A stretch of 64,000 nucleotides of DNA from Kiritimatiellia bacterium (GTDB lineage: Bacteria > Verrucomicrobiota > Kiritimatiellia > JAAZAB01): positions 192,001-256,000 of the forward strand of contig JAXGPF010000006.1 in the NCBI GenBank assembly GCA_040767085.1, written 5' to 3'. This document shows, in pieces, positions 1 to 64,000 of this stretch. Under the pieces are notes generated by a model that worked only from the letters and a program-made list of their open reading frames with translations, was not told the origin of the DNA and searched no databases. The translations under genes were made by a program, and so were the position numbers. The stretch's first letter is position 1; each line of letters starts with the position of its first letter.

Positions 1-425
1 GCGTCTTGATTGCCTTTTTTGCTGCTTTCAAGATTGTTCGCCCAAGGTACTTCAGTGTATCCACGACGTTTGAAAAGGTGGGTTAATGCGCAATGTAGTT
101 CTCCTGGAGCGAGTTTTTCGCCGGCTATAGCGCGAGTTCTGAGTGTGATTGGATCATCTGGCATAATAGCGGGACGCGTTAACCCGAGACGAACCAATTC
201 GCTGGCAAACCATTCCTGGCGATGTTTCCTGCTACGCAGTGTACGGCGTTGTTGTCGGAAAAGCCGGCGCTGTTTTAAATCCGACGTTTCGCTTGGGCAA
301 ATCAGAACACCTGAATCCAAAATATTACTCCCACGGCGTACTGCCCAACCAATTGAGCCGGTTCCAACATCAAATCCAAATACTAAACCTTCGGCAAATG
401 AGTTCAGTTGACGCGAGGGGTTCAC
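1..425 (-). CDS. cas9: Type II CRISPR nuclease Cas9, N-terminal 141 codons (runs off the left edge of the window)
   Basis: Translated by hand from GTG at 425 (AGGAG 8 nt upstream, in-frame TAA further upstream): MNPSRQLNSFAEGLVFGFDVGTGSIGWAVRRGSNILDSGVLICPSETSDLKQRRLFRQQRRTLRSRKHRQEWFASELVRLGLTRPAIMPDDPITLRTRAIAGEKLAPGELHCALTHLFKRRGY... This contains the RuvC-I motif (GFDVGTGSIGWAV), an Arg-rich bridge helix and the REC-start motif PxxLR...ALxHLxKRRGY. The frame is open to position 1. Confidence 0.93.
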   Translation of the reverse strand, partial: MNPSRQLNSFAEGLVFGFDVGTGSIGWAVRRGSNILDSGVLICPSETSDLKQRRLFRQQRRTLRSRKHRQEWFASELVRLGLTRPAIMPDDPITLRTRAIAGEKLAPGELHCALTHLFKRRGYTEVPWANNLESSKKGNQD

Positions 426-471
426 TTTGAATACTCCTGTATCGTATTAAGTACGCGGGGAACTTTTTAAA

Positions 472-500
472 ATGATATGCCATAATTTACAAGATGCCAA
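472..500 (-). promoter_or_regulatory. Putative sigma70 promoter of cas9
   Basis: Minus strand reads TTGGCA (500-495), 17 nt, TATCAT (477-472); about 46 nt upstream of the GTG start. Confidence 0.55.
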
Positions 501-625
501 GGAAAAACGAAAAAAACATGGGCACGGGACATTATTATTGATAAACGTTATATTTTAGTAACAGAATTATTTTTTTATTGCATATAAACATATCTCTTGT
601 GGATATATTCCGCAACATTCCCGGT

Positions 626-821
626 AATTCCGGCGGGGTGCTGCCAGCACCCAAGCCGGAATTGATGCGCCGCGTGTTGAATTCCGTTGCCCGAATGGAT
701 TTGAAAAAGCAAGGTAAGTTTTGGGTGAATGCGGGTGCGCCGCGCGCCAAACGCCCTAAAATCACCGCCGCCTTTTTCAAACGGAATGCACCACGCGCGT
801 CAATAAGCATTGGCGCATCAA
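626..821. other. Self-complementary non-coding region upstream of cas9 (candidate structured RNA or MITE)
   Basis: Hairpin 626-663 (AATTCCGGC..GGGTGCT/AGCACCC..GCCGGAATT), followed by a long imperfect stem: 661-688 pairs with 780-804 and 701-709 pairs with 772-780. Confidence 0.4.
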
Positions 822-943
822 AGGATTTGCCTTACACCCAAGAACATATCTGGATTTTGCGCCGCGAAGGTCTGGCACGGGGCCAAATGGCAATGGTGAC
901 GTAGTACGCTGATGCATTAAGCGCTGGCCTACGCCGCCACGCG

Positions 944-2185
944 TCAAAGATCTGCCGCCATGGTTTTAACGCGCTTTTTTTCCATCAGGCGCATGGCCCA
1001 GAAAAAATTGCGGCCGATATGGAAGCAGTTTTTCCGGCTGGTGCCCTTGGCGCGGTTGACGGGCCGGCCGGCGCGGTCCAACAAGGCATACCATTCGCCG
1101 TATTCTGGATCGGCGAAATGTTCGAAGCTGTAGGCGTGGGTTTGCCGGTAGGCTTCCCAGTACCAGACGTCGCCGGACGCCCGATAAGCCAGCAGCAGTC
1201 CATAAAGCGCTTCCGCATGCTGCCACCAGAGTTTGGCATCGGCCAACAAAGCCCCGGCGCCGGGAATGGGCAAGCCGGCGGCATCCACGTCATTGAATAT
1301 TCCGCCGTATTCCTTGTCCCACCCCCATTCGAATCCCCAGCGAATCCAGTCCAGTCCGGCGTTTTTCAGGATTTGATCATGGCGATGCCAGGCTTCATGG
1401 ATCAAGAAAATACCGCCTTCGATCATGTGGCCTGGATTGACCCAGCGCCCCATCCAGCCCGGCGCCAGCGCGCCATCGTCCCAACCCACCGTTTCCAGCA
1501 CCAGCCGGCGGTCGGGTTTTTGATGGAATTGCAGCATGTATTTGATGCACGCATCTGTCCGCGGACGGTCGGCCGGCTCCTCCCGGAAAAGGCGCAATTG
1601 CTGCAGCACATTCAAGACGATCATCGCATGGCCGTGCCGCCGCATCTTGTAAGTGCGCGGATCCCAGCCGCCGTTGCGCTGGCGGTCATCGGCATCCGTG
1701 ACGAAGCGCCAGCACACTTCAAACAAATCGCGGGCGATCCGGTATAATTTTTCGTCCGCGGTGGCACGGGCATACTCCGTAAAAGCCAGCACGGAGGAAA
1801 GCTCCGTGTAGATGTTCGCCGGCGCCTCCAATGGCGCGCCGGCGCGGGCGAGGGAATAATACATCCGGCCGGCCGGGGTAAATCCGTGCTTGAGCATGAA
1901 ATCAATTCCGGCGCGCGCCGCGGCCAGCCATTCCGGGCGGCGTTCCAGTTCGTTGTACAGGTGGGCCATGGTCCAGGCAATGCGCCCCTGGGCCCACATG
2001 CAGGGCTTGGAGTCATCGTAAACCGCGCCATCGCGATTCAGGCAGGTGTAGTAGCCGCCGGCCCCGGCATCCGGCGCAAATTTGATCCAGAACGGCAGAA
2101 TGTTTTCCAGCAATTCCCGCCGGTAGAAGGCCGCCAGATCGTTCATTTCGATTCGGGTTGGCATGGCTGGATTCGGGGCCATCAT
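944..2185 (-). CDS. AGE-family epimerase/isomerase (N-acylglucosamine 2-epimerase-like)
   Basis: ILPFW, GGYYTCLNRDG, WAQGR, NPGHMIEGG, GWDKEYGG, KLWWQHAEA, DPEYGEWY and FHIGR motifs. Start trimmed from 2287 to the ATG-ATG at 2185 (2146 is an alternative). Confidence 0.88.
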   Translation of the reverse strand: MMAPNPAMPTRIEMNDLAAFYRRELLENILPFWIKFAPDAGAGGYYTCLNRDGAVYDDSKPCMWAQGRIAWTMAHLYNELERRPEWLAAARAGIDFMLKHGFTPAGRMYYSLARAGAPLEAPANIYTELSSVLAFTEYARATADEKLYRIARDLFEVCWRFVTDADDRQRNGGWDPRTYKMRRHGHAMIVLNVLQQLRLFREEPADRPRTDACIKYMLQFHQKPDRRLVLETVGWDDGALAPGWMGRWVNPGHMIEGGIFLIHEAWHRHDQILKNAGLDWIRWGFEWGWDKEYGGIFNDVDAAGLPIPGAGALLADAKLWWQHAEALYGLLLAYRASGDVWYWEAYRQTHAYSFEHFADPEYGEWYALLDRAGRPVNRAKGTSRKNCFHIGRNFFWAMRLMEKKRVKTMAADL

Positions 2186-2402
2186 AAAAACCCCCGAATC
2201 CGTGATGGGGTTTTCACAAGATTTCCTAATACAAAGACTTATGAATTTTGATATAGCGCCAAAAAGAAAGACAGACCATGATTCCAAAAAGGCCGCCCTT
2301 TAGGTGAGGCCATTCTGCCGCATCTGCTTTGTTGGCAAGGGTTCCATGTATAAGCATACACCATCACCCTTGCCGCCGCGCATCCGCGGCATACTGACCT
2401 CA

Positions 2403-3167
2403 TCACGGATTCAGGAATTCGTAATGCATCAGGCTGAGACCGTAAAGCGCAGCCGTCTCCACCCGCAGGACCGCCCCGCCGAAGCTCACGGGAATGCCGC
2501 CGGCGGCGGTCAGCAGGGCAATTTCCGCCGGCGCCAGGTCGCCTTCCGGACCGATCACGATCATCAACGCCGCGCCGGGCGGCGCGGGGCGGGCCGCGGC
2601 CGCCGCCGCCCGAAATGGCGCCGCGCCGGGCGTCAACGCCCCGATGAAACAGCGGTGGCAGGCGCGGATTTCGGAGGATAAAGCCGGGAAGGCCGCGGGC
2701 GCGCGCACTTCGGGAATCCAGTCGGTACCGCATTGCCGGGCGGCCTCGCGGGCGATTTTACGCCAGCGTTCGGCCTTGGCCGACTGGCGCGCGGCATCGC
2801 CGGCGGCCACCACGCGTTCCGTCAACAGCGGCCAGACGGCGGCGGCGCCCAATTCCACCGCCTTCTGCACAATGCCATCCATCAAGTTATGCTTGGGCAA
2901 GGCCTGCGCCAGGATGATCCGGACGGGCGGCGGCGATTGCGTTTCCGCCGCCGCAAGGTCCAGGCGCAGGCAGGCCAGGCCGCCGCGGGCGGCGGCGATC
3001 AGGCGCGCCGGGGCGCGTCGGCCGCAACCGTCAAACACGGTCACCGGATCGCCGGGCCGGCTGCGCAACACACGCAAGAGGTGGCGCGATTCTTCCGGCG
3101 CCAGCGGCGCTTCGGCCGACCAGGCGTCCGCCGCCAGAAAACAGCGCGGGGGTGGATGGGTATGCAT
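2403..3167 (-). CDS. rsmE: 16S rRNA (uracil-1498-N3)-methyltransferase
   Basis: HLLRVLR, QKAVELG, EAARQCG, IGPEG and LRVETA motifs; lies downstream of dnaJ. Confidence 0.95.
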   Translation of the reverse strand: MHTHPPPRCFLAADAWSAEAPLAPEESRHLLRVLRSRPGDPVTVFDGCGRRAPARLIAAARGGLACLRLDLAAAETQSPPPVRIILAQALPKHNLMDGIVQKAVELGAAAVWPLLTERVVAAGDAARQSAKAERWRKIAREAARQCGTDWIPEVRAPAAFPALSSEIRACHRCFIGALTPGAAPFRAAAAAARPAPPGAALMIVIGPEGDLAPAEIALLTAAGGIPVSFGGAVLRVETAALYGLSLMHYEFLNP

Positions 3168-3178
3168 ATCTTGTGAGT

Positions 3179-3322
3179 TGCTTTCAAAAGCCAGATTTTG
3201 AAAGCAGCATTCAGTAGACAGCAGTCAGTGGTCAGAATAAAGAAGTGTTCGGGATTCGGTGTTCAGTGTTCGGTGTTCGGTTATCCTGAATTCTGAATTC
3301 TTTCAAAACGTGAGTTTTGAAA
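3179..3322. repeat. Heptamer tandem arrays (CAGnnnn and CRGTGTT) bracketed by two TTTCAAAA/TTTTGAAA hairpins
   Basis: Hairpin 3179-3206 (11-bp stem); five CAGnnnn units 3205-3239; six CRGTGTT-like units 3243-3284; CTGAATT x2 at 3286-3299; hairpin 3301-3322 (9-bp stem, GTGA loop). Confidence 0.85.
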
Positions 3323-3359
3323 TTGGTTCTGCCATTTGGCAAGATCAACCCTGCCGGCG

Positions 3360-4538
3360 TCAGCCATGTTGGGCGCTGTCCGCAAACGCCCGGGCTTTCT
3401 TCTGAAATTGGGCGATTTCAGGATAATTATTCTCGTTGCAGGTGTCTAAAAATTCCTTCAGGCGCTTTTTCTGGGTGCTGGAGAGGTTCTTGGGAACTTC
3501 CAGGTAAACACGGGCGTGCAGGTCGCCGCGGCCATGCTCGCCCAAAAGCGGCATGCCTTTGCCGCGCAGCCGGAACACCCGGCCGCTTTCGGTGCCGGGA
3601 TTGATCCGGAGCCTGGCCATACCTTCCAAGGTCGGCACGGATACCTCGCCGCCGGTCAACGCCGCTTCCAGCGGCATGGGCACCTCGCAAAACAAGTCCG
3701 CGCCCTGGCGCTGGAAAATATTATGCGGACGCACATGCAGCACGACGTACAAATCGCCGGACGGGCCGCCCCGCATCCCGCCTTCGCCCTTCCCCGCCAG
3801 CCGCAGGCGCGACCCGGTTTCCACTCCGGCCGGAATTTTCAAGGTCAGCCGCCGGCGGGTTTTCTCCAGGCCGGTGCCGCCGCATTGCACGCAGGGATGG
3901 GTGATAATCTCGCCTTTGCCGTTGCAGGATGGGCAATCCTGCTGCACGCGGAAAAATCCGCTGGCAGCGACGATCACGCCGCTTCCACGGCAATGGCGGC
4001 AAACTTCTTTTTTCCGGCCCGGCTCGGAACCGGTGCCGCGGCAGGCGCGGCATTCTTCCGTAGCCGGCAGCGTAATCTCCTGCTCGGCGCCGAAAGCCGC
4101 TTCTTCAAAACCGATTTCGAGATCGAACCGCAGGTCGGCGCCGCGCGCCGGCCGGGTGCCGCCCGGGCCGGAACGCCGGCTGCCGCCGGTGCGGCCGAAG
4201 AATTCGTCGAAAATGCCGCCGCCGCCGAACAGGTCACCGAAAATATCCTGCAAATCGGAGACATGCGTGAAATCCCGCGAAAAATCGAATCCGCCGGGGC
4301 CGAACGCGGACTTCAAGCCATCATGGCCGTACTGATCGTACTGGCGGCGTTTCTGCTCGTCGCTCAGCACTTCGTAGGCTTCGGAGACTTCCTTGAATTT
4401 TTCCTCCGCCTCCTTGTTCCCGGCGTTTTTGTCGGGGTGATATTTCATCGCCAGGCGGCGATAAGCCTTCTTGATATCGTCTGACGGGGCATTGCGCGCA
4501 ACGCCCAGCACCTCGTAATAATCCCGTTTCCCAGCCAC
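3360..4538 (-). CDS. dnaJ: Molecular chaperone DnaJ
   Basis: J-domain with HPD, G/F-rich linker, four CxxCxGxG repeats and the C-terminal domain. Confidence 0.98.
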
Positions 4539-4541
4539 GCT

Positions 4542-5975
4542 TTACTCCTCCCGATGTAACACCAGCAAAGTCATATCATCGTATTGCGGCACGTCCCGCA
4601 CAAAATCCAACAGGCTGGCCCGCACGGCCGTCACCATCTCCGCGGCCGCGCCGGCCGCGCTGCGCACCGCCGCCTGCTCCAGATTGGATTCGCCCCATTC
4701 CTCACGCCGGCTGTTGATAGCCTCCACGACGCCGTCGGTATAAGCCAGCAGGGTATCGCCCGGCCGCAACTGGAATTCGGCCTCCTCCAGGCAGGTATTG
4801 AAAGTCTCGATATCCGCCAGCCCGACGGCAATGCCGGGCGCGTCCAGCGTCTCGGCCCGCGGGGCGCCGGACCGGACCAGCAAGGGGCGCGGATGGCCGG
4901 CCCGCGCCATGGTCACCGTGTAATCCCGCGTGTCCATGACCAGGTAAAGCATGCTGATAAACATGTCCTCCTGGATATCCTCCGAAATCACCCTGTTGAC
5001 CGCCTGCAAGACCTGTGCCGGATGCAGACAGCCGGGGGCATTGGACCGGAACACGCTCCGGCAGATGGACATGAAAATCGCCCCGGCCACACCCTTGCCG
5101 GAAACATCCGCGATCACCATGCCAGCGTGGTGCTCGTCCACTTGAACAAAATCATAGTAATCCCCGCCAACCTCCCGCGCCGGCAGGCTGAAGGCGGCGC
5201 AATCCATGCCGGCAATCGCGGGAATCTTCGCCGGGAGCAGGTTTTTCTGGATCTTGCGGGAAACCTGCAAATCGGCATCCTGCACGCGTTTCTTGTCCAA
5301 CTCGGCATTAAACCTGGCGAAGTACACCGTAATGGACGCCTGGTCGGCCAGCGCCTGCAAAAGGTTCAAGTCTGACTGGATGAAAGGGGTGTCGTCAATC
5401 CGGTTGACCAGCGCCAAAACTCCCAGGACCGACCGCTTAAACCGCATGGGCACCAGCAACAATGTGCGAATCTGCAGCATGGGATTATCGAAGTGCGGCA
5501 CCCGTGCATCGCGTTCGGCGTCGGAAATCAGCAACGGCAGGTTATGCGCCGCAACCTTGCCGATCAAGCCCTCGCCCATGACCGCGCGGCGTTCCCGCAC
5601 CAGCGCCTCCAACCGGCCGGCATCCAGCGCGGCGGGCATGGCCAGCACATCGCCCGCTTCCGCCAGCGGAGGGAACAAGCCGGAGATCGCCCGCACGCCC
5701 AGCACGCCTTCGCCCGGCTCCAGGAAATACACTGCGCCGGCCCGCGCCTTGGCGGCTTGCTGCGCGTAAAACAGGATGCGGCGCAGGAGGGTGTCGATCT
5801 GCGCGTCGGCGCTCTCGGTAAACACCTCGCTGACGTCATGCACGAAATTGTAAATGACGTCTTTCTCGTTCAGCAGGCTGTCCCGTTCAAGGCGCAGGCG
5901 GCGCAAGCGCCAGAGGCACAAGGCCGCCAACACCACGAACGACCAGCAAATCCAATGATTGGCGAGAAAACCCAT
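4542..5975 (-). CDS. GAF domain + SpoIIE/PP2C serine phosphatase (RsbU-like) with an N-terminal TM helix
   Basis: VGGDYYD, IADVSGKG, YTDGVVEA and DDMT motifs; GAF region; ATG at 5975 preceded by AAGGA. Confidence 0.9.
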   Translation of the reverse strand: MGFLANHWICWSFVVLAALCLWRLRRLRLERDSLLNEKDVIYNFVHDVSEVFTESADAQIDTLLRRILFYAQQAAKARAGAVYFLEPGEGVLGVRAISGLFPPLAEAGDVLAMPAALDAGRLEALVRERRAVMGEGLIGKVAAHNLPLLISDAERDARVPHFDNPMLQIRTLLLVPMRFKRSVLGVLALVNRIDDTPFIQSDLNLLQALADQASITVYFARFNAELDKKRVQDADLQVSRKIQKNLLPAKIPAIAGMDCAAFSLPAREVGGDYYDFVQVDEHHAGMVIADVSGKGVAGAIFMSICRSVFRSNAPGCLHPAQVLQAVNRVISEDIQEDMFISMLYLVMDTRDYTVTMARAGHPRPLLVRSGAPRAETLDAPGIAVGLADIETFNTCLEEAEFQLRPGDTLLAYTDGVVEAINSRREEWGESNLEQAAVRSAAGAAAEMVTAVRASLLDFVRDVPQYDDMTLLVLHREE

Positions 5976-5979
5976 GCTG

Positions 5980-6519
5980 TCAGTCCTTGCCTTGAGCGTC
6001 CCGGCGGAGATAATCAATCACATCCTTGAATTTCATCAAGTTCGCCGGATCGGCATCGATGAGCGTGTCGTGCGCCTCCAGCATGTCCCGCGCCGCCGCC
6101 TGCCGGTCCTGTACGGCATGCAGCAGCGGGCAATACTCCGTCGTACGGCGCAGCAATTCGCGCAGTTCATCCGGCGTCGCGCCGGCCAAGTAACATTGCA
6201 GGATGCGGTCCACCCCCAGTGTCTGGAGGATATCCCGGTTCTTCTCTCCGAGATTCAGCACAAACACCCCGGCGCCGCCGCGCTGCTTCAGGCGCGCCGC
6301 CAGGCCGGTCATCACGCCGATGAAAGTGCTGTCCATCGTTTCGCAATTCTCCATGTCCAGCGCCAGCCGGCGGCAGCCATGCTGCATAGCGCTGACGCCA
6401 AATTGCTTCAAGTCCGCGGCAACGGCAAAAGTCGCCCGGCCGAAAATCCGGATGATCGCCGTCTCGGCGGCCAGGGCGGCGTCCATCCGCGCCGCATTGC
6501 TTTTTTGCAGATCGCTCAT
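5980..6519 (-). CDS. STAS-domain anti-sigma-factor antagonist
   Basis: LDMENCETMDSTFIG motif with the phosphorylatable Ser; C-terminal MLEAHDTLI...FKDV; adjacent to the RsbU-like phosphatase. Start trimmed to ATG 6519. Confidence 0.85.
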   Translation of the reverse strand: MSDLQKSNAARMDAALAAETAIIRIFGRATFAVAADLKQFGVSAMQHGCRRLALDMENCETMDSTFIGVMTGLAARLKQRGGAGVFVLNLGEKNRDILQTLGVDRILQCYLAGATPDELRELLRRTTEYCPLLHAVQDRQAAARDMLEAHDTLIDADPANLMKFKDVIDYLRRDAQGKD

Positions 6520-6556
6520 AAATTCAAAGCGGCCGGCGCCCGGACACTGCCGGCTA

Positions 6557-7288
6557 TTATTCCACGCTCCCGGTCTCTCCCGCGCCGCTCCGCGCCTCCG
6601 CTGAGTCCGCCGGCGCAACCACCAAAACGATTTCGCCTTTCAGGCGCCGCCCCGCAAAACGCTCCGCCAACTGCGCCAGCAACTCCCCCGCCGTTCCCCA
6701 CTGGCACTCTTCGTTCAGCTTGGTCAATTCGCGCGCCACGCACATCGGCCGCGCCGGCAGCAACTCCCGGAGTTCCTCCAGCAGCGCCGCCAACCGGTAG
6801 GGCGACTCGAACAATACCACCGGCAAATCCATCGCCAGCAATGCCTCCAGGCGCCGGCGCCGCGCGCCCGGCTTGCGCGGCAAAAATCCTTCCATGGCAT
6901 ACCCGCCGCCCCCGTACCCGCTCAGGGCCAGCGCCGCCGTCACGGCAGAGGGGCCGGGAATCACCGTCAAATAAACGCCCGCCCCCCGGCAAACGCGCGC
7001 CAGGCGCGCGCCGGGATCGGAAACGCCCGGCATACCGGCATTGGTCACCAGAGCGCAAATCCGCCCGGCCCGCGCCTGGCCGATGACAAAATGCGCGCGC
7101 GAATTTTCGTTAAACCGGTGGCAACTGACCAGGCGGCCGCGAATCTGGTAGTGGGTCAGCAAATGCCGCGTGTGCCGGGTATCCTCCGCCAGGATATAAT
7201 CCGCCCCGCGCAGCGTTTCCAGCGCCCGCATGCTGATATCCTGCAGGTTGCCGATCGGCGTGCCGACAATATACAAACCCGGCTGCAT
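6557..7288 (-). CDS. rsmI: 16S rRNA (cytidine-1402-2'-O)-methyltransferase
   Basis: LYIVGTPIGNLQDIS, AEDTRHT, GMPGVSDPG, FESPYR and RELTK motifs. Confidence 0.96.
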   Translation of the reverse strand: MQPGLYIVGTPIGNLQDISMRALETLRGADYILAEDTRHTRHLLTHYQIRGRLVSCHRFNENSRAHFVIGQARAGRICALVTNAGMPGVSDPGARLARVCRGAGVYLTVIPGPSAVTAALALSGYGGGGYAMEGFLPRKPGARRRRLEALLAMDLPVVLFESPYRLAALLEELRELLPARPMCVARELTKLNEECQWGTAGELLAQLAERFAGRRLKGEIVLVVAPADSAEARSGAGETGSVE

Positions 7289-7492
7289 CGCCGGCCCCCC
7301 CTTGATTCGCCGCCGCGCGCCCCATGCGCCGCCGCGCCGTCATGCAAAGCAAAGGCTATATATACCTTTTGCGCCGGGGTTTGACAATATGTTTTTTGAC
7401 ACCGCAGCCGCAGCCACAAGCCGCCCGCAGCGCCTGAAGCTCAATACACGCAAAAGGCGTGTCCGGCCGGCGGGAAGTTGTGAATCAAGCCG

Positions 7493-9094
7493 CTACAAAT
7501 CCTCGATGCTGCGGATCAATTGGTTGACGACTTCCTGATCGGTTTTGGGGTTGAAAAACACGGCTTTCCAGGCCGGCACGCTGATGCCCCGCGGATAATA
7601 GCCCATGGCGGTGGTGAAACTCAGGCGCGCGTCAATCTCCGGATTCAACGCCGCTTTGCGTTTGTCAAACAGCCGGCGCGTTTCCTGGAAGTAGCGCTGG
7701 CAGGTTTCCGCCGACAATTCGCCCTTGACCATTTTAGCGTAAATACTCCTGGCATCGCGCCCCTTGGGCAATACCCACCAGTTGACATGCGGCCCCAAAC
7801 ATCCCGTATTCAAGACCTTGCAGTAATCCAAAGCCTCGATCTGCCGTTTCAAGCTGCCGGCCAGCGTCAGCGCGTGCGCCACCAGCATCTGGTAGCCAAT
7901 CAACCCAATTCCGTCCAAGCTGGCCATGACGGAATAAGGGCCCAGCGCCGGGCGCGAGCATTCCAGCGTGAAGAGCGCCGGGTCGTGCCGGTAATCCGCT
8001 TCGGAAAAATACGGGACCTGCTCCTTTTGCCGCAACAACAGTTTCAAGTCATCGCGGTTGCGCACGATAAACGCGCTGGCGGGGTAATGCCCCCATCCCA
8101 TTTTATGAAAATCAATCGTCGCCGAGTCGGCATATTGCATCCCCAGCGCCTGCTTTTGAATGCAACGCACATTCGCCAGAACATCGTCCGCCAAGCCAAA
8201 ATTGTTGGCGGCACAGTCATATTCATTCAGGAAACACAGCGACCAGCCCGCCGCACCATCCACATGCAACTGCGGCACGGGCTTGCCGGCAGTCTTGGCC
8301 TTGTCCTCGATGATTTGCCGGATGCCGGCAATGTCGTCAATCCCCGAGGCATCGGTGCTGCCGAAGGTGGCGATCACAAACGCCACCAGGGCGTCGCCAG
8401 CATAGAGTTCATCCAGTTTCCGCGCCAGACAATCCAAATCCATGCCGCAGGCATCATGGGTGGGAATGCTGACCAGGTTTTCCGTCCCCATGCCCAGCCA
8501 GCCTGCCAGGGTTTCGTTGGAATAATGCGCGGCCTGGGAGACAATCCCAACCAGCCGCCTGCCGCGCAAACCCAGACGGATGGTGTCAGGCAGAACTTTC
8601 TCGATGCCGATCTTGCCGCCGTAAAGATTGGAGATGGTGCCGCCTATGGTAAAGATGCCCCAAGGATTGCTGATATGATAAAACACCAGGTTGGCCAAGG
8701 TGGTGATGGCTTTCACCTCCAACTCATTGGAACGCTGACTGTAGGTGTCCACGCACAGATTGGGATTCTTGAGCAGACAGGCCATGGCGCCGATCAGCGA
8801 AGCGTAATTGGCCGGCCCTTTCACGTTTTCCAGGTGCAGCCTGGAATACCAGCCGTCGGTGCCCCAGAAATAAGGAAAGACCGAGTCGCGGGCATCCTTC
8901 AAATTGCCAGGCAGGGTGTGAATTTCCGGGTTGTTTTGCGCAGTTTCATAGTTGCGCGACATGATATCCGGCACGGCTATTTTTTCTTCAGCCTCCATGG
9001 TGTTGAGATATTCGCCCAGGATGCCCAGCACTTCCGCCTTGTTGCAGGTGAAAAAATTATTAATAATTGAATCCAAATTGTATTGCGCGTGCAT
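7493..9094 (-). CDS. Group II pyridoxal-dependent decarboxylase (substrate unknown)
   Basis: GGTISNL, AHYS, GSTD..GIDD, LHVDGAAG and SATIDFHK (PLP lysine) motifs; AGGAG upstream of ATG 9094. Confidence 0.88.
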   Translation of the reverse strand: MHAQYNLDSIINNFFTCNKAEVLGILGEYLNTMEAEEKIAVPDIMSRNYETAQNNPEIHTLPGNLKDARDSVFPYFWGTDGWYSRLHLENVKGPANYASLIGAMACLLKNPNLCVDTYSQRSNELEVKAITTLANLVFYHISNPWGIFTIGGTISNLYGGKIGIEKVLPDTIRLGLRGRRLVGIVSQAAHYSNETLAGWLGMGTENLVSIPTHDACGMDLDCLARKLDELYAGDALVAFVIATFGSTDASGIDDIAGIRQIIEDKAKTAGKPVPQLHVDGAAGWSLCFLNEYDCAANNFGLADDVLANVRCIQKQALGMQYADSATIDFHKMGWGHYPASAFIVRNRDDLKLLLRQKEQVPYFSEADYRHDPALFTLECSRPALGPYSVMASLDGIGLIGYQMLVAHALTLAGSLKRQIEALDYCKVLNTGCLGPHVNWWVLPKGRDARSIYAKMVKGELSAETCQRYFQETRRLFDKRKAALNPEIDARLSFTTAMGYYPRGISVPAWKAVFFNPKTDQEVVNQLIRSIEDL

Positions 9095-9136
9095 GCTGCA
9101 TCTCCTTTTTAACGCCATCATATTGCCGACCGACCA

Positions 9137-10084
9137 TCAACCCAGCGCCGCCCGCGCCGCCTGCCGGCCGGCGGCGATGATTGCATCCGCCCGATGAAAA
9201 TCCATGAAGCTGACATCCCCCAGCCGCGGCTGGATCAGCAGATCCGGCGGATCGCTTTTCATCCGCGCCTCGGTGATTTGCGCCTCCATGATCCGGATGG
9301 AATCGCCCAGGACATCGAAAATACCCGGCGTAGCCGACGCCTTGAGCCAGCGGCGCACCGTCCGGCCCAGGGGATTGTCCGCCGCCGCCAGCCGCACCCG
9401 GGCCTGCCGGAGAAATTCACCCGCGCGTTCCCTGGTTGCCCGCGATAAGACCGCCGCGGGCGGCGGGGTGTCCGGCAGCGGCGGATGCGCCGCCGGCCCG
9501 GGCTCTCCCGGGAAATGGCTCACATCCACCGCCACGACATAATCCGCTCCCATCGCCCGCGCCACGCTCACCGGCACGGGATTGACCAGCCCGCCGTCCA
9601 CCAGGATCATGCCGCCCGTCTGCACGGGTGTAAACATACCCGGAATGGCGATGCTGGCACGCACGGCCGCCACCACCTCCCCCGACGTAAAAACATGTTC
9701 AAGCCCGGTCAGAATGTCCGTCGCCACGGCCCGAAATGGCACGGCCAGGTTTTCAATGCGTTCAAACTGGACTTGCGACCGGACAAATTCTTCGATCTTG
9801 CTCCCATCTATCAGGCCGGAACGCGGAAAAGTGATGTCCAGAAAATAATAGATCATCTGCCGCCAATCCAGCCGGCGCGCCATTTCCCTCAACTCCGGCA
9901 ACCGGCCGGCGGCAAAGACGGCGCCGACCAGCGCCCCGATGCTCGTGCCGGCCACCAGGCCGATTTCCAGGCCCGCCGCCTGTAACTCTTCGATCACGCC
10001 AATATGCGCCCAACCGCGCGCCGCGCCGCTGCCCAACGCCAGGGCCACCCGGCGCGGCCGGCGTTTCCGCCAGAATTTATGCAT
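9137..10084 (-). CDS. Patatin-like phospholipase (RssA-like)
   Basis: GSGAARGWAHIG, GTSIG (catalytic Ser) and DGG motifs; GGAGG upstream of ATG 10084. Confidence 0.92.
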   Translation of the reverse strand: MHKFWRKRRPRRVALALGSGAARGWAHIGVIEELQAAGLEIGLVAGTSIGALVGAVFAAGRLPELREMARRLDWRQMIYYFLDITFPRSGLIDGSKIEEFVRSQVQFERIENLAVPFRAVATDILTGLEHVFTSGEVVAAVRASIAIPGMFTPVQTGGMILVDGGLVNPVPVSVARAMGADYVVAVDVSHFPGEPGPAAHPPLPDTPPPAAVLSRATRERAGEFLRQARVRLAAADNPLGRTVRRWLKASATPGIFDVLGDSIRIMEAQITEARMKSDPPDLLIQPRLGDVSFMDFHRADAIIAAGRQAARAALG

Positions 10085-10312
10085 GCGTCCCTCCCGGTGC
10101 TGCCGGTTTCGACATCCAAGACACATTCAAAGCCATATAAAATCAGAACTTCTCACTGATCGCAACAACCGAATGTCGGCAAGTTTCAAACACAGCCAAC
10201 AGAAGGTTCACCTCAGGTTCTCCCTCCAGGGACGTTCCCGCCATATTTTTAGAGGGTGATCCGTAAAATTCGCACATTCGCCCATCGCTCCGGGGACAAT
10301 TAAACCCGTTCA

Positions 10313-10341
10313 TTGACAATTCATCCCTTATGTCATATATT
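10313..10341 (+). promoter_or_regulatory. Sigma70 promoter of the PTS EIIA-ehr operon
   Basis: TTGACA (10313-10318), 17 nt, TATATT (10336-10341); overlapped by TGTC direct repeats. Confidence 0.7.
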
Positions 10342-10374
10342 GTCCCTGCTTGTCCTTGTCAGGATATAAACAAT

Positions 10375-11091
10375 ATGGAACTGAATGTCAAGGAGGCCTC
10401 CAAATTAATGGGGGTTTCCGAAAAAACCATATATCGGTGGGTCAGGCGCAACAAACTGCCTGCATTCAAGATCAACGATCAGTACCGTTTCAACCGGGTG
10501 GAAATGTTGGAATGGGCTACCGCGCAACGGATCAATGTTGCCGCCGATATGTTCTGCAACGCCAGTGAAGAGCAAGCCGTCGTATCGGGCCTGGAAGAAT
10601 CCCTGCGGGCTGGCGGCATCCATTACCGGGTGTGCGGGCAGGACAAGGCGGCGGCGTTGCAATCTATCGTGGAAATCATGCCGCTGCCCCAGGAGGTGGA
10701 CAAGGCATTTCTGCTGCGAGTGCTGATCGCCCGCGAATCCCTGGGTTCGACCAGCATCGGCGACGGCATCGCGATTCCCCATGTGCGCAACCCGATAGTT
10801 TTACATGTCCCTCGTCCAATAGTGGCCCTTTGTTTCATGGAACGACCAATTGAATTCGGGGCGCTGGACGGCCGGCCGGTGCATACGCTGTTTGCCATCG
10901 TCAGCCCCACGGTCAAGGCCCATTTGAACCTGCTGGCGCGGCTGGCCTTTGCGCTGCGTCAGCCCGCTTTCAACAACCATATCCTGCAACAGGGATCGCG
11001 CGATGAAATTTTCGCCGCAGCCCGCGGTGTCGACCAGATGTTACAGCACCGCGATCCGGCTGGCGCCGCGGCGGGAGATGGCGTTCCATGA
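10375..11091 (+). CDS. Excisionase-type HTH (HTH_17) fused to a PTS EIIA(Ntr)-like domain
   Basis: LNVKEASKLMGVSEKTIYRW...LPAFKINDQYRF HTH; RESLGSTSIGDGIAIPH EIIA motif with the phosphorylatable His. Confidence 0.9.
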   Translation: MELNVKEASKLMGVSEKTIYRWVRRNKLPAFKINDQYRFNRVEMLEWATAQRINVAADMFCNASEEQAVVSGLEESLRAGGIHYRVCGQDKAAALQSIVEIMPLPQEVDKAFLLRVLIARESLGSTSIGDGIAIPHVRNPIVLHVPRPIVALCFMERPIEFGALDGRPVHTLFAIVSPTVKAHLNLLARLAFALRQPAFNNHILQQGSRDEIFAAARGVDQMLQHRDPAGAAAGDGVP

Positions 11092-13094
11092 CCTTGTTTA
11101 TGCTTGCATTGGCGGTCTTGTTTGCAGGGGGCATCCTCTGTCTGGCAGCCAGCGGGCGCCCGCGGCTGGCGCGCTGCCTGGGTCCAAGCGTCACGGCGAT
11201 TGGCTGTCTTTGCGGCCTGGGCCCGGCGCTGGCGGCGCTGGCGGGCGGCGCGCTGGCTCCGTGGCGCCTGCCCTGGACCATTCCCGGCGGCTCGTTTTTC
11301 GTGAGCCTGGACGCTCTTTCCGCCGTGTTCGCGCTGCCGATCATTGTCTTGTGTCCATTGGCGGCCATTTACGGGGCGGCTTACCTGCAGCCTTTCGCCG
11401 CCCATAAGGATTTGGCGCCATCCTGGTGCTGTTTTAACCTGCTCGCCGGGAGCATGCTGCTGGTAGTGGCGGCGCGTAATGCCATCCTGTTTCTCCTCGC
11501 CTGGGAGATCATGTCGCTGGCTTCGTTTTTCCTGGTGGTCTTCGAAAACGAGCATGCCAGCGTCAGGCGCGCCGGCTGGACTTACCTGGTGGCCACGCAC
11601 CTGGGCACCGCCCTGCTGTTGCCGATGTTCGTCCTGCTCGGCCGCCAGGGGCAGACCCTGGACTTTGACGGCTTCGCGGCCGCGGCGCCGGGATGCGCCG
11701 CCGCTGTTTTCCTGCTGGCGCTGGCGGGCTTCGGGACCAAGGCGGGGTTCATTCCCGTGCATGTCTGGCTGCCGGAAGCGCATCCCGCGGCGCCTTCGCA
11801 TGTTTCCGCCGTGATGAGCGGAGTCATGATCAAGACCGGCATTTACGGGCTGCTGCGCACGCTGACGTTTCTCGGCCCGCCCCCGCCCTGGTGGGGCTGG
11901 ACCATGATCGGAGTTGGTTGCCTGTCCGGCATCCTGGGCGTGCTGCTGGCGTTGGCCCAGCATGACTTGAAACGCCTGCTGGCCTATCACAGCGTGGAGA
12001 ACATCGGCATTATCGCCCTGGGCATCGGCGGCGGACTGCTCGGAATGAGCTATGCCAGCCCGGGCCTGGCCTTTTTGGGATTCGCGGGCGGATTACTCCA
12101 CGTGATCAACCACGCCTTGTTCAAGGGGCTTTTGTTTTTCAGCGCCGGATCGGTCCTGCACGCCGCCGGCATCCGCGAAATTGACCGGCTGGGCGGACTG
12201 CTCAAAACCATGCCGGTCACGGGCGGGATGTTTTTCATCGGCGCGGCGGCCATTTGCGGCCTGCCGCCCTTGAATGGTTTTGTGAGCGAACTCATGATTT
12301 ATCTCGGCGCGCTGAACGCCCTGGCGCAAGCTGCGCCCCTGCCGGCCTTGTATGTCGCCGGCGCAGTGATGCTCGGCGCGCTGGCGCTGATCGGCGGCTT
12401 GGCGGCCGCCTGTTTCACCAAGGCTTTCGGCGTGGTTTTTCTGGGCGAGCCGCGCTGCCCGGATGCGCTCAAGGCGCACGAGTCCGGCGCGTCCATGCGT
12501 ATTCCCATGGCCACCCTGGCGGCGCTTTGCGTCCTGCTCGGCCTCGCCGCGCCCTGGTTGCCGGCGGTTTTGCGGCCGGCGGCCTCCATTCTGGCCGGCG
12601 GCGCCGCCAGCCCGGCCCGGGTCGCCAGCCCAGCTTGGGTCGCCAGCCCAGCTTGGGCCGCGGCCGCCTTGTCCGCCATTCCCTGCCTGGCCCTGGCCGC
12701 AGCCCTGCTGGCCGGCATCTTGTTTTGGGCGCGCCGCCGGCTGCGGCAGCGCCGGCCGGACGCGCAGTCCGTCACCTGGGATTGCGGTTATGCCGCGCCG
12801 ACGCCCCGCATGCAATATACCGCCTCGTCTTTCGCCGAACCGATTACGCGGATTTTCAAGCCCTTGCTGCGCACCCGTTATCACGAGCAAACGCCCGAGG
12901 GGCTCTTCCCGGATGCGGCTTCCTGGGCCACGCATACGCCGGACTTCTTTCACGAACGGGTATTCGGCTGGTTTTTCAAACTGGCGGAACGCCTCCTGGC
13001 GCGCGGCCGCCTGCTGCAGCATGGCCGGCTTAATCTTTACATCTTGTACATCGTCCTGGCCTTGTTGGCCTTGCTTTTATGGAAGTTGTTTTGA
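11088..13094 (+). CDS. hyfB: Hyf/Ehr antiporter-like membrane subunit (HyfB/EhrA-like)
   Basis: WEIMSL, KAGFIPVHVWLPEAHPAAPSHVSA, LKRLLAYHSVENIG and TWDCGY...RMQYT motifs. Confidence 0.88.
   Translation: MTLFMLALAVLFAGGILCLAASGRPRLARCLGPSVTAIGCLCGLGPALAALAGGALAPWRLPWTIPGGSFFVSLDALSAVFALPIIVLCPLAAIYGAAYLQPFAAHKDLAPSWCCFNLLAGSMLLVVAARNAILFLLAWEIMSLASFFLVVFENEHASVRRAGWTYLVATHLGTALLLPMFVLLGRQGQTLDFDGFAAAAPGCAAAVFLLALAGFGTKAGFIPVHVWLPEAHPAAPSHVSAVMSGVMIKTGIYGLLRTLTFLGPPPPWWGWTMIGVGCLSGILGVLLALAQHDLKRLLAYHSVENIGIIALGIGGGLLGMSYASPGLAFLGFAGGLLHVINHALFKGLLFFSAGSVLHAAGIREIDRLGGLLKTMPVTGGMFFIGAAAICGLPPLNGFVSELMIYLGALNALAQAAPLPALYVAGAVMLGALALIGGLAAACFTKAFGVVFLGEPRCPDALKAHESGASMRIPMATLAALCVLLGLAAPWLPAVLRPAASILAGGAASPARVASPAWVASPAWAAAALSAIPCLALAAALLAGILFWARRRLRQRRPDAQSVTWDCGYAAPTPRMQYTASSFAEPITRIFKPLLRTRYHEQTPEGLFPDAASWATHTPDFFHERVFGWFFKLAERLLARGRLLQHGRLNLYILYIVLALLALLLWKLF
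12603..12656 (+). repeat. In-frame 18-bp tandem repeat (3 units) inside hyfB
   Basis: GCCGCCAGCCCGGCCCGG followed by GTCGCCAGCCCAGCTTGG x2; encodes AASPAR-VASPAW-VASPAW. Confidence 0.85.
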
Positions 13095-13095
13095 A

Positions 13096-14019
13096 ATGCA
13101 TGTGTTTCCCGCACATCTAGGCCTCATGCTCGCCGGCTTGATCCTGGCGCCCCTATTGCCGGGCATCATCAACCGCACCAAGGCGCTGTGCGCCGGACGA
13201 CGCGGCCCGCCCCTGTTGCAGTTGTATTACGACCTTTTTAAATTGCTTCGCAAAAACGCGGTTTACAGCCGCACCACCACCTGGGTATTCCGGGCCAATC
13301 CCCCGGTCAGCCTGGCGGCGTCCATCGTTGTCCTGGCCTTGTTGCCGGCGGCGCGGCTGGAGGCGCCGGTATCGTTTGCGGGCGATTTCATCCTGCTGGC
13401 TTACGCGCTGGGCCTGGCGCGCTTTCTGACCATCCTGGCCGCGCTGGACACCGGCTCCAGTTTCGAGGGCATGGGGGCCAGCCGCGAGGCCCAATTCTCC
13501 GCCCTGGCGGAGCCGGCCCTGATTGTCGGACTGGGTGCGCTGGCCTGCGCCACCGGCCGGATTTCCCTGTCCGCCATTTTCGGAACGCTGAACGCCGCGC
13601 CGGCCGCCGGATTACCGGCGCTGGTCCTGCTGGCGGCAGCATGGCTGATTGTTTTCCTGGCCGAGAACTCGCGCATCCCGGTGGATGATCCCAACACCCA
13701 CCTGGAACTGACCATGATTCATGAAGTCATGATCCTGGATTATGCCGGGCCGGACCTGGCCATGATCTTGTACGCGGCCGCGCTGAAAATCTGGCTGCTG
13801 GGCGCGCTGATCGTTAACCTGGCGTTGGGCTTTACCGACTGGCGCGGCGGCGCGCTGGCGGCGGGGTTTGCCGCCGGTATGGCGCTCCTGGCGGTGTTGG
13901 TGGGGCTGATCGAATCGTCCATGGCCCGCTTGAACCTGGTGAAAGTGCCCCGCCTGCTGGGCGGCGCGCTGGTGCTGGCGGTGCTGGCACTGGCCTTGAT
14001 TGCGAGGGCGGCCTTGTGA
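13096..14019 (+). CDS. hyfC: Hyf/Ehr membrane subunit (HyfC/HycD, NuoH-like)
   Basis: RRGPPLLQLYYDLFKL, DTGSSFEGMGASRE and RIPVDDPNTHLELTMIHE motifs; real start is ATG 13096 inside the longer ORF. Confidence 0.9.
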   Translation: MHVFPAHLGLMLAGLILAPLLPGIINRTKALCAGRRGPPLLQLYYDLFKLLRKNAVYSRTTTWVFRANPPVSLAASIVVLALLPAARLEAPVSFAGDFILLAYALGLARFLTILAALDTGSSFEGMGASREAQFSALAEPALIVGLGALACATGRISLSAIFGTLNAAPAAGLPALVLLAAAWLIVFLAENSRIPVDDPNTHLELTMIHEVMILDYAGPDLAMILYAAALKIWLLGALIVNLALGFTDWRGGALAAGFAAGMALLAVLVGLIESSMARLNLVKVPRLLGGALVLAVLALALIARAAL

Positions 14020-14660
14020 AAGCTCTGACCGATATTCTGCTGGTCCTGTTGATTTTATCCAGTTTCGCCCTGCTGAATTCCAGCCGGCTGGGCGCCAGCA
14101 TACGCCTGGCAGCCTGGCAGGGCATTTTGGCCGGACTGCTGCCGGCGGTCATGAGCGGGCATGCAGTATCGCTCCGCATCCTGGCCACGGGGGCAGTGAT
14201 GATTGCCATGAAAGGCCTGATCTTCCCCCGCCTGCTGTTCCGCGCGCTGCGCGCTTCCGAAACCCGCCGGGAACAACAACCGCTGCTGGGATACACGGCT
14301 TCCCTGATTTTCGGCGTCCTGGCGCTGCTGGGCGCCTTCTGGCTGGATGCGCGCCTGGACCTGGCCGGCCATGCCGCCTTCCGCTTGGCTGCTCCAACGG
14401 CCATGGCGATGATGCTGACCGGCCTGTTTTTGATCGTAACGCGCCGGATTGCCCTCAGCCAGGTGATCGGCTTCCTGGCGCTGGAAAACGGGATTTACGT
14501 CTTCGGTCTGACAGCGGTGGGCGATGTTCCAGTCTTGATCGAATTGGGAGTATTGATGGACATTTTTGTGGCGGTATTCGTCATGGGCATCGCCATTTGC
14601 CATATCAACCGCGAGTTCGACCACATGGATTCCGACCGGTTGACGTCTTTAAAAGGTTAA
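14016..14660 (+). CDS. hyfE: Hyf/Ehr membrane subunit (HyfE-like)
   Basis: Hydrophobic protein with QVIGFLALENGI, ELGVLMD and C-terminal LTSLKG. Confidence 0.88.
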   Translation: MKALTDILLVLLILSSFALLNSSRLGASIRLAAWQGILAGLLPAVMSGHAVSLRILATGAVMIAMKGLIFPRLLFRALRASETRREQQPLLGYTASLIFGVLALLGAFWLDARLDLAGHAAFRLAAPTAMAMMLTGLFLIVTRRIALSQVIGFLALENGIYVFGLTAVGDVPVLIELGVLMDIFVAVFVMGIAICHINREFDHMDSDRLTSLKG

Positions 14661-14663
14661 ACC

Positions 14664-16145
14664 ATGCCAGGTGAATGGTTATTGCCGGGATTGATGCTGC
14701 TGCCGGTGTTGCTGGCCGGCGCCTGCCTTGTACTGCGTTCGCCGCGGGCCGTGGCCCTCGCATGCGCCGCCGGCACGCCGGCCGCGGCCCTGCCGGCCGC
14801 CGCGGCCGCCTTGTTGGCGCTGCGCCAGGGTCCGCTCTCCAGCGGCGCCGGCTGGTTCCGCCTCGATGCCCTCTCGTCTCTGCACATGCTGGTGATGGCC
14901 GGAGTGTTTACCGTGGCCGGCCTTTGCGGATTCGCCTATTTCCGGGCTGAAATCGCCGGCGGCCATTTCACGCTGAAACTGGCCCGGCGTTACGGCAGCC
15001 TCTGGTTCGGATCGTTTGCGGCCATGCTGCTGGTCTTGATTTCCAATAATCTCGGGCTGCTGTGGGTCGGCATTGAAGCTTCCACACTGTTGACGGCGTT
15101 CCTGATTTGCATCCACGCCGCGCCGGCCGCCCTGGAGGCGATGTGGAAATACCTGCTGATGTGTTCCGTCGGCGTGGCCCTGGCCTTCACAGGCACCCTG
15201 CTGATTGCCGCTTCCGCGGAGCCAGCCGGCCTGCAGGGCGCGGAAGTAATGCTCTGGACTAACCTGCGCGGCGCGGCCGCACAGCTCAATCCGGCCCTGA
15301 TCAAAGCCGGCTTCATTTTTCTGGCGGTCGGCTACGGCGTCAAAGCCGGCCTGGCGCCGATGCACAACTGGCTGCCGGACGCCCATAGCCAGGCGCCGGG
15401 GCCGGTATCGGCGGTCTTTTCCGGTTTCCTGTTGAATGCCGCCCTTTACGGCATCCTGCGCTGCCTGCCGCTGGTGGAGGCGGCCACCGGCAACACCGGC
15501 TGGGGCGGCGGCATTCTGGCCCTGTTCGGCCTGCTCTCCATCGCCGTCGCGGCGGCGTTAATCGTCTCCCAGCAGGATATCAAGCGGCTGCTGGCTTATT
15601 CCAGCGTCGAACATATCGGCATCATGGCCCTGGGTTTCGGGCTGGGCGGGGCGGGCGCCATCGCCGCCTTGTTCCACATGTGCTGCCACTCGCTGGCCAA
15701 AACCCTGGCCTTCTGCTGCGCCGGGCGCCTGGGCCAGATTTACGGCACGCACGACATGCAGCGCATGGCGCGGCTGACAGCCGCCGCTCCCTGGCTGGGC
15801 GCCGGCCTCCTGGCGGCGCTGCTGGCATTGATCGGCGCGGCGCCGCTGGCGCTGTTTATCAGCGAATTCCTGATCATGAAGGCTGCCGTGGACCAGGGCC
15901 GCCTGGCGGCGGCGGCCATCCTGCTGGCAGGCTTGGCGGTCGTGTTTATCGCGTTGCTGCGGCGCATGATCGCCATGGCCTGGGATGCCCGGCCGGACTT
16001 GCCGCCGCGGCAGCGCGCGCATTGGGCGGAAATCCTGATGGTCGCCGCCAGCCTGGCGGTCTTACTGGCGCTGGGCATGTATTGGCCGCCGCCCCTGGCG
16101 CGCCTGCTGGCCGGCGCCGCCGCTGTTCTGGAAGGAGCGCCATGA
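14664..16145 (+). CDS. hyfF: Hyf/Ehr antiporter-like membrane subunit (HyfF-like)
   Basis: LEAMWKYL, GYGVKAGLAPMHNWLPDAHSQAP and KRLLAYSSVEH motifs. Confidence 0.9.
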   Translation: MPGEWLLPGLMLLPVLLAGACLVLRSPRAVALACAAGTPAAALPAAAAALLALRQGPLSSGAGWFRLDALSSLHMLVMAGVFTVAGLCGFAYFRAEIAGGHFTLKLARRYGSLWFGSFAAMLLVLISNNLGLLWVGIEASTLLTAFLICIHAAPAALEAMWKYLLMCSVGVALAFTGTLLIAASAEPAGLQGAEVMLWTNLRGAAAQLNPALIKAGFIFLAVGYGVKAGLAPMHNWLPDAHSQAPGPVSAVFSGFLLNAALYGILRCLPLVEAATGNTGWGGGILALFGLLSIAVAAALIVSQQDIKRLLAYSSVEHIGIMALGFGLGGAGAIAALFHMCCHSLAKTLAFCCAGRLGQIYGTHDMQRMARLTAAAPWLGAGLLAALLALIGAAPLALFISEFLIMKAAVDQGRLAAAAILLAGLAVVFIALLRRMIAMAWDARPDLPPRQRAHWAEILMVAASLAVLLALGMYWPPPLARLLAGAAAVLEGAP

Positions 16146-17683
16146 ACGATTTCCTCCACCTGCCGAACAACGCGGCCGTCCCTCTGGACCAAATCCCGGT
16201 GTTGCAACTGGAGGCGTTCCGGGGCCGGATTTTGGATGATGTCCGCCAGGGCGCGCGCATTGCGGCATTATTCGCCGCCCCGGCCGATGGCGGACACCGG
16301 CTGTTTGCAGTCCTGGCCTGCCCGGCGCGCGCCCGGCTTTCAATCTTCAGCGAAACCGCGGAACATAGTTATCCCGCCCTCACCCCGGCCTGCCCGCAGG
16401 CCCATCTTTTCGAACGTGAAATCAGCGAGCAGACCGGCATCCACCCCGCGGGGCATCCGTGGCTCAAGCCGGTCCGCTTCCCGGGGCGGGCGCCGGCGGC
16501 GCCATCGAATGCGCCGCCCCGTGGCGCCGCTGCAGGGGAACGCGCGCAAATTCCGCCCGGGCAATGCGGCGTAATGGATTTCTTCCAAATCACCGGCGAG
16601 GAAATCCACGAAGTTGCGGTCGGCCCCGTGCATGCCGGGATCATCGAGCCCGGCCATTTCCGGTTCCAGTGTCACGGCGAAACAGTGCGCCACCTGGAGA
16701 TTTCGCTGGGTTACCAGCACCGCGGCCTGGAACAAGCCTTGATTGGCGGACCCGGCCGGCGGACGCTGCATTACATGGAAACCCTGGCCGGCGACACCAC
16801 TATCGGTCATGCGATGACTTACTGCCAAGTCCAGGAAGCCCTGGCGCAATGCGAAGTGCCGGCCCGCGCCCAGGCGCTGCGCGGCATCGCCCTGGAATTG
16901 GAGCGCATCGCCAATCACATCGGCGATCTCGGCGCGCTGGCGGGCGATATCGGATTTCTGCCGACCATGTCCTTCTGCGGCCGGATTCGCGGCGACATCC
17001 TGAACCTGACAGCGTGCCTGTGCGGCAACCGCTTCGGGCGCCGCCTGGTCGTGCCCGGCGGAACGGCTTATGACCTGGACGGACAACAGGCCGCGCTGCT
17101 GCGCGCCCGGCTGAAAGCGGCCATGGCGGACGCCGCCGCGGCCGTCAACCTGCTTTGGGAAACGCCCTCGGTGCTCGCACGCTTCGAAAACACCGGCGGG
17201 CTGACCCGCGCCGCGGCCGTGGAAATCGGCCTGGTGGGCGTGGCGGCGCGCGCCTGCGGGCTGGACCGGGATGTCCGCCGCGATTTCCCCGCCGGCATTT
17301 ACCAATGGGCGCAGATTCCCGTCGCCACCTGGCGCACGGGCGATGTCTTCGCGCGCGCCTTTGTGCGCTGGCTGGAAGCTCAGCGTTCCGCCGCGTTCAT
17401 CCATGACCTGTTGCAAAACCTGCCCGATGCCACCGTCCGCGCCCCCTGCCCTGGCCAACTGCCGCCGGCGCATCTGGCCGTGGCGCTGACGGAAGGCTGG
17501 CGCGGCGAAATCTGCCACGCGGCCGTCACCGGGGCCGACGGCCGGTTCGTCTGCTACAAGGCGCTGGATCCTTCTTTCCATAACTGGTTCGGCCTGGCGC
17601 AAGCCATGCGCGGCCAGCAGATATCCGATTTTCCGCTGTGCAACAAGAGTTTTAACCTGTCCTATTGCGGGCACGATTTGTAA
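16142..17683 (+). CDS. Ehr large subunit (NuoC/D-like, HyfG/HycE homolog) lacking the NiFe-binding CxxC motifs
   Basis: FEREI, HPWLKP, VGPVHAGIIEPGHFRF, LELERIANH, EGWRGE, DPSFHNW and DFPLCNKSFNLSY motifs; L1 site reads TLAGDTTIGH. GAAGGAG upstream of ATG 16142. Confidence 0.9.
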   Translation: MNDFLHLPNNAAVPLDQIPVLQLEAFRGRILDDVRQGARIAALFAAPADGGHRLFAVLACPARARLSIFSETAEHSYPALTPACPQAHLFEREISEQTGIHPAGHPWLKPVRFPGRAPAAPSNAPPRGAAAGERAQIPPGQCGVMDFFQITGEEIHEVAVGPVHAGIIEPGHFRFQCHGETVRHLEISLGYQHRGLEQALIGGPGRRTLHYMETLAGDTTIGHAMTYCQVQEALAQCEVPARAQALRGIALELERIANHIGDLGALAGDIGFLPTMSFCGRIRGDILNLTACLCGNRFGRRLVVPGGTAYDLDGQQAALLRARLKAAMADAAAAVNLLWETPSVLARFENTGGLTRAAAVEIGLVGVAARACGLDRDVRRDFPAGIYQWAQIPVATWRTGDVFARAFVRWLEAQRSAAFIHDLLQNLPDATVRAPCPGQLPPAHLAVALTEGWRGEICHAAVTGADGRFVCYKALDPSFHNWFGLAQAMRGQQISDFPLCNKSFNLSYCGHDL

Positions 17684-17694
17684 GGACCTGAAAA

Positions 17695-18477
17695 ATGAGC
17701 AGCCTGTTGATCACCCGCCTGCGCCAGGGATACCGGACCATGCCCTACCCGGCCGGCCCGCCGCCCGCAATGCCGGAGCGCTTCACCGGCCGGCCCGCGA
17801 TCCAGGCCGGCGCCTGCCGCGCAGATTGCCGGATGTGCGAGGAGGTCTGCCCTGCCGGCGCCATCCAGCGCGCCGGCGGCGCGGTGCAAATCGACATGGG
17901 CCGCTGTATCTTCTGCGCCAAATGCCGGGACGCCTGCCCGGCGCACGCCATCGCCTTTACCGCGGAACACCGCCTGGCGGCGCGCCGGCGGCCGGACCTG
18001 CTGGTCGCCGGCGGCGCGCCCTTCGCCCGGAATGAAAACCATGGCGCAATCCGGAAAATTTTCGGGCGCTCGCTCAAGCTGCGCCAGGTCAGCGCCGGGG
18101 GCTGCAACGCCTGCGAGGCCGACACCAACGTGCTCAATACCCTGGCCTGGGATCTGGGCCGGTTCGGCATCCAATTCGTCGCCGCGCCCCGCCATGCCGA
18201 CGGCCTGCTGATTACCGGGCCGGTAACACAAAACATGGCGCTGGCGCTGCGTAAGACCTACGACGCCGTGCCGTCTCCGAAAATCGTCATCGCCGTCGGC
18301 GCCTGCGCCATTGCCGGCGGCCCATACGCCGGACATCCGGAAGTCCGCAACGGCGCGGAAGCCCTGCTGCCGGTGGACCTTTACATCCCCGGCTGCCCGC
18401 CGCATCCGCTGACAATCCTGGACGGCCTGCTCTGGCTGCTGGGACGGTTGCCCGCAACCCGCCGTCCGGTATCGTAA
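17695..18477 (+). CDS. Ehr small subunit: 2[4Fe-4S] ferredoxin fused to a NuoB/HyfI-like domain
   Basis: CRADCRMCEEVCP and CIFCAKCRDACP ferredoxin motifs, followed by GGCNACE, GACA and PGCPP. Confidence 0.9.
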   Translation: MSSLLITRLRQGYRTMPYPAGPPPAMPERFTGRPAIQAGACRADCRMCEEVCPAGAIQRAGGAVQIDMGRCIFCAKCRDACPAHAIAFTAEHRLAARRRPDLLVAGGAPFARNENHGAIRKIFGRSLKLRQVSAGGCNACEADTNVLNTLAWDLGRFGIQFVAAPRHADGLLITGPVTQNMALALRKTYDAVPSPKIVIAVGACAIAGGPYAGHPEVRNGAEALLPVDLYIPGCPPHPLTILDGLLWLLGRLPATRRPVS

Positions 18478-18523
18478 CCGCCGGCCAGTCCGATTGGCAT
18501 GGGACAGGAATCACTGCCGAAGA

Positions 18524-19564
18524 TTACCAGCAGATGGCCAGCGGGCGCGGCAACTTGACACATTGGCCATTGGGCGTCAGCTTGCCGGTATGCCGGTCGT
18601 AATCGAAGAAAACCACATTGCCGGAAAACTCGTTGGCGGCGGCGAATTTTTTCATCCCGGGCAGAAAATTGATGTCGCGCGGGCTGCTGCCGCCGGAAAG
18701 CGCCAAGTCGTATAACTCCAACGCGCCGCCAGCCCGGCCCACCCGGTAACAGGCGATGGAATCGAAGCCGCGGTTGGACGCAAACAAGTATTGCTCATCT
18801 TCCGCAAGCCGGATGGCCGACGCCTTGGTCGGGCATGTCAGATGCGGGGGAATGGAAGCCGCGCACTGGAGCAAATCGAACCGGCCGGCCGCATAGGCCA
18901 ACGCCACAACGCTGTTGCCCAGTTCATTGACCAGATAAGCGCGGTCGCCGGCCTGGTTGAAAACCAGGTGCCGCGGACCCGAGCCGGGCGGCGTCACCTT
19001 GAAAACACTGGGATGCGCGGCATCCAGCCCGCGCGCCGGATCGAACGGATAGAGCATGACGGCATCAAGCCCCAGGTCCACAACGCAGAGGTAACGGCCG
19101 TCGGGGGTGAACGAGGTAAAGTGGGGATGCGGCGCAGCCTGGCGTTCGGGATGGACCCCCCTGCCCGTATGCCGGATAACTTTCAATCGTTCCGCTATGC
19201 CGCCGTCTTCCGCCAGCGCGAATTCGGCCACGGAACTCGAGTGGTAATTCGCGCAATACAAAAATCCGCCGGCCGCATCGGCGGCGAGGTGGCAGGCGCC
19301 GGGGCCGTCCGCCGCCGCCTGATTGAGGAACGCGAGCGAGCCGTCCGGCTCAACCCTGAACGCGGCGCACCCGCCGACGCCTTCGGCCACGGCGCAGGTG
19401 GCGTACAGACGTTGGCGATTGCGCGCAAAGGCCAGGTAGCCGGCGTTGGGCAGCGGAGTGAAGCCCCGCTGCTCCGGCACGCCATGGGCGTCCAGCGCCA
19501 GGCGATAAATGCCGCCGTCCGGATTGGACGACATGGCTGCGACATAGAAATCTCCGTGGTTCAT
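18524..19564 (-). CDS. Lactonase, 7-bladed beta-propeller (6-phosphogluconolactonase family)
   Basis: ANYHS, RQAAPHPH, DLGLD, GSGPRH, SNRG and PRD motifs. Start uncertain (19564, 19573 or 19615). Confidence 0.88.
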   Translation of the reverse strand: MNHGDFYVAAMSSNPDGGIYRLALDAHGVPEQRGFTPLPNAGYLAFARNRQRLYATCAVAEGVGGCAAFRVEPDGSLAFLNQAAADGPGACHLAADAAGGFLYCANYHSSSVAEFALAEDGGIAERLKVIRHTGRGVHPERQAAPHPHFTSFTPDGRYLCVVDLGLDAVMLYPFDPARGLDAAHPSVFKVTPPGSGPRHLVFNQAGDRAYLVNELGNSVVALAYAAGRFDLLQCAASIPPHLTCPTKASAIRLAEDEQYLFASNRGFDSIACYRVGRAGGALELYDLALSGGSSPRDINFLPGMKKFAAANEFSGNVVFFDYDRHTGKLTPNGQCVKLPRPLAICW

Positions 19565-19649
19565 GCCGCGCATCGTACACGGATATTGCCGGCAAATCAA
19601 CTCTACTTTCGGCATGCGGGCATGCAGGATGATGGATACGCCGGCAAAG

Positions 19650-20855
19650 TTAAAGTCGCCGGCGCCGGCATTGCCGGAGGCCGGCGGCCAGGATGGCCAG
19701 TCCGGCCAGGGCTGCCGCCAGCCGTACCTGCCTTTCGCTCACCGCGGTCACCAGGTGCCTGCTGACCGGACTGGTATAGGCGGCGGCCTGATCGGCCAGG
19801 CATTGCGCCCGCTCGCGCTCGCCGGCATCCCATACCGCGCCGGCGGCGCGCAAGGTATTGGAAAAACCGGTCTCCAGGATGCGGTTTTCATGCCATGCGA
19901 CCGTCAGCGCCTCGCGCGCGCGTTGCGGCTGCCGGCGGGACTCCCGGAGGTAACGGTCGCGCCGGAAAAGGCGCACGCGCATTTCATGGATAAAAGGCCA
20001 GGCCCAGCCCGGATGGCGCGCGAGGAATTCCTCGTAATCGCGCGAACTTTGAAACGGCTTGATCAACGCGGCATGGGCGGCGGTATCGGCGGCGTCCGCC
20101 CGCGCCAGTTCCGCCCGGGTCAGGCGCGACGGGAAACGCGCTCCTTCCGGCGTCCGATGCATGTAACCGTATTCAATCATCACATCCGACACGGCCCGGA
20201 TGGGCGGCAGCCAGGCTCCCAGCCGCGCCTGGCGCGCCGGCGTGTTCAACAGGCAGAAAGACAGCGCGGCCCAGGCCAGGGTCAGCGCGGCGGAAAACCG
20301 GCGCCAGGAACGCGCATCCGCGGGCGCGGCGGCCGGAGGCCAACGCAGCCCCCAGCGCATGACCGCCAGCATCAGCAGGGCGCCGGCCAGGTTGATGGCC
20401 AAATCGCGGAAATCGAAAAAGCGCCGGGGCGTGTACCACTGGATGATCTCATCCATAATGCCGAAAAAAACCGCGAGCGCGGCGGCCGTCGGCCAGAGCA
20501 GGCGGTCGCGGCCGGCATGCCGCAGCGCGCGCACCGCCAGGACGGCCAGGAGTCCGTATTCCGCCAGGTGCAGCGCCTCTTCCGGCCGGGCGCGCAAATG
20601 CCAGACCGCCGCGCCATACGCCAGCGCCGCCCCCGCGAGGACGGCTTGCCGGCGCCGGCCGGCGCGGCGCAGTCCGGCCAGCAGCAGGGCGGCCAATCCG
20701 GCCGCAGCCACCGCCAGTACCGCCCCGCGCAGGCAATCATCGCCGAGCGCATCCTGCGCGAACTGCTGGATGGGGCGCGCGAAAGGTATCGCGGCGTAAA
20801 CAACGCCCACCCAGGCCGCGGCGGCGGCCAAATCCATGACTACCATACAGCGCAT
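19650..20855 (-). CDS. VanZ-like membrane protein with a C-terminal extracytoplasmic region
   Basis: HLAEYGLL...DEIIQWYTPRRFFDFRDLAIN VanZ signature; AAGGA upstream of ATG 20855. Confidence 0.75.
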   Translation of the reverse strand: MRCMVVMDLAAAAAWVGVVYAAIPFARPIQQFAQDALGDDCLRGAVLAVAAAGLAALLLAGLRRAGRRRQAVLAGAALAYGAAVWHLRARPEEALHLAEYGLLAVLAVRALRHAGRDRLLWPTAAALAVFFGIMDEIIQWYTPRRFFDFRDLAINLAGALLMLAVMRWGLRWPPAAAPADARSWRRFSAALTLAWAALSFCLLNTPARQARLGAWLPPIRAVSDVMIEYGYMHRTPEGARFPSRLTRAELARADAADTAAHAALIKPFQSSRDYEEFLARHPGWAWPFIHEMRVRLFRRDRYLRESRRQPQRAREALTVAWHENRILETGFSNTLRAAGAVWDAGERERAQCLADQAAAYTSPVSRHLVTAVSERQVRLAAALAGLAILAAGLRQCRRRRL

Positions 20856-21016
20856 GCGCTTCCTTTCCGCCGGTATACCGGCGGCCAATGCCGCCGTTTG
20901 CCGCCAGTATAAAACCCGCCCGGCCAGGGATACAACCCGAATATTGCATTTATTCTTGATCTTTTGCTGTACTCAGGCGTAAGATACACGCGAACTTATT
21001 GGCCTGTCACGCCCGC

Positions 21017-22474
21017 ATGAGCGATCATAACAATATCCTGCAGGATTTGGATTTTGTCCCCGAATGGGCGCGCCAGCCCGCTGGCGGCGCCGTGCAAATC
21101 AACATCGCGCGCGGCGGCGGGCCCCGTCCCGAGCGTCGGTTTGAACCGCGCGAAGGCGGCTATCCGGCGCGGCGCCCCGGACGGCCTGACGGCGCGCGCA
21201 GCCGGCCTCACAACCCCGCCCATGCCGATGCGCCGCGGCGGCGGATGCCGCGCCGGGATAACGCGCCCGCGGAGGATGACCGGCCTGCCGCCGGGTACCG
21301 CATCAATTTCATTCCCGAGCGCCGCGGACTCAAGCCGCTGGTCACCCAGTTGGCCCGCACCCGGCGGGCCTGGCCGCTGAACGACGTGGCCAAGATGTTT
21401 CTCAGCAAGCCGGTTTTTTACGCCGTCAAGCTTGAAACCGCGCCGCTGCTGCCGGGCGCGGAAGCGGCGGACGGCGCAAACCAGCCGGCTTTATTTCAAT
21501 GCACCGAATGCCTGCAGCTATTCCAGACGCGCGACGCTGCCGTGAACCATGCCATGCGCGCGCATTTCAGCCAGTTTTTCGACCTGGAAGAACAGCCGGG
21601 CGAGCCGCCGAAGGGCAATTTTTCCATCGTCGCGCGCTGCGGATTAAGCGGGATCCTGCTGGGCCCTCCGAATTACCATCTTTACAACGATAAAATCCAG
21701 GAAGTGCACCGGCAGCGTTTCCCGGACATGCCGATGGAAAATTACCGGCGGCACATTGTCAACGACACCGATCCCGCCCGGCTGGAGCAGTGGAAGCAGG
21801 AAGTGGCCCGCCAGACCATCTACCGCACCAAGCGCGAAGCGGAACCGCAGACCTTCAAGCGCCTGGCGGAAGCGGAGGATTTCTTCCGCGCCGCCTACGT
21901 GCCGCAACTGGTGCGGGAAGGCCAGCGCTTCATCATCCCCGGCGCGGTTGTGCCGGACTTGGAAGATCAGGCGCTGCAGCGCGCCATCCGGCAAATCTGG
22001 CTCCGGGAAAACCGGTCGCCCCTGCGCATCACCCTGGCGGTACGCCCGGCTTTTAAACAACTGGGATTGCATATTTTCCGCGCCCCGGATAAAACGGTTT
22101 ACATAACCTCCATCTCCCCGCGCCCGTTGGGCGAATCGCAAACGACGGCGGAAATTGCATTTATCCTGAAATTCGTGGCAGACCATCCATACTGCACCAC
22201 GGCGGAACTAACGGGAGCCTGGTTGCAGACCGGAAAACCCGCAGCGGAATCGTCCCCGTCCAACGCCGCCGCCGAGGGCAGCGGCGCGCCGCCGTCCGCC
22301 ATTACCCTGCCGCTGCACTGGCTGACCGACAAGGGGCATATCATCGAGTTTTTTAACGGCAAACTGCTTGTGCCTGGCGCGGAAGACCAGGCCCACGGCA
22401 CACCGCCGGACGAAGCTTCAGACGTTGCGGCCGGTCCGGCCGCCCAGGACCAGCCGCCGGGCGCCGGCAGTTAG
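21017..22474 (+). CDS. Hypothetical protein with an Arg/Gly-rich N-terminus and a C2H2-like motif
   Basis: Long ORF with host-like codon usage; LDFVPEWA start, CTEC-x12-HAMRAH and CGLSGILLGPPNYH segments. Confidence 0.75.
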   Translation: MSDHNNILQDLDFVPEWARQPAGGAVQINIARGGGPRPERRFEPREGGYPARRPGRPDGARSRPHNPAHADAPRRRMPRRDNAPAEDDRPAAGYRINFIPERRGLKPLVTQLARTRRAWPLNDVAKMFLSKPVFYAVKLETAPLLPGAEAADGANQPALFQCTECLQLFQTRDAAVNHAMRAHFSQFFDLEEQPGEPPKGNFSIVARCGLSGILLGPPNYHLYNDKIQEVHRQRFPDMPMENYRRHIVNDTDPARLEQWKQEVARQTIYRTKREAEPQTFKRLAEAEDFFRAAYVPQLVREGQRFIIPGAVVPDLEDQALQRAIRQIWLRENRSPLRITLAVRPAFKQLGLHIFRAPDKTVYITSISPRPLGESQTTAEIAFILKFVADHPYCTTAELTGAWLQTGKPAAESSPSNAAAEGSGAPPSAITLPLHWLTDKGHIIEFFNGKLLVPGAEDQAHGTPPDEASDVAAGPAAQDQPPGAGS

Positions 22475-22631
22475 ACGGCTCCGGCTGGCTCTCCTCCCGT
22501 GTGCCGGGGTGGAAGCGATGTTTAGTGAAACGCTATCCTTAATGCGCGCAAGATTCCGGGCGGAACGCCGGCGCGCGCCAATCGCACCCGATAATTTTGA
22601 AGACGGCCCTGAGCGGCCGCATGGAATGTAT

Positions 22632-23273
22632 ATGGCCGATATCCTGCTGGTTTGTCCGCATTGTGCTAAGACCACTGCCGTCTCGGAATACGCGGCGGGG
22701 CCGACCATCCCCTGTCCTGGCTGCGGCGCGGCCATCCCGCTGCCGGAAAACCAAAAACGCTCGCGCTTGACGCTTCGCAAAATCGACCCGGCCGCCGCTA
22801 CAGTTCCGCACGTCCCGCCCACGCGCCCCGGCGGCCCCAGTGTGGAAGACCGCAAACACTCCGCCTTTTTAAAACGCGACCTCCGGCGGGTACAGCGCGA
22901 CAAATGGTTCCATCGTCTCAGTTGGCTGGTGTTTCTGGCGCTGGCAGCGGTGTTATTTTACCTGCGCTTCCAGGGCGGCTATGCCCGCTGGACGACGCTG
23001 GATGAATTCAAATTTTACGGCCTGCTATCCATTGGCGCCTTATACCTGATCATCATAATCTGCGCCTTGAAGGACAACATGTTTGACGGACTGCTGTCGC
23101 TGGCCGTGCCGCTATATCCCTTTTATTATATTTTCGCGGTTTCCGGCGCCGTTTTCCTGCGCGCTGTGACCGCTGCGCTGCTGCTGGTGTTCGGCAAGGA
23201 TTTGCTCGGCCGTCTGCAGACTTGGGTGACGATGCTGTTCGACATAATTAACAACTGGATCCGCAGCGCATGA
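22632..23273 (+). CDS. Hypothetical membrane protein with an N-terminal zinc ribbon
   Basis: CPHC...CPGC pair followed by several hydrophobic helices; stop overlaps the alr start (ATGA). Confidence 0.7.
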   Translation: MADILLVCPHCAKTTAVSEYAAGPTIPCPGCGAAIPLPENQKRSRLTLRKIDPAAATVPHVPPTRPGGPSVEDRKHSAFLKRDLRRVQRDKWFHRLSWLVFLALAAVLFYLRFQGGYARWTTLDEFKFYGLLSIGALYLIIIICALKDNMFDGLLSLAVPLYPFYYIFAVSGAVFLRAVTAALLLVFGKDLLGRLQTWVTMLFDIINNWIRSA

Positions 23274-24403
23274 ACCACCTGATCCGCGCCGCCATCAGCC
23301 GCGCCGCCCTGCGCCATAACCTGCGCTTGTTGCGCCGTTTAAGCCGGCCGGCGCAGGTCTGCGCCATGATCAAAGCCAACGCCTATGGCCATGACGCCCG
23401 GCTGGTCGCCCGCGCCCTGGCCGGCCTGCCGGACGCCTGGGGTGTCGCCACCCTCGGCGAGGCCGTGGCCCTGCGGGAACACGGCTTGCGCGAGCCGATC
23501 CTGGTTTTTTGTCCATTCGAGGACTATTTCCCCGACACGCGCGCGCGCCGGGAAGCGCTGGACGCCATCCTGGAACACCGCCTGCAGCCCGTGGTCGCCG
23601 GCGCGTCCGGCCTGGCATTGCTGGCACGCCATGCGCAACGGCGCCGGCGCGAACTGGAACTGCATCTCAAGGTGGATACCGGCATGGGCCGCAGCGGCTG
23701 CCTCCCCGGGGAACTCCTGCCGCTCCTGCGCCAGGCGGCCGGCGTCCCCGGCCTGCGCACCGCCGGTTTCTGCAGCCATTTCGCCTCCGCCGATGCGGCC
23801 GACCTGGCCGGCGCACGGCAACAGTTGCGCTTGTTCGCCCAATTGGCCGGCGCCGCCGCCGGCGCCGGCCTGCGCCCGCCGCTCCTGCATCTGGCCAACA
23901 GCGCCGCGATTTTCAACCTGCCGGCCGCGCGCTGGGACATGGTGCGCCCCGGCATTGCCCTTTACGGCTATGCCGGCCCGCACCTGCGCGGCGCCGCCGC
24001 CTTGCGGCCGGTGCTGGAAGTGGACGCGCCGGTGGTAATGACCAAGCGCCTCTCCCGCGGTCAATCCTGCGGCTACGGCGCCACCTTCGTCACCCGCCGC
24101 CCAACGCGCATCGGCCTGGTCTATGCCGGCTATGCCGACGGATATGACCGGCGTCTGTCTAATACCGGCGTGGTGGACTTTGACGGCCGCCGCGCCCCGG
24201 TGGTGGGCCGCGTCAGCATGGATGCCATCATCGTGGATATCACCGATATCCCCGGCGTGGAAGTCGGCAGCCGCGCGCGTCTGGTCAGCCCGCGGCGCGC
24301 CGATCCGCACTCCGTGGAAGCGCTGGCGCGTCAACTTGGCACCATTCCCCATGAAATCACCTGCCGCCTGGGACCGCGCGTCCAGCATTGTCTAGTCGCT
24401 TGA
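23270..24403 (+). CDS. alr: Alanine racemase
   Basis: AMIKANAYGH (PLP lysine), HLKVDTGMGRSG, SHFASAD, VRPGIALYG, GYADG and GRVSMD motifs. Confidence 0.96.
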   Translation: MNHLIRAAISRAALRHNLRLLRRLSRPAQVCAMIKANAYGHDARLVARALAGLPDAWGVATLGEAVALREHGLREPILVFCPFEDYFPDTRARREALDAILEHRLQPVVAGASGLALLARHAQRRRRELELHLKVDTGMGRSGCLPGELLPLLRQAAGVPGLRTAGFCSHFASADAADLAGARQQLRLFAQLAGAAAGAGLRPPLLHLANSAAIFNLPAARWDMVRPGIALYGYAGPHLRGAAALRPVLEVDAPVVMTKRLSRGQSCGYGATFVTRRPTRIGLVYAGYADGYDRRLSNTGVVDFDGRRAPVVGRVSMDAIIVDITDIPGVEVGSRARLVSPRRADPHSVEALARQLGTIPHEITCRLGPRVQHCLVA

Positions 24404-24458
24404 CTGTTCGCCGGTTTTCGCGTATCTTGATAAACATCTCTTGCAAGGAGGCTTCACC

Positions 24459-24962
24459 GTGGCATTTCTAATTGGCATGTCCGAAGGTTTGCGCGGACAA
24501 AAATTCGAAATCAAAACCGACCGCACCACCATCGGCCGCAGTCCAGCCAATGATATCGTTGTCAACGACGGCGCCGCCTCGGCCCAGCATTGCTACATTT
24601 CCCGCCGCGGCGACCGTTATGTGTTGCACGACATGAATTCCACGAACGGCACCTGCCTGAACTTCGACCGGATCAAGGAAGCCGAATTGCAGCCCAAGCA
24701 GGTGATTCAGATCGGATCTTCCGAATTGATGTTCGATGACGATGCCCCGCCCCAAACCCCCTTGACCGCCACCACGCTGGCCAATGCCGATGTCGTCGCC
24801 GATGTGGCGCCGCCCGACCTCAAACCCAAGTCTTTTTCCAGCGTTTCACCCTTCGGCGCCCGCCGGCGCGACAACAAGAACATCTGGATGGCGATCATCG
24901 CCATTGTGGGCATTCTGGCCCTGGCGGGCGTGGCTTATTTTGTCACCCAGATTTTGAAATAA
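24459..24962 (+). CDS. FHA-domain protein with a C-terminal TM anchor
   Basis: Canonical FHA residues in IGRS, SAQH and STNGT; AGGAGG upstream of GTG 24459; hydrophobic C-terminus. Confidence 0.88.
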   Translation: MAFLIGMSEGLRGQKFEIKTDRTTIGRSPANDIVVNDGAASAQHCYISRRGDRYVLHDMNSTNGTCLNFDRIKEAELQPKQVIQIGSSELMFDDDAPPQTPLTATTLANADVVADVAPPDLKPKSFSSVSPFGARRRDNKNIWMAIIAIVGILALAGVAYFVTQILK

Positions 24963-25017
24963 TTTTTGGGTTACCGCTCAAATTTTCCGCCGCGCATCCG
25001 GGGGGAAGGATTCCACC

Positions 25018-25692
25018 ATGCCGCCGCCATGCCTGCATTCCCGCGCGCGCCGCCAGGGCGCAACTCTGTTGGAGTTATTGGCGGCCACGGCCATTGCCGC
25101 CTTGATTTTTTCCGTTTTATTCGCCGTCTACTTCGCCGTCATCCAGACCATCGGCCGCCAGTCCGGCGGCCGCGGCGCGGCGGCGGCCGCTGACGCGCTC
25201 GATGTCCTGGCGCGCGACTTCATGTGCGCCATGATCCCGGCCAACCTGACCAACCCGCCGCTGGAATTGACCGGGGCCACCAACGATCTCCCGGGCATGC
25301 TCTGCCGTTTTTATACCGCGGAAGCGTGGTCGCCGGATCTCGAGCCCCGGCATTACGCCGCGCGCGCGGTGCAGGTGCAATTGCTGCCCGGCCCGGCGGC
25401 CGGCGCCTATATCCTGGAACGGCTCAGCCGGCCCCTGCCCGGCGCCGCCGGCAGCACCAGCACCGTCCGCGAGACCTGGGCTCCCCTTTACGCCCTGGCC
25501 ATGGCCGCCTATGACGGCGAAAGCTGGAGCAACCGCTGGTCCGGCGGCGATTTGCCCCGGGCCATCCGCCTGAGCCTGCAATACGGCGCCGCGCCGGACC
25601 AGGCATACGCCATGGAGATACCCATCCCCGCCGGCATTCCTTTCGGCCCCACCAACCCCTCCGCGCTGGGCGCCGCGATCAAGCGAAACTGA
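25018..25692 (+). CDS. Prepilin-type (GspJ-like pseudopilin) protein
   Basis: Basic leader, then the QG|ATLLELLAA class III signal and a hydrophobic helix; C-terminal YDGESWSNRW...LPRAIRL, typical of GspJ. Confidence 0.75.
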   Translation: MPPPCLHSRARRQGATLLELLAATAIAALIFSVLFAVYFAVIQTIGRQSGGRGAAAAADALDVLARDFMCAMIPANLTNPPLELTGATNDLPGMLCRFYTAEAWSPDLEPRHYAARAVQVQLLPGPAAGAYILERLSRPLPGAAGSTSTVRETWAPLYALAMAAYDGESWSNRWSGGDLPRAIRLSLQYGAAPDQAYAMEIPIPAGIPFGPTNPSALGAAIKRN

Positions 25693-25752
25693 CATGCAAC
25701 AAGTTCTGCAATCTGCTCAATGATTACGCGGGCCGGCGGCACAAGCGCTGGA

Positions 25753-26022
25753 TTAATGCTCGAAGACCAGGCACTTGGCTTCCACGCCCGCGATCCCGTT
25801 CAAGGCGGCAACGATCTGGTTGCACCGGCTTTTCGCCCCAACCAATTCCAGAATGATCATGCCGTTGGGTGAAGCGGCGCGGCCGTTCGCTTCGTGCAAG
25901 CCGATGCGGGTCTTGATGTTCGCCCCGTAACTCGTCAGCTTTTTCTGGACCAGCCCGGCCTGTTTGACGCGGTCGGTGACGTGGATGGCGGCGACAATAT
26001 GGTCTTGACGTTTCTTCTGCAT
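25753..26022 (-). CDS. Small ACT/NikR-C-like protein (similar to the TM1266-type putative regulators)
   Basis: 89 aa; IHVTDR...VQKKLTSYGANIKTRIGLHE...GMIILEL; GGAGGTG upstream of ATG 26022. Confidence 0.65.
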   Translation of the reverse strand: MQKKRQDHIVAAIHVTDRVKQAGLVQKKLTSYGANIKTRIGLHEANGRAASPNGMIILELVGAKSRCNQIVAALNGIAGVEAKCLVFEH

Positions 26023-26305
26023 GCCAACACCTCCGTTGATTTTCAATCCCTGGTTTGTATCTTCCGCCAATGTAGAATTTCCATGCTGATTGTCAACAAT
26101 TTATTTCATTGCACATTCCCTCGGGATATTGCATATTGAGGACGGTTTATAGACGGCGACCGGCGAGCAGCCATCGGATCCAGCCCTTCGCGGTTCGCCG
26201 ATAGGCGTCCGTGCTTCGCCGGCAACTATGCGCTGGCCGCTGATATTTTTCGCTTCTCCGCGCGTTCTCCGGATTTCCGCCGGCATTCACCAACATCGGC
26301 GTTTC

Positions 26306-28303
26306 ATGCACTTCATCAAATCGATGCGCAATTTCCTGCTGCTCCTGCTGGGCCTGGCGGCGGTTTACGCCCTGGGCCTGGGCGTCCGGCGGGCGGTGCT
26401 GGAGGCGCAATTCGCCAAGTTCGGCGCGGACCTGCCGTTTACACTGGAAAGCGCGCTGGAATTCCGGTACGTGCGCATGTTGCACAATGGCGAGGCCCTG
26501 CCGCGGATTGACCGCAAGGTTCAGGCGCCCGAGGGCGTTAATGTGCGCGCCACCTATACGATCGCCGCCGAGCACGTTTACGCGGCTTTGGCGCACTGCC
26601 TGCCCGCGCGGCTTTCGCTGACTGACCGGGTGCGTTGGATTGCCATTGGCTGGTTCTGCCTGGGCATCCCCTTTTTATGCCTGTGGCTCTGGTGGTGGCG
26701 GCGGTCGGCCTGGGTGGCGGCCCTCGGCGGCGCCTATTACGCCGTCGGACTGGCAGCGGTCATGCGCTCCACGGGCCAGGAACTATCCCACGAGAATTTC
26801 GCGCTGCCGCTGCTCCTGGCCCACCTGGCGGCCGCCGCCCTGGCGGAGCGCCTGGCAGCGCCCCTGGCCCGCCGGACGGCGGCGGCCGGATCGGCCCTGT
26901 TGCTGGCCGCGGCCTTGTGCAGTTGGGATTTGATTCAGTTTTATTTCATCCTCTGGGCAGCGGCGCATTTCTGCCGGATGGCCGGCGGACGCTTCTTTGG
27001 CAACCGGCACCGGGCGGAGCAATGGGGAATGATTGTCCTGGCCCTGTGCCTGGCGGGCATCGCCAATCCCTACCTGCGCGCACACGCGTTCTGGCGGACG
27101 CCGGCCATGCTGCTGGCGGCCGGGATGCTGCCCGGCGTCTGGGCGCAGGCCCGCGGCCGCTGGCCGGCGCGGCGCGCCCGCGCCTGGGCGCTCCGTCTGC
27201 TGCCGCTGCTGCTGGCGGGCACAGGGCTGGCCCTGGCCGCGGCAGAGAGCGGGACCTACGCCCATTTCGGGGAATTGCTCTGGGCCAAGCTGCGCTTCCT
27301 CAACCAGAAGCCGGCGGACCCGGCCCTTTTGACTTTCGCCCAGCGCATTCTCTGGGTGCCGGCATTGAATTCCGTAAATTGGGGCTTGACAAAAATTTTA
27401 TTTCCTGCAATCATTCCGTTGTTTTTTGGGGCCATGGTATTGTTTGCCTTTACCGCCCGACCCCGACCCGATCCTGAAATAGTTCATTTGCTTTTTTATT
27501 GCATCGCCGCCGCCGCCGCCTTCTGGCTGTTCATGCGTTTCCACGTTTTTCTGGCGTTGTTTGCCGCCGCCTTGCTGGGCTGTCTGGGCGGCTGGTGCGC
27601 CAGGCGGACTGGCTGGCTGCGGGCAGCGCTGTTGGCCCTGCTGGCTGCGAGCATTACCGCGGAAGCGGCACAGACGCTCGGGGGGGCCAAATACTGGGGC
27701 GCGGCGCCGGCATATCTGCAACAGCAGCGGGAGTTGACCCGTTGGATGCGGGAAAATATCACGGAAGAAACGGTCTTGGCTAATTTCGGTTTGAGCGCCT
27801 GGCTGCTGGCGTACGGCGATTTCCCGGTGGCGCTGCACCCTAAATTCGAAAACGCCGTTATCCGCCGGCGGGTACAGCGCTATGGCGAATTGCTTTTCAA
27901 GGGCCGCGAGCGGGATTTGCGGGATTGGGCCGACCGCCTGGGCGTCCAGTATTATGTGTACGCGCTCGGGGAATTTTCAGACCGGCAGCCGGATTGCCAG
28001 ATGCGTTACTTTGTCAATGCCTTGACCCCGCCGGACGACGCGCCGGCGCGCATGTTTGAATACAACCATTTGGAAGGGCGATATTTCAAGTTTTTATGGG
28101 GCAACTCCAAATACCGGGTCTTCCGCATGATCACCAGCACGGCGCAAAAGCAGGCGGATGAACTGGCCGGGCAGGCCCTGAACCATTTGACGCAAGGCGA
28201 CATGGCGGCAGCGGAAACGCTGGCGCAGAATGCCCTGTTGCGCGACCCGCACCATACGAATGCGGCGCAGGTCCTCCTGCATTTGAATGCCCTGCGGAAT
28301 TGA
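26306..28303 (+). CDS. GT-C fold membrane glycosyltransferase with DPY19-like motifs
   Basis: Multi-TM protein with FTLESALEFRY, LSHENFALP, YAHFGELLWAKL and PVALHPKFENAVIRRR motifs and a TPR-like C-terminus. Start 26306 or 26324. Confidence 0.72.
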   Translation: MHFIKSMRNFLLLLLGLAAVYALGLGVRRAVLEAQFAKFGADLPFTLESALEFRYVRMLHNGEALPRIDRKVQAPEGVNVRATYTIAAEHVYAALAHCLPARLSLTDRVRWIAIGWFCLGIPFLCLWLWWWRRSAWVAALGGAYYAVGLAAVMRSTGQELSHENFALPLLLAHLAAAALAERLAAPLARRTAAAGSALLLAAALCSWDLIQFYFILWAAAHFCRMAGGRFFGNRHRAEQWGMIVLALCLAGIANPYLRAHAFWRTPAMLLAAGMLPGVWAQARGRWPARRARAWALRLLPLLLAGTGLALAAAESGTYAHFGELLWAKLRFLNQKPADPALLTFAQRILWVPALNSVNWGLTKILFPAIIPLFFGAMVLFAFTARPRPDPEIVHLLFYCIAAAAAFWLFMRFHVFLALFAAALLGCLGGWCARRTGWLRAALLALLAASITAEAAQTLGGAKYWGAAPAYLQQQRELTRWMRENITEETVLANFGLSAWLLAYGDFPVALHPKFENAVIRRRVQRYGELLFKGRERDLRDWADRLGVQYYVYALGEFSDRQPDCQMRYFVNALTPPDDAPARMFEYNHLEGRYFKFLWGNSKYRVFRMITSTAQKQADELAGQALNHLTQGDMAAAETLAQNALLRDPHHTNAAQVLLHLNALRN

Positions 28304-28349
28304 CGCCCCGGCGGCGCGCCTCCCTGCAACCACCGAAATCAATCAAGTC

Positions 28350-28946
28350 ATGGAAGTATGCATCACCGGCGGCATCGCCTGCGGTAAAACCACGGCGGGC
28401 GCGTATTTTGCGCAGCAGGGCTTCGCCGTGCTGGAAGCGGATGATATCTGCCGCGGCCTGATGCGCGCCGGCCGGACCGTGTTCCGCGCCGTCGCGGCGG
28501 AATTCGGCCCGGACATCATCGGGCAGGACGGCGAAATTGACCGCGCGGCCCTGGGCCGGCTGGTTTTTGGAGATGCGCGGCAGCTGGCGCGTTTAAATGC
28601 CCTGACGCATCCGCCGGCGCGCGCGGAAATCAACCGCCGGCGCCGGACGCGGACCGGCCCCCTGGCCGTGATTGTCCCGCTGGCCTACGAAGCCGGTTGG
28701 GCGGCGGATTGGCCGGTGATGATTTGCGTCGGCGCGCCCGCCGCGCTGCAGTTGGAGCGCCTGCAGGCACGGGGGCTGACTCCGGCCGAGGCGCGCGCCC
28801 GGCTGGCGGCGCAGATGCCCGTGGAGGAGAAAATGCGCCGGGCCGATTACGTGATCTACAATTCCGGCGCACCGGCGGTATTGCAGCGGCAGGTTGATAT
28901 GATTTTGAAACGTTTGCATTTTGGAAAGCACACCAAGCAGGAGTAA
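28350..28946 (+). CDS. coaE: Dephospho-CoA kinase
   Basis: [11 protein letters not shown]-loop, [18 protein letters not shown] and RLAAQMP motifs. Confidence 0.95.
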
Positions 28947-28951
28947 CATGT

Positions 28952-30550
28952 ATGGAAGACAAAAACCACAATTCCGAAACCCCGCGCCCGCGCCGGCCGT
29001 ACCGCGCCCCGCGCCACCATATTAAACGCTTCTACCGCCCCGGCGCGCGCGAGCGCTTGCCGGACGACGATCGCGAACACGCGCCAGCCGAAACCGGCGC
29101 CGCCGCGGCGCCCGCCCCGGGCCAGCCGGCCGGCGTCAACGGCGCGGTCAACGGCAACTATCACGACGCCCAGAACGGCGGAGCGCCCAATCACGACCCC
29201 AACGCGCCGCAGGGCGGCAATGGCGGCAACGGTCCCGCCGGCACCAACGGCGGCAACGGCGAGACAGCGGCGCCGCCGGAACAACGTCCCGCGCCGCAAG
29301 TGCTGAACCTGTCCGAATTGCAGCAGAAAACAGTGCCGGAGCTCAGCGAACTGGCCGACCAGTTCCGCCTGATGGATCTCGGCGCTTTGCGCAAACATGA
29401 ATTGATTTTCGAAATCCTCAAGGCCAATGCCCGCGTGCGCGGCACCATTTTCGGCAAGGGTGTCCTGGAAATCCTGCCGGATAACTTCGGGTTCCTGCGT
29501 TCGCCTTATTACAATTACCTGCCCTGCCCGGAGGATATCTACGTTTCACCTTCGCAAATCCGCCGCTTTGCCCTGCGCACCGGCGATTTCGTCGAAGGCG
29601 AAATCCGCTCGCCCAAGGATAAGGAACGCTTTTTTGCCCTGCTGCGGGTGGACCGCATCAACGGCCAGGATCCCGAAAAATCGCGCAACAAGGTGCCGTT
29701 CGAAAACCTGACGCCGCTGTTCCCCAACCAGCGTTTCATCCTGGAACGCGAGCAGTCGGAGATTTCCATGCGGGTGATGGACATCTTCACGCCCATCGGC
29801 ATGGGCCAGCGCGGCCTGATCGTGGCGCCGCCGCGCACCGGCAAAACCGTCCTGCTGCAGAAAATCGCCAACAGTATTTCCGCCAACCATCCGGATGCCC
29901 ACTTGATCGTCCTGCTGATTGACGAGCGGCCGGAGGAAGTCACCGACATGGAACGGAACACTTCCGCCCAGGTGTTGAGTTCCACTTTCGACGAGCCGCC
30001 GGAACGCCACATCCAGGTGGCGGAAATGGTGATCGAGATGGCCAAGCGCATGGTGGAATCCGGCCGGCACGTGGTGATCCTGCTCGACAGCATCACCCGG
30101 CTGGCGCGCGCCTACAACACCATGGAGCCGCATAGCGGCAAGATTCTCTCCGGCGGCGTGGATTCCAACGCCCTGCACAAGCCCAAGCGCTTCTTCGGCG
30201 CCGCCCGCAATATCGAACACGGCGGCAGCCTGACTATCGTCGCCACCGCGCTGGTGGATACCGGCAGCCGTATGGACGAGGTGATCTTCGAGGAATTCAA
30301 GGGCACCGGCAACATGGAGCTGCTGCTGGACCGCCACCTGGTGGACAAGCGGGTGTTCCCGGCTATCAATGTGGATAAATCCGGCACCCGCAAGGAGGAA
30401 TTGCTGCTCCACCCGGACGAGTTGAGCAAAATCTGGATTCTGCGCCGGGCCATTACCGGCGTCCAGCCGGTGGAAGCGATGGAACTGGTCATCAACCGCC
30501 TGAAAAAGACCAAAACCAACGCGGAATTCCTGATGTCCCTGAATGAGTGA
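28952..30550 (+). CDS. rho: Transcription termination factor Rho with a long N-terminal extension
   Basis: [37 protein letters not shown] and [11 protein letters not shown] motifs. Confidence 0.98.
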
Positions 30551-30617
30551 TATTTTGCTTTGTCGCTTCCGGATTTTATGCTAAAAAGGAAATTTAACCA
30601 TTCAGGAGCGTTGCCGC

Positions 30618-31988
30618 ATGAAAGTCAGCGTTGAAAAAAAGGGACCCTGCCGAAAAGTCATGACGGTGGAACTGCCGGTCGAGCGCGTGCGGGAGGAATA
30701 TAACGACATTTTGAAGCACTCCGCCAAGATCGCGCGCATCCCCGGCTTCCGCCAGGGCCGCGCCCCGGTCAACCTGGTGGAAAGCCATTACAGCCGGGAA
30801 ATCCGGGGCGAAGCCCAGGAGCGCCTGGTGGCGCGCACTTACAAGGAAGCCTTGAAAAAGGCCGAAATTGACCCGGTCATGCTGCTCAACCTGGATGGCG
30901 ACCTGCAGAAAGAACAGCCGCTGGTTTACCGGCTGACCGTGGACGTGGCGCCGGAATTCAAGCTGCCCCGCTACAAGGGCATTTCCCTGAAACCCGGCAA
31001 CCTGGAAGTCACCGACGCCATGGTGGAAAATTCGCTGCAGCGTCTGCTGGAAAATTTCGCCAAGTACGAGGATGTGGATGGACAGCCGGTTCGCCCGGAC
31101 GACTTGGCCGTGGTGGATTTCGATGCGGAATTGGACGGAAAACCGCTGGGCGAGGCTGTGCCTGCCGCCGCCGGCCTGGATCGCGGGCGCGACATGATGG
31201 TGCTGGCCAACGAACAGGGCTCCTTCCTGCCGGGATTCGACAAGCAACTGCTCGGCTTGAAAGCCGGCGATGCAAAAAGTTTCGAGGTTGCCTTCCCCGC
31301 CGGCTTCCGGACGCGGGGACTGGCCGGCAAAACCGCGATGTATCATGTCCGGGTGAAACGGGTCCGGGCGCGCCAGCCGGCGGAATTGAACGATGAATTG
31401 CTGAAACAATTCGAAGCAGCGGACGAGGCGCAGCTCCGGGCGAAAATCCGCGAGAAACTGGCGGCGGAAATGCAGGCGCAGGACCGGGCGCGCCAGAAAG
31501 ACGAAATCATCCGCTACCTGCTGTCCAAGACTTCGCTGGACCTGCCGGAATCCCTGGCACAGGAGGAAGCCATGCGGGTGTTTTCCACGCTCATCCGCCG
31601 GGCCATGATGCAGGGCATGACCCGCGAGCAGGTTGCCGGGCGCAGGGAGGAATTCCGCACCGCCGCCGCCGCCACCGCCGCCGACCGGATCAAGACCAAC
31701 TATATCCTCCATCGCATCGCCACTGAGGAAAAAATCCAGGTGGCCGATGAGGAAATCGACCGTGAAATCCGCACGCTGGCGCCGCGCTACCAGATGACCG
31801 AGGACCAGTTGCGCAAGAAACTGCAGGAAGACCAGGAAATGGACGCCTTGCGGCATGATATCCTGTCGGAAAAAACCCTGGATTTCCTGCTGGCCAACGC
31901 CAAAATCGGAGAGGAAGGATTTTTAACCCGCCTGATGGGCGGCGGACGCAAGCCGGCGGCGGAAGGCGCGCCGGCGGCGCCGGCTTGA
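30618..31988 (+). CDS. tig: Trigger factor
   Basis: [10 protein letters not shown] ribosome-binding signature and an FKBP-like domain; precedes clpP-clpX. Confidence 0.96.
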
Positions 31989-32013
31989 ATTTTACCGCTG
32001 AGAGGAGATTCCC

Positions 32014-32640
32014 ATGAATGAACGCGCTCAAATGCTGGTGCCGATGGTAGTGGAACAGACCGGTCGCGGCGAACGCGCCTATGACATTTACTCGCGTCTG
32101 CTCAAAGACCGCATTGTTTTTCTCGGCACCGCGGTAACGGACGAAGTCAGCAGCCTGGTCGTGGCCCAGTTGCTCTTTCTGCAGGCCGAAGACGCCGGCA
32201 AGGAAATCAGTTTTTACATCAATTCACCCGGCGGCTCGGTGACCGCCGGCATGGCCATTTATGATACCATGCAGTTTGTGAAATGCGATGTGGCTACTTA
32301 CTGCGTGGGCCAGGCCGCCAGTTTCGGCGCCGTATTGCTGGCCGCCGGCACCCCGGGCAAGCGTTTCGCCCTCCCCAACTCCCGGATCATGATGCACCAG
32401 CCCTGGGGCGGCACCCAGGGCACCGCGTCGGATATCAGCATTCAAGCCAGGGAAATTCTGCGCCTGCGCGACATCATCAATGGCATCCTTTCCAAGCACA
32501 CCGGCAAGCCCGCCGAAACCGTGGCGCGGGACACCGACCGGGATTATTTCATGTCGGCGGAAGAAGCCAAGGCGTACGGCCTGGTGGATGCCGTAGTCTC
32601 CAGCCGCCGCGCGGTGGAAACCGGCAACGCCAAGCATTGA
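32014..32640 (+). CDS. clpP: ATP-dependent Clp protease proteolytic subunit
   Basis: [26 protein letters not shown] and MMHQP motifs. Confidence 0.98.
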
Positions 32641-32677
32641 CGGCAGCCGGCCGGACGATTATGGGAAGCATATCATC

Positions 32678-33925
32678 ATGACGCGCAAAAAAATGCCTGC
32701 CTGCGGATTTTGCGGACGACCGCAATCGCAGGTCCGCCAACTGGTCATCGGCCCGGAAGTCAACATCTGCGACGACTGCATCAAGCTCTGCGAGTCCATG
32801 CTGCAGCCGGCGGCTGCCTCCGGGGGCAAGCCGGAGCAGTTCAAAATCCTGAAGCCGCAGCAAATCAAGCGTTTCCTCGACGACTATGTCATCGGCCAGG
32901 AACAGGCCAAAAAAGTGCTGTCCGTCGCCGTTTACAACCACTACAAGCGCCTGACCCAGTCGGACGCCATCCCCCGGGATAACCCGCTCGCCAAAGTGGA
33001 AATCCAGAAGAGCAATATCCTGCTCCTGGGCCCCACCGGCAGCGGCAAGACCCTGCTCGCGCAGACCCTGGCGCGCGTGCTCGACGTTCCTTTCAGCATC
33101 GCCGACGCCACGCCCCTGACCGAGGCCGGCTACGTCGGCGAGGATGTCGAAAACATCCTGCTGCGCCTGATCCAGGCCGCCAACATGGATGTAGCGCGCG
33201 CGGAAAAGGGCATCATTTACATTGACGAGATCGACAAAATCGGCCGGCGGGCGGAAAACGTCTCCATCACCCGCGATGTTTCCGGCGAAGGCGTCCAGCA
33301 GGCGCTGCTGAAAATCCTCGAAGGCACCATTGCCAACGTGCCGGCGCATGGCGGCCGCAAGCACCCGCAGGAACAATTCATCCGCATCAACACCGAGGGC
33401 ATCCTTTTCATCTGCGGCGGCGCTTTCGTGGGATTGGATGACATCGTGCGCCGCCGCCTTGGCGCCCGCGCCATGGGCTTCGGCGCCGGCAACGCCGGCG
33501 CGGCCGCGGCTGGCGACCTGGAAAACATCATCCGGCACGTCGAGCCCGAAGATTTGATCCGTTACGGCATGATTCCCGAATTCGTCGGCCGCATTCCGGT
33601 GGTGACGGCGCTGGACGCCCTGAACGAAGCCGAACTGGTGCGGGTGCTGACCGAACCCCGCAACAGCATGGTCCGCCAGTATGAAAAACTGATGGCAATG
33701 GAAAAAATCAAGCTCTCGTTCGCGCCGGAAGCTCTCCGCGAAATGGCGCGCATGGCGATCCGGAAAAAAACCGGCGCCCGCGGGCTGCGCGCGATCCTCG
33801 AACAAATCATGCTCGACCTGATGTACGAAGCGCCATCACGCACCAAGACGGAATACCACGTTACGGACCGCGTCGTCACCGGGGCGGATTCGATCTTCGA
33901 CCATGCCGGCCGGATCAGCGCTTGA
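32678..33925 (+). CDS. clpX: ATP-dependent Clp protease ATP-binding subunit
   Basis: C4 zinc finger, [20 protein letters not shown] and [10 protein letters not shown] motifs. Confidence 0.98.
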
Positions 33926-33950
33926 CCGGCACGCATGCCCGGCGGGCGTG

Positions 33951-34433
33951 TCAGTCCCCGGTGAATTCCCGCAAATGCGTATTGTGTTCCCGGATGCCGC
34001 CGGCCTGGCGTTGTCCAGTACCGAACGACTGGCAGGCGCCTTGAACCAGCAGAATGGCCCCCGCCATGGCGGCCAGGCTGACGCACCAGGGAATCAACGC
34101 TCCCCAGTAACTTACCTGCATCAGTCCGCAAATCACGACCACGCTGAAGACCAGCCCGACCAGCCCCAGCAGCCCCCAGGCCATGAGATGACCCGGCAGG
34201 TGCGCCTGCGTCACCGCCACCACGGCAACGGCCATGGCCCAGGCGATTAACACGACCAGCAGTGACCGCCAGAATCCAGGCTGCTCAAACCGGAAGGCCC
34301 GGCCGGCCAGCCACAGCGTCAGCGTCCCCGCCAGAATGGCCAGGCCCAGGGTCAGCCAGCGCTCGAAATCCGAGCCCGGCGCCTGGAGCAGCCAATCCAG
34401 CGCCGGCAGAATCTGAACAATGTACTTTTGCAT
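33951..34433 (-). CDS. Hypothetical membrane protein
   Basis: About four hydrophobic helices; GGAGG upstream; directly downstream of panD. Confidence 0.7.
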   Translation of the reverse strand: MQKYIVQILPALDWLLQAPGSDFERWLTLGLAILAGTLTLWLAGRAFRFEQPGFWRSLLVVLIAWAMAVAVVAVTQAHLPGHLMAWGLLGLVGLVFSVVVICGLMQVSYWGALIPWCVSLAAMAGAILLVQGACQSFGTGQRQAGGIREHNTHLREFTGD

Positions 34434-34451
34434 GGCAAGCGCCTCCCATGA

Positions 34452-34817
34452 TTATACTTCGCACAGCGGTCCGGCTGGACGGTTATGTTCGTCCAGCACC
34501 AGCACCAACGGCCGGTGCCGCCGGGCTTCCGCCGCCGGCACGGCGGCGAAGGCCATCACCACCAGCCGGTCGCCGATGCGCCCCAACTGCGCCGCCGGCC
34601 CGTTCAGGCACACAACGCCGGAATGGCGCGGCGCCGGCATGGCATAAGTTTCAAAGCGGTTGGCATTAGCGCGGTTGGACACCAGGATTTTTTCGTACGG
34701 CAGGATTTTCACCGCGTCCATCAATTCCTGGTCCAGGGTTAGACTACCCTGGTAATCCGGCTCCACCGCCGTGACAGCGGCCATGTGCAACTTGGATTTC
34801 AGCATGATCAGGTCCAT
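34452..34817 (-). CDS. panD: Aspartate 1-decarboxylase
   Basis: MLKSKLH, YQG|SLT self-cleavage site, RFETY and LNGPAA motifs. Confidence 0.96.
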   Translation of the reverse strand: MDLIMLKSKLHMAAVTAVEPDYQGSLTLDQELMDAVKILPYEKILVSNRANANRFETYAMPAPRHSGVVCLNGPAAQLGRIGDRLVVMAFAAVPAAEARRHRPLVLVLDEHNRPAGPLCEV

Positions 34818-34929
34818 GTAGCTTCTCCTCCCCTGGAGCCCATTTATACAACTTGCCCGGCTGAAATCCAAGCAAAGTTTACGCAGGCGGCCGGCGCTGA
34901 CAGGCCTGCGTCATGCTCAGCGGCTTGCT

Positions 34930-35150
34930 CCCGCGCCTTGTGCGCCGTTCCGGATGAAAAGGCAGGGCGCGCAGTGCCGTCAGCGCGGCCCGCGCCTTGC
35001 GCGCCGTTCCGGAGGTAGGGCGCGATCTCCGAGCGCGCCGTTCCGGATCGGAGGCAGCCAGGGCGCTAGCCGCGGCAGCGGCACTGGCCGCCCCACCGAA
35101 GGATGAATACGGATTCCGGAGGCAGGGCGGGGTCTCCCTGCGGGCTACGT
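34930..35150. repeat. Cluster of REP-like palindromes and short direct repeats
   Basis: CCCGCGCCTTGYGCGCCGTTCCGGA at 34930-34954 and 34989-35013, with its core again at 35033-35047; GTAG-type palindrome GGTAGGGCGCGATCTCCGAGCGCGCCG at 35014-35040; variants at 34961-34990 and, inverted, at 35072-35097. Confidence 0.7.
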
Positions 35151-35257
35151 CCGGCTTTGACGGACGTCGCTTAAGCTATACAGGAAATACAGGACAAGCC
35201 GCACCAAGTCATCTTTTCCGGGAATGACGCAGCCCTGTCGGCGCCGGAGGTTGAATA

Positions 35258-35605
35258 TTATACGCCACGGTCAAGAATTCGCTTAAGCACGACCGCTTCG
35301 TTGTGCAACTCATCCTTGGCGGCGTAAACAAGGGTGATGTCTCCCTGACGCGCGAGCGCTCTAAGCTCTGACAATACCGGATTGATTTTAAGCTCGGTAA
35401 GATATTTCCTTTGAAACTCGGGCCACTTTTCAGGATCGTGCCCGAACCATTTGCGCAGTCCGGTGGATGGCGCCGCGTCCTTCAGCCAAAGATCGATTTT
35501 AGCCTTGCTCTTTGTCAATCCGCGCGGCCAGAGCCTGTCAACGAGAATTCGCATCCCGTCGGTTTTTGCCGGTACTTCATAAGCTCGTTTCAGGAAAATG
35601 CTCAT
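35258..35605 (-). CDS. DUF488 family protein (YeaO-like)
   Basis: KRAYE, RILVDRLWPRGL, APSTGLRKWFGHDP and TLVYAAKD motifs. Confidence 0.92.
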   Translation of the reverse strand: MSIFLKRAYEVPAKTDGMRILVDRLWPRGLTKSKAKIDLWLKDAAPSTGLRKWFGHDPEKWPEFQRKYLTELKINPVLSELRALARQGDITLVYAAKDELHNEAVVLKRILDRGV

Positions 35606-35618
35606 CTTTTACCTCTCT

Positions 35619-35668
35619 GTGACGCTTAACGTTGCCCTTGAGCGGCGCGCGTTAACGCGGAGTAGTTA
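35619..35668 (-). other. attC-like half site (integron cassette boundary)
   Basis: Minus strand reads ...GCGCCGCTCAAGGGCAAC-GTTAAGC (GTTRRRY core), ending 18 nt before the DUF488 ATG. Confidence 0.5.
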
Positions 35669-36781
35669 GGGTCACGTCTAAATTTGTAATATTTTCAGCA
35701 CTTTACAGCAGGCCGTATTGACATCTCTGTCAATCTCGCGTTGGGCTTCCAAGCGTCGCACCGCTTCACCAACTGCAGCATAATCCAGGCCGCCCACCGC
35801 CGCGCCAAGTTCATGATAGGTCAGCCCGGTGCAAGCCCGCGCCGCCCATAATGCCACATCCCGCCCCCAATCGCCATGCCGGTTGACAAAGACCGCCCAC
35901 TTTTCCTGCTTCACCGTTTCAACCGTTTTAACCACCTCCGCAAAACTACGTAAGCCGCGTAAAGCACGCTTCGCCGGCCACTCCCGGCATAACGGTTTAG
36001 CTCCTTGCTTTATAGCCTGAAAATATCCTTCGGCGCCAACCGCCAAATTGCTTCGCAAGCGCTCGGCCCAGTTCTCGGCATAGCCACCCCTGACATATCG
36101 CTCAAGTTCCGCACGATACCGCCGGCACCGCTCCGCCCCACGACCGCCTGCTCTTTTCAAAATCGCTTCCTGATGCAACCAGTCCGGGCCGCGGTTATAA
36201 CCGGCAAAGGCACAATATGAACTCCACGCATGCTCCCGTAACACCTTCAGCCGTGAAGCCACCTCGGTGGCACTAGCCGCCTGCTTCAACCCTAACCCTT
36301 CAAGACGCCGCCCGTGTTTATCCAGCCCCAGCCATTTCACACGCACCGGATTCAAATGCACATACTGGCTCAGCCGATAGAGCCACCCACCGCCCTCCAC
36401 CGGCACACTCTTAAAGCGCCCCTGGAACAACGGCCCAACCCGGTCATGCCGCCGGTTAAACCAAATACTGTAGCTCACATTTAACCATTGCATCCCACGG
36501 CTTAGATTGCCCTCCGGCACGCGCACAATCAAATGATAGTGATTGTCCATCAGCACATAACCATGCACTTCAAACGCATAGCGCTGGCTAACCTTTGCAA
36601 GCAACCCCATAAGATGCTCGTAATCGCCCTGGTCGCAAAAGATCCCCGCGCGATTAATCCCGCGGTTCACCACGTGATACCACCCGCCTGCATGCTGCAA
36701 TCGAAGTGCTCTAGCCATGTTTAGATGCCAACACAATCCGTAATTCTTGTCAAGTATTTATTACTTATTTAGACATGACCC
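35669..36781. mobile_element. Y1/RAYT-type transposase element with 15-bp terminal inverted repeats, flanked by TTA on both sides
   Basis: Left end GGGTCACGTCTAAAT (35669-35683); right end ATTTAGACATGACCC (36767-36781); 14/15 match. TTA at 35666-35668 and at 36782-36784. Confidence 0.75.
35678..36718 (-). CDS. HUH (Y1) transposase, RAYT/IS200-like, with a C-terminal DnaA-C-like HTH
   Basis: MARALR...WYHVVNRG, YVLMDNHYHL (HUH), LFQGRFKS, YVHLNPVR (catalytic Tyr) and WSSY motifs; C-terminal LTYHELG...DYAAV. Confidence 0.92.
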   Translation of the reverse strand: MARALRLQHAGGWYHVVNRGINRAGIFCDQGDYEHLMGLLAKVSQRYAFEVHGYVLMDNHYHLIVRVPEGNLSRGMQWLNVSYSIWFNRRHDRVGPLFQGRFKSVPVEGGGWLYRLSQYVHLNPVRVKWLGLDKHGRRLEGLGLKQAASATEVASRLKVLREHAWSSYCAFAGYNRGPDWLHQEAILKRAGGRGAERCRRYRAELERYVRGGYAENWAERLRSNLAVGAEGYFQAIKQGAKPLCREWPAKRALRGLRSFAEVVKTVETVKQEKWAVFVNRHGDWGRDVALWAARACTGLTYHELGAAVGGLDYAAVGEAVRRLEAQREIDRDVNTACCKVLKILQI

Positions 36782-36973
36782 TTATCTGATTATCTGCCGC
36801 CGCATGACTCCAGTTGGCGATATTATACTGGACAACACCGGAATTATTGAGCAAAATTCATTATGTATGATTAATTAGCGGCCAACGATCATACACACGT
36901 GAGCCAGGTTGCCGGGCGGCGTTTATTACGCAAACATTTTGCCTTGGATTATCGGCGAATTTCAGTTCTGCCT

Positions 36974-38698
36974 ATGAATGTTTTAAGCGAACAACACATA
37001 TTGCTGTTTTTAATCCAGCTGCTCATCCTCATGGGATGCGCGCGCGGGGCCGGCGCATTGTTACACCGCATCAACCAGCCAAGTCTTCCCGGCGAGATAT
37101 TTGTTGGATTGCTTTTAGGCCCCACCTTGTTTGGCAGATTTCTGCCGGATATCCAACAGATTCTGTTTCCTCCGGATCCCGTTCAATGGGCGATGCTGGA
37201 TGCGGTGTCTTGGCTGGGGGTGTTGTTTCTGCTGCTGGATACGGGGTTGGAAGTGGATTTTTCCATTGCCTGGCGGCGGCGTGGCAGCGCGTTGATGATA
37301 GCCGTCGCCGACATCATTATTCCCATCCTGCTGGTGTTTGCGGTCTTCGTCTGGATGCCGGGCCGTTATTTTGTCGACCCCGGAGATCGCTGGCTGGTGG
37401 CGCTCTTTATTGGAACCGTTTTGACGATCAGCGAGCTTCCGGCAACGGCAAGCGTGCTCAACGATCTCCGGTTGATTAAATCTGAAATGGGGTACCTGAT
37501 ATTGTCGGCCCTGACCGTCAACGATCTCATTGGCTGGGTTTTATTTACGATCATGCTGGGGATGTTCACCGCCGCCGTGGCCGCCTATGGCTCCATTGCC
37601 ATCGTGTTTCTCGGGACCATTGCCTTTGCCGCCCTGGCTTTGACCCTGGGCAGGCGATTATCCACCGTCCTGTTTGACTATCTCAAGAATAAGGATGTGG
37701 CCGAGCCGGCTACGTCCCTCACCATCACCATGCTGCTGGGACTGTTGTTTGGCAGCGTAACCCAGTGGATGGGCATCCATGCGCTATTCGGCTTTTTCAT
37801 TGCGGGGATCGTCGTGGGCGAGGCGAAAGCGGTCTCCGAACAGACCCGCAGGATTATTTCTCAATTGGTGCATACGCTTTTTGTGCCGATTTTCTTCGCG
37901 ACGATCGGGCTTAAAATCGACTTTATCGGCGAATTCGATTGGCTGGCGATCATCGTGATCTTTGCGGCGGGTGTCGGCGGGCGGTATCTTGGCGCATGGC
38001 TTGGCGTAACCTGGAGTTCCGTGCCGCGCATCAATCGTGATTTGATTTCCATCGCGCACACGCCCGGCGGCATTATGCAGATCGTGATCGCTATCCTGGC
38101 GCTCGAAAGCAGGATTATCACGAATGCCGTATTCGTTTCCATTGTGCTGGGAGCGATCCTGTCAACCATGCTCATGGGCCCCTGGATGAAGCGGTCTTTT
38201 TCCAAACGCACGGCCTTGCAGCCAGGCGACCTGCTTCGCATCGGCGCAATCATTCCGCACCTTGAATCAACGGACCGCCAGGGAGCGATTTGGGAGATGG
38301 CTGCGGCCTTGGCGGCAGCCGGCGGCGTCAAGTCTCATGAGCGCTTGCTGTCCAAAATCATGACACGCGAGGCGGATTTCGGGACGGCCATCGGCTCGGG
38401 TATCGCCATTCCCCATGCCCGCCTGGAGCATTTAAAGGATCCGGTCATCGCCTTCGGCCGTTCGGTAGCGGGCCTTGACTGGAATGCGCCCGACGGCCAG
38501 CCTGTACGTTATGTTTTCCTGCTTGCGACACCGCTGGACATGGAAGACATGCATATACAGATACTGGCTGTCATCGCGCGCAATATGTCGCATCATAAAT
38601 TTGAAAAGCGGCTGCGGGAGGCCACCAGCTCGAACGAAATCGAAACAATACTGAGGTCGGACATATTTAATGCTGGATCCGGGACACCGGACGCTTGA
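36974..38698 (+). CDS. Cation:proton antiporter (CPA2/Kef-type) fused to a PTS EIIA domain
   Basis: QPSLPGEI..GLLLGP, GLEVD, NDLIGW and FVPIFF motifs; C-terminal READFGTAIGSGIAIPHAR. Confidence 0.9.
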   Translation: MNVLSEQHILLFLIQLLILMGCARGAGALLHRINQPSLPGEIFVGLLLGPTLFGRFLPDIQQILFPPDPVQWAMLDAVSWLGVLFLLLDTGLEVDFSIAWRRRGSALMIAVADIIIPILLVFAVFVWMPGRYFVDPGDRWLVALFIGTVLTISELPATASVLNDLRLIKSEMGYLILSALTVNDLIGWVLFTIMLGMFTAAVAAYGSIAIVFLGTIAFAALALTLGRRLSTVLFDYLKNKDVAEPATSLTITMLLGLLFGSVTQWMGIHALFGFFIAGIVVGEAKAVSEQTRRIISQLVHTLFVPIFFATIGLKIDFIGEFDWLAIIVIFAAGVGGRYLGAWLGVTWSSVPRINRDLISIAHTPGGIMQIVIAILALESRIITNAVFVSIVLGAILSTMLMGPWMKRSFSKRTALQPGDLLRIGAIIPHLESTDRQGAIWEMAAALAAAGGVKSHERLLSKIMTREADFGTAIGSGIAIPHARLEHLKDPVIAFGRSVAGLDWNAPDGQPVRYVFLLATPLDMEDMHIQILAVIARNMSHHKFEKRLREATSSNEIETILRSDIFNAGSGTPDA

Positions 38699-38711
38699 GA
38701 TCCTTGCAAAA

Positions 38712-38872
38712 GCAACAGTTCAGCCCTTTTCACCGCCCCGGAGTCATGAGGAATCAGCGTAGAGGGCGGCATGTGCGGCGGAGGTGTCGGCGGTGACGAG
38801 TTTATAGAGGAAGCGGATGGACGGCTGGTTTTGGCGGCGGGCGGTGCCGAGGATGCTGGCAGTCGTGGATAC
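38712..38872 (-). pseudogene. Probable IS66-family remnant (transposase C-terminus plus a terminal repeat)
   Basis: Minus-strand frame 38860-38744 reads ASILGTARRQNQPSIRFLYKLVTA...; GCAACAGTTCAGCCC at 38712 resembles the GTAA..GTTCA IS66 ends. Confidence 0.45.
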
Positions 38873-38907
38873 AGGCTGCGGGCTGCAAAGTCAGGCCGGT
38901 ATCTGGT

Positions 38908-38936
38908 TTACCGGAACGCTAACATATTTCTAATAA
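38908..38936 (+). promoter_or_regulatory. Putative Pho box upstream of phoB
   Basis: TTACCGG (38908), CTAACAT (38919) and CTAATAA (38930) at an 11-bp period. Confidence 0.55.
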
Positions 38937-38978
38937 TTTTGAGCTTTATCCATGCCGGTGCTTTGCTAGACTCGCGGC

Positions 38979-39665
38979 ATGGTCAAGGCAAAAATATTCA
39001 TCGTCGAGGACGAGGCTGACATCCTTGAACTGCTCCGTCACAACCTGGCCCGCGAGGGCTACCAGGTCTTTACCGCCGCCACGGGCGAGGAAGCGGTCAA
39101 AAACATCCCCCGCCAGATGCCGGACCTGGTGCTGCTCGATTTGATGCTGCCCGGCCTGGACGGCCTGGAAGTCTGCCGCGCGCTCAAGCAGTCGCCGCAA
39201 ACCGCAGGCATCCCCATCATCATGGTCACCGCCAAGGGCGAGGAAAGCGATATTGTCGCCGGGCTGGAACTGGGCGCGGATGATTATATCGCCAAGCCCT
39301 TCAGTCTCAAGGTCCTGGTAGCCCGCGTGCGGTCGCTGCTCCGCCGCAAGCGCAACATACTGGCGGATCCGGCGGCCATCGTCCGCGCGCATGACCTGGT
39401 CGTCAACCCCGGCCGGCACGAAGTCCTGCTCAAGGGCAAGCCGTTGGAAATGACCTTTTCCGAACTGCGCATCCTGCATTACCTCGCGAGCCGCCCGGGC
39501 TGGGTCATGACCCGCGACCAGATCGTGGACGCCGTGCGCGGCGCGGATTATGCCGTCACCGACCGGGCAGTGGACGTGCAGATTGTCGGCATCCGCCGGA
39601 AACTGGGCACGCGCGCGGACTACATAGAAACCGTGCGCGGCGTGGGCTATCGTTTCAAGGAATGA
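38979..39665 (+). CDS. phoB: OmpR-family response regulator PhoB/PhoP
   Basis: Receiver domain (VEDE, LDLMLP, GADDYIAKPF) plus winged helix (IETVRGVGYRF); located in the pst locus. Confidence 0.9.
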   Translation: MVKAKIFIVEDEADILELLRHNLAREGYQVFTAATGEEAVKNIPRQMPDLVLLDLMLPGLDGLEVCRALKQSPQTAGIPIIMVTAKGEESDIVAGLELGADDYIAKPFSLKVLVARVRSLLRRKRNILADPAAIVRAHDLVVNPGRHEVLLKGKPLEMTFSELRILHYLASRPGWVMTRDQIVDAVRGADYAVTDRAVDVQIVGIRRKLGTRADYIETVRGVGYRFKE

Positions 39666-41449
39666 CCGGAACCATGCGTCCGCAAAAACTTGTTTGGCGC
39701 ATTTATTTCTCTTTTTTCGCCGCCACGCTGCTGGCGTTGACTGCCGCCGCCTGGCTGGCGGCGCGCGCTTTCCGCGAGTTTCATCAAACTCATACCGCGG
39801 ATGTGCTGGTGGCGCGCGCCCGGATTATCGCACAGGGCCTGGTGCAGGACCCGGCGGCGGATCCCGCCCGGATGGATGCCCTTTGCAAGGAGCTGGGGCG
39901 GCTGTCCGCAACCCGGATTTCCATCATTCTGCCGGGCGGACGCGTCGTTGGCGACTCGGAAGAAAAACCTGAAGGCATGGAAAACCATCGGCGCCGCCAG
40001 GAAGTGGCGGCGGCGCTGGACGGGCGGGACGGCCAGGCCGTCCGTTACAGCAACACGCTCCGGCGGAACCTGATGTATGTCGCCGTGCCGGCCGTGCATG
40101 CCGGCCAGGTGATGGCGGTAGTCCGGACGGCGCTGCCGTTGGCGGATGTGCACTGGGCGCTGGCGGCGGTCTACCGCCACATCGCCGCCGGCGTCGCGGC
40201 GGTCGCCCTGCTTTTCGCCGTGATCGCCCTCGTCCTGTCGCACCGCATTTCCCGCCCGTTATCGGAAATGCGTGCGGCCGCCGAGCGCATATCCCGGGGC
40301 GAACTTGACACCCGCGTGGCCGACGGCGGCGGCGACGAGATCGGCGCCCTGGCCCGCGCGCTGAACCGCATGGCGCGCGCGCTGCGGGAGCGCATGGAAA
40401 CAATTGACCGCCAGCGCACCGAGCAGGCCGCCGTCCTGGCCGGCATGGCGGAAGGCGTCTTGGCCCTGGACGGCGACGGGCGGGTCATACAAATCAACCG
40501 CGCGGCCGAACAACTGCTGGAATGCCCTGCCGGCCAGGCGCGCGGCCGCATGCTCCAGGAAATCGCGCGCAACCGGCAACTGCAGGAATTCGCTGCCGCG
40601 ACCCTCGCAGCCCGGGCGCCGGGTGAAACCGAAATCGTTTTGCACGGCCCGCAGGAAATTTTCCTGCAACTGCACGGCGCGGCGCTGCAGGACCATGCCG
40701 GCCGGCAAATCGGCGCCGTGATCGTCTTGAACGACATCTCGCGGCTCAAACGCCTGGAAAACATGCGCCGCGATTTCGTCGCCAACGTCTCGCATGAACT
40801 GAAAACCCCGATCACCGCCATCAAGGGCTGCGTGGAAACCCTGGCCAACACCGCGGCCGCCGGCGGCGCGGAAACGGAACGTTTCCTGGCCATGCTGGCC
40901 CGTCACACCCGGCGCCTGGATGCGATTGTCGAAGATTTATTAAACCTCTCCCGGATCGAATTCGACGCGGAGCGGCAGAATACCCCCCTGGAACCAACCG
41001 CCGTTGCCGGAGTGCTCCGCCGCGCGGTTGACGCCCTGGCGGCGGCCGCCGCCGCCAAGCGCATCGCCATCGCGCTGGCCTGCCCGGACGGACTGGCCGC
41101 GCCGATCAACGCGCCGCTTCTGGAAACCGCCGTCGTAAACCTTTTAAGCAACGCCGTTAAATTCAGCGGCCCGGACACGCGCATCGAAGTGCGGGCGGAA
41201 GCCGCGCACGGCCGGCTGGCGATCAGCGTTGCCGATCAGGGCCCCGGGATTGAAGCCAGGCACATCCCCCGCATTTTTGAGCGGTTCTACCGCGTGGACC
41301 AGGCGCGCAGCCGCGCGCTGGGCGGCACGGGGCTGGGCCTGGCGATCGTCAAGCACATCGCTATCGCCCACCGCGGGACTGCCGCCGTAACCAGCACACC
41401 CGGTGCCGGCTCCATTTTCACCATCACCATCCCGCAGTCACTTCCCTGA
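39662..41449 (+). CDS. phoR: Sensor histidine kinase PhoR (HAMP, PAS)
   Basis: DFVANVSHELKTP, NLLSNAVK, RIFERFYRVD and GGTGLGLAIVKH motifs. Confidence 0.92.
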   Translation: MTGTMRPQKLVWRIYFSFFAATLLALTAAAWLAARAFREFHQTHTADVLVARARIIAQGLVQDPAADPARMDALCKELGRLSATRISIILPGGRVVGDSEEKPEGMENHRRRQEVAAALDGRDGQAVRYSNTLRRNLMYVAVPAVHAGQVMAVVRTALPLADVHWALAAVYRHIAAGVAAVALLFAVIALVLSHRISRPLSEMRAAAERISRGELDTRVADGGGDEIGALARALNRMARALRERMETIDRQRTEQAAVLAGMAEGVLALDGDGRVIQINRAAEQLLECPAGQARGRMLQEIARNRQLQEFAAATLAARAPGETEIVLHGPQEIFLQLHGAALQDHAGRQIGAVIVLNDISRLKRLENMRRDFVANVSHELKTPITAIKGCVETLANTAAAGGAETERFLAMLARHTRRLDAIVEDLLNLSRIEFDAERQNTPLEPTAVAGVLRRAVDALAAAAAAKRIAIALACPDGLAAPINAPLLETAVVNLLSNAVKFSGPDTRIEVRAEAAHGRLAISVADQGPGIEARHIPRIFERFYRVDQARSRALGGTGLGLAIVKHIAIAHRGTAAVTSTPGAGSIFTITIPQSLP

Positions 41450-41563
41450 TGGTATTCCTCTGCAACATAACGCCACCTTGGCGTCTTGCCGTATCCTGCG
41501 CATTCTTAACGAAGCAGGGGCGGTTCATTCTTCTTCTCCCGCCCTTGGCGTTCCTGCCCCGCC

Positions 41564-42724
41564 TCAGAACTTGGCAGATAAATCCAATTGGAAACGTTTA
41601 TAATCCTTGCTGGCCTCGCCGTCCTTGATACCCAGTTCGTTGATGAAATAGGTGGCGCCCAGGGTCCAGTTTTTGTCGATCTGGTAGGCGGCCATCAACT
41701 TATGCCCTTTGCCGTCGGTGCCGCCGCCCCAGGAATCGGAATCCGTGAATGCGCCGACCACCGCATCGGCTTCCAAATGCCGGTAATTGTAGCCCAGTTC
41801 GAAGGAACGCGGCGTCCTGGCTTCGCCGAAGGCGACGCCGGCGAGATAGCCGGTGTCATTGTCATCCGCCTCGGTATTTTTAACGCAATTGCCGTAAATT
41901 TTCCAGGGCAAACCGGTCAGTGGGCACTTGAATCCGACGGACGCCAGCAATTCCAGTTCACGGTACTCATCGGCATAAACCGCCTTGGTTACATTGCCCT
42001 CGGCATCCATGGTCGTGACAACGGTGTTGCCGTAGCCTTTAAAGCTGTCTTCCCAGTCAATCACACCGAAGCCTGACATGTGTTCGTAATAATAATAGCT
42101 GACCCCGGCCAGGAATTTCAGGCCGGCATCGGTTTTGACGTCCACGCCGGCCTGCCCGGCATATATCATCGTGTCGCTGTCCTTGCCGCGCTCCGTTACG
42201 GCCAGCGCCGCGCCATTCAAGAGCAGATCCGCCGGCCCCAGGCCCAGCTTGTAACGCAGGGCGCCGCCCTCCGGGTTCAAATCGCCGTCCCACACCAGAT
42301 CGCTTACCTGCAAAAACGGTTTTTGCATTTTGCCGCCGATGAGTGCCAGGCCCGGCGTTACTTCCGGCCGCCAGTCCACGTATGCCAGTTCCAGGGCAAT
42401 GTCCTTGCTGGTAAAGCCGTCGCCCATGGTCTGGTTCCCGGAAACCGGGTCTTTGCCGCCGGTCCGAATGCCGACCCCAGCCTTGACTTCCTCATTAACC
42501 TGGCCTTCAACCCCCAGCCGCGCGCGAATCCGCTCGCGCGAGCGGGAAGGATCGCCTTCCTTGTCAATGTTTTCATAACGCACCCGCACATCGCCTTTCA
42601 CCTTGATACGATCCGCCCATGATTCCTGCCTGGCTTCGACCATGGGCGTCTGTCCCAATGCCAGACCGGCTATCCCCGCCGCCAGACCCGCAACACCAAC
42701 CGTTATTCTTGATTTTCTCATCAT
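41564..42724 (-). CDS. Putative outer-membrane porin (likely phosphate-regulated)
   Basis: Signal peptide; GDVRVRYE, RERIRARLG, DPVSGNQT and LVWDGDLNPEG motifs; C-terminal FQLDLSAKF; divergent from pstS. Confidence 0.82.
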   Translation of the reverse strand: MMRKSRITVGVAGLAAGIAGLALGQTPMVEARQESWADRIKVKGDVRVRYENIDKEGDPSRSRERIRARLGVEGQVNEEVKAGVGIRTGGKDPVSGNQTMGDGFTSKDIALELAYVDWRPEVTPGLALIGGKMQKPFLQVSDLVWDGDLNPEGGALRYKLGLGPADLLLNGAALAVTERGKDSDTMIYAGQAGVDVKTDAGLKFLAGVSYYYYEHMSGFGVIDWEDSFKGYGNTVVTTMDAEGNVTKAVYADEYRELELLASVGFKCPLTGLPWKIYGNCVKNTEADDNDTGYLAGVAFGEARTPRSFELGYNYRHLEADAVVGAFTDSDSWGGGTDGKGHKLMAAYQIDKNWTLGATYFINELGIKDGEASKDYKRFQLDLSAKF

Positions 42725-42900
42725 TGACCCTTTTTTTGTTTTCTCAATCACGCTGCGTCCTTTACTAAATCTTCCACCGCGCCATTTCTTTATTACATGC
42801 TTAGCAAAGCACCTCCTTCGTTTCTAAAATACATGCACCAAAGGTAAACCGGCCCCGTTAGGCTGGTTTTGACGCCGTGTTAAAAATATGTTTTGGCGCT

Positions 42901-42918
42901 TTAACCTGAATCTAACAT
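42901..42918 (+). promoter_or_regulatory. Putative Pho box upstream of pstS
   Basis: TTAACCT-GAAT-CTAACAT; the half-sites are identical to those upstream of pstC. Confidence 0.7.
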
Positions 42919-43116
42919 GTTCAACACACTGGATTAACCGCCTTCCGGCAGACTATGCGCCATCAACGGAAGCGGAAAGGAGGTGTACCGGCGCGCGGAA
43001 CCCGCGGGTTTCAGCGGCCAGATCAAACGGCAGCGAGTCTAAAACAACCAGTCTGCCGGACCGGGTGCCGGCATCACCCGCCGGCAAAACAGCCGGCGCA
43101 ATCGAAGGCGCATATC

Positions 43117-43944
43117 ATGAATAAAATCATCGTCACAACGGCGGTATGTCTGGGAATCGGATGGGCGGCGGCGCAGGAGCGGATCGTGATTGACGGATCC
43201 ACGACGGTGGGGCCGATTGCCAAGGCTTTCGCCGAACATTACATGCAAAAGCATCCTGACGCCAATCTGACCGTCAGCGAGTCTGGCAGCGGCAACGGCG
43301 CCAAAAGCCTGATCAACAAAACCTGCCAGATCGCCATCATGTCGCGATTCATGAAGGCCGGCGAATTCCAGGCCGCGGTGGAAAAGGGTGTCCTCCCGGT
43401 GGCGCACGTGGTGGCGCTGGATGGTTTGCCGATCCTGGTACATCCCGCCAACCCGGTGGGCAACCTGACCCTGGAACAGCTGCGCAAAATCTATACGGGT
43501 GAAATCGTCAACTGGAAGGAAGTCGGCGGCGCCGATTTGAAGATTGTCGTGATCAGCCGCGACACCAACAGCGGCACCTACGAGACCTTCTACGGCCTGG
43601 TGATGGAGCATGGCGGCAGCAAGGAAAAGATTGGCGCCGGCGCGGAATACGTCGGCAGCAACGGCGCTGTCCGCCAACGCGTCCAAAGCACGCCCGCGGC
43701 CATCGGCTACGCCGGCCTGGGTTTTGTTGACAGCACCGTCAAGGCCCTGTCAATCAACGGGGTGGCGCCCAGCCGGGAAACAGTGACCAGCGGCGAATAC
43801 CCCATCGCCCGGGCGTTGTACATGTTCACCGATCAATATCCGCCCATGGGCAGCCATCTCTACCGTTTCGTCACCCTGCACTTGAGCCCCGCCGGCCAGG
43901 AAATCGTCGAGACCATCGGTTTTGTGCCCGTTACGCAATATTGA
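43117..43944 (+). CDS. pstS: Phosphate ABC transporter substrate-binding protein
   Basis: Signal peptide; DGSTTVGP, GSGNG, SRDTNSGT and YPIAR motifs. Confidence 0.95.
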   Translation: MNKIIVTTAVCLGIGWAAAQERIVIDGSTTVGPIAKAFAEHYMQKHPDANLTVSESGSGNGAKSLINKTCQIAIMSRFMKAGEFQAAVEKGVLPVAHVVALDGLPILVHPANPVGNLTLEQLRKIYTGEIVNWKEVGGADLKIVVISRDTNSGTYETFYGLVMEHGGSKEKIGAGAEYVGSNGAVRQRVQSTPAAIGYAGLGFVDSTVKALSINGVAPSRETVTSGEYPIARALYMFTDQYPPMGSHLYRFVTLHLSPAGQEIVETIGFVPVTQY

Positions 43945-43953
43945 ACTCCGCCC

Positions 43954-43989
43954 GGCCGGATGATGCGCATCCCCGCGCGTCATCCGGCC
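43954..43989 (+). other. 15-bp stem-loop between pstS and pstC (mRNA stabiliser or partial terminator)
   Basis: GGCCGGATGATGCGC / GCGCGTCATCCGGCC with a 6-nt loop and no U-tract. Confidence 0.65.
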
Positions 43990-44004
43990 CCTGAGGAGAC
44001 AGTC

Positions 44005-44022
44005 TTAACCTTTTTCTAACAT
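44005..44022 (+). promoter_or_regulatory. Putative Pho box upstream of pstC
   Basis: TTAACCT-TTTT-CTAACAT. Confidence 0.7.
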
Positions 44023-44118
44023 TTCGCTCACACAGGGCAAACCCCTGACTGACAGGCTTGCCGCGGTTTTCCAGGATGTGTCCTGAAGGGATATCAAGTC
44101 CGCCGCAGACGGCTTTAT

Positions 44119-45288
44119 ATGACAGACCGCCGATCCATCCCTAACGGCCAAACGGTTGCCGGCAGCAACCTGTTGCTCAGCGCACCGCTCCATCTTCGTA
44201 AAAACCTTGCCGGCATGTTCGGGAAACTCCTGCTTTTCGCCGTTGCCGCCACGGCCACCCTGGCCGTTTTATTCATTTTTTATTTCATCGCCCGCGATGC
44301 CTGGCCGTTTTTCAAGGCGCGCGGGCTGACGGAATTTTTCTCCGAAACCGCCTGGTATCCCTCCCGCGATCCGGCCCGCTTCGGCGCGCGGGCGATTTTT
44401 GCCGGCAGCGCGCTGGTCACGCTGGGCGCGGCGCTGGTGGCGGCGCCGCTGGGCGTGGCCGCGGCGGTGTGTTTGAGCGATGTCCTACCGTTTCAGGCCC
44501 GCCAGACGGTCAAACCGGTCATCGAAATTCTGGCCGCCATCCCTTCCGTGGCTTACGGCTTCTTCGCGCTGGTGGTATTGGCGCCCTTGATGCAACAGCA
44601 TGGCGGCCGTATCCTCTGCGCAGCATGGTGGCTGCTGGCCGCCCCCATGCTGCTGTTGCTTGCCGCGGTCGCCGGTGAAATAGCCGCCGCCGCTGCGCGG
44701 CCGGCTGCTGCCCGGCGCCTGCGCTGGCCGTTGACCGGCATGCTGGCCGCCGCGGCGCTCTGGCTGGCATGGCGCGTCGGGCAGACGCTGGCGGGCATGT
44801 CCATCATTTCCGGCGCCAATGCCTTGAATGTGGCCATGATTCTCGGCGTCATGGCGTTGCCGACGGTGGTCAGCGTTTCCGAGGATGCCTTGCAGGCGGC
44901 TGGACGCGAATTACGCGAAGCCAGCTACGCCCTGGGCGCCACACGCGCGGAAACCGTCTGCCTGACCATCCTGCCCGCCGCCGGCAGCGGCATCTTCGCC
45001 GCCATCCTGCTGGGAGTGATGCGGGCCCTCGGCGAAACCATGGTGGTCTGGATGGCATCCGGCAACGCCGCGCAAATCCCGTCGCCCTGGTTTAACTACC
45101 TGATGCCGGTGCGCACGCTGACCGCCACCATCGCCGGCGACATGGGCGAAGCCGATCATGTAACCGGGTCGGACCGCTACCATGTGCTTTTTGCGATGGG
45201 GTTATGCCTGCTGCTGTTTTGCCTGATATGCAACCTGGCGGCCGAATGGATCGTGGCCCGGCAGCGCCGCAAGTTGAAAGGAGCATGA
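44119..45288 (+). CDS. pstC: Phosphate ABC transporter permease
   Basis: KPVIEILAAIPSVAYG, EASYALGAT and RALGETM motifs. Confidence 0.93.
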   Translation: MTDRRSIPNGQTVAGSNLLLSAPLHLRKNLAGMFGKLLLFAVAATATLAVLFIFYFIARDAWPFFKARGLTEFFSETAWYPSRDPARFGARAIFAGSALVTLGAALVAAPLGVAAAVCLSDVLPFQARQTVKPVIEILAAIPSVAYGFFALVVLAPLMQQHGGRILCAAWWLLAAPMLLLLAAVAGEIAAAAARPAAARRLRWPLTGMLAAAALWLAWRVGQTLAGMSIISGANALNVAMILGVMALPTVVSVSEDALQAAGRELREASYALGATRAETVCLTILPAAGSGIFAAILLGVMRALGETMVVWMASGNAAQIPSPWFNYLMPVRTLTATIAGDMGEADHVTGSDRYHVLFAMGLCLLLFCLICNLAAEWIVARQRRKLKGA

Positions 45289-46619
45289 TGCAACTGACCA
45301 CCCGCAAACTCCTGGACCGGGCATTCTCCGCCGCCGGCTTCTTCGCCATTGCGCTGATGATCGCCGCCCTGGCGGTGATTGTCGTTCCTATCTTCCGGCA
45401 AGGCCTGGGCGCCGTCTGTTTCCGGGCCACGGTGGAACACCGCAAGCAGATGCGCGCGCTGTTCGGCCGCGGCGGCGGCGGCGCCTTGCAGCGGGAAATC
45501 GCCGCGGCGGAGGCTGCGCGCCAGCCGGTTTACGAAATGCTGGCGTCCTATGAAAACCTGCCGGCCGCCCAGCGGCGCCCGACGGCAGGGGCATACCGCG
45601 ACCTGGAAAAAGCGCTGCGCGCCCTGCTTGGTCCGTTGCCGGGAGATGCGCCCCGGCTCATGCCGCGCGAGCAATTCGGGCAGGCGCGCTGGGACCGGGC
45701 CGCGGTCAAGCTGCAAGAATTGCTGTACGTCAAGACCTGGGACTATTCCACCCCGGGCGTATTGGGAGTTGCCAAGTACACCCCCCGCAAGGAACAATTC
45801 GCCGGGACGCCGCTCTACCACCTGCCGGATTACGTGGCGCAAAACCTGCCGGCCATGCTGCGGCCGCGCCGGACTTTTTACTGGCGGTTCCTGACGGACA
45901 AGGCCGTGGACATTCATTTCTTCGGCGGGATCGGCCCGGAACTTTTGGGAACCCTTTACCTGACACTGGGCGCGATGCTGTTCGCGGCGCCACTGGGCAT
46001 CGCCGCCGCCATTTATTTCGCCGAATATGCCCGCCAGGGGCGCATTGTCAGCCTGCTGCGTTCCTGCGTCAGCACGCTGGCCGGAGTGCCCAGCATTGTT
46101 TTCGGCCTGTTCGGCCTGGCGTTTTTCATTAATATCCTGCGGGTGTCCCCCTCCAAGAGCGTACTGGCCGGGGCGCTGACCCTCGGGCTGCTGATTCTGC
46201 CAACCGTGATCCGCGCCGCTGAGGAAGCCATCATGGCCGTCCCGCAAGCCTACAAGGAAGCCGCCCTGAGCCTGGGCGCCGGCCGCTGGCACACCATCCT
46301 GACCGTGATATTGCCGGCGGCGTTGCCCGGCATCCTTACCGGCGCGGTGATCAGCATGGGGCGGGCGGCCGGTGAAACCGCGCCGATCATTTTCACGGCC
46401 GCCGTCAGTGTGGGCCTGGCTTTGAAACCCTGGGAGACGCTCGCCAATCCCACCCCGGCGCTTTCGTGGAATATTTACAACCTGGCCACGGAGCACGAGG
46501 CGGCGGACGAAATCCGCCATGTCCAATTCGGCATGGCCATGGCTCTGGTCGGGCTGGTGCTGCTGTTGAACATGGCGGCGATCTTCGTCCGGGCCCGCAT
46601 TGCCGCCCGGATCAAGTGA
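45285..46619 (+). CDS. pstA: Phosphate ABC transporter permease with a large N-terminal loop
   Basis: LAGVPSIVFGLFG, EAALSLGA and GRAAGETAP motifs; ATG 45285 overlaps the pstC stop. Confidence 0.93.
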   Translation: MMQLTTRKLLDRAFSAAGFFAIALMIAALAVIVVPIFRQGLGAVCFRATVEHRKQMRALFGRGGGGALQREIAAAEAARQPVYEMLASYENLPAAQRRPTAGAYRDLEKALRALLGPLPGDAPRLMPREQFGQARWDRAAVKLQELLYVKTWDYSTPGVLGVAKYTPRKEQFAGTPLYHLPDYVAQNLPAMLRPRRTFYWRFLTDKAVDIHFFGGIGPELLGTLYLTLGAMLFAAPLGIAAAIYFAEYARQGRIVSLLRSCVSTLAGVPSIVFGLFGLAFFINILRVSPSKSVLAGALTLGLLILPTVIRAAEEAIMAVPQAYKEAALSLGAGRWHTILTVILPAALPGILTGAVISMGRAAGETAPIIFTAAVSVGLALKPWETLANPTPALSWNIYNLATEHEAADEIRHVQFGMAMALVGLVLLLNMAAIFVRARIAARIK

Positions 46620-46637
46620 TAATTTTACGGGGAACCA

Positions 46638-47444
46638 ATGATGCATATGAACCAACCCAATGCCATTGAGCCGGCCGGGCCGGCGGCCGGCGCGGCGCAT
46701 GTGGTGGCGCGGAATTTTTCCGTCTTTTACCGCCGCAACCAGGCGGTAAAAGAAGTGACGCTCGACATCCCGCGCGGGTGCGTGACGGCCATCATTGGCC
46801 CCAGCGGCTGCGGCAAGAGCACTTTTTTGCGGGCCATCAACCGCATGAACGACCTGGTGCCGGGCTGCCGCACCGCCGGCGCCTTGTTGTTTGACGGCCA
46901 GGATATCCATGCGCCGCGGCTGGATGTGGAAACCCTGCGGCGGCGCATCGGCATGGTCTTCCAGAAGCCCAATCCGTTTCCCAAGAGCATTTTCGACAAT
47001 GTGGCCTACGGGCCCCGGCTGCACCGGCGCCTGAGCCGGGCCGCGCTCGCGGAAATCGTCGAAGCCAGCCTGCAGGGGGCCGCGTTGTGGGACGAAGTCA
47101 AGGACCGCCTGCAAGCCAATGCTCTGGGTCTTTCCGGCGGCCAGCAGCAGCGTTTGTGCATCGCCCGCGCGCTGGCCGTGCAGCCGGAAATCCTGCTGAT
47201 GGACGAGCCGACTTCCGCGCTGGATCCGCGCGCCACGACGCGCATCGAAGACTTGGTTGACGAGCTGCGCGGCCGCTATACCATCATCATTGTGACGCAC
47301 AACATGCAGCAGGCGGCCCGCGTCTCGGAATTCACCGCGTTTTTATACGAGGGCGTGCTGGTGGAATTCGGCGTCACCAGGGAGTTGTTCACCAAGCCAC
47401 GGATGAAACAAACGGAGGATTATATCACCGGCCGGTTCGGCTGA
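46638..47444 (+). CDS. pstB: Phosphate ABC transporter ATP-binding protein
   Basis: [30 protein letters not shown] and YITGRFG motifs. Confidence 0.97.
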
Positions 47445-47464
47445 TGAATCTGGAGGAAACCGCC

Positions 47465-48151
47465 ATGCGCATACACATGCAACGGGAACTGGAAAAATTG
47501 AAACGCCAAATCTTGCAGCTTGGGGCCGAGGTGGAGGAGGATGTATACAACGCCGTCCAGGCGCTGGACACGCGCAACCGGGCGATGGCGGAAACGGCAA
47601 TTGCCCGCGAAGCGCGGACCAACGCCATGGAAGTGGACGTGGAGGAGGAATGCCTGAAAATCCTGGCGCTGCACCAGCCGGTGGCCGCGGACTTGCGCTA
47701 TATCATCGCCGTCCTGAAAATCAACCAGGACCTGGAGCGCATCGGCGACCTGGCCGTTCACATCGCCGAGTGCAGCCTGAAACTCTGCCGGCAGCCCAAA
47801 CTGGAAATGCCATTCCGGCTGGGCGATATGGCCGGCAAAGCGCAACTGATGTTGAAAAAGGTGCTCGACGCTTTCGTCAATCAGGATGAGACCGCCGCGC
47901 ATGAAGTATGCGCCGCCGATCATGCCATTGACCGCATCAAGGATGAAATTTTCCAGCAGGCTAAAAACGCCCTGGTCCGGCATCCGGAGCAATGCGACAC
48001 CCTCATCGAAATCATGAACGTCGCCCGGCATCTCGAGCGCATTGCCGACCATGCCACCAATATCGCCGAGGATTTGATTTACCTGATTGCCGGGCGGATT
48101 GTGCGCCACACCCCCGAGGTTTCGGACCGGGGCGCGCCCACCCAAAAATAG
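47465..48151 (+). CDS. phoU: Phosphate signalling protein PhoU
   Basis: QPVAADLR, DLERIGD and LERIADHATNIAE motifs; GGAGG upstream of ATG 47465. Confidence 0.96.
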   Translation: MRIHMQRELEKLKRQILQLGAEVEEDVYNAVQALDTRNRAMAETAIAREARTNAMEVDVEEECLKILALHQPVAADLRYIIAVLKINQDLERIGDLAVHIAECSLKLCRQPKLEMPFRLGDMAGKAQLMLKKVLDAFVNQDETAAHEVCAADHAIDRIKDEIFQQAKNALVRHPEQCDTLIEIMNVARHLERIADHATNIAEDLIYLIAGRIVRHTPEVSDRGAPTQK

Positions 48152-48201
48152 CGGAAAGGCGCCATAGCTCCATCGCGTTGTGAAAATAACGCCGTGGCGG
48201 T

Positions 48202-50406
48202 TCAGCGGACGATTGCCAGGGTTTCCTTCCCGAATTGGCGGGCTTTGGCCGGACCGATGCCCCGGATGTTCAGCAACTCCTCCAGCGTGCGCGGCTGGGC
48301 CAGGGCGATGGCTTTGAGCGTCTTGTCGGTGTAAATGATGAACGCCGGGACATTGCCCATGGCCGCCGCCTTGCGCCGCCGCCAGTCTTTCAGCCGGAGC
48401 CAGGCCGCGGACGCCAGGCTGTCCGCCGGAAAATCGGCTGGCGCCGCAGTGGATGTTTTTTTGGCGTTCCTGATGCCGGGCGCCGGTTTGGCCAGCGGTC
48501 CGGCCGCAAAGGATATGCCCGGCGCTGCGCGCCGCGCAGGTATTTTCAGCGGCACGCTTTTTTGAGCCCTGGCCACCTCAAAACCCAGCGAGGTCAATGC
48601 AAGCGTGGGATATTTGCCGGCGCTGGCCGCGATACAGCCGATGGCGATAAGTTCTTCAATCAGATTCCACGTAAAATCCGGCCCCTCATCCGCCAGCAGT
48701 CCGTAGGTGGATTGTTTATCCAGGCCGCAATCCAGAATTTCCCGGGCGCGGGAGCCGACCAGCGTTTGCGTGATGCGGCCGCGCCCGAACCTTCCTTGCA
48801 GACGCCATACGCACGACAACGCTTTCTGAATGATGACTGTCTCTTCCGGGGTGGGCAGGCGCGCGTCCGCGCACAGGACGGTTTTGCGCCGGCAATTGTC
48901 GCAGCGCCCGCAGACGCGGTGCTGGCCGGATTCCGCATCGCCAAAATAGTCCAGGATGAAATGCTGCCGGCAACCGGCGCACCCGGCGTAGTCAAGCATG
49001 AGGCGCAATTTCTGCTCATCCCGCGCGCGTTTAACGTCCAGGCGTTCGTAATCGATTGCCAGGCTGTCCGGCGGTTTGACGGGCCGGATTAAATCGGTGG
49101 TGTAGGTTCGTCCGCCCGCCGCGTAATCGCGGCGGATAAAGCCCGCGCGCTCCAGCAGGTGCAAAGCCGTGCCCACCGCCATCTCGTTGGGCGCGCCGTC
49201 CACTTGTTCGGCGATATCCGCGATGGACATTTGGATGGAGCCGCCGGCGCACAAGCGGAGCAGTGTTGCGCGCGTGTCGTTAACGATGGCGCGGGTTGGG
49301 TTGGCGCCTTCAATGAAATACTCCTGCGTGCGGATATCCGCGTAATTGAACAGCAACTCGCAATGCGCCGGCTCGCCATCGCGGCCCGCGCGGCCGGCTT
49401 CCTGGTAATAGGCTTCCACGCTGCCGGGGATGTCATAATGCAGAATGAAGCGCAAGTCGGCGCGGTCAATGCCCATGCCGAAGGCGTTGGTGGCCACCGC
49501 CACCGGGACCGCGCCGGTCATGAACCGGGTCTGGGCGGCGGTGCGCTGCTCATCAGTCATGCCGCCGTGGTAGGCCACGCAGTCAACGCCATGGTCGCGC
49601 AGCTCCCGGCAGCGACGTTCGACATTTTTGCGCGTGGCGCAATAGACGATGCCGGTCCGCCCGGCGCCGACCACCGCCAGCATGCGCGCGAGTTTTTCCG
49701 CGTTGTTACGCGTGCGTTGGACGGTAAAATCGAGGTTGGGACGGGCAAAGCCGGCGACGAATATGCCAGGCGGCCGGCGCGGCGCCTGCGCCAGCGCCAG
49801 TTGCGCGATAATGTCGGCGCGCACTTCCGGCGTGGCGGTGGCGGTCAATGCGATTACCGGCGGTTGCCCGATTTCCCGCAAGGCGTTTTTCAAGCGCAGG
49901 TAGTCCGGCCGGAAATCGTGCCCCCATTGCGAGATACAGTGCGCCTCGTCAATCGCGAACAGGGCGATAGAGAGGGGCGCCAGCGCGGCGACAAACCGCG
50001 AACTTTTGAAACGCTCGGGCGCAATATACACCAGGCGGAACTCGCCGCGCGCCATGCGCGCGATGCGATCGGTAAGTTCGCGGTCGTTCAGGGATGAATT
50101 TATGAACGCGGCCGGGATGCCCTTGCCGGTCAGGCTGTCCACCTGGTCTTTCATCAGGGCGATCAGCGGGGAAACCACCACCGTGAGGCCTTCCAGCAAC
50201 ATAGCCGGGAGTTGATAGCAAAGCGATTTGCCGCCGCCGGTGGGCATGACCGCCAGGGTATCCTCCCCGGCCAGCACGGACTGGATAATCGGTTCCTGGC
50301 CGTGGAGAAACTTGCGGAACCCGAAATGGCGTTCCAGGACGGCTTGCGGGGTGCGGGCAGCCGGCGTTTTGATGGAATTGACTCGATTACCTTGAATTTT
50401 AATCAT
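48202..50406 (-). CDS. recQ: RecQ-family ATP-dependent DNA helicase with RQC and HRDC domains
   Basis: PTGGGKSLCYQ, DEAHCISQWGHDFRP, ATNAFGMG and YYQEAGRAGRDG motifs; Zn-binding cysteines; C-terminal HRDC. Confidence 0.95.
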   Translation of the reverse strand: MIKIQGNRVNSIKTPAARTPQAVLERHFGFRKFLHGQEPIIQSVLAGEDTLAVMPTGGGKSLCYQLPAMLLEGLTVVVSPLIALMKDQVDSLTGKGIPAAFINSSLNDRELTDRIARMARGEFRLVYIAPERFKSSRFVAALAPLSIALFAIDEAHCISQWGHDFRPDYLRLKNALREIGQPPVIALTATATPEVRADIIAQLALAQAPRRPPGIFVAGFARPNLDFTVQRTRNNAEKLARMLAVVGAGRTGIVYCATRKNVERRCRELRDHGVDCVAYHGGMTDEQRTAAQTRFMTGAVPVAVATNAFGMGIDRADLRFILHYDIPGSVEAYYQEAGRAGRDGEPAHCELLFNYADIRTQEYFIEGANPTRAIVNDTRATLLRLCAGGSIQMSIADIAEQVDGAPNEMAVGTALHLLERAGFIRRDYAAGGRTYTTDLIRPVKPPDSLAIDYERLDVKRARDEQKLRLMLDYAGCAGCRQHFILDYFGDAESGQHRVCGRCDNCRRKTVLCADARLPTPEETVIIQKALSCVWRLQGRFGRGRITQTLVGSRAREILDCGLDKQSTYGLLADEGPDFTWNLIEELIAIGCIAASAGKYPTLALTSLGFEVARAQKSVPLKIPARRAAPGISFAAGPLAKPAPGIRNAKKTSTAAPADFPADSLASAAWLRLKDWRRRKAAAMGNVPAFIIYTDKTLKAIALAQPRTLEELLNIRGIGPAKARQFGKETLAIVR

Positions 50407-50603
50407 GGTCCAGCAGGGCAGCAGGGGGTCAGTCCGTGAATATTAGCATATTTTTGGTTTTAAACGCCGATTTCTGAGTTCATCGTCCACGCCTCGCTCA
50501 ACTTATCCGCACTACTTTTGATACGGAAGCACGATGCCCCCTTTTCAATTATGCACTAATCCATTCGGCGTTCAAACAAGCGCGACGATTACGAACCGAT
50601 GCA

Positions 50604-51656
50604 CTAAGGTTCCGGCCCATCCGGTACGGCGAAGACGCAACGGAATCCGCGCAGGTTAAAGCACTTGTTGCAGGAAATGCAGGCGGCGCGCGATTGGCTG
50701 TCGGCGGCAAACCGGTTCACCAGGTCCGGCTCGCGGATGAACGGCCGGCAGAGCGATACCAGGTCGCAAACGCCGTCGGAAACCATCCGCTCCATCACCG
50801 CCAACGAGCGCAATCCGCCGACCAGCATCACCGGGATTTGCACCCTTGCCCGGATGGCCGCGGCGGCCGCGGCGAAATACGCTTCGTCGGAAGCGGCGTT
50901 GATGTGTTCGGCCACCGGCTGCGCATGGGGACCGGGGAAGGTGCAGGAAACCTCGATCGCGTTCATCCCCGCGTCCTGCAAGGCCGCCGCCGTGGTCAAA
51001 GTCTCCGCCAGCGGCAGACTGTCGTCCCGCCCATCCATGGCCCCAAGCTTGCACAGCAGGAGGCGGTCCGGCCCGATGGCCGCGCGCAAGCGCAAGGCGA
51101 TCTCCACCAGCAACCGCCGGCGGCCGGCGGCATCCGCGCCATACTGGTCGGAACGCCGATTAGCCGCCGGCGTCAGGAATCCGCTGAGCAGATACCCATG
51201 CGCGGCATGCATCTGGACGCCGTCAAATCCGGCCCTGATCGAGCGGACGCCGGCCGCGACAAACCGCTCAATCACATCCTCGATCTCGGCGGCCGTCAAT
51301 TCCGCCGGCGGGCGGGCGGCGAAGTTGATTTGCGCCACTGCGTGCGCACCGTTGAGTTTTGCGGCCTGCGCCAGGCGCGTCAAGCCGGGCAGGTGCCGGT
51401 CGGACCACGCCCCGGTTTGCGCGGGCGAGCATTTCCTCTCAGGATGGACATACATATGCCCGGTGATGATCAAGCCCACGCCCCCGGCGGCGAGCTGCTC
51501 GTAAATCGGAAATATGCTCTCCTTGAGAACGCCATCCTTGTCGGCGCGGCCTTCGCCTGTCGCCGACCGGACAAACCGGTTTTTCAGGGTGTATGTTCCG
51601 ATCCGGCAAGGTTGGAACAGTATGGGATGTTGTGTATGCATCATCACCTTGTGCAT
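50604..51656 (-). CDS. NADH:flavin oxidoreductase (Old Yellow Enzyme family)
   Basis: LKNRFVRSAT, GFDGVQMHAAHGYLLS, RPFIREPDL and CISCNKC motifs. Start uncertain by a few codons. Confidence 0.92.
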   Translation of the reverse strand: MHKVMMHTQHPILFQPCRIGTYTLKNRFVRSATGEGRADKDGVLKESIFPIYEQLAAGGVGLIITGHMYVHPERKCSPAQTGAWSDRHLPGLTRLAQAAKLNGAHAVAQINFAARPPAELTAAEIEDVIERFVAAGVRSIRAGFDGVQMHAAHGYLLSGFLTPAANRRSDQYGADAAGRRRLLVEIALRLRAAIGPDRLLLCKLGAMDGRDDSLPLAETLTTAAALQDAGMNAIEVSCTFPGPHAQPVAEHINAASDEAYFAAAAAAIRARVQIPVMLVGGLRSLAVMERMVSDGVCDLVSLCRPFIREPDLVNRFAADSQSRAACISCNKCFNLRGFRCVFAVPDGPEP

Positions 51657-51710
51657 GAACAGGCCGCCGTTAAAATTGAGCCCGCGGCGTCCGGCAGGCA
51701 TCCGCCATCT

Positions 51711-52622
51711 TCATTGCCCGAATGTGACCAGGAGCGTCTCCGGGCGGGCGGCGCGAATGGCCGCCTCGATCTGCGACTGCACGCCGTGTATCTCAAATAC
51801 GGTAAGTTCGTTGGGCAAGGCAAGCTCAACATGGACGAAAAGTTTACGCCCGGCGCGGCGCAACCTTACCGCGCCGAACTGAACGCGAGGGCAGCGCTGC
51901 GCCAATACGGTAGCGACTTGTTTCCGGACCTGTTGCATAATGTCCGACTGAAAGTTTGCGTCGAGCAGGTCGGCGTAACTTTCCAAGTAGGTTTTGAGCG
52001 GTTCCTTGAGAATGGCAATGCCCAGAATGATAGCCATGACAGGGTCAACGTATGGGGCCAGCCATTGCAGCCCAGAGCCGGACTGGTGTTCGAGCACCCA
52101 GGCGACGGCGAAGCCCGCCAGCACGCCAACGCTCTCGATTGCCGCAATGCCCCAGGTTAACGCCTCTGTCTTGAGGAGGGGCGATCCGACGGCATTTTGC
52201 GCAGCCCTGATCCTGAGCCACAGCGACGCCGAAATGATCGTAGCCGTCGCGGCGAAGCCCAGGGCGATCGGGTAGGCCGCGATGTTGTCAGGATGCCGGA
52301 TGTCCTGGATGGCTAATAGAACGGCGATCAACGAGCCTGCGATGAGGAGGGTCGCCGACGCATTGACCACGGCCGGCTCGAGCTTATGGTAGCCAAAAGG
52401 GAACCGCTCGTCGGGCGGACTCTCGAGCGTGCGCACAATCACGAGCGAGACAATGGCCACGGCGGCATCCACAATATACAAGAACGCCTCGATCAGCAGT
52501 GTGCAGGAGTCCGTCCAGAGGCATCCTGCCGCGGCCAGGGCGCCGATGATTCCACACCCCCACGCGGACAGCCTGAAGCACGATATCTCAACGCGCGCAT
52601 TGTCTTTTGGATGGTTTGCCAT
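51711..52622 (-). CDS. Cation diffusion facilitator family transporter
   Basis: PPDERFPFGYHKLEP, YVDP and RRAGRKLFV motifs; real start is ATG 52622 inside the longer ORF. Confidence 0.85.
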   Translation of the reverse strand: MANHPKDNARVEISCFRLSAWGCGIIGALAAAGCLWTDSCTLLIEAFLYIVDAAVAIVSLVIVRTLESPPDERFPFGYHKLEPAVVNASATLLIAGSLIAVLLAIQDIRHPDNIAAYPIALGFAATATIISASLWLRIRAAQNAVGSPLLKTEALTWGIAAIESVGVLAGFAVAWVLEHQSGSGLQWLAPYVDPVMAIILGIAILKEPLKTYLESYADLLDANFQSDIMQQVRKQVATVLAQRCPRVQFGAVRLRRAGRKLFVHVELALPNELTVFEIHGVQSQIEAAIRAARPETLLVTFGQ

Positions 52623-52684
52623 CGCACCGCTGCTCCTGTTCACTGGGTGAGGTTGGAATATGCTGGCCGGGATTGCGGCTGATC

Positions 52685-53557
52685 TCACGTGAAATTCGAG
52701 CCGCGCCAGTGGAGTTTCTGCCGCAGCACGGCGAAGTAGCTGTAGTCGGGCAGTTTGACAAAATGCGCCTTGACCGGGCTGGCGGTGATTTGCACCTCGT
52801 CGCCGGTCTGCAATCCCTCGCCCGTCTGGCCGTCCACGGAAAGCAGCAGGTCGCCGGCGCAGCGCGTCACGCGCACGGTAATCAAATGCCGGTCCGGGAT
52901 CACCAGCGGGCGGGAACTCAAGGTATGCGGGCAGATCAGGCTGATGACCCAGGCGGCGGTTTCCGGGTGCAGGATCGGCCCGCCGGCGGACAGCGAGTGG
53001 CCGGTGCTGCCGGTAGGGGTGGAAAGGATTAAACCGTCGCAGATATACGAGGAGACCGCCTCGCCGTCCACCAGCAAATCCAGGGTGACGATCCGCGACG
53101 AGGCGCCGCGGTCCATGACAATGTCGTTCAACGCGCGGTACCGGCTGATTTCGCGGCCATCCCGCATTACCCGGCACTCGGCCAAGGCGCGCGGATGCAC
53201 GGTAAAATCACCGCGCGCCACGCAGGCGAGCGCGTGCTCCGCGCGGTCCTCCGCCACGCTCGTCAAGAATCCCAGACTGCCCAGGTTGACGCCCAGCACG
53301 GGAATTTCCCGGCCGTTCAGCAGCCGCACCGCGCGCAACATGGTGCCGTCGCCGCCCAGCGCCATTAACAAATCAACCTGGCCGGCCAACTCCTCGGGCG
53401 CCAGACAAAGCGCTTCCGGCGCGTGTTCGGAAGCCGGGGGGCAAGCGGCCAGGCCCAGGTTCAATTCCCGGGCCCGGGCGCACAGGTTCCGCAGGACTTG
53501 ATCGGCGGAGGGCTTGTTGCAATTGGCGAACAATCCGATGGTTTTAACGCGTTTCAC
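52685..53557 (-). CDS. nadK: NAD(+) kinase
   Basis: LGGDGT, GSLGFL, ALND and DGLILSTPTGST motifs; the GTG start overlaps the tlyA stop. Confidence 0.96.
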   Translation of the reverse strand: MKRVKTIGLFANCNKPSADQVLRNLCARARELNLGLAACPPASEHAPEALCLAPEELAGQVDLLMALGGDGTMLRAVRLLNGREIPVLGVNLGSLGFLTSVAEDRAEHALACVARGDFTVHPRALAECRVMRDGREISRYRALNDIVMDRGASSRIVTLDLLVDGEAVSSYICDGLILSTPTGSTGHSLSAGGPILHPETAAWVISLICPHTLSSRPLVIPDRHLITVRVTRCAGDLLLSVDGQTGEGLQTGDEVQITASPVKAHFVKLPDYSYFAVLRQKLHWRGSNFT

Positions 53558-54297
53558 GGTTTCTCCCACAAAATCAGAAATTCGACATTGCCGGCCGGGC
53601 CGGTGATGGGCGATTCGCATACCCCCCGGCACAGCCAGCCCAGTTCCGTCTCGCCAAAGGCGCGGATGCGCGCCACCACCTCCGCCCGCACCGCCGGATC
53701 CCGCACCACCCCGCCCCGCCGGACCTGCTCGCGGCCCGCTTCGAATTGCGGCTTGATCAGCGCCACGGTCTGGCCGCCGCGGGGCAGGACGCGATCCACT
53801 GCCGGCAGGATTTTAGTCAGCGAAATGAACGAAACATCCACCGTCGCCAGGTCCGGCATGGCGGGGAGGTCGGCCGGCGCCAGGTGGCGGGCATTGATTT
53901 TTTCCAGCACGGCGACCCGTTCATCCTGACGCAACCGCCAGTGCAACAACCCCTGCCCCACATCCAGCGCCATCACCCGCGCCGCGCCATGCTGCAAGAG
54001 GCAATCGGTAAACCCGCCGGTGGAGGCACCCACGTCCAGGCAGATTCGCCCGGCTACCGGCAGGCTAAAATATTCCAGCGCCCTTTGCAACTTCAATCCG
54101 CCGCGGCTGACGAACTGCTCCCGGGCTGCCAGGATTATCTGGCGGGCCGGGTCAACTTTCTGCCCCGGCTTCGACACCGGCTGGCCGTCAACCAGCACCG
54201 CTCCGGCCAGGAGCAGACGCTGGGCCTGCTCGCGGCTTTCGGTCAGCCCCCGATCCACCAGCAATTGGTCTATCCGCCGCGGTTTTTCTTTCTGCAT
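53554..54297 (-). CDS. tlyA: TlyA family RNA methyltransferase
   Basis: S4 domain; VSRGGLKL, DVGASTGGFTD, DVSFISL and KPQFE motifs. Confidence 0.95.
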   Translation of the reverse strand: MQKEKPRRIDQLLVDRGLTESREQAQRLLLAGAVLVDGQPVSKPGQKVDPARQIILAAREQFVSRGGLKLQRALEYFSLPVAGRICLDVGASTGGFTDCLLQHGAARVMALDVGQGLLHWRLRQDERVAVLEKINARHLAPADLPAMPDLATVDVSFISLTKILPAVDRVLPRGGQTVALIKPQFEAGREQVRRGGVVRDPAVRAEVVARIRAFGETELGWLCRGVCESPITGPAGNVEFLILWEKP

Positions 54298-54342
54298 GGA
54301 ATCTACCGCCTGATGCGCGCCGGGTCCGCCAACGCGCCCGGT

Positions 54343-56247
54343 TTACCTGAGCGCGGCGCGCACCGCCTCCGCCACGGCGGCAGCCGTAAAATCATGGCGC
54401 GCATGCAACACATCCGCCGCCCCATGCGGCAGGAACCGGTCGGGCCAGCCGAAACGCAACAGCCGTCCGGCAAAGGCATGGTCCGCCAGCCACTCGCCCA
54501 CCGCGCTGCCGAACCCGCCGGCCAGCAGGCTGTTTTCGAGGGTTACAATCACGCGCGCGTCCCGGCAATGCTGCGCCAGCAATTCCACGGCCAGCGGCCG
54601 GATGAAGCGGGCATTGACCACGCCCGCCGCCACGCCGCCGGCTGCCATCTGCGCGGCCGCTTCCCGGGCCATCGGCGTCATATCGCCCAGCGCCCAGATC
54701 TGCACCGGCCCGCCGGGCGACAAGACTTCCGCCTGGCCGGGGACCAGGCAGGGCGGATGTTCGGGCAAGGCCGCGCCCGGACCGCAGCCGCGCGGATAGC
54801 GGATGATGGCCGGCCGGCCCCACTGCGGGGCGGAATGCAGCAGGGTTAGCAGCTCGGCTTCATCGCGGGGCTGGGCGATGACCAGGTTGGGGACGGCGCG
54901 AAACAGCGGAATATCGAACACGCCATGATGCGTCGGCCCATCGTCGCCGACAATGCCCGCGCGGTCCAGACACATGATCACCGGCAAATTCTGGAGGCAG
55001 ACGTCATGGATGATGTAATCCACCACCCGCTGGGAGAAGGTGGAGTACAGCGTCAGGAACGGCACATGGCCTTCCGCGGCCAGCCCGGCGGCGAAAATCA
55101 CGGCATGCTCCTCGGATATGCCGACATCGAAGAAGCGCTCCGGAAACCGCCGGGCAAAGTTCTTCAAACCGGTGCCCACGGCCATGGCGGCGGTGATGGC
55201 CACCACCCGGCTGTCGCGCGCCGCCAACTGCTCCAGCGCGCAGCCGAAGACATCCGAGTATTTCAAACGCGAATTCTGCAGCAGCGGCCGGCCGGTGGCG
55301 CACTCGAACGCGCCGGTGCCATGCCAGATTTCCGGCGCCTGCTCGGCGAAGGGATAGCCCCGGCCTTTCTGTGTGGCGACATGCAGGAGGATCGGCTCGT
55401 CCGAGCGGCGGGCCAGTTCCAGGGCGTGCAGCAGCCCGCGGAAGTCATGGCCGTCGATGGGCCCGATGTAACGCAGGCCGAATTCCTCGAAGAGCACGCT
55501 GTGCAGGAAGAGGCTTTTGACGGCTTCCTCCATGCGCAAGTACACCCGGCGCAGCCAGCCGAATCCCAGCCAATTGCGGGCCAGTTTTTCCATCGAGGAT
55601 TTCCAGCGGTTGTAGCGGGGATTGGCCAGCAGCGTGCCCAGGTACCGGGCAATCGAACCGACATTGGCGGAGATGGACATCTCGTTGTCGTTCAGCACGA
55701 CAATCAGACGGCGCGTGGTAAACGCCAGGTTGTTCAAGGCTTCAAAAGAGGCGCCGCAGCCCAGCGCCCCGTCGCCGACCACCGCCAGGACATGCGCATC
55801 GCTCTGGCGGCGGTCGCGCGCGACGGCCATGCCCAGCGCCGCCGAAAGCGCCGTGCCGGCATGGCCGGCGCCGAAGGCGTCATACGGGCTTTCCGCGCGC
55901 GACAAAAATCCGGACAGACCGTCCGTCTGGCGCAAGGTGCGGAACCGGTCGCGGCGGCCAGTGAGAATTTTGTAGGTGTAAGCCTGATGGCTGACATCCC
56001 AGAGCAGCTTGTCCCGCGGCGGATCGAAAATCTTCAGCAGGGCAATGGTCAGTTCCACCGTGCCCAGGTTGGCAGCCAGATGCCCGCCGTTGGCGCTGAC
56101 GGTGCGGATGATCAGCGCCCGGATTTCCTCCGCCAGGCGCGGCAAATCCGCGTCGGCTAGTTTTTTCAAGTCCGCCGGGCTGTTGATTTGCGCCAGCAGT
56201 TCCCCTTCATAAGCCGGGGGCGTCGTCGCTTTTTGCATGCGTTTCAT
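54343..56247 (-). CDS. dxs: 1-deoxy-D-xylulose-5-phosphate synthase
   Basis: GGHLAANLG, WDVSHQAY, GDGA...LNDN, FDVGISEEH and DGPTHHG motifs. Confidence 0.97.
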   Translation of the reverse strand: MKRMQKATTPPAYEGELLAQINSPADLKKLADADLPRLAEEIRALIIRTVSANGGHLAANLGTVELTIALLKIFDPPRDKLLWDVSHQAYTYKILTGRRDRFRTLRQTDGLSGFLSRAESPYDAFGAGHAGTALSAALGMAVARDRRQSDAHVLAVVGDGALGCGASFEALNNLAFTTRRLIVVLNDNEMSISANVGSIARYLGTLLANPRYNRWKSSMEKLARNWLGFGWLRRVYLRMEEAVKSLFLHSVLFEEFGLRYIGPIDGHDFRGLLHALELARRSDEPILLHVATQKGRGYPFAEQAPEIWHGTGAFECATGRPLLQNSRLKYSDVFGCALEQLAARDSRVVAITAAMAVGTGLKNFARRFPERFFDVGISEEHAVIFAAGLAAEGHVPFLTLYSTFSQRVVDYIIHDVCLQNLPVIMCLDRAGIVGDDGPTHHGVFDIPLFRAVPNLVIAQPRDEAELLTLLHSAPQWGRPAIIRYPRGCGPGAALPEHPPCLVPGQAEVLSPGGPVQIWALGDMTPMAREAAAQMAAGGVAAGVVNARFIRPLAVELLAQHCRDARVIVTLENSLLAGGFGSAVGEWLADHAFAGRLLRFGWPDRFLPHGAADVLHARHDFTAAAVAEAVRAALR

Positions 56248-56500
56248 CCTCGTTTTCCGGCGCCGGCTGAAAAGGCGTCAGTTGCGCCGCGCCGTCCTGC
56301 TTCAGCAGGATTTCGATTTTCTGCTCGACTTCGTTGAGTTTATGGGAGCAGAACCGGAGCAGGCGCATGCCTTCCTCGAAATGCAGCATCATTTTTTCCA
56401 GCGGCAGTTCGCCGTCTTCCATTTCCTGGACGATTTTCTCCAGGCGCTCCAATGACTTTTCAAAGTCCGGCGGTTTGGCCGGATTTTTCGATGGTGACAT
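56207..56500 (-). CDS. xseB: Exodeoxyribonuclease VII small subunit
   Basis: FEKSLERLEKIV...LPLE...FEEG motif; downstream of xseA. Confidence 0.93.
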   Translation of the reverse strand: MSPSKNPAKPPDFEKSLERLEKIVQEMEDGELPLEKMMLHFEEGMRLLRFCSHKLNEVEQKIEILLKQDGAAQLTPFQPAPENEDETHAKSDDAPGL

Positions 56501-57773
56501 TTTGCAACACCTCGGATTCAACCGCATCCCGCGCGAAGCGGGTTGTGAGCCGGTCGCCCGCCCGCAAGCCGGCGCCGGATTTTAAAACGCGGCCATCCGG
56601 CCGCATGGTAATGCTGTAGCCGCGGTCCAGGACCGCCAGCGGATTGATGGCGCGCAATTGCGCCGCCAGCCGCGCCAGCCGCGCTGCGCGCGCCTGGCGC
56701 CAGCCGCGGGCGGACTGCTGCAGGCGCAGGCTGTATTCATCCAGCGACTGCTGCCGCATGCGCCAGACGTTCTGCAGACTGTGCCGGGCGCGCGAGCGCA
56801 ACTGGTCAACCTGCCCGCGGCGCCGCCGCGCCAGTTCGCCCGGCGCGCGGAAAAAATAAGCGCCCGCCGCCGACCCGCAACGCCGGCGCAGGTCGCGCAA
56901 CCGGATCTGCAACGCGCGCGCGCCCTGCCGGCGCAAGCGCTCCAACAGTTCCTCGAACTCCGCCTTGGCGCCCACCACCAGTTCCGCGGCGGCCGACGGT
57001 GTCGGCGCCCGCAAGTCGGCGACAAAATCGCTGATGGTGAAATCCGTTTCATGTCCGACCGCGGAAATCACCGGCAGGGCCGACCGCGCGATCGCGCGCG
57101 CCACGCACTCCTCGTTGAAACACCACAAATCCTCCAGGCTGCCGCCGCCGCGGCCGACAATCAGGACATCCAGCCCGCCCAGGGCGTTCAAGTCGTCAAT
57201 CGCGGCGGCGATTTCCGCGGCGGCGCCCTCGCCCTGCACCCGCGCCGGCGCCAGCACGACATGCAGGTTGGCATAACGCCGGTTCAGGATGTTCAAGATG
57301 TCGCGGATCGCCGCCCCGGTAGGCGAAGTCACGATGCCGATATGCTGCGGCAGGCGCGGCAACGGCCGTTTGCGCGCCGGATCGAACAATCCTTCCCGCT
57401 CCAGCCTGGCCTTCAAGGCCTCAAACGCGGCATGCAGCGCGCCCCGGCCGCCGGGCGTCATCCGGCGGATCACCAACTGGTATTGCCCGCTTTTCTCGTA
57501 AACGCTGAGCAGGCCCTGGACCTTGACCAGCAGGCCGTCCTGCGGCGTAAAACGCAAGTCGCGCTGGCTGCCCCGGAACATCACCGCGGCAATCTGGGCT
57601 TCTGCATCCTTGATCGTGAAATACAGGTGGCCGGAGGCCGGCCGCCGGACGTTGGAAAGCTCGCCTTCCAACCAGACCTCGCCGATCTCGTCCTCCAGCA
57701 CCATCCGGATCAGGCGCGTGAGTTCCGCGACGCGGTAAACCTTTTCCGGCTCATTATGCGGCAATTTGAACAT
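56460..57773 (-). CDS. xseA: Exodeoxyribonuclease VII large subunit
   Basis: GELSN, SGHLYFTIKD, GRGGGSLEDLW, SAVGHETD and RAPTPSAAAE motifs; start trimmed to ATG 57773. Confidence 0.96.
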   Translation of the reverse strand: MFKLPHNEPEKVYRVAELTRLIRMVLEDEIGEVWLEGELSNVRRPASGHLYFTIKDAEAQIAAVMFRGSQRDLRFTPQDGLLVKVQGLLSVYEKSGQYQLVIRRMTPGGRGALHAAFEALKARLEREGLFDPARKRPLPRLPQHIGIVTSPTGAAIRDILNILNRRYANLHVVLAPARVQGEGAAAEIAAAIDDLNALGGLDVLIVGRGGGSLEDLWCFNEECVARAIARSALPVISAVGHETDFTISDFVADLRAPTPSAAAELVVGAKAEFEELLERLRRQGARALQIRLRDLRRRCGSAAGAYFFRAPGELARRRRGQVDQLRSRARHSLQNVWRMRQQSLDEYSLRLQQSARGWRQARAARLARLAAQLRAINPLAVLDRGYSITMRPDGRVLKSGAGLRAGDRLTTRFARDAVESEVLQNVTIEKSGQTAGL

Positions 57774-58184
57774 AGAGCGCATCATAACGCTAAAAAGCCG
57801 CCGCCGCAACAGGAAAGCCCGTCCCGTGCGAACTCGCGGCCGGCGCAATGCCCGGGCCGGCAGCCACTGGATTTCTGGGACAATGGCTTGCTGGGTGTAA
57901 GACAAATTAGTTGAAGTGGTACGGCAGCAGGGAATTCACATGGTTGTATCTATAGCGGACTCATGAATCACACTGAAATCCTCCGTGAAATTAAAGTTTA
58001 TTCAAAGCATCTATAAATTTGTCGTACAACCTGGCTTGCTCGATTATGCAGAAATTTGTGCAGAAAAGACTTGCCAAGCCGGCGCGTTAATATTAAAAAG
58101 ACCGTTCTGTTGCCTGTAAACCAGCGCCAACCGGGAGGAAGGCGCGCGGCTCCGGCCGCGACAAACCACAGCGAGGTGCTTTTT

Positions 58185-58754
58185 ATGTATTCCGCTTCCG
58201 ACCTGCGCAAGGGACTGCGCATTCAAATTGACGGCGTGCCCTATTACATCACGGAATTCAATTTCGTCAAGCCCGGCAAGGGCGCCTCCATTTACAACTG
58301 CAAGTTGAAAAACCTGATCAACGGCAGCACCCTGACCAAAAGCTACCGGTCCAACGATAAATTCGATGAGCCGCAGATCGAAGACCGCAAAATGCGTTAT
58401 TCGTATAACGATGGTGCGAATTACGTGTTCATTGACGCCGACTTTGAGCAACTGGAAATTTCGCCCGAAGTGCTCGGCGATTCGCGCTACTTCCTGAACG
58501 AAGACATGCCCGTGGATGTCCTGGTCTTCAACGGCCAGGCCATTGGCGTGGAATTGCCCACCTTCATCGAAAAGGAAATCATCGAGACCGAGCCGGGCGC
58601 GCGCGGCAATACCGCCACCAACGTGTTGAAGCCCGCCAAAATCGCCGGCGGTTTCGAAATCCAGGTGCCGCTGTTCGTCAACCAGGGCGATGTCGTCAAA
58701 ATCGACACCCGCACCGGCACTTACAGCGACCGGGTGCGGACTTTCCGCAATTGA
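58185..58754 (+). CDS. efp: Elongation factor P (Lys-type, KPGKG loop)
   Basis: VKPGKG, PGARGNT, VPLFV and DTRTG motifs; GAGGTG upstream of ATG 58185. Confidence 0.97.
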   Translation: MYSASDLRKGLRIQIDGVPYYITEFNFVKPGKGASIYNCKLKNLINGSTLTKSYRSNDKFDEPQIEDRKMRYSYNDGANYVFIDADFEQLEISPEVLGDSRYFLNEDMPVDVLVFNGQAIGVELPTFIEKEIIETEPGARGNTATNVLKPAKIAGGFEIQVPLFVNQGDVVKIDTRTGTYSDRVRTFRN

Positions 58755-59701
58755 CGATGCCCGACTGCCTTAATCCCGATCCCGACGCCGCCCGCCTTCG
58801 GGGCCTCCGGCCGGCCTTGGAGCGGCGGGCACGCATCATGGCGGCAGTGCGGAATTTTTTCACCAGCCGCGGTTTCCTGGAGGTGGAAACCCCCACCCGC
58901 GTTACCGTACCCGCCTTGGAAGAGCAGATTGACGCCCAACCGGCCGGCGCGGCCTGGCTGCGCACCTCGCCGGAGCTGCACATGAAGCGGCTGCTGGCCG
59001 CCGGCTACGACAAGCTGTTCCAAATCGGCCCTTGCTTCCGCCACGGGGAATACGGCGACCGGCATAACCCGGAATTCTGCATGCTCGAGTGGTACCGCGC
59101 CCACGCGGATTACCGCGCCATCCTGGACGATGTTCAGGGCTTGATTCCCGCCGCCGCCCGGGCGGGCGGCGGCGATGCAAACAGCTTCGTTTACCGCGGC
59201 CGGCGGATAGACCTGTCCCAACCCTGGCACGTCCAGACGGTAGCCCGCGCCTTTCAGGATGCCGCCGGTTGGGATCCCACGCGCGCCTTCGACGCCGGCC
59301 GGTTCGAGGCCGACCTGCTCGCCCGGGTGGAACCGAGCCTGCCGCCGGACCGCCCGGCCGTGCTGATGGATTACCCCGCCGCGGCGGCGGCGCTGGCGCG
59401 TTGCCGCCCCGGCCAACCGCCTGTCGCCGAACGCTGGGAACTTTACATCGGAGGGTTGGAGATCGCCAACGCCTTTTCCGAACTGACCGACCCGGTGGAA
59501 CAGCGCCGGCGCTTTGAAGCCTGTGCCGCGGCGCGGCGCGCGGCGGACAAAAACGTCTACGCGTTGGACCATGATTTCCTGGCCGCCCTTGAGGCCGGGA
59601 TGCCGCCCAGCGCCGGCGCGGCGCTCGGACTGGACCGGTTGGTCATGCTCTGCTGCGACGCCGCCAGCCTGGATGAGATTTTGCCTTTCCGCGTCCGCTG
59701 A
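58751..59701 (+). CDS. epmA: EF-P lysine aminoacylase
   Basis: LysRS-like catalytic domain only (LEVETP, LRTSPELHMKRLL, HNPEFCMLEWY, ANAFSEL, GLDRLVM); adjacent to efp. Confidence 0.93.
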   Translation: MTMPDCLNPDPDAARLRGLRPALERRARIMAAVRNFFTSRGFLEVETPTRVTVPALEEQIDAQPAGAAWLRTSPELHMKRLLAAGYDKLFQIGPCFRHGEYGDRHNPEFCMLEWYRAHADYRAILDDVQGLIPAAARAGGGDANSFVYRGRRIDLSQPWHVQTVARAFQDAAGWDPTRAFDAGRFEADLLARVEPSLPPDRPAVLMDYPAAAAALARCRPGQPPVAERWELYIGGLEIANAFSELTDPVEQRRRFEACAAARRAADKNVYALDHDFLAALEAGMPPSAGAALGLDRLVMLCCDAASLDEILPFRVR

Positions 59702-59832
59702 ACAAGCCTGGAGCGCGCCGGATAAAACCTGCGGCGAAATGGCCGGCCGCACACACATCCAACCAGGCGCCAAGGTTGGCACAGGCCATGATCATCAAAC
59801 CGGCGTTGATATCCGGACAAGCGGCCATCGCT

Positions 59833-60768
59833 TCACAACCCCTGGCGCAGCACCTGGAGCACCAGCGGGCCAAGGAGCACCAGGAAGACGGCGGGGAAGA
59901 TGAAGGCAATCAGCGGAAAGAGCATTTTCACCGGTGCTTCGTGCGCCAGTTTTTCCGCGCGCAGAAAACGCTTGGCGCGGATTTGATCGGATTGGATGCG
60001 CAGCGTGGCGCCGATGCTCACGCCCATTTCATCGGCCTGCGTCAAGGCCGTCACCAGCGAATGGATGTCCGGCTGGTCCACCCGCCCGGCCATGTGGCGC
60101 AGCGCCTCGCGCCGCGTCTTGCCCAGTTGGATTTCGAACAGCACCCGTCCCAATTCCTCCCCCAGGGCGTCCATTTTCCGCCGCTCGATGATGTTGCGGA
60201 TGGCCGTCATGAAATCCAATCCCGCCTCCACGGAAATGGTCAGGAGATCCATGACAAACGGCAATGCGCGCAGGATTGCGCGATGGCGGAGCGCGACGGC
60301 TTTTTTCAGCCAGAAGCGCGGATAAAACGCCATCCACAGAAACAAGGTCAACGCTAACGCCGCCGGCCGGCCGGACAGGCCTTGACCGGCCGAGGCGAAT
60401 ATACCCAGCATCGCCAGCGCCAGCCCGCCGCCCCAGAGCAGCGGGACGAGCAGGCACAGCGCCAGATACTCCTGCGCGCTCAGGGTATCCTCGTACCCGG
60501 CGGCAGTCAGCCGCGTTTCCAGCCGCGCGCACAGGGGTTGAAACCGGGGACGGTGAAAATAAAACGCCGGGTAGAGGGTCAAGGGCATTAAGGCCCGCAA
60601 CAGCAACGGCAGCCGCCGGGCCTGGCGCGCCAAACCGGCCGCGCCCGGAGCGAGCGGCGCGGCCAGCGTCAACCGCGCCAGGGTCCAACTCAATCCGCAG
60701 GCGAAGACCGCCCACAAGCCTGCCAGCAGGAGTTCCTGCGTGGTAAAATTAAGTCCGGCCGGGTTCAT
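59833..60768 (-). CDS. tadC: Tad pilus assembly platform protein TadC
   Basis: DLLTISVEAGL, GKTRREAL and KMLFPLIAFIFP motifs. Confidence 0.9.
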   Translation of the reverse strand: MNPAGLNFTTQELLLAGLWAVFACGLSWTLARLTLAAPLAPGAAGLARQARRLPLLLRALMPLTLYPAFYFHRPRFQPLCARLETRLTAAGYEDTLSAQEYLALCLLVPLLWGGGLALAMLGIFASAGQGLSGRPAALALTLFLWMAFYPRFWLKKAVALRHRAILRALPFVMDLLTISVEAGLDFMTAIRNIIERRKMDALGEELGRVLFEIQLGKTRREALRHMAGRVDQPDIHSLVTALTQADEMGVSIGATLRIQSDQIRAKRFLRAEKLAHEAPVKMLFPLIAFIFPAVFLVLLGPLVLQVLRQGL

Positions 60769-61664
60769 ATATCAATCGCCACGATTTTGCGGATTAACAA
60801 GGCGCCGATGATTTCCAGAAACAGGATGGCGCCGATCATGGCCAAGCCGACAGGCGAATGGGCGAAGGTGCCCATCATCCGCGGGTCAATGGCAAACATC
60901 ACCGCCGCCAGGATCAAAGGCATCAGCCCTACTACCACCCCCTGCAACCGCCCCTGGGCCGTCAGCGCCAGCACCCGGCCCTGGATGCGGATGCGTTCGC
61001 GGATGGTATGGGCGATTTTTTCAAAAACCTCGGTAAGATTACCGCCGGTCTGCCGGGCGATCTCGATGGCCCGGATCATGATGGTCAAATCCTCGCTGTC
61101 CACCCGACGCTCGAGGTTGCCCAGGGCCTCCTCGAATTTCACGCCAACGCGGGTCTGCTGGAGAAACAGGCTGAATTCCTGCGAAATCGGGTTGCGATTC
61201 TGCTTCACAATCTGCTCGAACGCCTGGAGAATGCTCGACCCGGAACGCAGGGCATTGCTCATGGTCATCAGGGCATCCACCAACTGCTCGTTAAAATCGC
61301 GGCGGCGCTTCTGCTTCAGCATCGCCAGGGCCCGGCCCGGCAGGGTCAACGCCACGCCGCCGGCAAGGCCGCCGACGGCCAACCCGCGCAGCACCCCGGC
61401 CAGCGAGCCGAAATCGCCCACCGCCAGGAAAAACGTCAGGAATACGACCGCCGCCGCCACCCAGGCGATCTCCAGCAGGCGACGGGGCGGGATGAAGTAA
61501 AACATCTCGGCGAATTGCCGCGCCGTGCGCTCGGTATAAACGGCGGCATAACTTTCCGCGCCGGACTGGAGGGCGCGCAGGCAGGCGTAAGCCAGGAGCG
61601 CGAAACTCAAGCCGTACAGCAGCGGAATCAGCCCCAACCATGAAATTTCGTGAAAGTTAAACAT
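60765..61664 (-). CDS. tadB: Tad pilus assembly platform protein TadB
   Basis: QLVDAL..MSNALRSG, QTGGNLTE and ALTAQGR motifs; C-terminal IRKIVAIDI. Confidence 0.92.
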   Translation of the reverse strand: MFNFHEISWLGLIPLLYGLSFALLAYACLRALQSGAESYAAVYTERTARQFAEMFYFIPPRRLLEIAWVAAAVVFLTFFLAVGDFGSLAGVLRGLAVGGLAGGVALTLPGRALAMLKQKRRRDFNEQLVDALMTMSNALRSGSSILQAFEQIVKQNRNPISQEFSLFLQQTRVGVKFEEALGNLERRVDSEDLTIMIRAIEIARQTGGNLTEVFEKIAHTIRERIRIQGRVLALTAQGRLQGVVVGLMPLILAAVMFAIDPRMMGTFAHSPVGLAMIGAILFLEIIGALLIRKIVAIDI

Positions 61665-61667
61665 GGT

Positions 61668-61730
61668 CAGTGGTCAGTGTTCGGGTTTCAGTGTTCGGTG
61701 GTCGGTGTTCAGTGTTCGGTGGTCGGTGAA
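61668..61730. repeat. Heptamer tandem array (9 x CRGTGKT), left arm of the inverted repeat
   Basis: CAGTGGT CAGTGTT CGGGTTT CAGTGTT CGGTGGT CGGTGTT CAGTGTT CGGTGGT CGGTGAA. Confidence 0.92.
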
Positions 61731-62194
61731 GAAGGCCAGCCGGGGTGCCGTAGTTCCCATGCCGTTTCATACTCGCCGGCCGGCTCCGCCACGCTCCAAC
61801 GGCGATCTTTCTCGGGAAGATGCCTTTCCAGCGACTTCTCAATACCATTCAGCATTCGAATGCATTGTTTATAACGCTCTCGATATTTCATGAATACATC
61901 ATTCTTGATGTACCCCTTCAACTTGGCCATAAAAAGGTGATGCAGTGTTTCATCTGCCTCCCCGCGGCTGCGGTTGACCCCCTCAACCTTGTTGCGCACG
62001 TGGCGGTCATCATTTTTCTCGGCCAGTTGTGCGGGTGAACTGTTGGACGACCGCCTTATCTGCGCCCCCAGCTCATACCGTTCCTCTGCCGGCCAGGCAT
62101 GACTGAGATCACATATTTCAATATGTAGTTCACAGAGCTTCTGATAAACTTTCAGGTCCGCCACATCCAAATACGTTTTGGCGGTTTCCTCCAT
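61709..62194 (-). CDS. Four-helix-bundle protein (23S rRNA intervening-sequence protein / bAvd-like family)
   Basis: DLKVYQ, WPAEERYELGAQIRRSSNSSPAQLAE, SRGEADET and RMLNG motifs; GGAGG 6 nt upstream of ATG 62194; visibly lower GC than its neighbours. Confidence 0.9.
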   Translation of the reverse strand: MEETAKTYLDVADLKVYQKLCELHIEICDLSHAWPAEERYELGAQIRRSSNSSPAQLAEKNDDRHVRNKVEGVNRSRGEADETLHHLFMAKLKGYIKNDVFMKYRERYKQCIRMLNGIEKSLERHLPEKDRRWSVAEPAGEYETAWELRHPGWPSSPTTEH

Positions 62195-62203
62195 TCCCAT
62201 CCT

Positions 62204-62269
62204 CCACTGAACACTGAACACCCTTTTCCGTCCTGAACACCGAAATCCGAACACGGCCCGCGGACACTG
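62204..62269. repeat. Heptamer array in inverted orientation, right arm
   Basis: Minus strand reads CCGTGTT CGGATTT CGGTGTT CAG...GGGTGTT CAGTGTT CAGTGG, matching the left-arm units. Confidence 0.88.
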
Positions 62270-62298
62270 CTCCCGCAAACATACACCCCCGCCCCGCT

Positions 62299-63999
62299 TC
62301 ACCGCCGCCGGGCCGGCGGCTCGAACATGGCCATGTCTATTTCCAGGCCGCGGCTGCGGATGTCTTCGATGAAAGTCGGCACCGAACCGGAAGGCTGGAT
62401 GGCGCCGAGGACGCGGCCCTCGGCATCCAGCCCCGTCTGTTTGAACACGAAAATATCCTGCATGGTGATCCGGTCGCCCTCCAGGCCGGCGACTTCCGTA
62501 ACGGCGGTCACCTTGCGCGAGCCGTCGCTCAGGCGGGCGGTCTGGATGATCAGGTGGATGGCCGAAGCGATCTGCTCGCGGATCGCGCGCGAGGGCAGTT
62601 CGATGCCGGACATGAGGGTCATGGTTTCCAGGCGCGAAATCACATCGCGCGGCGAGTTGGCATGCACGGTGGTCAGGGATCCGTCGTGGCCGGTGTTCAT
62701 CGCCTGCAACATGTCCAGGGATTCGCCGCCGCGGCACTCGCCAATGATGATGCGGTCGGGGCGCATGCGCAAGGCGTTGCGCAGCAAATCGCGGATGGTG
62801 ACCGCGCCCCGGCCCTCGATGTTGGGCGGACGCGACTCCAGCCGCACCACGTGCGCCTGGGAGAGGCGCAACTCCGCCGAATCCTCAATCGTGACGATGC
62901 GATCGGTATTCGGCAGGAACGAACTCAGCACGTTCAAGAAGGTAGTTTTACCAGAGCCGGTGCCGCCGGCCACCACGATATTGCGGCGCAGCATGACGCA
63001 CAGGCGGAGGAATTCCGACATGGCGGGGGTCAACGTGCCCAGGCGGATCAAATCCGTCACGCTGAGGGCATCGCGCGCGAATTTGCGGATGGTCAGGCAT
63101 GGCCCGCTCAATGCCAGGGGCGGGATGATGGCATTGACCCGCGAACCATCCTTCAACCGGGCATCCACGTAGGGCTGGCTTTCGTCTATCCGACGGCCGA
63201 TGGGCGCCACGATGCGCTCGATGATGGCCAGCACGGAAGCGTCGTCCAGAAACACCCGGTCGCTCAACACCAGCCGGCCGCGCTTTTCCACGTAGATCTG
63301 GTCATGGCGGTTGACCATGATTTCCGTGATCTCGGGATCGGCCAGCATATCCTCCAGCGGCCCCAACCCCACCGCTTCGTCGTAAATTTCCTTGATCAGC
63401 ACCGCCGGCTCGATCCAGGCCGGCAGCCGCTGGCGCACTTCCTGGACGATCTGCTCCAGGGTCTGGCGCACCCGCTGGTGCAAATCCGCCTCCTGGATGT
63501 GGGAGGCCGTCAGCCGCTTCATATCCAGCCGCTCGAGCAGCACGGTGTGAATCTGCCGCTTCATCTGCCGCTTCTGTTCCTGCGCCGGATCGGCCCGCAA
63601 AACTTCCGACTGGGAAGGGACCGTCGAATCGCGCGGCGCGCGGACAGTGGCGCCAGGCGGCGGCGCGGCCGCCGGCGCTGGGGCCGGCGGCGGCGCCGCC
63701 GGCCGGCGCACTACCAGGCCGTATTCGCCGCAGCGGATTTCCTGGCCCGGCTTGTACGGGGCGCGCCCCCGCACCGGCGCGCCGTCCAGCATGGTGCCCA
63801 AGCCGCTGTCGAGGTCCTCCACAAAAAATCCGTCTTCGCGCAGCAGCAAGATCGCGTGCCGGCGCGCGACGGCGGCGTCGGGGATGACGATTTTATTGCC
63901 CCGTTCCGAGCCGATGGGGTACACTCCCATGGGCACCAGCTGCTGTTGCAGCGGCGTCCCGGCATGGTTGATTTCCAGTTGGAGCAAATTTTCTGACAT
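62299..63999 (-). CDS. cpaF: Tad pilus ATPase CpaF/TadA with an N-terminal FHA-like domain (start at the window edge, may extend further)
   Basis: GLGPLE, RRIDESQPYVDARL, GGTGSGKT, LRMRPDRIIIGECRG and QAMNTGHDGS motifs. Confidence 0.93.
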   Translation of the reverse strand: MSENLLQLEINHAGTPLQQQLVPMGVYPIGSERGNKIVIPDAAVARRHAILLLREDGFFVEDLDSGLGTMLDGAPVRGRAPYKPGQEIRCGEYGLVVRRPAAPPPAPAPAAAPPPGATVRAPRDSTVPSQSEVLRADPAQEQKRQMKRQIHTVLLERLDMKRLTASHIQEADLHQRVRQTLEQIVQEVRQRLPAWIEPAVLIKEIYDEAVGLGPLEDMLADPEITEIMVNRHDQIYVEKRGRLVLSDRVFLDDASVLAIIERIVAPIGRRIDESQPYVDARLKDGSRVNAIIPPLALSGPCLTIRKFARDALSVTDLIRLGTLTPAMSEFLRLCVMLRRNIVVAGGTGSGKTTFLNVLSSFLPNTDRIVTIEDSAELRLSQAHVVRLESRPPNIEGRGAVTIRDLLRNALRMRPDRIIIGECRGGESLDMLQAMNTGHDGSLTTVHANSPRDVISRLETMTLMSGIELPSRAIREQIASAIHLIIQTARLSDGSRKVTAVTEVAGLEGDRITMQDIFVFKQTGLDAEGRVLGAIQPSGSVPTFIEDIRSRGLEIDMAMFEPPARRR

Positions 64000-64000
64000 G

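Follow-up and report, generated by a model that had tools for sequence, protein, structure and literature searches.

A heptamer-armed PF05635 cassette between cpaF and tadB of a Kiritimatiellia bacterium, one of a widespread and apparently undescribed kind

Between the pilus genes cpaF and tadB of the window, the whole stretch of 64,000 nucleotides that was analysed, lies a gene for a four-helix-bundle protein of the family PF05635/TIGR02436, enclosed by tandem arrays of a 7-nt unit that face each other as inverted repeats. Compared sequences show that this cassette is an insertion, variably present among close relatives, and that it belongs to a widespread kind of heptamer-armed PF05635 cassette that is apparently undescribed. 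On balance, it is best explained as a horizontally spread guest that is read through with the tad transcript, carries a stem probably cut by RNase III, encodes a protein that may bind its own arms and is tolerated by the pilus genes.

Anatomy of the cassette and its predicted stem

The cassette stretch covers 634 bp on the minus strand and is oriented in the direction of transcription; the neighbours of its gene are cpaF, tadB and tadC. The upstream host gene encodes a cpaF-type pilus ATPase (62299..63999) with an N-terminal FHA domain (PF00498, E 9e-12) and a T2SSE domain (PF00437, E 4e-64), and ends with a TGA at 62301-62299. The downstream host gene is tadB (60765..61664), a T2SSF protein (PF00482, E 5e-18). 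As the initial annotation had recognised, the gene between them (61709..62194, 161 aa) is lower in GC and flanked by opposed heptamer arrays. The GC content is 52.5% in the cassette vs 61-65% in the neighbours, and GC3 58% vs 80-85%, a composition that is by these measures foreign to the host.

On the 5' side, a G-rich spacer of degenerate heptamer-like units (62257..62298, minus strand) leads from the cpaF stop to the outer arm CCGTGTT CGGATTT CGGTGTT CAGG (62232..62256, minus strand), and the inner arm GGGTGTTCAGTGTTCAGTGG (62204..62223, minus strand) overlaps the GGAGG of the cassette gene (62205-62201). On the 3' side, the inner arm CCACCGAACACTGAACACCG (61703..61722, minus strand) holds the stop codon TGA (61711-61709) and is followed by an outer arm of units GAACACT, GAAACCC and GACCACT (61665..61702, minus strand); both outer arms are defined by sequence and by inverted-repeat match. 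The repeated 7-mer reads GTGTTCR in the 5' arms and the complement of this in the 3' arms, and the G+T content of the 5' arm (0.68) places the G-rich arm first. The whole 3' array (61728 to 61665) encodes the last four codons and the stop of the 161-aa gene. It had been thought to end 3 nt before the tadB ATG (61664-61662); the degenerate array in fact reaches the base directly before this ATG.

No promoter-like site was found in the cassette by a scan for the sigma-70-type consensus only. The terminator scan gave a single terminator-like site, inside tadB and none in the cassette, which is no more than in shuffled sequences. Neither an outer inverted repeat nor a target duplication nor an adjoining transposase was seen at this copy; the repeat search found no long direct repeat around the gene, and PADLOC gave no defence-family match. 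The initial annotation was also right that no reverse transcriptase adjoins the gene: the sole RVT_1 gene of the genome lies on another contig (C22).

The protein matches PF05635 with 76.7 bits (E 2e-21; curated cut-off 33.8) and TIGR02436 with 74.5 bits (E 7e-21; cut-off 24). Its AlphaFold model (pLDDT 84) consists of helices 8-32, 36-59, 66-92 and 98-123, with residues 124-161 at low confidence. The best PDB matches have the XCC0516/BT_0352-like fold: 2gsc (TMt 0.87, rmsd 1.4, E 1e-4) and 2rld (TMt 0.84-0.89). Of the two kinships claimed initially, that to the family of XCC0516 and BT_0352 is thus clear in the modelled fold, and that to the Avd protein of diversity-generating retroelements (DGRs) is seen and weaker. 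The dN/dS of 0.13 between the gene and its orthologue in a related genome (G001, below) indicates that it is under purifying selection. XCC0516 is reported as a homopentamer in the available text of PMC4990558 (citing Lin 2006).

The arms contain two inverted repeats, 61666-61696 with 62235-62265 (31 nt, 81%) and 61704-61722 with 62204-62222 (19 nt, 95%). Allowing at most one mismatch, the two-unit pattern CRGTGTTCRGTGTT matches eight times in the window vs 0.04 expected, and none of 100 shuffles reached eight. The arms had been proposed to pair over the ribosome-binding site and stop codon of the gene, and the predictions bear this out. The minimum-energy fold of 61655-62305 pairs them (-255.4 kcal/mol, z -3.6, 0/20 shuffles as good), and a co-fold of the flanks only gives 65 pairs (-92.2 kcal/mol), the outermost being 62306/61652, with a net gain of -57.9 vs -31.9 +/- 5.3 in 200 shuffles (best shuffle -48.9). 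The predicted stem spans the GGAGG and the stop codon of the cassette gene; at its base, where spacer 62257-62298 pairs with the tadB start region, it juxtaposes the stop of cpaF and the start of tadB.

Complementarity can reflect selection on the sense RNA or complementarity at the DNA level, and mismatches between arms were sorted accordingly into G.U and A.C types. The first 31 loci gave 34 G.U-type vs 55 A.C-type mismatches, and 35 other-subfamily loci gave 49 vs 55 on the sense strand (p 0.62), so that there is no sign of pairing selected in sense RNA rather than in DNA. The arms can also be unequal in length, as in G001, where the 3' array is ~250 nt long and the 5' side much shorter.

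Turnover at the cpaF-tadB junction

The junction was compared in five genomes of the genus: G000, which is the genome of the window, G001, G002, G003 and G004. The cassette fills the site in G000 and G001, with proteins 89% identical. G002 has instead a gene-less hairpin of another unit, G003 a remnant of that hairpin and G004 a plain 31-nt spacer, and none of 25 more distant relatives, whose cpaF-tadB gaps measure ~30-50 nt, has the cassette at this place. Furthermore, in a DNA contig of run X2, from a 93%-identical relative, a mere 33 other letters separate 61657 from 62301.

The local tree, rooted on G004, reads (G000,(G001,(G002,G003))), each of its two internal nodes being at 100, and it places the loss or replacement of the cassette in the branch of G002 and G003. 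The dS between G000 and G001 is 0.44 for the cassette gene, 0.44 for cpaF and 0.58 for tadB; the cassette has been at the junction since the two genomes diverged. The comparison of junctions, which had been expected to reveal presence or absence and exact borders, yielded the former. No border finer than the interval from the cpaF stop to the tadB start can be drawn, because the spacers of G003, G004 and X2 share no sequence with that of the window. The 26-nt spacer of the X2 variant holds one GAACACC unit, which may be a footprint or may have been there beforehand as a target.

The position of the stem could also suit a domesticated regulator of the tad genes, in which the stem would couple or uncouple the translation of cpaF and tadB, or set their ratio, and the protein would tune it. 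Such a role would agree with a predicted stem base that joins the stop of one gene and the start of the other, with an array abutting the tadB ATG, with a tadB devoid of Shine-Dalgarno sequence and with a cassette kept under low dN/dS since the split of G000 and G001. However, the lack of a Shine-Dalgarno sequence, correctly noticed at first, is not specific to the cassette, as none was found before tadB in any of the five genus sequences, with filled or empty sites. Furthermore, the cassette occupies only 2/5 junctions in the genus and 0/25 beyond it, it has gone from G002 and G003, and the same subfamily lies beside unrelated genes in at least 60 other MAGs. Regulation of the tad genes is accordingly improbable. 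Nothing points to the control of pilus genes or the translational bypass that the initial annotation had envisaged, since the subfamily occupies numerous unrelated sites across five phyla and the cassette has disappeared from, or been replaced in, sister species. The cassette would rather be a guest tolerated by the pilus genes than a purpose-built regulator.

The armed design in other genomes

The kind of cassette is defined here by inverted tandem arrays of 6-8-nt units on both sides of a PF05635 gene, with the G-rich arm first; the window cassette has this form and shares its unit type with close protein relatives elsewhere. PF05635/TIGR02436 genes occur in 142/201 genomes of the phylum, often in many copies. 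Among 31 loci of the phylum picked by HMM score only, the flanks of 29 score higher for inverted repeats than every one of their own shifted controls, and the lag that fits best is 7 in 25/31 upstream and 26/31 downstream flanks. In the protein subfamily of the window, 78 loci were usable; 75 score above the 95th percentile of 294 shifted controls, and 57 above the highest control. When each MAG contributes a single locus, these counts become 64/67 and 47/67, the loci coming from five phyla and having period 7 with few exceptions. In 64 of the 67 independent loci, the G-rich arm precedes the other. The inverted heptamer flanks for which the initial annotation had suggested screening the family are present at most of the loci surveyed.

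Across five phyla, the subfamily proteins share 62-70% identity, and the genes beside which they lie are unrelated, the start of the downstream gene being often equally near. Orientation relative to both neighbours was scored at 58 loci: 43 cassettes are co-oriented, 3 opposed, 11 mixed and 1 unknown, which fits a dependence on host read-through.

The unit type tracks the protein lineage and not the host genome. Relatives with 62-89% protein identity, in five phyla, carry units GTGTTCR, GGTGTCA or GGTTTCA. Unit sharing is correlated with protein identity (Spearman 0.42; 0/999 Mantel permutations as high): arm 7-mers are shared in 68/83 pairs with at least 0.8 identity, 181/381 pairs with 0.6-0.8 and 14/2092 pairs below 60%. 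Pairs from the same genome (n=42) have a mean unit sharing of only 0.016. For example, the second PF05635 gene of G000 is also armed, with a different 8-nt unit.

Arrays of GGGAGCA / TGCTCCC units flank four-helix-bundle genes on pNFSY06 of Nostoc flagelliforme and on a plasmid of Tolypothrix PCC 7910. The plasmid search gave only 4 matches, all distant (28-36% identity) and cyanobacterial. In viral contigs, 64 stretches with the pattern matched the subfamily alignment and none was confirmed. A literature search, with subscription journals outside its coverage, found no description of heptamer-armed PF05635 cassettes.

These surveys contradict the idea that ordinary intergenic microsatellites happen to flank a small gene. 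GTGTTCR arrays are indeed common in the intergenic regions of G000 without any such gene, as chance would have it. However, chance accounts neither for 29/31 phylum and 64/67 subfamily loci beating their shifted controls, nor for the enclosure of the other PF05635 gene of G000 by another unit. The same holds for the different units that each track their protein within one genome and for the two named plasmids that show the same design. A fortuitous association is thus highly improbable.

The gene-less arrays form a genome-wide repeat class, with ~35 loci in G000. Neither this class nor the tie between unit and protein lineage appeared in the initial annotation. The two-unit pattern has 302 exact matches in G001 and 34 in G000, and a reversed-pattern control has 0. 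The gene-less array noted earlier at 3243-3284 exists, and is only the central part of a larger, composite hairpin (~3176..3325), in which two TTTCAAAAG..TTTTGAAA mini-hairpins flank both the heptamer arms (CAGTAGA / GAATTCT type) and the GTGTTCR array. It is the same type of element as the filler of the G002 junction. Arms nested in this way occur at locus L065, at the G002 junction and at 3176-3325 of the window. Arrays are present in 7/8 relatives with a subfamily gene vs 12/33 without (Fisher p 0.016, the genomes being kin and not independent), and they persist in G002, G003 and G014, where the gene was not found.

One MAG carries eight copies, 98-100% identical over ~660 bp, whose arrays lie inside terminal inverted repeats of ~24 bp. 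Exact 8-bp target duplications flank three of them (L111, L136 and L139); the case of L126 is ambiguous, L118 has none, and three copies are in tandem arrangements where a duplication is unreadable. These terminal repeats were sought in the 80 subfamily loci and in G000, and found elsewhere only as weak matches with 4-6 mismatches; the 72 other subfamily loci gave a single one, with 6 mismatches. On this evidence they are a local vehicle and not general cassette ends.

The repeats and duplications of this MAG and the dispersed gene-less arrays speak for a life cycle at the DNA level. The arrays could be the functional termini of a mobile DNA that is not autonomous, as hairpins or cruciforms or as passengers in transposon ends, with a protein that recruits enzymes encoded elsewhere as a specificity factor and with mRNA pairing as a side effect. 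The nested arms, the absence of wobble bias, the association of arrays with the gene and the high protein identity across phyla would all agree with it. However, the terminal repeats of the eight-copy MAG are not general, the window copy shows neither target duplication nor outer repeat, arrays occur in three genomes in which no such gene was found, and no recombinase is linked, the sole reverse transcriptase of G000 being on another contig. The ratio of 43 co-oriented to 3 opposed cassettes is easier to understand if host transcription is required. We consider this DNA-level reading possible and rather unlikely.

Proposed life cycle and relation to known systems

In the favoured explanation, that of a guest read with its host operon, the cassette would be transcribed within the tad RNA by read-through, and its arms would pair there into a long interrupted stem holding the cpaF stop, the ribosome-binding site and stop codon of the cassette and the tadB start. 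RNase III would cut this stem, as in 23S rRNA intervening sequences (IVSs), splitting the operon RNA and releasing that of the cassette. The protein could most likely bind its own arms, as RNA or DNA, and thereby regulate itself or help the cassette persist.

Metatranscriptome X20 contains only three short contigs 100% identical to the window (60765-60941, 61287-61423 and 62100-62244), for which DNA carry-over is possible and which show neither ends nor strand; its coverage gaps carry no meaning. Further joints within cpaF were set aside, being due to low-identity contigs from other organisms. G000 encodes an RNase III, and RNase III excision of the analogous stem of Coxiella is published (PMC4990558, available text), by analogy with which the cassette stem is probably an RNase III site.

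The closest likeness is indeed to the ORF-bearing IVSs of 23S rRNA (Coxiella burnetii helix 45, Leptospira, Xanthomonas-type S23p). The available text of PMC4990558 describes these as ~0.4-0.6 kb long, with complementary ends that form a stem and a single PF05635 (S23p) ORF enclosed in its loop, and as sporadic, lower in GC than their host and horizontally acquired. As anticipated in the initial annotation, the cassette has the same stem-loop and ORF anatomy, with terminal complementary sequences predicted to form an enclosing stem, and lies co-oriented inside an operon. IVSs are embedded in host RNA and co-transcribed according to the same text, as would be the cassette. However, the cassette sits in the spacer of an mRNA operon and not in helix 9, 25 or 45 of 23S rRNA, and its arms are 7-nt arrays of variable copy number with ~65 predicted pairs and internal loops. 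The Coxiella IVS has a near-perfect 28-bp stem, for which that text mentions no tandem units (PMC4990558). Its ORF is reported there to be decaying and probably untranslated in vivo, whereas the cassette gene is under purifying selection. RNase III cleavage is reported there as demonstrated for the Coxiella IVS (PMC4990558) and would apply to the cassette by analogy only.

Avd of DGRs (4dwl, 8ub7) is likewise a four-helix bundle (target-normalised TM-score 0.73-0.83). However, it shares 7-11% identity with the cassette protein, with Foldseek E-values of 0.1-0.6, and the best solved relatives of the latter, 2gsc and 2rld, are not DGR proteins. The cassette also differs from DGRs in having no nearby reverse transcriptase or template/variable repeat pair. 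Solved members of the Avd and PF05635 families are pentameric, and Avd contacts nucleic acid and reverse transcriptase.

Other resemblances concern the repeats. The cyanobacterial STRR sequences are tandem heptamers dispersed in intergenic regions, with no function assigned, and the arrays resemble these and other long intergenic simple-sequence repeats in being dispersed intergenic tandem heptamers. We know of no description of STRR sequences that links them to PF05635 genes, inverted pairing or a G-rich-arm-first polarity, and a literature search on STRR and heptamer repeats, subscription journals being outside its coverage, found none. MITEs and REP/BIME sequences are small non-autonomous intergenic repeats that form hairpins, are mobilised in trans and are found in operon spacers. 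The cassettes of the eight-copy MAG resemble them by their terminal inverted repeats and 8-bp target duplications, in this one lineage only. Unlike them, the cassette carries a conserved protein gene, and its ends are tandem arrays and not unique inverted repeats.

The design thus combines subfamily-specific repeat arms around a conserved gene, a fixed polarity, co-orientation with the host genes and turnover within a genus. It shows that structured guests of ~0.6 kb fit between genes otherwise ~30-50 nt apart, the operon apparently not being destroyed. The copies on named cyanobacterial plasmids provide culturable systems for its study.

To our knowledge, PF05635/TIGR02436 is a very large family with no assigned function, rRNA intervening sequences have gone unexplained since the early 1990s, and dispersed heptamer repeats are also an old puzzle. 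The cassette design links the three. A broader and more tentative proposal, which we regard as unlikely for now, is that PF05635 proteins are specificity factors of a novel class of self-propagating repeat elements, each subfamily recognising its own 7-nt unit. With host enzymes, such a protein would seed or maintain inverted arrays of its unit, the G-rich strand always running 5' to 3' inwards, and would prefer existing hairpin loops as targets, such as operon spacers, other repeat hairpins or rRNA tetraloops. If true, this would cover 23S rRNA intervening sequences, STRR-like arrays, nested hairpins and the relatives of Avd outside DGRs.

Anatomy of the cassette between cpaF and tadB

Profile matches, repeat search and base composition all confirm the GC-poor PF05635 gene, enclosed by inverted arrays, that the initial annotation had placed between cpaF and tadB. 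On the minus strand, the stop codon of cpaF (FHA and T2SSE ATPase; 62301-62299) is followed by a G-rich spacer and then by two 5' arms, the outer being CCGTGTT-CGGATTT-CGGTGTT-CAGG (62256-62232) and the inner GGGTGTTCAGTGTTCAGTGG (62223-62204), which overlaps a GGAGG. Next come the 161-aa ORF (62194-61709; PF05635 E 2e-21, TIGR02436 E 7e-21) and, on the 3' side, an array of the complementary unit (61728-61665), which supplies the ORF with its stop codon and the codons of its final four residues. This array directly abuts the ATG of tadB (61664, minus strand) and does not stop 3 nt short of it, as had been claimed. The gene has a GC content of 52.5% and a GC3 of 58%, versus 61-65% and 80-85% in its surroundings.

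An inverted-repeat search pairs the arms over 31 nt (81%) and 19 nt (95%), and the two-unit pattern has 8 matches in the window versus 0.04 expected. The arms are also paired in the predicted fold of the whole cassette stretch (z -3.6), and the two flanks co-folded alone give 65 predicted pairs (-92.2 kcal/mol), with a net gain of -57.9 versus -31.9 +/- 5.3 in shuffles. The initial description is thus correct, apart from where the 3' array ends and from the extent of the gene-less array at 3243-3284.

The AlphaFold model of the protein is a four-helix bundle with a tail (residues 124-161) that bears conserved RRW and GWP motifs despite being poorly modelled. Its closest solved relatives are XCC0516 (2gsc) and BT_0352 (2rld); Avd chains of diversity-generating retroelements (DGRs) align with TMt 0.73-0.83 and weak E-values.

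Turnover of the junction within the genus

The cpaF-tadB junction was extracted from 30 genomes, five of the genus and 25 more distant ones. The cassette is present in the window's own genome (G000) and in G001, where the protein is 89% identical and the 3' array is expanded to about 250 nt. At the junction of G002 lies a hairpin without a gene, whose CAGTATT/AATTCTG arms stand between TTTCAAAAG..TTTTGAAA mini-hairpins; G003 keeps a 50-nt remnant of this hairpin type, and G004 has a plain spacer of 31 nt. In the 25 more distant relatives, the gaps are about 30-50 nt and no PF05635 gene is found at the junction. Furthermore, a metagenome DNA contig from a 93%-identical relative joins 61657 to 62301 through 33 other letters, which include one GAACACC unit. 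The cassette is therefore variably present: it is an insertion, at a site that turns over within the genus.

In a local tree with G004 as the root, the topology is (G000,(G001,(G002,G003))) and support is 100 at both nodes. Between G000 and G001, dS is 0.44 for the cassette gene versus 0.44 and 0.58 for its neighbours, and dN/dS of the gene is 0.13. Because of this topology, neighbour-like dS and low dN/dS, the cassette must already have been present when G000-G003 split, was kept functional, and was replaced in the branch of G002 and G003. The absence of a Shine-Dalgarno before tadB, reported initially, is real but not attributable to the cassette, since all five genus sequences lack one, empty sites included.

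A general design whose unit follows the protein

Of 201 genomes of the phylum, 142 contain PF05635. Among 31 loci selected on HMM score only (29 new ones and the two of G000), the inverted-repeat score of the flanks exceeds all of the locus's own shifted controls in 29, and the best lag is 7 nt for 25 of the upstream and 26 of the downstream flanks; unit sequences vary widely from locus to locus. The subfamily of the window protein is tight (2193 proteins at E<=1e-5, the best 120 of the 2193 being at least 67% identical). Its hosts are MAGs named Verrucomicrobiota/Kiritimatiellae/Lentisphaerae, Desulfobacterota, Armatimonadetes, Sumerlaeota and Bacteroidota. Of 80 subfamily loci, 78 had usable flanks: measured against 294 shifted controls, 75 of these score above the 95th percentile and 57 above the maximum, with period 7 as the best lag in 72 and 73. 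With one locus per MAG, and the likely orthologue L062 dropped, these scores hold for 64/67 and 47/67. The design, which joins inverted arrays to a PF05635 gene, is general, and chance juxtaposition of the two is a poorly supported and extremely improbable explanation.

Close relatives lie at unrelated sites, where outside the ORF only the arrays are common with the window, and their array often ends 5-45 nt upstream of the start of the next gene. That the cassette, inserted here in a pilus operon, is a dedicated pilus regulator is likewise poorly supported, and we regard it as very unlikely. The sole other PF05635 gene of G000 lies between arms as well, built from a different, 8-nt unit, and again has its stop codon inside the array. 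This second gene (116 aa; contig C23, 1200-1920 of its locus) has arms of the GGTGTTAA / CCYTAACA type and, upstream, a ~62-nt repeat in four to five tandem copies, each with the arm motif. The enclosed design also occurs on two cyanobacterial plasmids, pNFSY06 of Nostoc flagelliforme (L164 330-800) and one of Tolypothrix PCC 7910 (L165 300-830), where genes annotated as "four helix bundle protein" have GGGAGCA arrays upstream and TGCTCCC arrays downstream. On the latter, a tyrosine recombinase gene comes next after the cassette.

Unit and protein were compared in 72 loci, 43 from other subfamilies, where four of the genomes contribute 4-6 copies, and 29 picked from the 78 subfamily loci, one per record. 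Sharing of arm 7-mers rises with protein identity (Spearman 0.42, reached by 0/999 Mantel permutations): it exceeds 0.2 in 68/83 pairs at >=80% identity, 181/381 at 60-80% and 14/2092 below 60%. Mean sharing is 0.016 in 42 same-genome pairs. The coupling of unit to protein identity does not amount to many independent events, because one subfamily dominates the high-identity bins; two independent within-genome pairs (L154/L155 and L143/L146) also show it. As judged from these comparisons, unit type tracks protein lineage, not host genome. The 5' arm has more G than C in 64/67 subfamily loci and in 32/35 other-subfamily loci with a clear inverted repeat, a polarity valid on both strands because the repeat is inverted.

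A probable RNA stem or possible DNA ends

The reading that we favour, with modest confidence, is that of a guest cassette. It would reach the cpaF-tadB site by horizontal spread, and read-through of the host operon would supply its transcription. Its arms would pair into a long stem within the operon RNA, and the protein would most likely act on its own arms. Cleavage of the stem is suggested by analogy with intervening sequences (IVSs) of 23S rRNA bearing the PF05635 protein S23p, which are excised by RNase III (PMC4990558). Both have an S23p-type ORF in a stem-forming element. Processing, binding and movement of the cassette are all what we infer.

Neighbour orientation, called by a longest-ORF heuristic, is that of the cassette gene on both sides in 43 of 58 subfamily loci (3 against, 11 mixed, 1 unclassified) and in 13 of 26 from other subfamilies (3, 8 and 2). 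A scan of the cassette found no sigma-70-like promoter and no terminator inside, and G000 has an RNase III gene. Three short identical metatranscriptome contigs cover tadB and the 5' part of the cassette, which proves little. Among arm mismatches, G.U is not in excess over A.C (49:55), and they thus do not demonstrate that sense-RNA pairing is under selection.

The main rival, which we consider rather unlikely, gives the arms their role at the DNA level: they would be the ends of a non-autonomous mobile element, and the RNA stem would be incidental. One MAG carries eight cassette copies (L098, L104, L111, L117, L118, L126, L136 and L139), 98-100% identical over about 660 bp, with terminal inverted repeats of about 24 bp outside the cassette; 8-bp target duplications are exact in three copies, ambiguous in one and lacking in one, the three others being tandem or partial. 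Apart from weak hits with 4-6 mismatches, this terminal repeat is absent from the other subfamily loci searched and from G000. GTGTTCR arrays that enclose no gene are found at about 35 sites of G000, one of them being a 22-unit hairpin (contig C26, 83819-84091). There, between two genes (83813-84140), the 22 units are followed by a ~100-nt loop and a short complementary array. In 41 relatives, which are kin and not independent, GTGTTCR arrays occur in 7/8 genomes with a subfamily gene and in 12/33 without. Exact two-unit matches number 302 in G001 but 34 in G000, while G002 and G003 have 10-16 (reversed-pattern control, 0-1), and array load thus differs roughly ten-fold between species of one genus.

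Arms can also be nested in arms of another unit or in other hairpins, as in L065, at the G002 junction and at 3176-3325 of the window. In L065 (1350-2100), GTGTTCR arms and gene lie inside a second arm pair, GTTCTTC / GAAGAAC. The gene-less array initially annotated at 3243-3284 does exist, but as part of the larger composite hairpin at 3176-3325 and not as a stand-alone array; here, two TTTCAAAAG-N-TTTTGAAA mini-hairpins surround heptamer arms together with a GTGTTCR array. In G000 as a whole, the motif of these mini-hairpins is found 15 times and forms an enclosing pair twice, and this element type also occupies the G002 cpaF-tadB spacer. G000 yielded a single reverse transcriptase, a 600-aa ORF whose lone domain is RVT_1. 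It lies beside a DUF7017 protein (contig C22; 1024-2826 of its locus) and has no linkage to either PF05635 gene.

The RNA-stem and DNA-end readings are not mutually exclusive. Full-text searching, whose coverage stops at subscription journals, found no literature linking PF05635 genes to heptamer arms. What the window locus adds is a gain and a replacement dated within one genus, a unit conserved across phyla within one protein subfamily, a count of co-orientation with host genes and, for one lineage, terminal inverted repeats accompanied by target duplications.
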